NCBI GenBank assembly: GCA_017530505.1
Contig: JAFXMI010000035.1
Coordinates: forward strand, 35,383-99,382
Source of the DNA: Clostridia bacterium
GTDB lineage: Bacteria; Bacillota; Clostridia; TANB77; CAG-508
Length of the DNA: 64,000 nucleotides
Direction: 5' to 3'
The notes below the pieces were generated by a model, which saw only the letters and a program-made list of their open reading frames with translations, did no database searches and had not been told where the DNA came from. The position numbers and the translations under genes are program-made. Positions 1-64,000 of this stretch are shown here, piece after piece; the first letter of the stretch is position 1, and every line of letters starts with the position of its first letter.

Positions 1-151
1 AAATAAACTGTTAATTGTAACAAGGATATATAAGATTAGTGACATAATTCAAATATAATTATTGATAAATATAGTATTTTATGATTTAATAAATAAAAAT
101 AGCTTTATTGGAAAAATTATAATAAAAAAATGTAGAAAAGTTGGAGTTAAT

Positions 152-1423
152 ATGAAAAAGAAAATATTTTTAGTAATAGCAATTTTGATAGTAGGTATTT
201 TAAGTGGATTATTGTTATTTAAATATGTTCTTTATGACAAGTATAAAATTCCCAAAGGTGCTAAAATAGATATTATAAATAGTAAGTTTGAGGTTTATTC
301 TGAATCTAAAAATCTTTATGATATAATAGGTGATAATAATATTGAAATATTAACTGAAGATGAGGCTTTAGATTTAGAAACTGTTGGAGAACATAAAAAA
401 ACAATTCAGTATAAATATAATGGAGTTAGAAAATATTTATTTGATGTAAAATATGAAGTAGAAGATAACATAAAACCAATATTTATAAAAGAGCCAACAA
501 GTTCTGTTAGCTTTTATGTAAACGAATCAAGTCAACAAGATATTCAAAAGCTTGAAGAAAAAATTTCTTACGCAGATAATTATGATATTTCTCCAAGATT
601 GATAGTTGAGGGAAACGTTGATTTTTCAGTGTTAGGAACTTATACTCTTTATTATACAATTAAAGATTCTTCTGGAAATGAAACTTCAAAAACAATGAAT
701 GTTATTATAAAGGAAAGACAAGTAGATAACGGAAATAAGTCAGAAATAGAAGAACCAAAGAAAGAGGAAGAAAAGGAAGAAAAAAATACTTTTGCAAAGC
801 ATATTGAAAATTACAAAACAGAGGAAACCATGGTAGGAATAGATGTATCTAAGTGGCAAGGAGAAATTGACTTCGATAAATTAAAAGATGCTGGAGCTGA
901 ATTTGTTATTATGAGACTTGGTGTTATGAAAGACAAAGATTCAGAAGTTGAAATAGATAATACTTTTGAAAAAAATTATGAAAATGCAAAAAAAGTCGGC
1001 CTTAAAGTTGGAATATATGTTTATTCAGAAGCAAATAATGTAGATACTGCGATTTCTAATGCACAGTTTATTATAAATATTTTAAATGGAGAAAAGTTAG
1101 ATTTTCCTGTTGTTTTTGATTGGGAAAGTTGGGCATATTTTAATAGAATGCAAATGAATTTATATATGCTTAATAAAATGTATGATGCTTTTAGTAACAC
1201 AATGAAAAATGCAGGATATGAATCAATGCTTTATGGTAGTGAGTATTATTTAAATAATGTATGGATGGATTTGAAAGATTATACAATATGGGTAGCAAAG
1301 TATTCCTCTAAAGAGCCAAAAATAGAGAATGGAAATAAGATTCTCATGTGGCAAAATTCATGTACAGGAAAAATTGAAGGAATCGATGAAGAAGTAGATT
1401 TAGATATATACTATATTGATTAA
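152..1423 (+). CDS. Membrane-anchored GH25 muramidase (lysozyme/autolysin) with N-terminal TM helix and Ig-like spacer
   Basis: GH25 motif GIDVSKWQGEIDFDKLKDAGAEFVIMRLG, DxE-type catalytic region, N-terminal hydrophobic anchor. Start at internal ATG 152 behind a GGAG; the 62 start is spurious. Confidence 0.7.
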   Translation: MKKKIFLVIAILIVGILSGLLLFKYVLYDKYKIPKGAKIDIINSKFEVYSESKNLYDIIGDNNIEILTEDEALDLETVGEHKKTIQYKYNGVRKYLFDVKYEVEDNIKPIFIKEPTSSVSFYVNESSQQDIQKLEEKISYADNYDISPRLIVEGNVDFSVLGTYTLYYTIKDSSGNETSKTMNVIIKERQVDNGNKSEIEEPKKEEEKEEKNTFAKHIENYKTEETMVGIDVSKWQGEIDFDKLKDAGAEFVIMRLGVMKDKDSEVEIDNTFEKNYENAKKVGLKVGIYVYSEANNVDTAISNAQFIINILNGEKLDFPVVFDWESWAYFNRMQMNLYMLNKMYDAFSNTMKNAGYESMLYGSEYYLNNVWMDLKDYTIWVAKYSSKEPKIENGNKILMWQNSCTGKIEGIDEEVDLDIYYID

Positions 1424-1476
1424 TTATGAATATATTTACCAATTTTGTAAATATTAAATCTAGGAGGTGATTTTTT

Positions 1477-1650
1477 ATGACAAGCAAAGAATTATTATAT
1501 GTACAAGATGCTTTAGGTCACGAAAAATTTTTGAAATGTGAAAGTAAACAAGTAGCTGGAAATATTTCAGATGAAAATTTGGCTTCTTATATTGGAGATC
1601 TCGAAGATAAACATAATGAAATTTTTTCAAAATTTTTAAAACTTTTATAG
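1477..1650 (+). CDS. Small (57 aa) spore-coat-associated protein, partner of the CotF-like gene downstream
   Basis: AGGAGG RBS followed by ATG; MTSKELLYVQDALGHEKF...; typical small ORF preceding Coat-F genes. Not in the ORF track because it is under 60 aa. Confidence 0.3.
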   Translation: MTSKELLYVQDALGHEKFLKCESKQVAGNISDENLASYIGDLEDKHNEIFSKFLKLL

Positions 1651-1660
1651 GAGGAGAAAA

Positions 1661-1903
1661 ATGGAAGATAGAGAATTAATGGAACGTGAGTTAAATTTAA
1701 TTAAAGGTGCTTCTACTCTTTATTTACATGGAGCAATAGAATCAGAAACAAAAGAAGTACACGAAGCATTTCAATGTGCATTAGAAGAAAGCATAAACAT
1801 TCAAAATCATATTTATAATCTAATGAAAGAAAAGGGTTGGTATCCAACAGAAACAGCAGAACAACAAAAAATTGATATGGTTAAGCAAAAATTTAATGCG
1901 TAA
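1661..1903 (+). CDS. Coat F domain (CotF/YraD-like) spore coat protein
   Basis: 80 aa; TLYLHGAIESE..EVHEAFQCALEES...NLMKEKGWY resembles the Coat_F helical domain; GGAGG RBS. Confidence 0.45.
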   Translation: MEDRELMERELNLIKGASTLYLHGAIESETKEVHEAFQCALEESINIQNHIYNLMKEKGWYPTETAEQQKIDMVKQKFNA

Positions 1904-2085
1904 ACAAGCCTCTAAATAGAAAATTAGAAAAAGATTAAACATAAGATGTTTAATCTTTTATATTATATATGTTACAGCAAAATTAAAAGAAAATTACTGT
2001 AAATTGTAAGATATATTATATAAATATTGCTTTTTAAGTCTATTATTATTATAATTTACAATATATGGGAAGGGAGATAATAAAA

Positions 2086-2808
2086 ATGAGTAATAATCCA
2101 AAAACAATTGAAGAGTTAAAACAGTGGTATATTGATAGAAAGTTACCACCAGAGGAAACAACTAGATTTTTTATTGGTAAAAATTACGAAGGTGCGAAAG
2201 CCTTTGGTATATATATGGATGAGGAAACAGAAGATTTTATAGTATATAAAAATAAAGCAGATGGTACACGTGTAATAAGATACCAAGGGAAAAATCAAGC
2301 TACAGCTGTAAGAGAATTATTCTTAAAATTAAAAGATGAAATTGCCAATCAAAAATCAAATAATATAAGATATAATTCTTCAAATTATATAGGAAATAGA
2401 AATAATAGTTATAGAAGTACAAAAAAAAGTTCATCTTTTTTACCAAATTTCCTTATTTTTGGAATATTTGGAGGTATATTTATAATTATGTTTGCAGTAA
2501 TGTTTTTTTTCCCAAAAAGAGGATACTATTTGTATAATAATGATTATTACTATTATCAAAATGGAACATGGTATGAATACACTAAGTCAAGTGGTTGGTT
2601 TAGAACAGATAAACCAAAAGAATTAAGTAAACATCATAAAAATTATTATCAATCTTATGATTATAGTACATATTACTATATAGACAATTTTGAATATAGT
2701 GGATATTATGAAGAACCAAGTTCAGATGATGACGATTGGAGTTCTAGTGATTGGGACTCAGGAGATAGTTGGGATTCAAGTTCTACTGACTGGGGGAGTG
2801 ATTGGTAA
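2086..2808 (+). CDS. Single-pass membrane protein with globular N-domain and Tyr/Ser/Asp/Trp-rich low-complexity C-terminal tail
   Basis: Start MSNNPKT behind GGGAAGGGAG; one TM helix (FLPNFLIFGIFGGIFIIMFAVMFFF); tail YYYY...SSDDDDWSSSDWDSGDSWDSSSTDWGSDW. Confidence 0.5.
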   Translation: MSNNPKTIEELKQWYIDRKLPPEETTRFFIGKNYEGAKAFGIYMDEETEDFIVYKNKADGTRVIRYQGKNQATAVRELFLKLKDEIANQKSNNIRYNSSNYIGNRNNSYRSTKKSSSFLPNFLIFGIFGGIFIIMFAVMFFFPKRGYYLYNNDYYYYQNGTWYEYTKSSGWFRTDKPKELSKHHKNYYQSYDYSTYYYIDNFEYSGYYEEPSSDDDDWSSSDWDSGDSWDSSSTDWGSDW

Positions 2809-2827
2809 AATATATTTTTATATTTTT

Positions 2828-2879
2828 TGTAACAAAATTGTTACAAAAGCGTGACATTTTCTTTAAATTGTGATATAAT
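2828..2879 (+). promoter_or_regulatory. Predicted sigma-A promoter with upstream WalR-type direct repeat
   Basis: GTGACA-17 nt-TATAAT with TG extension (about 2851-2879). Directly upstream TGTAAC-N5-TGTTAC (2828-2844) fits the WalR consensus TGTWAH-N5-TGTWAH. Confidence 0.35.
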
Positions 2880-2930
2880 AACTTAGAATTTTTAATTTTA
2901 AGTGTAACTTTTGTAAGAGAGGAAAAGTTT

Positions 2931-3896
2931 ATGGATAAGTTAAAGGAAACAGAAACGCAAAAGATTATTAACCTTAAAGTTGTTGGTATTGGTGGCGCTG
3001 GAAATAATGCTATTAACAGAATGGTTGAAGATAAAGTAAAAAATGTCGAATTTATTGCAATAAATACAGAAAGCAAAATTTTAAGATTGTGCAAGGCAGA
3101 TAAAACAATTCAAATTGGAAAAGAAACAACAAGAGGTTTAAGTACGGGAGGAATTGTAGAAATTGGTGAAATGGCTGCAAGGGAAAGTATGGCTGAAATT
3201 GAAAAAGTATTATATAATACAGATATGTTATTTATTACAGCAGGAATGGGTGGTGGAACTGGAACAGGTGCTACACCGGTTGTTGCAGAAATTGCAAAAA
3301 AATTGGGTATACTTACAATTGGAATAGTAACAAAGCCATTTATTTTTGAAGGAATTCGTAAAATGAATCAGGCAAAAAAAGGTATTGATGAGCTGAAAAA
3401 ATATGTTGATGCACTTATTGTTATTTCAAATGATAAACTATTAAAATCAATTGAAAAGAATAGTACAATAATAGAAGCTTTTAAATTAGCAGATGAAACC
3501 TTAAAGCAAGGAGTTATTGGAATTACAACTTTACTTAATACAACAGGATTAGTAAATGTAGATTTTAATGATATAAAATCTGTAATGCAAAATACTGGTA
3601 TGGCTCATCTTGGGATGTGTGAAAAAATTGGTGAAGAAGCAATTAAAGAAGCTGTAAAAGGTGCTGCACATAATGCCCTTTCAGAGACCAAAATTAATGG
3701 TGCAAAAGGTGTAATTATAAATATTTCAGGAAGTAAAGAGATTCCTTTGTCAGAAGTAAATAATGCTCTTACTGAAATAACAGATGATATTGATGAAGAT
3801 GCAAATATTATTTTTGGTACAATAATTGATGAAAAGCTGAAAAATAAAATTGTTGTTACAATTATTGCAACTGGTATTGAAGATATTGCTTTATAA
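2931..3896 (+). CDS. ftsZ: FtsZ-family tubulin-like GTPase paralog that lacks the C-terminal linker and conserved tail peptide
   Basis: VVGIGGAGNNAINRM, G-box GMGGGTGTGATP, T7 loop VNVDFNDIKSVM. Only 321 aa and not in a dcw (ftsA-ftsZ) context. Confidence 0.8.
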   Translation: MDKLKETETQKIINLKVVGIGGAGNNAINRMVEDKVKNVEFIAINTESKILRLCKADKTIQIGKETTRGLSTGGIVEIGEMAARESMAEIEKVLYNTDMLFITAGMGGGTGTGATPVVAEIAKKLGILTIGIVTKPFIFEGIRKMNQAKKGIDELKKYVDALIVISNDKLLKSIEKNSTIIEAFKLADETLKQGVIGITTLLNTTGLVNVDFNDIKSVMQNTGMAHLGMCEKIGEEAIKEAVKGAAHNALSETKINGAKGVIINISGSKEIPLSEVNNALTEITDDIDEDANIIFGTIIDEKLKNKIVVTIIATGIEDIAL

Positions 3897-3913
3897 AAGT
3901 AATTATGATAAAA

Positions 3914-3946
3914 TCTCCTTAAATTAAATTTTTAAGGAGTTTTTTT
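3914..3946 (+). terminator. Rho-independent terminator after the ftsZ-like gene
   Basis: CTCCTT...AAGGAG stem followed by TTTTTTT. Confidence 0.5.
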
Positions 3947-4868
3947 ATGTTAATACCTGAAAAATTAAAAAGAGGTGATACAGTTGTAATTATTGCTCCT
4001 AGCTCTCCAATATTAGATAAAGATAATGAATATATAGAAAAGTCTAAAAAGATGCTAGAGTCGGTACGGATTAAATGTTGAATTTAGTAGTTATTGTTAT
4101 TCAAATGCTACTGGATATGGAGGAACAGCAAAGGAAAAAGCTTTAGATATAAATAATTGCTTTGAAGACCCTAAATATAAAGCTTTAATTTGTGCTAAAG
4201 GAGGAGCAAATAGCAATAGTGTGTTTGATTATTTAGATTATGATTTGATTTCGAAAAATCCTAAAATACTATGTGGATTCAGTGATTCAACTTCTTTAAC
4301 AAACATGATAACAGAAAAAACCGGGCTAGTTACTTTTAGTGGACCAACTTTTAAATCTTTTTCATCTTGGGAAACAGATTATTCATTTAAAAAATTTGTA
4401 AGAAGATTTATAGATGAGGATTTATCTTTGTGTGATAATGATGAAAGAATTAAAGTAATAAAGCAAGGAAAAGGACATGGTCAATTAATTGGTGGAAATT
4501 TAAGTTTAATTGCTAGAATGACTGTAGGAAAGTATAAATTAAATTTTGATAATAAGGTTTTATTTATTGAAGAGTTGGGTTTGGAAGATGATCCAGCAAT
4601 GTGTAGTGGAAATTTGTATTTCATGAAACAAAATGGTGTTTTTGAAAAGCTTAAAGGAATTTGGGTTGGAAATTATGAGCATGAAATGGAAATTAGTTTA
4701 GAAAAAATATTATTAGATGTTTTAGAAGATGAATGTTCATTTCCTATAATTAAAACTAATAATTTTGGACATATTGATAAAAAGATTGTAATTCCAATAG
4801 GAATAAAAGTAAATATTGATACTAATTCAAAAAATAAAATTGAATTAATAGAAAAATGTATAAAATAA
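3947..4868 (+). CDS. ldcA: LD-carboxypeptidase (S66, LdcA-like) with a +1 frame discontinuity at an in-frame CGG codon (about 4067-4069)
   Basis: N-terminus MLIPEKLKRGDTVVIIAPSSP in one frame; remainder ...GLNVEFSSYCYSNATGYGGTAKEKALDINNCFEDPKYKALICAKGG...CGFSDSTSL (nucleophile motif) in the +1 frame. Joined as ...LESV-G-LNVEF if the C of CGG is skipped. Confidence 0.7.
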
Positions 4869-4937
4869 CAAATAAGGTGTTTATTTAAAGTTTACTTTAA
4901 ATATAAAATTAAAAAACAAGGAGGGAAAGAATGAAAA

Positions 4938-6293
4938 ATGAATGAAGAAGAATTAGAATTTGAAGTAGAAAAAATTGAACAGTTAATTGAAAAGAAAAAG
5001 TTTAATGATTTAAGACAATATCTTGAAGATGTTAATAGTGCTGATTTCCCACAAATGTTAGAAGAAGTAAATGAAGAACAAATTTTATTAATTTATAGAT
5101 TACTTTCAAAAGAAAAAGCAGCAATGGTTTTTGCAGAATTAGATTCTGATATCCAAGAAAAATTACTAAATGCACTTACAGATAAAGAATTAAAAAACGT
5201 TATAGATGAGTTATTTATGGATGATACTGTTGACCTAATAGAAGAAATGCCATCTAATGTTGTAAAACGTATTTTAAAAAATATTGATAAAACAGACAGG
5301 AAAATCGTAAATGAGCTTTTAAAATATCCAGAATATAGTGCTGGAAGTATTATGACTACTGAATTTATAGATTTAAAGGAAAGTATGACTGTTGATGATG
5401 CTTTTACTAGAATTAAAAAAATCGGTTTGCAGAAAGAAACTGTATACAATTGTTATGTTTTAAGTTTAGATAGAAAAATTAAGGGATTTATTGATATAAA
5501 AAATTTGCTAATAGCTGAACGTACAGATTTATTAAAAAATATAATGGACGAAAATGTAATTACTGTTACAACAATGGAAGATCAGGAAACTGTTGCTAAA
5601 ATGTTTGATAAATATAATATGTATGCTCTTCCAGTTGTAGATAAAGAGGAACGTTTAGTTGGTATAATAACAATTGATGATGCTATTGATGTTTTACAAG
5701 ATGAAAATACTGAAGATTTTGAAAAAATGGCTGCTTTAATTCCAAATGAAGATAGTTATTTTAAGACTAGTGTTTTTACTCATGCAAGAAACAGAATTTT
5801 ATGGCTTTTAATATTAATGATTTCGTCAATTGTTACTGGTACAATTATTACAAAGTATGAAAATGCTTTTGCTGCAGTTCCAGTTTTAGTTGCATTTATT
5901 CCTATGCTTATGGATACAGGCGGAAATTGTGGCTCTCAAAGTTCAACTCTTATTATTCGTGGCATGGCAATGGATGAAATAAGATTAAAAGATTTTTTTA
6001 GAGCGCTTTTTAAAGAAATTAGAGTTGCGATTTTAGTTGGTATTGTTTTAGCTTTATTTCAAGGAATAAGAATTATAATTCAATATCGTGATATAAAACT
6101 TGCATTTGTTGTTAGTTTTTCTATAATTGGGACAGTAATGATGTCGAAAATGTTAGGGTGTATTTTACCAATGTTTGCAAAAAAATTAAAATTAGATCCT
6201 GCAATTATGGCAGCACCTCTTATTACTACAATTGTTGATACATGCTCTGTATTATTATTCTTTAATATTGCAACAATAGTTTTAAATGTATAA
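4938..6293 (+). CDS. mgtE: Mg2+ transporter MgtE (MgtE-N, CBS pair, TM domain)
   Basis: Characteristic MgtE architecture and C-terminal TM region, 451 aa. Confidence 0.9.
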   Translation: MNEEELEFEVEKIEQLIEKKKFNDLRQYLEDVNSADFPQMLEEVNEEQILLIYRLLSKEKAAMVFAELDSDIQEKLLNALTDKELKNVIDELFMDDTVDLIEEMPSNVVKRILKNIDKTDRKIVNELLKYPEYSAGSIMTTEFIDLKESMTVDDAFTRIKKIGLQKETVYNCYVLSLDRKIKGFIDIKNLLIAERTDLLKNIMDENVITVTTMEDQETVAKMFDKYNMYALPVVDKEERLVGIITIDDAIDVLQDENTEDFEKMAALIPNEDSYFKTSVFTHARNRILWLLILMISSIVTGTIITKYENAFAAVPVLVAFIPMLMDTGGNCGSQSSTLIIRGMAMDEIRLKDFFRALFKEIRVAILVGIVLALFQGIRIIIQYRDIKLAFVVSFSIIGTVMMSKMLGCILPMFAKKLKLDPAIMAAPLITTIVDTCSVLLFFNIATIVLNV

Positions 6294-6390
6294 AAAATAA
6301 TAATGTCAAATTTTGAAATACGATTTTGTAAATTATATGAAGAACTTTAATATTTTTGGGTAAAATTATATTAAGGTATGGAGGTAAAAA

Positions 6391-8817
6391 ATGACATATA
6401 AATTTACAAAAAGTAGTGAAAACGTTTTAAATATTGCAAATGAGTTAGCTCAAGATATGGGACATAATTACATAGGAACAGAACACATATTATATGGATT
6501 GGTTGTAGAAACTAGTGGAGTTGCAAGTAAAGTATTAGAAAATCAAGGCGTAAGTTCAGAACTTGTTTTGGAAAGAATCGAAGGGGTAATAGGGTCTTCA
6601 GTAGATCCTATTTCTCAAGTTCTAGGATTTACTCCAAGAAGTAAACGAATCTTAGAAAATGCTTTTTCTGAATCAAAAAAACTTTGTTCAGATTTTATTG
6701 GAACTGAACATATACTAATTGGAATTATGAAGGAAGGCGATAGCATTGCAGTAAGAATCTTGCTTGATTTGGGTGTTAGAGTTGAAGACATATATAATGA
6801 GATTGTACATGTTTTAAATGATTATGAAAAATTAGCTAATTCAAATGATAAATTACAAAACAGTAGTTACAATTCTACTGTAACTTTAAATCAGTTTGGA
6901 ATTGATTTGAGTAAGCAGGCAATAGAAGGGAAACTTGATCCTGTTATTGGAAGGGAAAGCCAAACAGAAAGGGTAATAGAGATTTTATCTAGAAGAACGA
7001 AAAATAATCCTTGCTTAATAGGAGAGCCTGGGGTTGGAAAAACAGCAGTTATAGAAGGATTAGCCCAAAAAATAGTATCTGGCTTGGTACCTGAAAGCTT
7101 AAAAAACAAAAGAGTTGTTACATTAGATATAAGTTCTATGGTTGCAGGGGCAAAATATAGAGGTGATTTTGAAGAAAGAATAAAAAAGGCTCTTGCAGAG
7201 GTTAAAAAAGCAAAGGATATTATTTTGTTTATTGATGAAATTCATACTATTGTTGGAGCAGGTGCTGCAGATGGAGCAATAGATGCTGCAAATATCCTAA
7301 AACCAATGCTCGCAAGACGAGAAATTCAAGTAGTTGGAGCAACTACAATAAAAGAATATAGAAAATATATTGAGAGAGATTCTGCATTAGAGAGAAGATT
7401 TCAACCTATTATTGTTGAAGAACCAACTTTAGAAGAAACTGAAGAAATTTTAAAAGGAATAAGAGATAAATATGAAGCTCATCATAATGTTAAAATAACA
7501 GATGAAGCTATTGAAGCTGCAATTGAACTTTCTTCAAGATATATTAATGATAGGTTTTTACCAGACAAAGCGATAGATTTGATTGATGAAGCTTCAAGTA
7601 GAGCGAGAATTAAAAGTTTTATTGAGCCTTCAAATTTAAAAAATTTAGAAGAAGAAATAGAAATAACAGTTAGAGAAAAAGAAGAGTCAATTAATATTCA
7701 AAATTATGAACAAGCTGCCAAATTAAGGGATAAAGAAGTTATTTTAAAAAAGCAACTTGAAGGAGAAACAGAAAATTGGAATGAAACTAGAAACAAAAAA
7801 ATGGTAAATATTGAATATGAAGATATAGCAGAGGTTGTAGCAAATTGGACAGGAATTCCTGTTCAAAAAATTAGTCAAAAAGAAAATGAAAGATTGAGGC
7901 ATTTAGAAGATGAACTTCATAAGAGAATAATTGGGCAAAACGAAGCAGTAAATGCTGTTTCTAAAGCAATTAGAAGAAGCAGAGTCGGACTTAAAAATCC
8001 TAAAAGACCAATAGGATCATTTTTATTTTTAGGACCAACTGGTGTCGGTAAAACTGAACTTACAAAAGCACTTGCTGAATGTTTATTTGGAGATGAAAGT
8101 GCAATGATTAGAATAGATATGTCTGAGTTTATGGAAGGACATTCTGTTTCAAAATTAATAGGTTCACCTCCAGGATATGTAGGCTATGAAGAATCTGGAA
8201 CAATAATTGAAAATATAAGAAAAAAACCATATTCTGTTATTTTATTTGATGAAATTGAAAAAGCTCACCCAGATGTTATGAATTTACTTTTGCAAATTTT
8301 AGATGATGGTAGATTAACAGATAATCAAGGAAGAACAATAAATTTTAAAAATACAGTTATTATAATGACATCCAATATTGGTGCTAGAAGAATTACTGAA
8401 AAGAAAAAAATGGGATTTGGTGAAAATAGCTATATAGAAGAATCTAATGAAATTAGAAAAGATGTAATGCAGGAAGTAAAAAGTACATTAAAACCTGAAT
8501 TTATAAATAGAATTGATGAAATAATAGTATTTCATAAGTTAAGCATTGAAGATATTTCAAAAATAATAGATTTAATGCTTGAAGATGTTAAGCAAAAGTT
8601 AAAGAGCAAAAATATAAGTTTAGAAATTGATGAAAAAGCTAAAAATTTAATTATGGAAAAAGGAAGTAATTCTAATTTTGGAGCAAGACCTCTTAGAAGA
8701 ACTATACAAAATTTAATTGAAGATAAGATTGCCGAAGAAATTTTAAATGGATTATCTGGGAATAAAATTTTAATTTCAAGTAATGGAGAAGAAATAATAA
8801 TTAATGAAAATAGATAG
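6391..8817 (+). CDS. clpC: Clp ATPase of ClpC type (Clp_N repeats, two AAA+ modules, UVR-like linker)
   Basis: Walker A GEPGVGKTA and GPTGVGKTE; 808 aa, no long ClpB middle domain. Confidence 0.85.
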   Translation: MTYKFTKSSENVLNIANELAQDMGHNYIGTEHILYGLVVETSGVASKVLENQGVSSELVLERIEGVIGSSVDPISQVLGFTPRSKRILENAFSESKKLCSDFIGTEHILIGIMKEGDSIAVRILLDLGVRVEDIYNEIVHVLNDYEKLANSNDKLQNSSYNSTVTLNQFGIDLSKQAIEGKLDPVIGRESQTERVIEILSRRTKNNPCLIGEPGVGKTAVIEGLAQKIVSGLVPESLKNKRVVTLDISSMVAGAKYRGDFEERIKKALAEVKKAKDIILFIDEIHTIVGAGAADGAIDAANILKPMLARREIQVVGATTIKEYRKYIERDSALERRFQPIIVEEPTLEETEEILKGIRDKYEAHHNVKITDEAIEAAIELSSRYINDRFLPDKAIDLIDEASSRARIKSFIEPSNLKNLEEEIEITVREKEESINIQNYEQAAKLRDKEVILKKQLEGETENWNETRNKKMVNIEYEDIAEVVANWTGIPVQKISQKENERLRHLEDELHKRIIGQNEAVNAVSKAIRRSRVGLKNPKRPIGSFLFLGPTGVGKTELTKALAECLFGDESAMIRIDMSEFMEGHSVSKLIGSPPGYVGYEESGTIIENIRKKPYSVILFDEIEKAHPDVMNLLLQILDDGRLTDNQGRTINFKNTVIIMTSNIGARRITEKKKMGFGENSYIEESNEIRKDVMQEVKSTLKPEFINRIDEIIVFHKLSIEDISKIIDLMLEDVKQKLKSKNISLEIDEKAKNLIMEKGSNSNFGARPLRRTIQNLIEDKIAEEILNGLSGNKILISSNGEEIIINENR

Positions 8818-8894
8818 TTAATAATTAAAATACTTTACATTTTTAACAATTATGCTATAATAAAAATAGATTATAATGAAAGGATATTTTTATT

Positions 8895-9947
8895 ATGGCA
8901 AGTTTTTTTGAAAGATTAAGGGGTTTATTTAGAGGAGAAAGTCAACCACAGTTACCAGATAGTTCATCACCAAAGATTTATGGAACTCATCATAATAAGG
9001 GAGAAATTTCTATTTATTCTACTACAGTTTTGGATGGAGATGAAGATATAGATGTTAGTATAGCATTAACTAGCAAGCAAAAGGGGGTTGATGAACGTTT
9101 CCGTTTATATGGTGCAAAAATAAATTTTGCAAAACAGGGAGATGCAATGCTTCTTGCAGATGATGTACCTATTTATTTTTCAGTTAATAATGGTACTGAT
9201 TTAACAGAAGAATATTTGAACGCTGTTATTTCTGAATATCTTAGTAATGTAAAAGATGGCGAACAACTTAATTATTCTTATTTAGGGCATTTTGAACCTT
9301 ATTTTCAACAAATAAGAAGAGGAGCTGATGTACCTGAATATGTTGAATATGCTAATAAACAACAAGCTAATTCAAGAAGAGATGCTTTGGCTCAAGCAAG
9401 AAGTGGCGAATATTTTAGATATAACGGAAAAGAGTATGTTGGAAAAGATTTATATAATAATGGAGAATTATTTTTTAAACCTACTAATAACCCTATATGT
9501 GTAGGTGGTAAATATTTGCATATAGGAACTTTGACAAGACATGATAATATGGGGTATCCTATATTTGATCATGAGGTTGCTTTTGAAACGAATTTTGATA
9601 TTTCACAGTTTTCTTTAGTACCGAATACTCCATGGGAAAACAAAGAAACGTTTGATTCTTATGATGAATTATATCAATCTCAAAATCAATATTGCAGAAG
9701 ACAGTTTTTAGGAATGTTGTCTTATGCAAGTGCTGGTACATCTAATGCATTGCCATTTTTAGGTACTATTGCTAAGAATGAAAATGGTTGGGCTGAGTTT
9801 TTTAGGAATGATATGCCTACAGACCCACAATTAGCTTTTTATTATAATTCTTTGTTAAGTGAAAGAAAAAAACAATTACATAATAATTATGAACAAGGAG
9901 GTAGTTTAGATGGAAGGAAATCAAGACAAAGTGATTGTACGAGATAA
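8895..9947 (+). CDS. Hypothetical protein, compositionally atypical (G/Q/R/A-rich, higher GC than neighbours)
   Basis: 350 aa ORF with a good RBS; no recognisable motif. Confidence 0.5.
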   Translation: MASFFERLRGLFRGESQPQLPDSSSPKIYGTHHNKGEISIYSTTVLDGDEDIDVSIALTSKQKGVDERFRLYGAKINFAKQGDAMLLADDVPIYFSVNNGTDLTEEYLNAVISEYLSNVKDGEQLNYSYLGHFEPYFQQIRRGADVPEYVEYANKQQANSRRDALAQARSGEYFRYNGKEYVGKDLYNNGELFFKPTNNPICVGGKYLHIGTLTRHDNMGYPIFDHEVAFETNFDISQFSLVPNTPWENKETFDSYDELYQSQNQYCRRQFLGMLSYASAGTSNALPFLGTIAKNENGWAEFFRNDMPTDPQLAFYYNSLLSERKKQLHNNYEQGGSLDGRKSRQSDCTR

Positions 9948-9994
9948 CTTATATTAAGAAAACTAATAAAAAAAGCCTTAATAGGAGTAAAAAA

Positions 9995-20363: not shown

Positions 20364-21252
20364 TGGAATTACATATTTAATTTCAGAAGGTTTTAGTAAT
20401 GTTTTTAAAAATAAAAAAGGTACGACAACATCGTTAATTACAATGATTTGTACAATGTTTATGTTTGGAGTTACTTTTGCCATTGGTCAAAATGTAAATT
20501 ATATAATGGAACAAGTTAAGCAACAACAAGGTATAGAGGTATTTATTTTAAATGATGCTACAGATGAAGATGTTAATATACTTGGAGAAAAGATAAAAAA
20601 ATTAGATGGGGTAAGTACAGCTACTTATAAAAGCAAGCAAGAAGCCTTAGATTCTGTAAAAGAGTCTTTTAAAGATTATCCAGAAGCAATTGCTGGTTAT
20701 GAAAATGATTATATTTTTCCAGCATCATATATTGTAAAATTAACAGATTTAAATAAGGCAGAGGAAGTTGAAAATGCTATAGAAGAAATGGAAAGCGTAA
20801 AAAATATAAGAAGTAGCAATGATACTATAAATACTTTAATAAAAATTGCAAATGGAATTAGAATAGCAATTGCTGTTGTTTTTGTTGGTTTACTAATAAT
20901 AGCAATAACAATTATTTCAAATGCAATAAAATTATCTGTTCATAATAGAAGAAAAGAAATTTCAATTATGAAATATGTAGGTGCAACAAATAGTTTTATT
21001 AGAGGACCATTTTTAGTAGAAGGTGTAATAATAGGTATTTTTGCTGCTTTTGTAACTGTTATTTTAATTACTTTTACGTATGATGCAGTTGCTACGCAAA
21101 TTGTGACTTCTCAAGTATTACAGGTAATGAATGTAACTTTATTGCAATATTCTGAAATCTTAAAACTAATTATTATAGTTTATGTGGTTTTAGGTGTTGG
21201 TATTGGAATGATAGGTAGCGGTCTATCAATGAGAAAGTATTTGGAGGTATAG
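20353..21252 (+). CDS. ftsX: FtsX permease
   Basis: GTG start overlapping the ftsE end; extracellular domain plus 4 TM helices. Confidence 0.8.
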   Translation: MRYNGITYLISEGFSNVFKNKKGTTTSLITMICTMFMFGVTFAIGQNVNYIMEQVKQQQGIEVFILNDATDEDVNILGEKIKKLDGVSTATYKSKQEALDSVKESFKDYPEAIAGYENDYIFPASYIVKLTDLNKAEEVENAIEEMESVKNIRSSNDTINTLIKIANGIRIAIAVVFVGLLIIAITIISNAIKLSVHNRRKEISIMKYVGATNSFIRGPFLVEGVIIGIFAAFVTVILITFTYDAVATQIVTSQVLQVMNVTLLQYSEILKLIIIVYVVLGVGIGMIGSGLSMRKYLEV

Positions 21253-21260
21253 CAAAATAA

Positions 21261-22595
21261 ATGAAAACAATTATTAAAATTAATTTAATTACGCTTTTAA
21301 TTTTAGTAATATTTTGTTTAAATTGTATATCTGTTTTTTCAGCAGAGGAAATTGAATTTGAAACAGAAAATTCTGAAGGAGAATATATTAAAGATTCATT
21401 TTCAGAGGTAAAAAATGATGAAGAAAATAAGAGTAATGAAGAAACTGAGCTAGATTCATTAAAAAATCAAAAAAACAATCTAGATAATACATTATCTAAC
21501 ACATATATGCAACTTAGTATAGTTCAAAGTCAGCTATCAGAATCATTATATGAAATAGAGCAATTAGATCTTCAAATAATCCAAAAAAACGAAGAAATAG
21601 AAGAGTTAGAAAGAGAAGAAAAAAAGGTTTTAGCTTCAATAGAGGTTGCTCAAAAAACTTTAGCCGAAGCTCAAGAAAAATATGAAATACAAAAAAAACA
21701 ATTAGATGAAAGATTAGTTGCAACTTATGAAATGGGACCTACTACATATTTAGACATGTTATTAAAATCTAAAAATTTAAGTGATTTCTTATCTAATTAT
21801 TATAGAATATCTGAAATTGCCAAAGTAGATCAAAACTTAATAGAATCTTTTTGTGAAGTATCAAAAAAAATTAAAGAAATAAAAACAACATTAAATACTA
21901 ACAAAAAAATACTTGAGCAATCAAGGATTGCAAACGAAGAATTAAAAATTGTTTTAGAAAATTTAAAAATTGTTCAAAATGGGAAAGTAGATAGCTTAAA
22001 TACTGAAGATAGAGCTATTCACGAAAAAATTGAAGCATATCAATCGGAATTAGAAGCTATTGAATCTGAAATTAGACTTTTATCATTATCTTATGTTGGA
22101 GCAGAATATGTTGGCGGTGTTATGGCTTGGCCTGTACCAGGTTATACTAGAATAACTTCTAAATATGGAATGAGGACACATCCAATTACAGGAATTTATA
22201 AACTACATACAGGAACAGATATTGGAGCACCAACAGGAGCAGATTTTGTTGCAGCAAATGATGGAATTGTTATTAAGGCTTGCTATAATGGAGCTTATGG
22301 AAATATGGTTATTTTAGATCATGGTGGTGGAATACAAACATTATATGCACATGGCTCAGAAATTTTAGTAGAAGAAGGTCAAATTATTACAGCAGGTACA
22401 CCAGTATTAAAAGTTGGATCAACAGGATATTCTACAGGAGCTCATGCACATTTTGAAGTTAGAATTAATGGTAATCCAGTAGAGCCGTTAGACTATATTA
22501 CTTCTTATGTTACAAAAGTTGATGAAGAGAATTCGGACAATAATCATGATAATATTGAGATTTTAAATATGGAGGAAAAATCGGAAAATGAATAA
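21261..22595 (+). CDS. Coiled-coil M23 (LytM) metallopeptidase, EnvC/PcsB-like
   Basis: Signal peptide, long coiled coil, HTGTDIGAPTGADFVAANDG...GAHAHFEV. Confidence 0.8.
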   Translation: MKTIIKINLITLLILVIFCLNCISVFSAEEIEFETENSEGEYIKDSFSEVKNDEENKSNEETELDSLKNQKNNLDNTLSNTYMQLSIVQSQLSESLYEIEQLDLQIIQKNEEIEELEREEKKVLASIEVAQKTLAEAQEKYEIQKKQLDERLVATYEMGPTTYLDMLLKSKNLSDFLSNYYRISEIAKVDQNLIESFCEVSKKIKEIKTTLNTNKKILEQSRIANEELKIVLENLKIVQNGKVDSLNTEDRAIHEKIEAYQSELEAIESEIRLLSLSYVGAEYVGGVMAWPVPGYTRITSKYGMRTHPITGIYKLHTGTDIGAPTGADFVAANDGIVIKACYNGAYGNMVILDHGGGIQTLYAHGSEILVEEGQIITAGTPVLKVGSTGYSTGAHAHFEVRINGNPVEPLDYITSYVTKVDEENSDNNHDNIEILNMEEKSENE

Positions 22596-23757
22596 TAATA
22601 TTATTTTAAAAAATACATATATTGTTATTATATTATTAATTATTTTTATATTTCCTATTTCAATTTATGCAACTTCAAGAAGTGAGTTAGAAAATCAATC
22701 TCAAGAACTTGACAAAAAAATTCAAGAAACACATACCGAAATTCAGGGAGTAAAATCTCAAATGTCAAAAGAGCTTACTCAGATTAACAGATTGAATATT
22801 CAAATTACTGAATATCAAAGTGAAGTTGAGGATTTAGAAAATAAAATAACAGGATTAGAGTCTGAAATTTCTGAAAAAAATTCATTTATTGCTCAAAAAG
22901 AAGCTGATTTTGCTGAAAAGAAAGCTATATTAGAAAAAAGACTTGTTGCAATTTATGAAGCAGGTAATACTTCCTATTTAGATATGCTTTTGAGCTCGAA
23001 AGGATTATCAGATTTTATTTCTAAATATTATTTAATTACAGAACTTACAAATTGTGATAATGAATTATTATCTTCAATAGAAGAAGAAAGAGCAGTAATT
23101 GCTTTAGAAAGAGATGAATTAAATTCAAAAAAAGATCAGGTTGAACAAGCTAAAAATACTGCTGAAAGGAAAAAGAATACACTAAATTTAACAATAAGTG
23201 AAAAAAATGTAATGGTATCTAGTTTATCTGCAGAAGAGAAAGAATTAGAAGCACAATTAGAAGAATTGGAAGAAGATAAAAGGGCAATTACTAGAGAACT
23301 TTCAAAATATGCTTCAAGTGGTGGTAGTATAACACCTGTTGCACCAAGTGCTGCAGGATATATAAGCCCACTTGCAGGAAAAACAAAAGCAAATATTACA
23401 ACAGGATTTTATGGATATAAAGGTCATACAGGAGCAGATTTCGCTTGTAGTAGTGGAACACCAGTACTAGCTGTAAAAGCTGGAACAGTAATAACATCTA
23501 CAGCTCTTCGTAGGTCTAATGGATCATATAGAAGTTATGGTGAATATGTAGCAATAAATCATCATGATGGAACAATTACATTATATGCTCACATGTTATC
23601 TGGTTCAAGAACTGTAAATCAAGGTGATGTTGTTGTTCAAGGACAACAAATAGGTCAGGTTGGTTCAACTGGAAATTCAACAGGACCTCATTTACATTTT
23701 GAAGTTAGAGTTGGAACCAATGCAACAGCTGTTAATCCATCTCAATACTTACCATAG
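22588..23757 (+). CDS. Second coiled-coil M23 metallopeptidase
   Basis: HTGADFACSSGTPVLAVKAG...GPHLHFEVR. Confidence 0.8.
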   Translation: MNNNIILKNTYIVIILLIIFIFPISIYATSRSELENQSQELDKKIQETHTEIQGVKSQMSKELTQINRLNIQITEYQSEVEDLENKITGLESEISEKNSFIAQKEADFAEKKAILEKRLVAIYEAGNTSYLDMLLSSKGLSDFISKYYLITELTNCDNELLSSIEEERAVIALERDELNSKKDQVEQAKNTAERKKNTLNLTISEKNVMVSSLSAEEKELEAQLEELEEDKRAITRELSKYASSGGSITPVAPSAAGYISPLAGKTKANITTGFYGYKGHTGADFACSSGTPVLAVKAGTVITSTALRRSNGSYRSYGEYVAINHHDGTITLYAHMLSGSRTVNQGDVVVQGQQIGQVGSTGNSTGPHLHFEVRVGTNATAVNPSQYLP

Positions 23758-23838
23758 TTTTAATATAATATGAGAATATTAGACATATTAAAACATAACT
23801 TTTTAATATAATTTATTTTAATAAATGGAGGATACAAA

Positions 23839-25056
23839 ATGGATTCATACGAAAAAAAGCAATTACAATATAAATATATTCTTATAACGGTAATACTAGT
23901 TTGTTTAGTAGCAATAATATCTTCTACTGTAACATATCATTATTATTTTGATAATAACAGTTTAAAAAAATATACTGTTGAATCAAATTCTACATCAGAT
24001 GAAACAATAGATGCAATTTCTAATACGCTAAAGGGATTTAGAAAGATTATTGACAGTAATTTTAAAGGGAAAATAGATGAAGCTAAACTTCTTGATGGAG
24101 CTATTAAAGGTTATGTTAATGGATTAGATGATAAATATTCTGAATATATGACAGCAGAAGAATGGGAAGAGTTTCAAACAATTGCTCTTGGAGATTTTGA
24201 AGGAATTGGAATATATGTAAGCTTAGACAAAAACAATAATGTTGTAATTTTATCTACTATAAAAGAATCTCCAGCAGAAGCTATAGGACTTAAAGAAAAA
24301 GATGTTATAGTAGAGGTAGATGGAGAAAATGTACTTGGAGTTAAAGATGCTTCAGAAGTAACTTCAAAAATTAAAGGACCATCAGGTACAAAAGTTCATT
24401 TAAAAATTGCTAGGGGAGATGAATATTTAGAATTTGATGTTAATAGAGATGTAGTAAAAATATATCATGTTGATTCAAAAATTATAGAAGATGATATTGG
24501 ATATATTTCATTATATACTTTTGATACAGATTGTTCAGTAGAAGTTGAGAAAGCAATAAAAGAATTAGAGAAAGAAGGCGCAAAAAAAATAATTTTAGAT
24601 TTAAGAAATAATACAGGTGGATTGGTTTCAGAGGCATATAAAATTTCAAATTTATTTATTCCAAAAGATAAAGATATATTAATTACAGAATATTCTAACG
24701 GAACAAAAGAAATAAGTAAAACAAAATCTAACAATATTTCAAACATGGAGCTTATACTTTTAGTTAATGAATATTCAGCTAGTGCATCTGAAATTTTAGC
24801 TGGTGCGTTAAAGGATAATAATAGAGCAAAAATTGTTGGAACTACTACTTATGGAAAAGGAATAATTCAACAAGTATTTTCACTTTTAGATGGTAGCGTA
24901 CTAAAACTTACTATTGCAGAATATTATACTCCAAATGGAACTAAAATACATGAAATTGGTTTAGAGCCAGATGTAAAAGTTGAATTACCTGATATTGAAG
25001 ATGAGAAGGATTTTGTTGATACACAACTTAATAAAGCAATAGAATTACTTAAATAG
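23839..25056 (+). CDS. ctpA: C-terminal processing protease (S41, PDZ domain), CtpA/CtpB-like
   Basis: N-terminal TM, PDZ region, S41 core (..LRNNTGGLVSEAY.. / ..VNEYSASASEILAGALKDN..). Confidence 0.85.
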   Translation: MDSYEKKQLQYKYILITVILVCLVAIISSTVTYHYYFDNNSLKKYTVESNSTSDETIDAISNTLKGFRKIIDSNFKGKIDEAKLLDGAIKGYVNGLDDKYSEYMTAEEWEEFQTIALGDFEGIGIYVSLDKNNNVVILSTIKESPAEAIGLKEKDVIVEVDGENVLGVKDASEVTSKIKGPSGTKVHLKIARGDEYLEFDVNRDVVKIYHVDSKIIEDDIGYISLYTFDTDCSVEVEKAIKELEKEGAKKIILDLRNNTGGLVSEAYKISNLFIPKDKDILITEYSNGTKEISKTKSNNISNMELILLVNEYSASASEILAGALKDNNRAKIVGTTTYGKGIIQQVFSLLDGSVLKLTIAEYYTPNGTKIHEIGLEPDVKVELPDIEDEKDFVDTQLNKAIELLK

Positions 25057-25251
25057 ACAAATAATAAAAAGTACCTATAATTGAATTATTTTTTATTACA
25101 ATTCAATTATAGGACTTTTGTTTTTAACAATTAATTAATTGTTAAAAATTTTAAAAATATCTGTAAATGATTTTTGAAAATATCTTGACAAACTTTAATA
25201 TAAATTGTATAATTTCTATTGTTGATAAAAATAATAATATACCAGTTTTAT

Positions 25252-25339
25252 GCAGATGTGGCGGAACTGGCAGACGCACAGGACTTAAAATCCTGCGGTT
25301 GAATAAACCGTACCGGTTCGATTCCGGTCATCTGCACCA
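25252..25339 (+). tRNA. tRNA-Leu (anticodon UAA) with long variable arm and encoded CCA; prophage attachment site
   Basis: GCAGATG...CATCTGC acceptor stem, anticodon loop CUUAAAA, extra arm CGGUUGAAUAAACCG, T-arm GGTTCGATTCC. Confidence 0.85.
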
Positions 25340-25470
25340 AAAAGTATTGTTTTATATAGTTTTATAAAAAATTATATAAAATTATAAATCCCCTAAAATG
25401 CCAGTTTTAAGGGGATTTTAATTTTTAAACTTTTATAAAAATTTATATAGAATTATAAAAAATTAGAAAA

Positions 25471-25662
25471 ATCACATTAAAATTACATTAAAAAGTATAT
25501 ATAATTACATTAAAAAGTTAGGAACACAATTTTCCTAACTTTTTTTTGAAATATTTTACAAAAATACGGCAGATGAGCGAATTAGTGAAGGCTACATTGA
25601 CTGATATAGCAATATAATTAGAATAAAATGATAATTTTTAATGTGATTTTAATGTAATTTTA
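25471..25662. repeat. Integrase arm-type site candidates: 11-mer ATYACATTAAA repeated 3x direct (25471-25514) and 2x inverted (about 25639-25660)
   Basis: atcacattaaa/attacattaaa units on both sides of the int 3' end and the terminator. Confidence 0.4.
25516..25548. terminator. Bidirectional hairpin terminator (AAGTTAGGA...TCCTAACTT plus T-run) after the integrase
   Basis: 9-bp stem, 8-nt loop, flanked by A-run and T-run. Confidence 0.45.
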
Positions 25663-27084
25663 TGCAACTAATAATAATTTTTTCATAGATGAGGAAAGTA
25701 ACTTATTTTCTTTATAATAATCGCGTAAACCATCTAATTTTTGTCTTTTGTATTTATCCAATATATGACCATAAGTTTGTTCGATTTGAAGCGTTGTAGT
25801 ATGGCCTAGTAAATTTGCAATTGTCATTAAATCCATTCCACTTTCAATACATCTAGTTGTAAAAGTATGTCTAGTCATGTGAATATGACATCCTTTTGGA
25901 AGCTCAAGTTTTACTCCAGCTTCGCGGCAAATTCTTTTGAAAATATCTGTTATTTGAGAATGATTAATATAACTACCATCTTTTTTACAAAAAAGTAGTT
26001 GTTCTTTATTATAAGGATTATTTTTGGCGATTTCGATTTGTTCTTTTATAATGGACTCGACTATTTTTTCTTCAAATACACCAAAAGGTATAAGGCGAAA
26101 GTCAGGTTTATTTTGCTTTCTTTTTTTCTTACCAGTTTTTGTAGCTGTTCCAATAATAATTTTTCTTTCCTTATTTTTAGTTAAAGTTCGTTCTATTTTA
26201 ATTTGTTTTAATTCTAAATTTATATGATCGTCTATATTAAGAGCACCCATTTCTCCAATTCTCATTCCTGTTAATAAACCAATAATAATTATATTTTTAA
26301 TAGTTTTGCTATCATAAGAATTCTTATTTGAGCGAATTAAATTGTTACTTGTGATATATTTCATCAAAGTAATTTGTTCATGTACTTCAAATGGTATGAC
26401 TTCTTGAACATCTAAATCACTAATAGGCATTCTTACTTTTAACATGGGGTTATCAGCATGTATAATTTCTTTATCAATTTCTGCAGTTTCATATGCAATT
26501 TTTATTAATGCTAAAATTTGTTTTATGCAACTTTGACTTAAATATACTTTTGAATCTATAAAGTCTTGTATATCGTCTTTCGTTAATTTTTGCATTGGAA
26601 TATCTCCAATATCACTATTTTCAATATGAACTAAATTGTCTAAATCTCGCTGATAAGTGTTTTCACCAATTATTTTTGAGGACAGTTTGCTATCTAAAAT
26701 TTTTAATATTTTTTGAGATAGAGTAATTCCATATTTTTTGACATATGCTTTTGTTTGTACTTTAGCTTCTGTTTCTTTTTTCTTTTGAACAGCATCTTTT
26801 CGTTTCTTTTCATTTGCAACGGTGGTTTGCTTTCCATTTATTGTTATTTGTGCTTGATTTCTATCATAACAATAAAATCTATCACAGTAATTCAAACATT
26901 CTGTTTTGCATTCCTCACATTTTTTACATTTATCATATCCAGTACGATTATTACAAGCAGTTCTGTCTTTACAATTTTTACATATTGAACATTCTTCAGG
27001 TAAGAATTTTTTTCTCTTTTGTTTAGCGATAGTATTATAAATACAACCCTCGCCATTAGTGTTTCTTGTTCCTTTTTTATTCAT
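25660..27084 (-). CDS. int: Tyrosine site-specific integrase with an unusual about 85-aa N-terminal Cys-rich (13 Cys) domain
   Basis: C-terminal HMTRHTFTTRCIESG...LLGHTTTLQIEQTYGHIL (R-H-R-Y). Start MNKKGTRN behind GGAGGA; N-terminus CIYNT..CSICKNCKDRTACNN..CKKCEECKTECLNYCDRFYC. Confidence 0.85.
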   Translation of the reverse strand: MNKKGTRNTNGEGCIYNTIAKQKRKKFLPEECSICKNCKDRTACNNRTGYDKCKKCEECKTECLNYCDRFYCYDRNQAQITINGKQTTVANEKKRKDAVQKKKETEAKVQTKAYVKKYGITLSQKILKILDSKLSSKIIGENTYQRDLDNLVHIENSDIGDIPMQKLTKDDIQDFIDSKVYLSQSCIKQILALIKIAYETAEIDKEIIHADNPMLKVRMPISDLDVQEVIPFEVHEQITLMKYITSNNLIRSNKNSYDSKTIKNIIIIGLLTGMRIGEMGALNIDDHINLELKQIKIERTLTKNKERKIIIGTATKTGKKKRKQNKPDFRLIPFGVFEEKIVESIIKEQIEIAKNNPYNKEQLLFCKKDGSYINHSQITDIFKRICREAGVKLELPKGCHIHMTRHTFTTRCIESGMDLMTIANLLGHTTTLQIEQTYGHILDKYKRQKLDGLRDYYKENKLLSSSMKKLLLVA

Positions 27085-27126
27085 GATAAAAAATCCTCCA
27101 TTTTTCAAAATATTTTATATAAACAC

Positions 27127-27242
27127 TTGAAAAGTGGAGGACATTTATATATAATACAAATGTAGTCACTTTTCAAAGTGATTGCGTCCTGGATAATGTG
27201 TGGTGTCCGCAAAAACAATACACATTATCCTTTTTATTTTTA
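27127..27242 (+). promoter_or_regulatory. Compact promoter plus hairpin/T-tract unit between int and the membrane-protein gene, with two CACTT-N4-AAGTG palindromes
   Basis: TTGAAA-17-TATAAT (27127-27155) on + strand; a mirrored TTGAAA-17-TATATA on the - strand could serve as Pint. Palindromes at about 27124-27136 and 27167-27180. Hairpin GGATAATGTGT/ACACATTATCC (27191-27230) plus T-run. Confidence 0.3.
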
Positions 27243-27884
27243 TTCATATATATCACAATTAAAAGTTAATCTTATGTTGTTTATAGTTTTATTCTTATAA
27301 TTAAATTTTATTTCAGGTATACTAGTATCTTTTATTATAATTGTTGATCCAGTATTTTGTTGGCTTGTTATATCAAATTTTTTTGCATTAAATAATGAAT
27401 ATATGGTGTTCTCAGACAAATCTTTAATAGTAAAATCTTTAAAAATCATAATTCTAACTAATTGATTTTCAAAAAAATCATATTGATAAGTATTAGAATT
27501 ATAATATAAAGAGGTAATTTGCATTGAAGAATACTGATTTTTTTCATAATTCCATGTATCTTCTGATTCTGGATTTCCAATTTTATCAATTAAAGATTCT
27601 TTACTTATTGTGTTTACACCATTTATATAAAATTCATTAACATCAATAATAGGTGTTATAGCATTAGTAGAAGTTTGTTTTGTATTATTATATGAATTGT
27701 TTGATGTTATTGCAGTAATCATTCCCATAAATATGAGGAATAGAAAACTAAAAAGAATATATTTTTTTAAATTTATTTTCTTTTTTCCCTTATTTTGTTT
27801 TTTTATTTTAGATAGAGAACTTCCACAATTAGGACAAAAATTTGCTTTTTCTTCAATTTCTTTACCACAATTTTTACAATACAT
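27240..27884 (-). CDS. Zinc-ribbon plus single-TM membrane protein (candidate superinfection-exclusion/lysogenic conversion gene)
   Basis: MYCKNCGKEI..CPNCG ribbon, K-rich linker, TM helix, about 150-aa extracellular domain; sits between int and the repressor. Confidence 0.5.
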   Translation of the reverse strand: MYCKNCGKEIEEKANFCPNCGSSLSKIKKQNKGKKKINLKKYILFSFLFLIFMGMITAITSNNSYNNTKQTSTNAITPIIDVNEFYINGVNTISKESLIDKIGNPESEDTWNYEKNQYSSMQITSLYYNSNTYQYDFFENQLVRIMIFKDFTIKDLSENTIYSLFNAKKFDITSQQNTGSTIIIKDTSIPEIKFNYKNKTINNIRLTFNCDIYE

Positions 27885-27886
27885 TA

Positions 27887-28714
27887 TTATACTCCTTTCT
27901 TTTTAAAAGCACTTTTATTTTCGGCTTTTATTACTTTACCTAGCACTTTTATTTTATTTAAGTCTGTGATTTTTAAGTCAATATTCTTATAATAACCATT
28001 CATAGCAGAGAGTATATAATATGTTTTATCTTCACTTAAATTAAATTTTCTAATAGTATTATGATTATCCATATTGATTAGTAGGGTAGCACCATCTTCT
28101 ATATAATCTTGTTTATATACTAGTGCTATGTCACCAATATCTAATAAAGGATACATGGCATCATCTTCAGAAGTAAATTCAAAATAATTTGTATTTGAGT
28201 TTAATACTGAATGACGCAAATTAACTAACTTATTAGAAATATTTTCATTTATTTTTATAAGATCATTGTATAAATCTACTATAGTTAAATTTTCATCAAA
28301 TGAAGAAGTCGATATTTGTTCAGCAAAATTATTAATTTGAGAAACAATATTAGCTTGTTTCTCATTTCGATTTATCAATATTTTTTTTAAATGTTCAAGA
28401 TCACTATTATCTAAATGATATTTATCTAATAAAAATAAATTATCGTCAAAAATTTTATTTGAAATAATTTGTTCTGAAGTATTAGAATTTAAATAACCAC
28501 AAATTCCCATTAGTTCATCGTAGTTGGTTATTCCTCTAGATGCATTAGCAATTTTTTCTAGAATTTTTGGAGTGGGAGGGGAAGGGATTTTCATATTGAT
28601 ATATTTTGATAAATAACTTCTTCCAACCTGAGCACTTGAGGCAAATGCTACTGTACTACCATATAAATCTACAATTTTAGATAAAATTATACTAAATTTT
28701 TTTTGTTCAAACAC
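27887..28714 (-). CDS. CI/LexA-like phage repressor (XRE HTH plus S24 peptidase domain)
   Basis: GTG start behind AAGGAGG. HTH ..GSTVAFASSAQVGRSYLSKYIN..; C-terminal ..YPLLDIGDIALV.. and KVLGKVIK (S24 Ser/Lys dyad region). The ORF-track N-extension to 29023 is spurious. Confidence 0.8.
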   Translation of the reverse strand: MFEQKKFSIILSKIVDLYGSTVAFASSAQVGRSYLSKYINMKIPSPPTPKILEKIANASRGITNYDELMGICGYLNSNTSEQIISNKIFDDNLFLLDKYHLDNSDLEHLKKILINRNEKQANIVSQINNFAEQISTSSFDENLTIVDLYNDLIKINENISNKLVNLRHSVLNSNTNYFEFTSEDDAMYPLLDIGDIALVYKQDYIEDGATLLINMDNHNTIRKFNLSEDKTYYILSAMNGYYKNIDLKITDLNKIKVLGKVIKAENKSAFKKKGV

Positions 28715-28747
28715 AATAAATACCTCCTTGCAAACTATTATAATACG

Positions 28748-28856
28748 GTGTGAAAAAAAAATCAACAAAAAATGTGAAAAAAAAATACAAAAAACTATTG
28801 ACAATGATTTACGATAAGTATATAATGCAAGTGTGAAAAAAAAGCACAGAAAGAAA
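28748..28856. promoter_or_regulatory. Immunity switch region: 3 copies of operator-like GTGTGAAAAAAAA plus rightward promoter PR
   Basis: Repeats at about 28748, 28773 and 28831 (a 4th at 29112). TTGACA-17 nt-TATAAT at 28798-28826; the third repeat overlaps +1. Confidence 0.55.
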
Positions 28857-28868
28857 GGAGTGATTATT

Positions 28869-29096
28869 GTGGCTGCACAAATGGAAGCAAAAGTAGGAAA
28901 AGTTAAAGAACTAATCAGAGAAAAATTCCATGATAATAATACATATTTTTCTAAAGAAATAGGAATAGGAAGAGAATATATAAGTGCAATTGTAAACGAA
29001 AGAATAAGTGCAGATAGCCCCAAATTTTGTAATGCACTTATAGTTTATTGTGAGAAAAATAACCTTGACTATAAAGAATATGTGCAAATATCATAA
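28869..29096 (+). CDS. Cro/XRE-like small HTH protein, first gene of the rightward early operon
   Basis: GTG start 8 nt after GGAGTG; ..FSKEIGIGREYISAIVNERISAD.. HTH. Confidence 0.6.
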   Translation: MAAQMEAKVGKVKELIREKFHDNNTYFSKEIGIGREYISAIVNERISADSPKFCNALIVYCEKNNLDYKEYVQIS

Positions 29097-29255
29097 TTTT
29101 TTTTAATATAAGTGTGAAAAAAAAGCACAGAAAGAAGGTGAGAATATGAATTTGTTTCAAGAATGTACAACAGATGAAATTATTGAAAAAATTAAAAATG
29201 CGGACACCACACAAAAAGGAGGAAGAAATAATTGAAAAGAAAAAAAACAGCTACG

Positions 29256-29552
29256 ATGACTTGGGAAAATGCACCTGATACGATTGGAGTTGAAGAACTA
29301 ATGGAAATATTAGGTGTTGGAAAAAATTATGCAAGTAATATTTTTAATAGTAGAGGATTTCCAAAAATTGAACAAATTGGAACTTCACTAAAAGCAGATA
29401 AGGAAGCGGCAAGATTATTTTTACAGGGATTTAAAATTAAAGAAAATCCCAAAAATGCAATGGAATATATGATTTTACTAGAATTAAAAAAATTAAATAA
29501 ACAAATGGAAGGAGTTAAAACAAATGAAAAATTTGAAATTACTAATGATTAA
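29256..29552 (+). CDS. HTH DNA-binding protein (excisionase/regulator-like)
   Basis: MTWENAPDTIGVEELMEILGVGKNYASNIFN. Confidence 0.45.
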   Translation: MTWENAPDTIGVEELMEILGVGKNYASNIFNSRGFPKIEQIGTSLKADKEAARLFLQGFKIKENPKNAMEYMILLELKKLNKQMEGVKTNEKFEITND

Positions 29553-30183
29553 TCTGGTCCTCATTATGTTATTTAATTCACTGCCGAATATGAAAATTGA
29601 ATTAAAAGAAGATATGGTCCCGACATCAATGTCGGTAGATAAACAAATAACAAGTAGAAGTGGGAAATTAAGAATTGAACAGCTTGATACATATGTGAAC
29701 TGTACTGAACAGTTAGAAGTACAAACTACGACAGAAATGTCGGAGCTTGCAACAACATATTCTGAAAATTGTATTAACTTAATTAAAAAATATGAAGGTT
29801 TTAGGGAAAATGCTTATAAGTTAGAAGGCGAAAAAAACTGGACAATAGGATATGGACATTCTGGAACAGATGTAAAAGAAGGACAAACTATAACGGAAGA
29901 AGCAGCAGAAAGACTTTTAATTGCAGATGTTCAAGGAGCTTGCGATTATATTTTAACAAAAGTCGAGCATTTACAATTAACCCAAAATGAATTAGATGCA
30001 TTAGTTAGTTTTACATATAACTGCGGAATAGGAAACTTTAATAAATTAACAAAAGATAGAAACAAAGAAGAAATAGTAGAACATATTGAGGCTTATAACA
30101 ATGGTGGTATGAAAGGTTTAGTAAAAAGAAGAACAGAAGAAAAAGAATTATTTTTAGGAGGAACAAAAAATGAAGAAATATAA
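29524..30183 (+). CDS. GH24 (T4/lambda-type) lysozyme with N-terminal signal/anchor sequence
   Basis: ..LIKKYEGFRENAYKLEGEKNWTIGYGHSG..; N-terminal MKNLKLLMINLVLIMLF. Confidence 0.8.
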   Translation: MKNLKLLMINLVLIMLFNSLPNMKIELKEDMVPTSMSVDKQITSRSGKLRIEQLDTYVNCTEQLEVQTTTEMSELATTYSENCINLIKKYEGFRENAYKLEGEKNWTIGYGHSGTDVKEGQTITEEAAERLLIADVQGACDYILTKVEHLQLTQNELDALVSFTYNCGIGNFNKLTKDRNKEEIVEHIEAYNNGGMKGLVKRRTEEKELFLGGTKNEEI

Positions 30184-30388
30184 GGGAAAAGTATTGAAGT
30201 ATATAGGAATAGTATTATTTGTAACAATGATGGTTTTAATATATTTAGTAAGTCCAAAAATTACAGCTGAAATTCAAAATATAGCTAAATTTATTTATGA
30301 GATAGATAGCAATTATATAACTAGAATTGTAGAGCTTATTTTGGCAGTATCATTAATTTTAACAGTATTTATGACAAAGAAAAAATAG
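30170..30388 (+). CDS. Small two-TM protein, holin-like
   Basis: 72 aa, two hydrophobic helices, K-rich C-terminus; overlaps the lysozyme stop. Confidence 0.35.
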   Translation: MKKYKGKVLKYIGIVLFVTMMVLIYLVSPKITAEIQNIAKFIYEIDSNYITRIVELILAVSLILTVFMTKKK

Positions 30389-30402
30389 AAAGGAAAAAAC
30401 AA

Positions 30403-30837
30403 ATGATAGAGTGTTATCAAGAATTATTAAATGAATGTATTGATATTCAAGAACACAACAGAATTGTTGAAGTATTTAAAAAAGTAAATGAATTTATGAG
30501 AGGAGGAGATCAAATGTTAGGTAAACATAGTTATGAAGTTCAAAAAATTAGAAAGCTAGAAGAAGAAAAGCAAGAATTACTGGCAATTATTTCAAGAAAA
30601 GATAAAGAAATTACAGACATAAAGAAAGAATGCATCAAACAATTTGAACAAATTAGAGATTTATGTTTTGCAAATGAATATAACGGACATAATAATCCAA
30701 TTGCAAAATTAAGAAAAATTGAAGAAATAGCTTCTAATAATTTTTCAGCATTAGTAGTTGATATAGTTATTTCTGAGTCAGATGAAAATAAAAAAGCAAA
30801 AATAATAGAACTACCAAATACCGACCAAAGTAATTAA
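30403..30837 (+). CDS. Hypothetical coiled-coil protein
   Basis: ORF with RBS. Confidence 0.4.
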   Translation: MIECYQELLNECIDIQEHNRIVEVFKKVNEFMRGGDQMLGKHSYEVQKIRKLEEEKQELLAIISRKDKEITDIKKECIKQFEQIRDLCFANEYNGHNNPIAKLRKIEEIASNNFSALVVDIVISESDENKKAKIIELPNTDQSN

Positions 30838-30924
30838 ATAGTTCTATATAAAACACTTATATAAATGCTCTAAATTTATTCTAGCATATAGAATTTGAAT
30901 TTGCAAGAGCGGAAAAGAGGAAAA

Positions 30925-31254
30925 ATGGGAAGATTAAAATTACAAGATAGCATACAACAGGTAATGTTTAGTTTTTCTGGTGGAAATCCAGGTGCATTAA
31001 ATTTTTTATTCGAATTAATTAAAGCAGATGAACAAAATTTTTTTAAAGATTTTATGACAATAGATAAGATGCAATTATATGAAAATAAACTATATATGTT
31101 ATGGAATGATTGTTGTAAACGAGATATTCAAAAAGCTAAAAAAGTACTATATCTATATAGAATAGGAAAGATATCTTCAAAAGATATAGATGAAAGAATA
31201 AAAAATGTAGGATATGGACAAAGTTTTGATGATTTATTAGAAGGGAGCAATTAG
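30925..31254 (+). CDS. Hypothetical protein
   Basis: Start MGRLKLQ 6 nt after AGAGGA; the upstream extension in the ORF track is probably leader sequence. Confidence 0.4.
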   Translation: MGRLKLQDSIQQVMFSFSGGNPGALNFLFELIKADEQNFFKDFMTIDKMQLYENKLYMLWNDCCKRDIQKAKKVLYLYRIGKISSKDIDERIKNVGYGQSFDDLLEGSN

Positions 31255-31256
31255 TT

Positions 31257-31427
31257 ATGAAATATTGTAGTATTTACGGAAAAGAATTTGAAGGTTGGGG
31301 AAATAATGCTAGACCAGTAAATGAAGGAACATGTTGTGATAATTGTAACACAAATATAGTAATTCCAAGAAGAATACAGGACCATATGAATAGTATAAAA
31401 GGAAGGGAGAATAATTGTGGAAATTAG
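31257..31427 (+). CDS. Small zinc-ribbon protein (56 aa) preceding the SMC-like ATPase
   Basis: MKYCSIYGKEFEGW...GTCCDNCN; overlaps the ATPase GTG start. Confidence 0.3.
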   Translation: MKYCSIYGKEFEGWGNNARPVNEGTCCDNCNTNIVIPRRIQDHMNSIKGRENNCGN

Positions 31428-33354
31428 AATTTATAATTTAAAATTAAAAAATTTTAAAGGAATTAAAGATTTAGAAATAGTATTTGATGGAAAAAATACC
31501 AATATTTATGGTAAAAATGCAACTGGAAAAACAACTGTATTTGATGCTTTTAAATGGTTATTTTTTGATAAAGATAGTAATGATAGAAAAGATTTTAATG
31601 TTAAAACTTTAGATGCAAATAATAAACCTATTCATTACTTGGAGCATGAAGTAGAAGCAACATTAATAATTGATGGACAAGATGTAAATTTTAGGAAAAT
31701 GTTACAAGAAAAATGGGTAAAAAAGAGAGGACAAGAACAGCAAGAATTCTCTGGGCATGAAACAAGCTATTGGATCGATGAAGTGCCAGTAAAAAAGAAA
31801 GATTATGAAGAAAAAATCAATACAATTATACCTGAAAATTTATTTAAATTGATAACAGATCCTTCATTTTTTAACAACCAGATGTCATGGAAAGAAAGAC
31901 GTGAATTATTAATAAACATTTCTGGAACTACTATTACAGACGATATGATATTAACTTCTGATGAACAATTTACAAGTTTAAAAGAAAATTTGGAAGGTAG
32001 ATCCATAGATGATTATAGTAAAGTTTTAGCTTCAAAAATAAAAGAATTAAATAGACAAAAAGAAACTATACCTGTAAGAATAGATGAGCTTACAAAAACT
32101 CTTATAACAGAACATAATATCAATTATGAAGAATTAGAAAATGAAAAGAAAAAATATAATGAAGAATTACAAAAAATTGAATTGGAAATGACAGATATAC
32201 AATCTAGAGTACAGGAAAACATGAAAAAAGCTGACCAATTAGCGAAAGCTAAAAATGAATTAAATAATTTGAAATTTAAACTTGAAATTGAACATAATCA
32301 GAAATATTCTCAAAAATCGATAAATCTTCAAAATGAAAAATCAATGTTAGAAAATAACTTAAGAAGAAAAAAACATGAATATGAAGATTTAGAGTTGCAA
32401 ATTGAAAATGATACAAAAAGAAAAGATGAACTATATAAAAAATGGGATGAAATTATTAATTTGAAATTAGAATTTGATCCAAATTCATTTATATGTCCAA
32501 CATGTAAAAGAGAATATGAAACAGATAAAATCGATGAAATGAAAAAAGAATTTGCAAATAATTTACATATTCATAAAGAATCCGAAAAACAGGCAATCAA
32601 TAAAGAAGGACAAACATTGAAAGCTAGAATAGAAGAAAATACTAGCACAAAGGAAAAAATCCAAAGTGAAATAAATGAGTTTGATATCAAATTACAGGAA
32701 GTAAATAAGCAACTTGCTGATATTGAAAGACAACAATCGAATAGTGAAGATTTTGATGTTACAATACTTCCACAATACCAGGAGAAGATAAAAGAAGTAG
32801 AAAACTTAGAACAGATTGTTAATAAAATAGTTGCAAGTGATACAACTGAAATACAACACAAAAAATCAAATATTATGGAACAAATAAATAATATTGATAG
32901 GCAATTAAATGAAAGAGATGTACAAGAAAAAACAAAAATGCGTATTTCTGAATTAGAAAAAGAAGAAGAAGAAATATCACAGAAAGTACAAGAACTAGAA
33001 TCGCAGCAATTTCAAATAGAACAATTTATTAAAACAAAAGTTGAATTGTTAGAAAATGCTATAAACAGTAATTTTGAAATTGTTAAATTTAGATTATTTA
33101 AAACACAAATTAATGGTGGATTAGAAGAATGTTGCGATACTTTAGTAAATGGAGTTCCATATTCTGATGTAAACAATGCTCATAAAATAATTGCAGGATT
33201 AGATATTATAAAAACTTTATCTAAATTTCATAATAGAACAGCACCAATATTTATAGATAACAGGGAGAGCATAAATACTTTATGTGTAATAGATGCTCAA
33301 ATAATTAGTTTAGTAGTAACTGAAGATCCTAAATTAAGAATTGAGGTGGGATAG
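31417..33354 (+). CDS. Rad50/SbcC-like (AAA_23) ATPase with central CxxC zinc hook in a long coiled coil
   Basis: N-terminus ..LKNFKGIKDLEIVFDGKNTNIYGKNATGKTTVFDAFKWLFF; FICPTCKREY at mid-length; degenerate signature QINGGLEE; Walker B region PIFIDNRES. Confidence 0.6.
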   Translation: MEIRIYNLKLKNFKGIKDLEIVFDGKNTNIYGKNATGKTTVFDAFKWLFFDKDSNDRKDFNVKTLDANNKPIHYLEHEVEATLIIDGQDVNFRKMLQEKWVKKRGQEQQEFSGHETSYWIDEVPVKKKDYEEKINTIIPENLFKLITDPSFFNNQMSWKERRELLINISGTTITDDMILTSDEQFTSLKENLEGRSIDDYSKVLASKIKELNRQKETIPVRIDELTKTLITEHNINYEELENEKKKYNEELQKIELEMTDIQSRVQENMKKADQLAKAKNELNNLKFKLEIEHNQKYSQKSINLQNEKSMLENNLRRKKHEYEDLELQIENDTKRKDELYKKWDEIINLKLEFDPNSFICPTCKREYETDKIDEMKKEFANNLHIHKESEKQAINKEGQTLKARIEENTSTKEKIQSEINEFDIKLQEVNKQLADIERQQSNSEDFDVTILPQYQEKIKEVENLEQIVNKIVASDTTEIQHKKSNIMEQINNIDRQLNERDVQEKTKMRISELEKEEEEISQKVQELESQQFQIEQFIKTKVELLENAINSNFEIVKFRLFKTQINGGLEECCDTLVNGVPYSDVNNAHKIIAGLDIIKTLSKFHNRTAPIFIDNRESINTLCVIDAQIISLVVTEDPKLRIEVG

Positions 33355-33690
33355 ATGAAAAAAATGCAATATAGAGTTTATGAATCCTATGCATTTACAA
33401 AAAATGAAAAAGAAAAGATGCTTATAAATCGAGAAATATATAACGAACTAAAAACAGAATACAAAATACTAAAAATTAGTGATGTAGACCATAGAATGCC
33501 AACAAAAGAAGAATTGGAAAAAAACGATATAGTTTATTCAAGAAAAGCATGTTATGGACATGGAGAATATAAAATTTATAAATGTCCAGAAACGGTACAA
33601 TTAGATGAATTAGCACTAATATGTGATGATGGTAATTTATGTTTTGGATATAGCGGAAGTAGAAATAAAATAACAGTATTTGAAGATTAG
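33355..33690 (+). CDS. Hypothetical protein
   Basis: ORF, 111 aa. Confidence 0.4.
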   Translation: MKKMQYRVYESYAFTKNEKEKMLINREIYNELKTEYKILKISDVDHRMPTKEELEKNDIVYSRKACYGHGEYKIYKCPETVQLDELALICDDGNLCFGYSGSRNKITVFED

Positions 33691-33699
33691 GAGGAACCA

Positions 33700-33930
33700 A
33701 TGTCAAAAAAAGAAGAGGTAATTGTAATATTTGTAAAAAAAGATAATGAGCATGGTATTAGTGTTCATGTTAATAATACAGAGACAATAAATGTTTTAAT
33801 AGGAATTGCCGAAACAATACAATTAATAACAACAAATTCAAACCAAAGTAGAGAACAAGTTATGTCAGATATAAATAAAATTTTGGATATATTAGAAGAA
33901 AAAGAAATAGGAGGAAAAGAAAATGAATAA
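33700..33930 (+). CDS. Hypothetical protein
   Basis: ORF, 76 aa, RBS GGAGGAA. Confidence 0.35.
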   Translation: MSKKEEVIVIFVKKDNEHGISVHVNNTETINVLIGIAETIQLITTNSNQSREQVMSDINKILDILEEKEIGGKENE

Positions 33931-34201
33931 TGAAACAATTTTAAAAATATCAAGTAAATCAAATCCAAGTTCTGTTGCTGGAGCAATAGTTGGTGTATTT
34001 AACGAAAACAAAAAATCAAGAGTAGAGTTGCAAGCAGTTGGAGCTGGTGCAGTAAATCAAGCTGTAAAGGCAATAGCAATCGCAAGAGGGTTTGTTGCTT
34101 CAACAGGTGTTGATCTAGTATGTATACCAGCATTTAATACAATAAAAATTGAAAACGAAGATAGAACTGCTATGAAATTTATAGTAAGGGGGATTAACTA
34201 A
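33923..34201 (+). CDS. spoVS: SpoVS (stage V sporulation protein S) homologue encoded in the prophage
   Basis: ILKISSKSNPSSVAGAIVGVF...LQAVGAGAVNQAVKAIAIARGFVASTGVDLVCIPAF closely matches B. subtilis SpoVS over its full length. Confidence 0.75.
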   Translation: MNNETILKISSKSNPSSVAGAIVGVFNENKKSRVELQAVGAGAVNQAVKAIAIARGFVASTGVDLVCIPAFNTIKIENEDRTAMKFIVRGIN

Positions 34202-34203
34202 TT

Positions 34204-35202
34204 ATGAGTAATGAAATAGTAAAAAAAGAGGATACACAATTACAAGAAAGAAAACCAACAGCAAGTGAAAGATTTACAAATATGGTAGTAAATGAGTTTC
34301 AAGGAAATATAGGCCAATTAAATTTAAATGAATATCAAAAACAATTGATTAGGAATTATTTTATAGGAATCGATAATGCACTAAAAATAGCTGAAACAAG
34401 TCGTTCATATAATAAGAAGAAAGCAAATGATCCAACAGTAACTTGGGATAATGTAAATATGAATAAATTAGCCGTTGATGTAGTGCAGAATGCAAAAATG
34501 GGATTAGATATGTCTATTGCTAATCATCTTCATGTAGTACCATTTAAGAACGGAAAAACAAATAAATATGATTTAACTTTAATGCCAGGATATGAAGGTT
34601 TAAAATATATTGCCGCAAATTTTGCTTTGTATAAAGTAGCGGACATAAAAGTTGAACTAGTACATGAAAATGATGTGTTCCAACCAACATATAAAAACAA
34701 TATTGAAGGATATGAATTTAAAATAACAAATCCATTTTCAAGAGGTAATGTAATAGGTGGATTTGGATATATAAGATACGAAAATGAAGTACATAACAAA
34801 TTAATTGTAATGTCTGTAGATGAATTGTTAAAAAGGAAACCATCAACTGCATCTCCAGAATTTTGGGGAGGACAAAAGGATAAATGGGAAGATGGTAAAA
34901 AAGTTGGAACAGAAGAAATTGAAGGTTGGACAAACGAAATGTTATACAAAACGATGGTAAGAGCAACATGTAAAAAAGTAACAGTAGATCCAAAAAAAGT
35001 AAATGATAGTTACATATATGTGATGGAATCAAATGAAAATTATTATATAGAAAATCAAGAGGAAAAAGTACAAGAAGAAATTGATGAGAATGCTAATAAA
35101 GCATTAATAGACATTGAAACTGGAAAAATTGAAGATACTGAAAATGCATCAAATGAAGAAGTATCTGAAAATGATAATACAACTGAAGGGCCAGCATTTT
35201 AA
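34204..35202 (+). CDS. recT: RecT-family single-strand annealing protein
   Basis: RecT core plus acidic C-terminal tail. Confidence 0.8.
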   Translation: MSNEIVKKEDTQLQERKPTASERFTNMVVNEFQGNIGQLNLNEYQKQLIRNYFIGIDNALKIAETSRSYNKKKANDPTVTWDNVNMNKLAVDVVQNAKMGLDMSIANHLHVVPFKNGKTNKYDLTLMPGYEGLKYIAANFALYKVADIKVELVHENDVFQPTYKNNIEGYEFKITNPFSRGNVIGGFGYIRYENEVHNKLIVMSVDELLKRKPSTASPEFWGGQKDKWEDGKKVGTEEIEGWTNEMLYKTMVRATCKKVTVDPKKVNDSYIYVMESNENYYIENQEEKVQEEIDENANKALIDIETGKIEDTENASNEEVSENDNTTEGPAF

Positions 35203-35945
35203 TGAAATTAAAAATATTAGGTAGCAGTTCATCTGGTAATTGCTACCTAATAGAAGCAACAGAAAATGAAAAGTTAATATTAGATGCAGGTGTTAACTTT
35301 AAAAATGTACAAAAAGAATTAAATTTTAATTTCAAAGGAATTCAAGGTGTACTTGTTACTCATGAACATATGGACCATTTAAAATATGCACCAAATTTTG
35401 CTTTGAATGGAATAAATATATATGCATCAGCTGGAACTTTTTGTAAATTAAATTTAAAAGGTCACAGATTTAAAATAATAAAAGCATTGGAGCAATTTAC
35501 AATAGGAAATTTTATAATTCTTCCATTTGATACAGAACACGATGCAACTGAGCCGCTAGGATTTTTAATACAATACAAACCTACAGGAGAAAAATTGCTT
35601 TATGCTACAGATACATATTATATAAAATACAAATTTAGTAAATTAAATTATTTACTTTTAGAATGTAACTATATTAGAGAAATAGCAAAAGAAAATGTTA
35701 AAAATGGAGTAATAAATAAAACAAGATATATTAGATTGTTGGAAAGCCATTTTAGTTTAGATAATTTATTAAAATTTTTAAATTCTAATGATTTAACAAG
35801 TGCTAAAAACATAATACTTTGTCATCTTTCAAATGATAATGCAAATGAAAAAATAATGAAAGACAAAGTTTTTGAACAAACTGGAGTTCCAACGATGATT
35901 GCAAGGCCAGGACTAGATACTGAATTAAAATTATATCCATTTTAA
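35202..35945 (+). CDS. MBL-fold metallo-hydrolase (likely nuclease partner of RecT)
   Basis: HxHxDH motif VLVTHEHMDHL. Confidence 0.8.
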   Translation: MKLKILGSSSSGNCYLIEATENEKLILDAGVNFKNVQKELNFNFKGIQGVLVTHEHMDHLKYAPNFALNGINIYASAGTFCKLNLKGHRFKIIKALEQFTIGNFIILPFDTEHDATEPLGFLIQYKPTGEKLLYATDTYYIKYKFSKLNYLLLECNYIREIAKENVKNGVINKTRYIRLLESHFSLDNLLKFLNSNDLTSAKNIILCHLSNDNANEKIMKDKVFEQTGVPTMIARPGLDTELKLYPF

Positions 35946-35956
35946 GAGGTGGTTAT

Positions 35957-36274
35957 ATGAATAGTATAAAAGCGATACAACAATTAGAATCATTAAAACG
36001 AGATAGATTGAGTTTTGTGCATAATAACGAATTAGATGAGGTATTTTTAGAAGATATAAAAGCAATAAGTATAGCAATTAAAGCATTAAAAAAATATCCA
36101 GATATCAAAGATAATGATTTTAAATGCAGAATGTGTGGTAAAGAGCTGAAAACATGGAAAAGTATTCAAAGAGGATTTGGACCAGTTTGTGAACGAAAAT
36201 TTTTGAATGATGTATACAATAATCAGCAAATGACTTTAGATACACTTATACACGAAAGAAAGGAGAGGCAATAA
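35957..36274 (+). CDS. Hypothetical protein
   Basis: 105 aa ORF. Confidence 0.4.
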   Translation: MNSIKAIQQLESLKRDRLSFVHNNELDEVFLEDIKAISIAIKALKKYPDIKDNDFKCRMCGKELKTWKSIQRGFGPVCERKFLNDVYNNQQMTLDTLIHERKERQ

Positions 36275-37228
36275 TGGCAAATAAAGACGTTTATTATTTT
36301 AGTCACGATTCCAATGCATTATCAGATCCAAAAATACTTGGAATGAGATGTGACTATGGATTAGAACGGATATGGATTATATTGGGCCATATTAGAAATG
36401 TTAAGAAATGAATCTACATATAGGTTGCCTCTAAATAAAAATACATATAGAGCAATAAAAATGCAAACTGGTACGAACATTGATGTAGAAAAGTATTTAA
36501 ATGATTGTATGAATGAATATAGAGATGATGAGAGCGGAAATGGATTATTTAATACTGATAAAAAAACATTTTGGTCTGCAAGTTTATTAAGAAGAATGGA
36601 AAAATATGAAACATTAAAAGAGAAAAGAAGTCAAGCAGCAAATACAAGATGGAATAAACAAAAAGAAAAATCAAAAAAACAATCTAAAAATGCAAAATTA
36701 TGCAAATGCATAAAAAATATATGCAAATGCATTACACTTGCAAAGGGTAAACAGTACACTTGCAATGCAAACTTGAAAAAAGTATATGCAAAATTATGCA
36801 AATTAAATCAAATTAAATCAAATCAAATTAAATTAAATAAAATAAAAGATATTAAATCTATCTATCCATCTAATCATATCTACCAGGAAAATAAAAATTT
36901 AGACAAAATGATGGATGAGATGGATAAGATAGAATTTGAACGAGTTTTAAATAATTGTGAATTACACAAACTTGCTCCAGAACTTGCTATTGAAATAACA
37001 GAAATTTTAAAGGAAATGTATATAAATACTGAAACAAGAGAAAAAACATTAGAACTTAATTGTAAAAAAGTGTTATATGCATTACACAATTTTGCTATTG
37101 CTAATACAAAAACAAGAATACAAATACCAAAACAATATTTTAAAAAATGTTTATTATCAGCATTACAACAAACGGAATTAAGTGAACAATTTGATATTGA
37201 TGTATTTTATGAAACGGAGGATTACTAA
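36274..37228 (+). CDS. Phage replisome organiser (Lin1244/Lin1753-type N-domain, DnaD-like) with +1 discontinuity at in-frame CGG 36367-36369 and internal origin iterons
   Basis: MANKDVYYFSHDSNALSDPKILGMRCDYGLE-G-YGLYWAILEMLRNESTYRL reads through only if the C is skipped. Confidence 0.65.
36689..36859 (+). repeat. Putative phage replication origin: iterons inside the replisome-organiser gene
   Basis: TATGCAAAATTATGCAAAT x2, TGCAAATGCAT x2, TACACTTGCAA x2, then about 5 tandem AAATTAAATCA units (encoding NQIKSNQIKLNKIK). Confidence 0.5.
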
Positions 37229-37229
37229 T

Positions 37230-37403
37230 ATGGCAGTTAGAGAAGATGAACTTATTTCAAGAAAATTAAATATATGTGAAAATTGTGAATGGTGTGTTCC
37301 TACTGAAAAATGCCCTCGTTGTTTAATTACTGGAGAACAAACTGGTTTATTTGAATATTGTGAGTTGTTTAAGAGAAGAACAGGCAATCATATAAGTATG
37401 TAA
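37230..37403 (+). CDS. Small zinc-finger protein
   Basis: CENCEWC...CPRC. Confidence 0.4.
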   Translation: MAVREDELISRKLNICENCEWCVPTEKCPRCLITGEQTGLFEYCELFKRRTGNHISM

Positions 37404-37489
37404 TGATTTACATAATATTTTCAAAATTAAAATAAATGTGAATATTAGAAACAAACACAAGTTAGAAAATACGAAGGAGAGTAACTATT

Positions 37490-37924
37490 ATGAGTGATTT
37501 AGATATAACAAATACTAATGATGTCAAGACTTTAATGTTAGATGTAATATACTTTATTGAAAATTACGGCAATATAAAAAATGAGATAAAAAATAAAATT
37601 TACATAGAGAATGGAAAGCAAGATGATTATTTACATGAGATTGAGCTTGCAAAATTAAATGGAATTGAATTGATGCAAGTTTCAAAGAAATTAAAAGAAG
37701 TAAGAATAAACAGGAGAATATATAAGGACAAGTTAGAATTATTAGAAAAATTAAATCCTTATGTTAGTAAGTTTATAACAAAAGGAATTTTAGCAGAAAG
37801 TAAAATTTTAATTGAAAATATAGATAGATTAGTCGATAACCAAAATACACGCCAATATACACCAAGAGTTATAAAAGATTTAAAGTGTGTAAAAAAAGAG
37901 GAGAATACCGATGAAAAAAGTTAA
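37490..37924 (+). CDS. Hypothetical protein
   Basis: ORF with RBS AGGAGAG. Confidence 0.4.
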   Translation: MSDLDITNTNDVKTLMLDVIYFIENYGNIKNEIKNKIYIENGKQDDYLHEIELAKLNGIELMQVSKKLKEVRINRRIYKDKLELLEKLNPYVSKFITKGILAESKILIENIDRLVDNQNTRQYTPRVIKDLKCVKKEENTDEKS

Positions 37925-38201
37925 AATTAATGGTGTTGAAATTCAATATAATTCTAAAAATGTCCATATTGTCAATTCTTATCAAGTGAAATATAAAGAC
38001 GATATGATAATCATATTAAGGCTGTTTAAGCTTAGAACAGGATATTGCAGCAAAAGAAGTTTGAAAAGTTGGATAAAAGAATGGAAATCACACAATAGGT
38101 TGTATAGGTTAGGATTATTTAAATCACATACAAAGGATTGTGATCTAGAAGAAAATGAAAAATTACATAGGTTGATAGCATATCAAATTTTAGGAATATA
38201 G
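37911..38201 (+). CDS. Hypothetical protein
   Basis: ORF, 96 aa. Confidence 0.35.
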   Translation: MKKVKINGVEIQYNSKNVHIVNSYQVKYKDDMIIILRLFKLRTGYCSKRSLKSWIKEWKSHNRLYRLGLFKSHTKDCDLEENEKLHRLIAYQILGI

Positions 38202-38212
38202 GAGGAATAAAA

Positions 38213-38677
38213 ATGAGCTTATATAATGCTTTATTTGGAAAAAATGAGGAAAAAGATGTTTTACTTGGAATGATAGGTTTAACTGAAAGTTTTTTTGAAA
38301 GATTTAGAGATATACATCTAATAAAACAAGGAACAGTAATAAGAGTTTTTACAAGATTAGGTGGTGGAAATCGTGAAGATTATGAGGATACATGGGAAGA
38401 TATTACAAATCATAAATTATATATAACAGATTATGATGATGATTTTGATTGTACATATGCATATATTGAATTTAATATACCAGAAAAATTTAAAGAAACT
38501 GCTAAAAAGATGTTTAAAGGTGAGCCAATGAGTTTTGAAGAGAAATTTAATAAGCAACTAGAAGAAATGAAAAGACCAGGAACTGTTGCACATAAAAAAG
38601 CTGAAGAAATTGCAAAACAAATTTATGATGGTATTGAAAATAGCAATGGAGATGGAATTAACATCATAAAAATATAG
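38213..38677 (+). CDS. Hypothetical protein
   Basis: ORF with RBS AGGAGGAA. Confidence 0.4.
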   Translation: MSLYNALFGKNEEKDVLLGMIGLTESFFERFRDIHLIKQGTVIRVFTRLGGGNREDYEDTWEDITNHKLYITDYDDDFDCTYAYIEFNIPEKFKETAKKMFKGEPMSFEEKFNKQLEEMKRPGTVAHKKAEEIAKQIYDGIENSNGDGINIIKI

Positions 38678-38690
38678 AGAAGGTGTAATT

Positions 38691-38963
38691 ATGTTAATAT
38701 TAAGTCAAGATAAAAAGAATGTCATAAATTTTGATAAAGTTTCAAATATATGGGTTGAACAAACAAGAGTGAAATATCAATGTCCAGATATAGAAGATTT
38801 TTGGGGAACACTAGGAGAATATGAAAATGAAGAAAGAGCAGAGCAAGTATTAATAGAAATAATAGAAAGATATGATACCTTGAAAAGAAGAAGTGTTTAT
38901 TCTATGGGAGATGGTGGTTACACTTTTGAAGATAAATTTTATTACAAAATGCCAAAGAAATAA
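38691..38963 (+). CDS. Hypothetical protein
   Basis: ORF, 90 aa. Confidence 0.35.
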   Translation: MLILSQDKKNVINFDKVSNIWVEQTRVKYQCPDIEDFWGTLGEYENEERAEQVLIEIIERYDTLKRRSVYSMGDGGYTFEDKFYYKMPKK

Positions 38964-39146
38964 GATTATGAAATATCTACCATTAATAGAAAGTTGCAAA
39001 GAAGCAATAGCAAATAATTGGTGTTTAGGTTGCCAAGCATTAGAAAATCCAAATTTTAGAGGAAATTATTATTGTAAATATAATAAAGAGCCATCTGCAG
39101 ATGAAAAACCAAAAGAAAATATTGGAATACAGGAGAGTTTTTTTCA

Positions 39147-39506
39147 ATGAGTAGTCAAGAGCATTGGAGTTTAGAACAATACCAAGAATATCAGAAAAAC
39201 AAAGGAAAAAGAAGTAAATATGGAGCTAGTAAAACAAAAATAGATGGACATACCTTTGATAGTCAAAAAGAAGCTGAATTTTATAGTGATTTAAAATTCA
39301 GAGCAATGGCAGGAGAAATAGCAGGTTTTTGTTTGCAACCAAGATTTATACTAGCTCCTGGATTAGAATATAGAGCAGATTTTATTGTTTTTAATAATAA
39401 CGGTAGTTTTGAAATTATTGATGTAAAAGGTTTTAAAACGAAAGAATACATAGCTAAAAAGAAAGTGCTAGAAGATAAATATAATTTAAAAATTAGGGAG
39501 ATATAA
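39147..39506 (+). CDS. PD-(D/E)xK-type nuclease, DUF1064-like (putative junction resolvase)
   Basis: GHTFDSQKEAEFY...YRADFIVF...EIIDVKG. Confidence 0.4.
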   Translation: MSSQEHWSLEQYQEYQKNKGKRSKYGASKTKIDGHTFDSQKEAEFYSDLKFRAMAGEIAGFCLQPRFILAPGLEYRADFIVFNNNGSFEIIDVKGFKTKEYIAKKKVLEDKYNLKIREI

Positions 39507-39509
39507 ATT

Positions 39510-39914
39510 ATGAATATACAAGAATTAAATTTGAATTTAAAAATAGGACATGCAATATGTTTTGATTTTGATGGAGTAATACATAAATATAGTAAAGGTT
39601 GGCAAGATGGAAGTATTTATGATGATTATAATAAAGAAATTATAGATTTTATGTGTTTTATGCAAAAAGCAGGAATTCCAGTATTTATATGTTCTACAAG
39701 AGATCCAATGCAAATTTTAGATTGGTGGAATACACAAAATTTTTGGTGTAGGGCTGCAGCTATAAGTGATTATACAACTTTTTGGAATAGCATAGATTTA
39801 ATAGGTGTAACTAATAGAAAATTGCCAGCACAATTATATATAGATGATAGAGCTTATAAATTTGAAGGACAAACAATGAAACAAATAATTTTAGATTTAT
39901 CAAAAAAGGAGTAA
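39510..39914 (+). CDS. HAD-superfamily phosphatase/5'-nucleotidase-like
   Basis: Motif I CFDFDGVI, motif IV LYIDD. Confidence 0.45.
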   Translation: MNIQELNLNLKIGHAICFDFDGVIHKYSKGWQDGSIYDDYNKEIIDFMCFMQKAGIPVFICSTRDPMQILDWWNTQNFWCRAAAISDYTTFWNSIDLIGVTNRKLPAQLYIDDRAYKFEGQTMKQIILDLSKKE

Positions 39915-39922
39915 AAATTATT

Positions 39923-49167: not shown

Positions 49168-50809
49168 TAGTGATTATTGGATTAAAAGAGCAGAAGAACT
49201 AAAAAAAGCCGAGATTATTAATGAATCAAAGTATGTAGAGCAATTAAAAAAAGAGTATGAAAGAGCTGTATTTGAAATTCAGAAAGAAACTAGAAATTGG
49301 TTAGCTCGATTTGCTGTAAATAATCAAATATCTTTAAATGAAGCAAAAAAATGGTTAAATGCAAATGAATTAAAAGAATTAAAATGGAATGTTAAAGAAT
49401 ATATAAAACATGGCGAAGAAAATGGAATTGATTTGAAATGGAAAAAGGAATTAGAAAACGCTAGTTCTAAATTTCATATTTCAAGATTAGAGTCATTACA
49501 ATTGGAAATTCAAAATGAAATAGAAAAATTATCAAGTAAAGAACAGATAAATACAGAAAATTTTATTATTGATACATATAAAAATACTTATTATAAGCAG
49601 GCTTATGAATTACAAAAAGGACATAATGTTGCTTTTCAAGTGGCAAGTTTAGATACAAGTTCAATAAAAAAAGTTATATCAAGACCATGGACGGCAGATT
49701 CTTATACATTTAGTGATAGAATTTGGAAAAATAAAAACTTATTATTAGATACTTTGCAAAAAGAATTAACACAGTCAATAATTAGAGGTAAAGCACCAGA
49801 TGAAATGATTGAAAAGATTTCAAAAGTTATGGGAGTAAATAAAAACAAAGCTGCAACTTTGGTAATGACAGAATCAGCATTTTTTTCAAGTGTAGCAAGA
49901 AAAGAATGTTTTAAAGATTTAGGTGTAGAACAATATGAAATTGTAGCAACTTTAGACTCACATACTTCTGATATTTGTAGAGAATTAGATGGTAAAGTAT
50001 TTAAAATGAGTGAATATAAAGAGGGGACTACCGCTCCACCGTTTCATGTTAGATGTAGAAGCACAACAGCTCCATATTTTAATGATGAATTTGAATTTGG
50101 AGAAAGAGCTGCAAGAAATGAAAATGGTAAGACTTATTATGTTCCAAGTAATATTACATATGAGGAATGGAAAGCAAAATATGTTGATAATTCTGAAAAA
50201 AGTGATATAATGACACCAAATTATATTAGGATGAATATAACCAATACATTTAATCCAAAAAATGAAGTAGAAGCAATAAATTCAGCTATAATGGAAATGC
50301 CTAAAAATGTTCAAGAAGATTTAAGGAATACTACAATTGAAATATTTTCAAAAGGGCAGATAATTAGGAATGGAAAAGAAATAAATGTTAGTTTTTATGA
50401 TAGAAATGAAGATGTTATTTATATTTATCAAGGAGCTAGTAAATCCGAAGTAATACATGAAATAGGACATTTAATAGAAACCAAATATAAAATATTAGAC
50501 AATCCAGAATATATAAATATTAGAAATAAAGGTTTAGAAAACTATTCAATATACTCTGTAAAAGATTTAAAAAATTATTCTAATATAAAAGGCATAAAAA
50601 GTAATAAATTTATATCTGAACAGCAAGGTAGGGTTTATTATAAAGATTTGATGGGAAATTCTTATATTGCTAATAATCAGAAAATTAATTTAAATTGTTT
50701 AGGAGAATATTTTTCGGAAGGATTTAGAGAATACTTTGAAAATCCAACAAATTTGAAATCCAAAGATATAGAATTATTTAAATTTATTGAAAGGAAATTA
50801 AATAAGTGA
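49151..50809 (+). CDS. MuF/SPP1-gp7-family minor head protein with C-terminal HExxH metallopeptidase-like extension
   Basis: MuF motif ..CRELDGKVFKMSEYKEGTTAPPFHVRCRST..; VIHEIGH at about 50456-50470. Confidence 0.7.
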   Translation: MMLMNNSDYWIKRAEELKKAEIINESKYVEQLKKEYERAVFEIQKETRNWLARFAVNNQISLNEAKKWLNANELKELKWNVKEYIKHGEENGIDLKWKKELENASSKFHISRLESLQLEIQNEIEKLSSKEQINTENFIIDTYKNTYYKQAYELQKGHNVAFQVASLDTSSIKKVISRPWTADSYTFSDRIWKNKNLLLDTLQKELTQSIIRGKAPDEMIEKISKVMGVNKNKAATLVMTESAFFSSVARKECFKDLGVEQYEIVATLDSHTSDICRELDGKVFKMSEYKEGTTAPPFHVRCRSTTAPYFNDEFEFGERAARNENGKTYYVPSNITYEEWKAKYVDNSEKSDIMTPNYIRMNITNTFNPKNEVEAINSAIMEMPKNVQEDLRNTTIEIFSKGQIIRNGKEINVSFYDRNEDVIYIYQGASKSEVIHEIGHLIETKYKILDNPEYINIRNKGLENYSIYSVKDLKNYSNIKGIKSNKFISEQQGRVYYKDLMGNSYIANNQKINLNCLGEYFSEGFREYFENPTNLKSKDIELFKFIERKLNK

Positions 50810-51422
50810 TTAGTAAAGAATTAAAAGAAAAAGTTTTAAAAGAAAAAAAATTGGATGTAGTATTATATTTATTAAAAGACTTTCAAAATGAAAAATGGGA
50901 TGATGATATAATAAAACACTTACAAGAAATTACTCCAGAAGATGATGATCCTATAAATAATTATAGTTATCAAAGAAAAAAATAAAAGTATGTAGTGGTG
51001 GAATAGACATATCTAGTTTAATATTAGATATGGTAAAACTAAATGGCGATAGCATCTTGCGTAATAAATCGCTAAATAGTAATAGTAGACACTCTTAAAA
51101 CTAACCCTGTTGTGACATTCAGGTACTCATAAGGAAAGCTGTTGTTAGTTATCTGAAGGCTTTTATGTTAGGTGCAAATCCTAACCTACATACAAGTTTC
51201 ATTTTTTTGTAGTATGGTTTTTGATGTACTTTAAACAGCAAAAACTCGCTTTAATAAAATATGTTATTAAATTTAGACATCTGAAAAATGGTGTCTATTT
51301 TTATTATAAAAAATTAGTCAAGAGGTAGACTTGAATAATTGCCTCATAATGTCTCAAATAACGGAAGATGGAGAACTACCTAAAAAAGCCTAGTAGGAGA
51401 GAATTATAAAAAAGGAGAAAAT

Positions 51423-52028
51423 ATGAAAACTGAGGATTTAAAAGCACAAGGTTTGACAGATGAGCAAATTAATTTTGTAATGGGTGAAAATGGAAAAGAT
51501 TTAAAAACATTGCAAGATGAAAATGCTACATTAAAAACCGAAAAGTCACAATTAGAAAATGACAAAAAGGTACTTGAAAAAGAAAAAAGTGAGAAAGAAA
51601 AAGCATATAATGATTTATCAAAAAATTCTATTAGTAAAGAAGATTATGATAAAAAGATAAAAGAAATTGAAGATAATGCAAAAAAGGAACATAACGATTA
51701 TGTTTTTAATGAATTACTAAAAGCAGCTTTTACAAATGCAAAAGTAAGAAATACAGAAAATAATATAAATGCTGTTAAAGGTTCTTTGGATTTAACAAAG
51801 ATTACAACTGATAAAGAAGGAAAATCTTTAATAGGTTTGCAAGAACAATTAGACGCTTTGAAAAAATCTGATCCACATTTCTTTGAAAATCAAGTTGCTG
51901 GAAATAGTGCAAATAATTCTGGTAGAAAAGAAGATGATGATGGTAGTGATATTAGTGTGGCTACTAATTTTGCTAAAGAAGCTAACAAAGCTGAAAGTCA
52001 AGAAACAAAAAGCCAATTTTTTAATTAA
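51423..52028 (+). CDS. Scaffold protein
   Basis: Coiled-coil, K/E-rich, upstream of the capsid gene. Confidence 0.5.
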   Translation: MKTEDLKAQGLTDEQINFVMGENGKDLKTLQDENATLKTEKSQLENDKKVLEKEKSEKEKAYNDLSKNSISKEDYDKKIKEIEDNAKKEHNDYVFNELLKAAFTNAKVRNTENNINAVKGSLDLTKITTDKEGKSLIGLQEQLDALKKSDPHFFENQVAGNSANNSGRKEDDDGSDISVATNFAKEANKAESQETKSQFFN

Positions 52029-52046
52029 TTTTAGGAGGAAAAAATT

Positions 52047-52352
52047 ATGTATGTAAATAAAGAATCAGTACAAGAAAAGAATTTTTTAGCTTCAGCTAAA
52101 TTTCAAAATTTTACTTATCAAGTAGATGACACAGGAATTACTGCAGATACAAATGGTAAAAAAATTGTAAAAGCAGGAACAGTTTATAAAGTAAATAATG
52201 TAGCTGTTGGTTTGGTTTTTGCAGATGTTGATGTAACACATGGTCCACAACCTGCAGCAATTATGGTAGAGGGATATGTTTTAGAAGCAAGACTTCCAGA
52301 AACTGTATCATCTACTGATAAAGCCGCAATGACAGGTATTAAATTTAGATAA
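52047..52352 (+). CDS. Small head protein (decoration, lambda gpD-like position)
   Basis: 101 aa between scaffold and major capsid genes. Confidence 0.35.
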   Translation: MYVNKESVQEKNFLASAKFQNFTYQVDDTGITADTNGKKIVKAGTVYKVNNVAVGLVFADVDVTHGPQPAAIMVEGYVLEARLPETVSSTDKAAMTGIKFR

Positions 52353-52416
52353 TAAATAAAACAGCTAGGAAGCTGTTTTTATTTTACAAAAAAAACAGAA
52401 AAGGAGTGTAATAATT

Positions 52417-53436
52417 ATGCCTAGAAGTGTATTAGAATTATTTAATCAAAAAGAAATTTTAAATTATTTAAAAGAAAGAAAGTTCCCAGCTATGATGGGT
52501 GAAGAATTGTTTCCAGAAGTAAAGAAACAAAGTCTAGAATTTGATATGCTAACAAATAATAGCAAAGTTCCAGTAATTGCATCAGTTCATGGATTTGATA
52601 CCGAATCAGAAATTGGACAAAGAGAAGCAGAAAAGATGGCTATTGAATTAGCTTTAATTAAAAGAAAAATGCAATTAAAAGAAAAAGAAATAATTGCATT
52701 AGAAAGTCCAAGAAACGATGCAGAAAGACAATATTTAATGAAAAATGTTTATAATGATTTTGACAATTTAATAGCTTCAGTAAGAGCAAGAGTTGAAAAA
52801 ATGAGAATGGATATTATTGCTAATGGAGCAATAACTTTGGATGAAAATGGATTAAGTGCGACAATTGATTATGGAGTTCCAGCTGCTAACAAAGTAACAA
52901 ATGTTGATTGGACATCTGCATCAGCTAATCCTATAAATGATATTCTTTCATGGTGTAATCAATTAGATAGAGTTCCAGGAAGGGTTATTACTTCAAAAAC
53001 TATTCTTGCAAAGATATTAAAAAATGCAAATATAACAAGTGCATTATTTGGCAACAACACAACTAGATTAGCTACTCCAGGAGAGTTAAATACTTATTTA
53101 GAATCTTTAGGATTGCCAAAAATTTATACATATGATGAAAAATACAGAAAGCTAAATGCAAATGGAACATATACTAAATACAGATATTTCCCAGAAAATA
53201 AATTCGTTATGATTCCTAGTGAAACATTAGGAGAGACGATTTATGGTCCAACAGCAGAAGAAATTAGACTACAAAGAGATCCATCAATAGATGTAAAAAG
53301 TGTTGGTAAAATATTTGCTTGTATGTATGAAGAAGGTAAAGATCCTGTTTCAACATGGGAAAAAGCAGTTGCTACAGCTCTACCTGCTTTAACATGTGCT
53401 GAAGATATTTTCCAAGCTACTATTACTTTAACTTAG
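52417..53436 (+). CDS. Major capsid protein (lambda gpE-like family)
   Basis: 339 aa, order scaffold - small protein - capsid, followed by a strong terminator. Confidence 0.6.
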   Translation: MPRSVLELFNQKEILNYLKERKFPAMMGEELFPEVKKQSLEFDMLTNNSKVPVIASVHGFDTESEIGQREAEKMAIELALIKRKMQLKEKEIIALESPRNDAERQYLMKNVYNDFDNLIASVRARVEKMRMDIIANGAITLDENGLSATIDYGVPAANKVTNVDWTSASANPINDILSWCNQLDRVPGRVITSKTILAKILKNANITSALFGNNTTRLATPGELNTYLESLGLPKIYTYDEKYRKLNANGTYTKYRYFPENKFVMIPSETLGETIYGPTAEEIRLQRDPSIDVKSVGKIFACMYEEGKDPVSTWEKAVATALPALTCAEDIFQATITLT

Positions 53437-53441
53437 TGAAA

Positions 53442-53466
53442 GGCTCTTTAAAAGAGCTTTTCACTA
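53442..53466 (+). terminator. Terminator after the major capsid gene
   Basis: GCTCTT-TAAA-AGAGC followed by TTTT. Confidence 0.4.
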
Positions 53467-53488
53467 TTATAAAAAAGGAGGAGATTGA

Positions 53489-53903
53489 ATTGAAAAAGGT
53501 AAAAATAATAGGACCAGGACGAAAATTAAATAACGAATGGCGTTATGATGGAGATGTTGCCATTATAACTGAAGAAGAGTATGAAAAAAATAAAGAAGGT
53601 CTAGAAGTTTTAGAAGAAATTGAAAGTTTAGAAGATAAAAAAAGAACTATAACATTAGAAATAGAAGATGAAAATATAGATTTAGATGAACTTAAAACTG
53701 CGATAGAAGAATTTATTAAAGATTATAACAAAACTCCAGAAAATTTTGTACAAAAAAATCCAACCGATGATAATTCAAAAGACGATGAAGAACTAAATGA
53801 GCTAAGAGAAAAAGCTAAAAATTTAGGAATAAAAAATGTTCATTCAATGAAAAAAGAAACTTTAATCCAGAAAATATCTGAAGCCGAGAATGAAAATGAG
53901 TAG
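53489..53903 (+). CDS. Acidic hypothetical protein with C-terminal Rho_N/HeH-like motif
   Basis: TTG start behind AAGGAGGAG; ..AKNLGIKNVHSMKKETLIQKI. Confidence 0.35.
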
Positions 53904-53911
53904 GTGATTAT

Positions 53912-54370
53912 ATGAATATTCTACCTGAAATAAGTAAGATGACAACAATAGATATTAATAGCCTTATGGATAGATTAAAGAAGGAATTGAGTGTAAAAAA
54001 TAAAGATATAGAAATGATATATTATGCTATATTTGACATATTTAATATTATTTTAGGAATTACTCATCAAAGAAAAGTAAATAATCAAATGTATACTATT
54101 GCATACAGAATGATTATAGATTATTGGTATCTTAATGGATATGATAAAAAGATGGAAGAAAGCAAAACAAATTATGATAAAGATAGTAAAAATAGCTTGC
54201 CAATAAAAAGTATTGCAATAGGAGATACAACTACTACCTTTGAAGATACATCTTCTAAAATAGAAATAAATGGTGTACATTATGATACTGAAGCAGTAAA
54301 TATAGCCGAAGATATAATTACAGAAAAATACAAAAAAAGGCTATATAAATTCAGGAAAATGAGGTGGTAA
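53912..54370 (+). CDS. Head-tail connector protein (putative)
   Basis: Position and size. Confidence 0.35.
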   Translation: MNILPEISKMTTIDINSLMDRLKKELSVKNKDIEMIYYAIFDIFNIILGITHQRKVNNQMYTIAYRMIIDYWYLNGYDKKMEESKTNYDKDSKNSLPIKSIAIGDTTTTFEDTSSKIEINGVHYDTEAVNIAEDIITEKYKKRLYKFRKMRW

Positions 54371-54371
54371 T

Positions 54372-54743
54372 ATGCCAAATTATATGAGTGCCGTAAGAAA
54401 AGCTATTGAAAGTCAATACGATAGTAAATGTGATATATTTGAAAAAAAGAAAATAAAAGATGTTAAAACAAAAATTACAACTTTTAAGGAAGTAAAAGTC
54501 TATCAGAATCAAAATTGTAGAGTATCGTTTGAAGATATTTATGTTGCAAATAATAGTGATACAGAATCTGTTGTGCAAGTAAAAATAAAATTATTTATTT
54601 CCCCAGATATAACGATTAATCCAGGATCTAAAATTATAGTTACAAAAAAAGGGAAAAAAAATACTTACATTAATAGTGGAATTCCTGCAGTACATGATAC
54701 ACACCAAGAAATAATTTTAGATGATTTTAAAGGATGGACTTAA
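54372..54743 (+). CDS. Head-tail adaptor (putative)
   Basis: Position and size. Confidence 0.35.
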   Translation: MPNYMSAVRKAIESQYDSKCDIFEKKKIKDVKTKITTFKEVKVYQNQNCRVSFEDIYVANNSDTESVVQVKIKLFISPDITINPGSKIIVTKKGKKNTYINSGIPAVHDTHQEIILDDFKGWT

Positions 54744-54746
54744 ATT

Positions 54747-55313
54747 ATGAGTAAATGGGGAAGCTGTGATTATAAACAATTAGAAAAGTTATGCAGTAAA
54801 TTGGAAAAAATGTCAAAATTCGATGTTCAAAAATTCTGTGAAGATGTAGCAAGAAATTTAGCTGCAAGATTATTAGCAAAGGTAATAAAAAGAACTCCTG
54901 TAGGAGAAGGAACTTTTGAAGTAATAAATGAAAATGGAATTCAAAAAAGATATAAAATAAAGAATGGTGGAACACTAAGAAGAGGTTGGACTGCAACAAC
55001 TCAAGCACAAGCAGAAAATGGAGAAAATATAGGTGCCAAAGAATATGCAGAATCATTAAGAATAGCAAAAATGGGGAATTATTATATTATTATAATAAAA
55101 AATCCAGTAGAATATGCCTCTTACGTAGAATATGGACATAGACAAGAGCCAGGTAGATATGTTCCAGCTCTAGGAAAACGATTAAAAGTTGCTTGGGTAC
55201 CTGGTCAATTCATGCTAACTAGATCAGAAAAAGAATTGGAAGCACAATTACCAAAATTAATAGAAAAACAACTAACAAAATTTATGGAGGAGTGTTTTAA
55301 TAATGGTTATTAA
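54747..55313 (+). CDS. HK97 gp10-like tail-component protein
   Basis: ..RTPVGEGTFE.. resembles the gp10 family. Confidence 0.4.
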   Translation: MSKWGSCDYKQLEKLCSKLEKMSKFDVQKFCEDVARNLAARLLAKVIKRTPVGEGTFEVINENGIQKRYKIKNGGTLRRGWTATTQAQAENGENIGAKEYAESLRIAKMGNYYIIIIKNPVEYASYVEYGHRQEPGRYVPALGKRLKVAWVPGQFMLTRSEKELEAQLPKLIEKQLTKFMEECFNNGY

Positions 55314-55749
55314 TAAAGTTATAGAAGGAATATCTTTAAAAATTAACGAAGTATTTGGAGAAAAATATGAAATATATGATGATAATACTGAACAAGGAAT
55401 GAATAAGCCTTGTTTTTTTATTAATTATTTAGACGGAGATGAATCAAGACAAATAGGACTTGAAAATAAAAGTTATTTAGATACATTGCATTTTGATATT
55501 ACGGGATTTGAGGTAGATGATGATAGAAAAAAACTAAATGATATGGCAGATAAGCTGTATGATTTAGAATATATTTCTTTGCAAGATAAGACTTTATTAA
55601 GAGCTGATAGTTTGAAACCAAGAATAAGTGATGGAGTTTTACATTTCTTTATTGATTATAGAATATTTATTGATAAAACAAATAATTCTCAAACACTAGA
55701 CAAAATGGAGAACATCCAATTAAATGAGGAGGTAAGAAATAATGCCTAA
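55303..55749 (+). CDS. Tail completion protein (putative)
   Basis: Position. Confidence 0.3.
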   Translation: MVINKVIEGISLKINEVFGEKYEIYDDNTEQGMNKPCFFINYLDGDESRQIGLENKSYLDTLHFDITGFEVDDDRKKLNDMADKLYDLEYISLQDKTLLRADSLKPRISDGVLHFFIDYRIFIDKTNNSQTLDKMENIQLNEEVRNNA

Positions 55750-55933
55750 AAAAAATGAAGAAGAAAATTCAGAAAAGACAGTTCAAAACTTTTTTTCAAA
55801 ACAGCAAATTATAAATTCTAAAAAATTTGCTTTAAATAAAGATTTTCTAAATGCTAATTTAGACGATAATAAACAATATACTTTAGATGAAGTAGAAGAA
55901 AAAATAAAAGAATTTAAGAAAGGAAAGGTGTAA
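55742..55933 (+). CDS. Hypothetical small protein
   Basis: 63 aa ORF. Confidence 0.3.
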   Translation: MPKKNEEENSEKTVQNFFSKQQIINSKKFALNKDFLNANLDDNKQYTLDEVEEKIKEFKKGKV

Positions 55934-55937
55934 GTTA

Positions 55938-57230
55938 ATGATTGGAGGAGGAACATTTACAAGTCAAAACAAAAAATTGCCAGGTGCTTATATTAATTTT
56001 GCATCTGCAAAAAATTCATCTTCTGGATATGGAGAAAGAGGAATTGCAGCCTTAGCTTTAGATTTAAATTGGGGTGAAGATGGAAAAATAATTGAAATTA
56101 CTGCTAAAAATTTTGTTAAAAATGCATTAAAAGTATTTGGTTATGAATATTCCGATGATAACTTAAAAGGTATTAGAGATTTATTTAAAAATACTGAAAA
56201 AGCATTTTTATATAGATTAAATAGTGGAAATAAAGCAAGTTGTACATATGGACAAGCAAAATGTTCAGGTACAAGAGGAAACGATTTGAAAATAGTAATT
56301 GCTGTCAATGTTGATGATAATACTAAATTTGATGTATCAACATATTTGGGAACAAAAGAAGTTGATAGTCAAACAGTTTCAAGTGCTGCAGGATTAGTTG
56401 ATAATGACTTTATTGTATTTACTAAAACAGCTACACTAGCAGTTACGGCTGGAACAGCTTTGACAGGTGGAACTAATGCAAACGCTACTGGTACAACATA
56501 TCAAAACTTTTTAGATTTATTAGAATCATATCAATTTAATGCTTTAGGTTGTTTATCTACAGAAGCAAGTATAATAAATATGTATATAGCATACACAAAA
56601 AGATTAAGAGATACTCTAGGAATTAAATTTCAAACAGTTGTCTATAATACAGCTGCAGATTATGAAGGTGTTGTTAATGTAAAAAACACAACAACAGAAT
56701 CTAATACAGGATTAATTTATTGGGTAACAGGTGCTATTGCTGGTTGTGAAATTAATAAATCAAATACTAATAAAGTATATGATGGAGAATTTACTATTAA
56801 TACTAATTATACTCAAGAACAATTAAAAACATCAATTGATGATGGAGAATTTATATTACATAAAGTTGGCGATGAAGTAAGAGTTCTAGTTGATAATAAT
56901 AGTTTAACAACTGTAACTGAAGAAAAAAATGAAGTATTTAAATTAAATCAAACAATTAGAGTAATAGATCAAATTGCAATTGATATAGCTACTACATTCA
57001 ATACAACATATATTGGAAAGGTACCTAATAACGAATCTGGTAGAATTTCTTTGTGGAATGATATAACAACATTGTTTAGAGAGTATCAAAAATCACAAGC
57101 TATTGAAAATTTTGAAGATAGTGATGTTAGTGTTGAAGCAGGAGAAAATAAAAAATCAGTTTTAGTTGATGTTGCTGTTGAAATAGTAGGTGCTATGGAA
57201 AAATTATACATGACAGTTGTAGTTGAATAA
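55938..57230 (+). CDS. Contractile tail sheath protein (XkdK-like)
   Basis: 430 aa, N-terminus MIGGGTFTSQNKKLPGAYINF; followed by tube and chaperone genes. Confidence 0.65.
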   Translation: MIGGGTFTSQNKKLPGAYINFASAKNSSSGYGERGIAALALDLNWGEDGKIIEITAKNFVKNALKVFGYEYSDDNLKGIRDLFKNTEKAFLYRLNSGNKASCTYGQAKCSGTRGNDLKIVIAVNVDDNTKFDVSTYLGTKEVDSQTVSSAAGLVDNDFIVFTKTATLAVTAGTALTGGTNANATGTTYQNFLDLLESYQFNALGCLSTEASIINMYIAYTKRLRDTLGIKFQTVVYNTAADYEGVVNVKNTTTESNTGLIYWVTGAIAGCEINKSNTNKVYDGEFTINTNYTQEQLKTSIDDGEFILHKVGDEVRVLVDNNSLTTVTEEKNEVFKLNQTIRVIDQIAIDIATTFNTTYIGKVPNNESGRISLWNDITTLFREYQKSQAIENFEDSDVSVEAGENKKSVLVDVAVEIVGAMEKLYMTVVVE

Positions 57231-57255
57231 TCTGTGAAAGGAGAATTGAAAGGTT

Positions 57256-57729
57256 ATGGAAAGAAATATAACGATGAATGCCAAGGATGTTTTGAGTGCA
57301 AAACTTGCTGAAGTATATGTAACAATTTTAGGTAGAAGATGGCTTTTATTTCAAGCTAAAAATTTTGAAGGAAAATTTGATAAAACCAAAAAAGAAGTTC
57401 CTATTTTAGGAAAGACTGGAACAGGAAACAAAAGTACAGGCTGGAAAGGCACTGGGAAAATGACAATCTATAAAAATACTTCTATTTTTGATGAACTTAT
57501 GGAGAGATATAAAAATACTGGAGAAGATATTTATTTTGATGTTCAAGTAACAAATGAGGATCCTACAAGTGATGCAGGAGCTTGTACAGTAATTTTTAAG
57601 GATTGTAATATAGATGGTGGTGTTCTAGCTTCTTTTGATGCAGATGGAGATTTTTTAGAGCAAGAAGTTGAATTTACATATGAAGATTTTTCAGCACCTA
57701 AAAAATTTAAAACATTATTAGGAATGTAA
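57256..57729 (+). CDS. Tail tube protein (XkdM-like)
   Basis: 157 aa after the sheath. Confidence 0.6.
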   Translation: MERNITMNAKDVLSAKLAEVYVTILGRRWLLFQAKNFEGKFDKTKKEVPILGKTGTGNKSTGWKGTGKMTIYKNTSIFDELMERYKNTGEDIYFDVQVTNEDPTSDAGACTVIFKDCNIDGGVLASFDADGDFLEQEVEFTYEDFSAPKKFKTLLGM

Positions 57730-57753
57730 TAAAAATAAAGAGAGGTAATAAAA

Positions 57754-58361
57754 ATGAGTAATTTACAGGCTTTTATGATTGAAGAAAAGGAAGAAATTTT
57801 TGAATATGTTGCTTCCAAAAGATTTAAAGATGATAATGGAAAACCAATGACATGGAAACTAAAATCAATTAATGCAAAGGAAAATGACCAATTAAAAAAG
57901 GAATGCTATAAGCAAGTATTAGTTTCTAATGGAAATAAGAAAGCATATCAACAACAACTTGATACTATTAAATATTTAGAATTATTAGTAGACAAATGCG
58001 TTGTTTTTCCTGATTTACATAGTGCAGAATTATTGGATTTCTATAATGAAATGAATTCTATTGATTTATTAAAGAAACATTTATTAAATGCAGCTGAATA
58101 TGATGATTTGGTTGCAGAAGTTCAAAAAATAAATGGATATGATTTAGTAGAGGCATCAGAAGAAGCAAAAAACTAATTACTGAAGGTGATTATGAAAGCG
58201 TGTATGCTCATTATTGCCTTCAGAAATTTCATAAATTTCCACATGAGTTTTTAGAATTACCATTTAAAGAAAGAGCTTTTGTAATTGGCTCAATTAACAA
58301 AAGATTAGAAGATGAAAAAAAACAAAAAGCAGAAATGGAAAGTAAAATAAAAAAGAAATAG
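57754..58361 (+). CDS. Tail assembly chaperone (XkdN-like) with programmed -1 frameshift extension
   Basis: Slippery heptamer A_AAA_AAC at 58167-58173, just before the stop at 58174-58176. The -1 frame continues open for about 60 codons (..KKLITEGDYESVYAHYCLQKF...ESKIKKK) to 58361. Confidence 0.55.
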
Positions 58362-58370
58362 AGTGGAAAT

Positions 58371-64000: not shown

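Follow-up and report, generated by a model that had tools for sequence, protein, structure and literature searches.

Since spoVS was described genetically in 1995, leads on the molecular function of its product have been confined to an Alba-like fold and to pleiotropic effects on sporulation. In cells, the known phenotypes of SpoVS are limited to sporulation, septation, and sigma-D-dependent expression, with spoVS mutants showing both sporulation and septation defects (PMC2732212, PMC8510167). The protein has been assigned to the Alba superfamily as a predicted DNA binder (PMC2732212, PMC11621453). Phage copies of spoVS are already annotated and reported, and in viromes from soil and oxygen-minimum zones the viral gene has been read as a sporulation auxiliary metabolic gene (AMG; PMC6172770, PMC8940887). 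In the literature, we found no report linking phage spoVS to recombinase modules.

The gene analyzed here lies in a 64,000-nucleotide stretch of Clostridia DNA (hereafter the window, i.e. the whole stretch) as an ORF of 92 aa at 33923..34201 on the + strand, with an ATG start and GGAGGA ahead of it. An earlier note on this DNA had proposed SpoVS homology over the full length of the protein, and this is borne out by both profile and structure. Specifically, residues 6–88 align to positions 2–82 of the 83-position Pfam SpoVS profile (PF04232; E=6.9e-36), scoring 122.3 bits where the family cut-off is 24, and the structural model superposes on solved SpoVS. The protein also matches PHROG 35646 ("sporulation protein", E=2.5e-23) and the sequence of the Thermus SpoVS crystal structure 2eh1 (phmmer, E=4e-24), while it matches no NCBIfam model and no PADLOC defence family. 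It is 66–68% identical to chromosomal copies from Clostridia and Bacillus, and the best match in a scan of GTDB representatives reaches 70% identity; homologues of SpoVS number roughly 6,700 in all. The core motifs SVAGAI, QAVGAGAVNQAVKAIAIARGF, CIPAF, and EDRTA are all present, and alignments with chromosomal, Thermus, and phage copies indicate that the invariant SpoVS residues are retained.

The AlphaFold (AF2) model of the protein (pLDDT 90.2) is a single domain with the order beta-alpha-beta-alpha-beta-beta. It superposes on solved SpoVS structures (9a7h_B, 2eh1, and 2ek0) with TM 0.87–0.94 and an rmsd of ~1.1 A, the best structural match being B. subtilis SpoVS (9a7h_B; TM 0.88–0.94), which is 61% identical in sequence. 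The window protein is a true member of the SpoVS family, and its fold is Alba-like. Its net charge of +4 and pI of 9.65 place it on the basic side of the family, as the bulk charge of prophage-clade SpoVS has a median of +2 (pI 9.0) vs 0 (pI 6.2) for chromosomal SpoVS.

The note had also called the gene prophage-encoded and placed it between an SbcC-like ATPase and recT in the early operon, and both statements agree with the annotation. A tRNA-Leu(TAA) gene found by ARAGORN (25252..25339, +) is the probable attachment site at the left prophage border, and directly to its right lies a tyrosine integrase gene (25660..27108, -; PF00589, E=2.8e-24). These are followed by a CI-like repressor (275 aa in the gene call on an identical contig) with a Peptidase_S24 domain (27887..28714, -; PF00717, E=6.4e-11), and portal, MuF, capsid, sheath, and tape measure genes complete the evidence for a myovirus-type prophage integrated at tRNA-Leu. 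The reading that this is simply the host gene is ruled out because a prophage surrounds the ORF and the copies most closely related to it are themselves prophage-borne; the gene also lies outside the conserved (recA)-rny-ymdB-spoVS neighborhood of chromosomes. When GenBank phages were searched by megablast with the 12-kb early region, nothing matched, and the prophage family therefore has no cultured close relative there.

Divergent from the repressor gene is a strong putative sigma-70-like early promoter (28798..28826, +; TTGACA-17-TATAAT), which matches the consensus at 12 of 12 positions. Judged by this consensus match, the early transcript, which would include SpoVS, probably starts here. 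No terminator-like site was found on the + strand between this promoter and 38 kb. Around spoVS itself, the promoter scan gave nothing above chance, and no + strand terminator flanks the gene.

The recombination module opens with an SMC/SbcC-like ATPase of 645 aa (31417..33354, +), which matches AAA_23, SMC_N, AAA_15, and the SbcC-like phrog_77 (E=2.9e-74) and shares 33–39% identity with its counterparts in phages phiCp-D, B054, and Page. Two small ORFs that the earlier note did not mention, of 111 and 76 aa, separate it from SpoVS. The first of these (33355..33690, +; phrog_10455, unknown function) occupies a variable slot in which the ORF is kept, missing, or swapped among related prophages. 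The other (33700..33930, +), an ORF call with a counterpart only in locus L175 (57% identical), has a stop that overlaps the SpoVS start by 8 nt. Downstream, the ATG of recT falls 2 nt past the SpoVS stop, and a spacing of 1–3 nt to the next gene recurs after SpoVS at other loci. The recT product is a RecT-family single-strand annealing protein (SSAP; 34204..35202, +; PF03837, E=1e-14; phrog_34753 and phrog_148).

Next to recT is its conserved partner, an MBL-fold metal-dependent hydrolase (35202..35945, +; Lactamase_B_2, E=3.7e-12; phrog_392, E=7.5e-79) that is 42–46% identical to the RecT-adjacent counterpart in Staphylococcus, Listeria, Bacillus, and Clostridium phages. We rejected the possibility that it is an Apyc1-type anti-Pycsar enzyme, as the Pfam score is 22 vs a cut-off of 50 bits and no protein of solved structure is related to it in sequence. 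The SbcC-like ATPase, RecT-family SSAP, and MBL-fold hydrolase are thus co-linear in a phage early region, the arrangement by which the module is recognized. The genes that follow encode a DUF6011 zinc-ribbon-like protein (35957..36274, +; PF19474, E=2.6e-9), kept downstream of the MBL gene in related prophages, and a probable replisome-organiser-like protein (36398..37228, +). As the Pfam matches of this last gene are weak, its assignment comes from positional equivalents in L170, L180, and L191 that carry Lin1244_N (PF14297), the one in L170 being 58% identical. Gene neighborhood is an indirect guide to function, and early operons also carry host-takeover genes, e.g. a Spo0E-like gene in the early region of phiCp-D.

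Analyses of related prophages reveal that SpoVS is a stable part of this arrangement. Among nine sampled homologues (68–83% identity), eight lie in a prophage module with the order ATPase-(variable small ORFs)-SpoVS-RecT-MBL-DUF6011. These modules are found with tyrosine or serine integrases and with differing immunity regions, and SpoVS is retained even where the RecT allele falls to 29% identity with that of the window. We also ran the reverse test, anchoring IMG/VR loci on the MBL gene and treating those with MBL identity of at least 60% as close. SpoVS sits between ATPase and RecT in 25 of these 26 close loci and in none of the 49 more distant modules. Compared with five prophage homologues, SpoVS has a dN/dS of 0.14–0.33 at a dS of 0.5–0.97, with similar values for the flanking ATPase and MBL genes, as would be expected of a gene that has long had a function in the module. 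SpoVS is under purifying selection, embedded in the operon, and conserved in its linkage.

Morons are expected to carry an autonomous promoter and/or terminator, to be sporadic among close relatives, and to lie outside core functional modules. As such, we do not place the window gene in the moron/AMG class, the category to which PHROGs assigns phrog_35646: it lacks a separate promoter or terminator, is present in 25 of 26 close relatives, and is embedded in the recombination module. It is a fixed, translationally coupled component of that module across a large prophage family. It is an accessory rather than a core component, because the cultured phages phiCp-D, B054, and Page work without SpoVS.

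In other phages, SpoVS recurs beside genes for SSAP, SSB, RecA, and RuvC. For example, one other lineage has the order YqaJ-DUF1351-SpoVS-RecT, with YqaJ two genes upstream of SpoVS, and in L089 the order is DUF2800 nuclease (PD-(D/E)XK)-SpoVS-Enc34/gp2.5-type ssDNA-binding protein-polymerase. SpoVS in L089 is thereby part of the duf2800-gp2.5-polA module, for which a lack of ssb is known (PMC8093625). A primase context reads DnaB_C-Toprim-SpoVS-SSB (phrog_14578, 9e-43)-PolA. A deep freshwater clade, whose exonuclease is closest to Streptomyces phages, has RecA-Cas4-like exonuclease-RuvC-SpoVS, where RuvC lies immediately upstream of SpoVS in 65 of 80 loci and the synteny persists to ~40% RuvC identity. 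A DnaD-like gene precedes SpoVS in L110, and a Rep initiator is nearby in L087. Overall, 7 of ~12 distinct viral contexts are DNA-metabolism settings. The context in L090/L095 (TerL...SpoVS...portal) is unrelated, and the neighbors in TS-12, LysYB1/2, and KLEB27-3, most of them hypothetical proteins, give no information.

Two of the six GenBank "phage" matches (MT835471 and MT836246) were rejected as viral. Their gene order is purA or a WYL protein, ymdB, SpoVS, and then exonuclease VII or TrkH, and we judge them to be chromosomal fragments because of these neighbors; part of the AMG literature may thus rest on contamination. Cellular spoVS is syntenic with recA, rny, and ymdB in GTDB loci and directly follows ymdB, which encodes a calcineurin-like phosphoesterase, in most sampled genomes. 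A neighbor-joining tree of 82 SpoVS columns gives bootstrap support only to the freshwater (60/60) and YqaJ (98/100) groups, and it does not separate one phage capture from several.

SSB genes are found near SpoVS in some phages, and they also occur in sister modules of the window prophage. No OB-fold SSB was found in the window by profile HMM or tblastn, nor in the loci of the SpoVS clade by profile HMM, while 20 of 49 sister modules carry one (Fisher p=6e-5, uncorrected for kinship). This complementarity is seen in a single clade, and the other 29 of the 49 sister modules also have no SSB. The SSB of sister modules, where there is one, follows the MBL gene and does not occupy the SpoVS slot. 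These positions and counts, together with L091, which has both genes, led us to reject SpoVS as a same-position substitute; because SSB and SpoVS co-occur in L091, SpoVS is not a simple SSB replacement. We also rejected the idea that the window protein is itself an OB-fold SSB, since its fold is Alba-like and the SSB searches of the window were empty. Any SSB-like role would for the same reasons be one of analogy, not homology.

How might such a protein serve the phage? The fixed position of SpoVS beside the recombinase gene suggests a role on DNA rather than in sporulation control, and we give about even chances to phage SpoVS being a nucleic-acid-binding accessory of phage recombination and replication. 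A small, probably dimeric, Alba-like protein of the SpoVS family has settled as a fixed early recombination/replication component in a large family of temperate phages of gut Clostridia. In this scenario, it would probably be made from the early lytic transcript, and only upon induction, with translation coupled to the preceding gene and recT following 2 nt on. Most likely it would act by binding either nucleic acid (ssDNA, dsDNA, or RNA:DNA hybrids) or the enzymes of recombination. It would in this way help RecT in single-strand annealing and support recombination-dependent replication, and it might take on some of what a phage-encoded SSB does in sister modules.

The earlier note had proposed that the phage manipulates its host, and the near-canonical sequence is what such a reading would start from: because all conserved residues are kept, the phage protein could simply do the job of host SpoVS, and it is 66–68% identical to the chromosomal Clostridia and Bacillus copies and 61% to B. 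subtilis SpoVS. Acting as an added dose or as a variant of the host protein, in infection or in lysogeny, it would shift sporulation, polar septation, or autolysin expression to the benefit of the phage, e.g. by blocking or delaying entry into the spore. The defects of cellular mutants (PMC8510167, PMC2732212) agree with this, as do a host class rich in spore formers, gut phages reported with sigma factors and spo0A (PMC9429907, PMC10294663), the Spo0E-like gene of phiCp-D, and the virome interpretations (PMC6172770, PMC8940887). Yet an action on the host leaves unexplained why SpoVS stays locked upstream of RecT while modules are shuffled, and why SSAP, SSB, RecA, RuvC, and polymerase genes are its neighbors in unrelated phages. 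There is also no independent promoter that would express it in the lysogen, and two of the GenBank "phage" spoVS records are chromosomal. Thermus, Thermotogae, and Atribacterota are groups not known to sporulate. SpoVS is nonetheless found in bacteria under these names (cf. PMC2732212), and it is carried by Stenotrophomonas phage TS-12 and by the freshwater actinophage-like group, whose hosts do not form endospores or probably do not. The gene context lends the sporulation idea no support, and we regard it as unlikely.

The neighbors of SpoVS can also be read as pointing to an enzyme rather than to DNA. In the PDB, entry 9a7h is an integrative model in which B. subtilis SpoVS is in complex with YunD, annotated as a metallophosphoesterase/5'-nucleotidase-type enzyme; chromosomal spoVS directly follows the phosphoesterase gene ymdB in most sampled genomes, and the upstream neighbors of phage SpoVS are often nucleases (DUF2800 PD-(D/E)XK, RuvC, and YqaJ two genes up). 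SpoVS could on these grounds be a small subunit that regulates a phosphoesterase or nuclease and, in the phage, modulates the MBL hydrolase or the SbcC-like ATPase/nuclease as it prepares ends for RecT. However, the link to YunD is the title of a single PDB entry, the MBL hydrolase does not have the fold of YmdB and YunD and is related in sequence to no protein of solved structure, and the immediate downstream partner in several lineages is an SSB or SSAP, not a nuclease. We consider this proposal quite improbable, although it overlaps with the accessory role on DNA because both put SpoVS into DNA processing. Lower still is the chance that a single capture brought SpoVS from a Clostridia chromosome into a junction that tolerates insertions, where it would have little function or an unrelated purpose such as counter-defence. 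The junction between ATPase and RecT is indeed a variable slot with different small ORFs among relatives, and it is empty in cultured phages that have the module. By contrast, selection on SpoVS is as strong as on its neighbors, the gene is kept in 25 of 26 close relatives while the surrounding ORFs turn over, it occupies comparable positions in other phage lineages, and it matches no PADLOC defence family; a mere passenger is thus very unlikely.

A wider extension of the recombination/replication role is tentative and, in our view, less likely than not. SpoVS may generally be an Alba-fold protein that works together with those for ssDNA binding, annealing, or strand exchange, with the sporulation phenotypes of Bacillus as downstream consequences; its repeated recruitment by phages (into RecT, gp2.5, RecA/RuvC, and SSB/PolA modules) and the recA-rny-ymdB-spoVS synteny of cells would then reflect the same biochemistry. 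The contexts assembled here indicate that the viromics label of "sporulation AMG" for viral spoVS is probably misleading. If the link to recombination is true, SpoVS would be a new accessory component of the phage single-strand-annealing systems on which recombineering tools are built, and it would open a way to learn what cellular SpoVS does. If SpoVS alters sporulation instead, this abundant prophage family of gut Clostridia would be a tractable case of dormancy control by phages.

Compared with cellular SpoVS (B. subtilis SP5S_BACSU; Thermus thermophilus 2eh1 and 2ek0), the window copy has a common family, length class, fold, and set of core motifs, but it begins with MNNE, ends in KFIVRGxN, is 3–6 residues longer, and is more basic. 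It adjoins RecT in a prophage early operon, whereas the cellular copy adjoins YmdB. The annotated phage copies (PHROG 35646; Lysinibacillus LysYB1/2, Stenotrophomonas TS-12, and Bacillus KLEB27-3) belong to the same family. These earlier phage genes were labelled moron, AMG, or sporulation without analysis of context, while the window copy is a fixed member of a recombination module, in a large gut-Clostridia prophage clade that has no member among GenBank phages.

At the level of fold, the window model matches Alba, Sso10b, RNase P/MRP Pop6/7, and Rpp20/25 (Foldseek E 1.6e-4 to 2e-3, TM 0.55–0.72), although sequence identity to archaeal Alba/Sso10b is only 12–20%. No Alba protein is known to us as a partner of single-strand annealing proteins. 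At the level of gene order, Staphylococcus PVL, Listeria B054, Bacillus Page, and C. perfringens phiCp-D have the same ATPase-RecT-MBL arrangement (PHROGs 77, 148, and 392), followed, as in the window, by a DnaD/replisome-organiser-type gene. In these cultured phages the ATPase directly adjoins RecT, whereas in the window clade SpoVS and variable small ORFs precede RecT; PVL carries an OB-fold SSB after MBL, while the window clade has no detectable SSB. Compared with phage SSB partners, SpoVS is Alba-like instead of OB and lies upstream of the SSAP, where ssb lies downstream of MBL in sister modules. A parallel in organization is seen with modules that pair a recombinase with an SSB or accessory protein, e.g. 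Sak4 or Erf with a cognate SSB and duf2800-gp2.5-polA, in which a small gene is likewise tightly linked to the recombinase.

Judged by its sequence, the 92-aa open reading frame (ORF) at 33923–34201 (+ strand) unambiguously encodes SpoVS. The Pfam profile PF04232 matches it along nearly the entire profile (E = 6.9e-36), as do PHROG 35646 (E = 2.5e-23) and the sequence of the Thermus SpoVS crystal structure (E = 4e-24), and all conserved SpoVS residues are kept in the alignments. Its AlphaFold model is confident (pLDDT 90.2, beta-alpha-beta-alpha-beta-beta) and superposes on B. subtilis and Thermus SpoVS with TM scores of 0.87–0.94, while remoter structural matches include archaeal Alba/Sso10b and the Pop and Rpp proteins of RNase P/MRP. 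The protein is basic (net charge +4, pI 9.65), and SpoVS of the prophage clade is generally more basic than the chromosomal protein, i.e. median charge +2 and pI 9.0 (n = 79) vs 0 and 6.2 (n = 39; Mann–Whitney P = 2e-13, with non-independent sequences). The ATG start is preceded by GGAGGA and overlaps the stop of a 76-aa ORF by 8 nt, and recT starts 2 nt past the SpoVS stop.

The DNA comes from a MAG recorded as "Clostridia bacterium", and up to ~25 kb it represents host chromosome (ClpC, MgtE, PrmC, FtsX, two PcsB-like M23 peptidases, and a CtpB-like protease). This is followed by a tRNA-Leu(TAA) gene (25252–25339), the probable attachment site of a myovirus-type prophage whose integrase (25660–27108) lies directly to its right. 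Genes for a zinc-ribbon protein and an S24 repressor come next, then a long rightward early operon and the structural genes (portal, MuF, capsid, sheath, and tape measure); the right end of the prophage falls outside the window. An earlier note had proposed a prophage-encoded SpoVS located between an SbcC-like ATPase and recT, and the profile, structural, and genomic evidence agrees; this context also rules out that SpoVS is simply the host gene. That note omitted two small ORFs, as the operon reads SbcC/SMC-like ATPase (31417–33354), ORFs of 111 and 76 aa, SpoVS, and RecT (34204–35202), followed by an MBL-fold hydrolase (35202–35945), a DUF6011 protein, and a probable replisome organiser. A single strong promoter-like site stands out (28798–28826, 12/12 consensus), oriented divergently to the repressor gene; from there to 38 kb the + strand shows nothing resembling a terminator, and promoter-like matches across the region number fewer than in shuffled sequence. 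One upstream promoter-like site and no terminator suggest that SpoVS belongs to the early lytic transcript and would be expressed with it.

Other features of the region are worth recording. A 219-aa protein with a Phage_lysozyme domain (29524–30183; PF00959 in the gene table of an identical contig) and a hydrophobic N-terminus is encoded close to the beginning of the early operon, 5' of the recombination genes, an unusual location for a lysozyme. Just 5' of the packaging genes, the prophage encodes a ParB N-terminal domain fused to an N6/N4 DNA methylase (44206–45384). On the host side, a gene for a 630-aa HerA/DUF87-like ATPase overlaps a 180-aa ORF (13248–15678, − strand), perhaps forming a pair of the defence or conjugation type. 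A cell-division/cell-wall cluster adjoins the prophage at 20320–25056, where FtsX is followed by the PcsB-like peptidases, coiled-coil and in tandem, and then by the S41 protease, which carries a CtpB_N-like domain.

The position of SpoVS is conserved among its relatives. Nine of the nearest homologues (68–83% identity, mostly 89–92 aa) were examined on their own contigs, and eight are in prophages (the window protein and homologues P0006, P0010, P0013, P0041, P0046, P0084, and P0114), the ninth being chromosomal (P0120, 86 aa). In all eight, the ATPase is followed by variable small ORFs and SpoVS; RecT comes next, occasionally after one intervening small ORF, then MBL and, in most, DUF6011. 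These prophages differ in integrase (tyrosine or serine), repressor region, ORFs ahead of SpoVS, and RecT allele; SpoVS is in every one. An MBL-anchored search of IMG/VR identified 26 loci with an MBL of at least 60% identity and enough upstream sequence, and SpoVS lies between ATPase and RecT in 25 of these, compared with none of 49 more distant modules. For six family members, SpoVS dN/dS is 0.14–0.33 (dS 0.5–0.97; Nei–Gojobori), comparable to that of the flanking ATPase (0.11–0.50) and MBL genes (0.08–0.34), and thus purifying selection has acted on SpoVS as it diverged together with the module. As such, it is a fixed part of the phage module, and neither a stray host gene nor a moron.

Within otherwise 75–90% identical modules, RecT itself has been swapped in three loci, with ATPase, SpoVS, and MBL unchanged: two RecTs (L173 and L175) are only 29% identical to that at 34204–35202, and a third (L178) is a 254-aa variant. 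The annealing protein has here clearly undergone allele replacement. The ATPase–SpoVS junction (33355–33930, and the same slot in loci L167–L192) is hypervariable, with relatives carrying ORFs of 111+76, 108, 58, 114, 73, 71, 197, or 128+201 aa, or none, and no known function among them.

Searches by tblastn with several SSBs, and with a profile HMM built from 20 SSBs of the distant SpoVS-less modules (filters off), find no OB-fold SSB in the 64-kb window or in any SpoVS-clade locus. By contrast, an SSB lies within 6 kb in 20 of the 49 SpoVS-less modules (Fisher P = 6e-5). This complementarity is suggestive only, because the SpoVS clade represents one evolutionary event, an SSB is missing from most SpoVS-less modules too, and those that have one carry it downstream of the MBL gene.

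On bacterial chromosomes, spoVS has the well-known neighbors rny, ymdB, and usually recA, and the closest chromosomal copies to the window protein (68–70% identity) are from uncultured gut Clostridia. Two Acidaminobacter MAGs (L027 and L040) carry two copies in tandem, recalling the spoVS1/spoVS2 pair of the Bacillus cereus group (PMC8510167).

SpoVS is also very common in IMG/VR (one scan confirmed at least 581 stretches and a second 547), and viral copies sort into about twelve distinct contexts, the window family being one. Seven of the 12 are replication or recombination modules. For example, SpoVS follows a YqaJ exonuclease and DUF1351 and precedes a RecT too divergent for a BLAST match to the window RecT (L276, L277, and L282). 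In L089, it is inserted between a DUF2800 PD-(D/E)XK nuclease and an Enc34/gp2.5-type ssDNA-binding protein followed by a polymerase, a module described as conserved without ssb (PMC8093625). In L091 and L283, the order is DnaB-like helicase, Toprim primase, HTH protein, SpoVS, SSB (phrog_14578, E = 9e-43), and PolA. A deep freshwater clade combines RecA, a Cas4-like exonuclease, a RuvC-like resolvase, and SpoVS, with RuvC directly 5' of SpoVS in 65 of 80 loci and synteny holding to about 40% RuvC identity; its hosts are probably freshwater Actinobacteria, given a GC content of about 40% and an exonuclease closest to those of Streptomyces phages. Two further modules of this kind place SpoVS between a DnaD-like gene and GemA (L110, a Mu-like contig) and two genes 5' of a replication initiator (L087). 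In the other contexts, SpoVS lies near only a weak RecE-like neighbor (L278–281), between large terminase and portal genes (L090 and L095), or among uninformative neighbors (Stenotrophomonas phage TS-12, Lysinibacillus phages LysYB1/2, and Bacillus phage KLEB27-3). In four architectures, it is directly 5' of a gene for ssDNA binding or annealing (RecT twice, gp2.5/Enc34 once, and SSB once), with gaps of 1–3 nt. With SSB and SSAP genes numbering one or two among some 50–100 in a phage, chance would be very unlikely to produce four adjacencies of this kind in twelve lineages, by our rough estimate rather than a computed null.

The phage gene itself is known and not exotic: GenBank phages annotated with spoVS form three groups, PHROG 35646 is categorized as "moron, AMG and host takeover", and virome studies of soil and oxygen-minimum zones have reported viral spoVS as a sporulation AMG (PMC6172770, PMC8940887). 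The main text of a sporulation-gene survey of human-gut phages does not list it (PMC10294663), and our full-text literature search found no paper linking SpoVS to phage recombination or replication modules. What is new is its fixed place in single-strand-annealing modules, and this context makes the 30-year-old question of SpoVS function directly testable. Two human-faeces records labeled "UNVERIFIED Bacteriophage sp." are chromosomal fragments around spoVS and not phage, i.e. MT835471.1 (adenylosuccinate synthetase, YmdB, SpoVS, and, further downstream, exonuclease VII) and MT836246.1 (WYL protein, YmdB, SpoVS, and TrkH). They probably reflect contamination or misclassification, and call for caution in the AMG literature.

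In the best-supported reading, which we regard as an even call, SpoVS is an accessory of phage recombination or replication. Upon induction, the early operon would be transcribed, and SpoVS, translationally coupled to its neighbors, would be made with the ATPase, RecT, and MBL hydrolase. The Alba-fold protein, probably as a dimer, may then bind nucleic acid or a recombination protein and so assist RecT-dependent annealing and recombination-dependent replication.

The earlier note, right on identity and location, had proposed that the phage manipulates host sporulation or cell division, a function for which we find no support and which we consider unlikely. The intact conserved residues are consistent with such a takeover, spoVS phenotypes are known only in sporulation and septation (PMC2732212, PMC8510167), and gut and clostridial phages do carry sporulation regulators (PMC10294663, PMC9429907). 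One is the annotated Spo0E-like aspartyl-phosphate phosphatase gene in the early region of phage phiCp-D (10165–10296), just 3' of its ATPase-RecT-MBL-DnaD genes and a separate instance of a clostridial phage carrying a sporulation-pathway gene in its early operon. However, a takeover explains neither why coupling to recombinase genes is conserved among unrelated phages nor why SpoVS is present in non-sporulating bacteria and in phages whose hosts do not, or probably do not, form endospores. If nucleic acids are a target of cellular SpoVS itself, both readings could hold. A close relative of the accessory reading, which we hold to be improbable, is that SpoVS is the small partner of a phosphoesterase or nuclease. 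The title of PDB entry 9a7h, a structure-search match, pairs B. subtilis SpoVS with YunD in an integrative cross-linking/AI model, which hints at such a partner; ymdB and spoVS are paired on chromosomes, and nuclease genes are often 5' of phage SpoVS. That SpoVS is a passenger or has some other role seems least probable to us.

The module is also found in cultured phages. In phiCp-D, Listeria B054, Bacillus Page, and Staphylococcus PVL, the ATPase gene abuts recT with nothing between them, whereas the window clade has SpoVS at this position; SpoVS is thus a lineage-specific accessory outside the module core.
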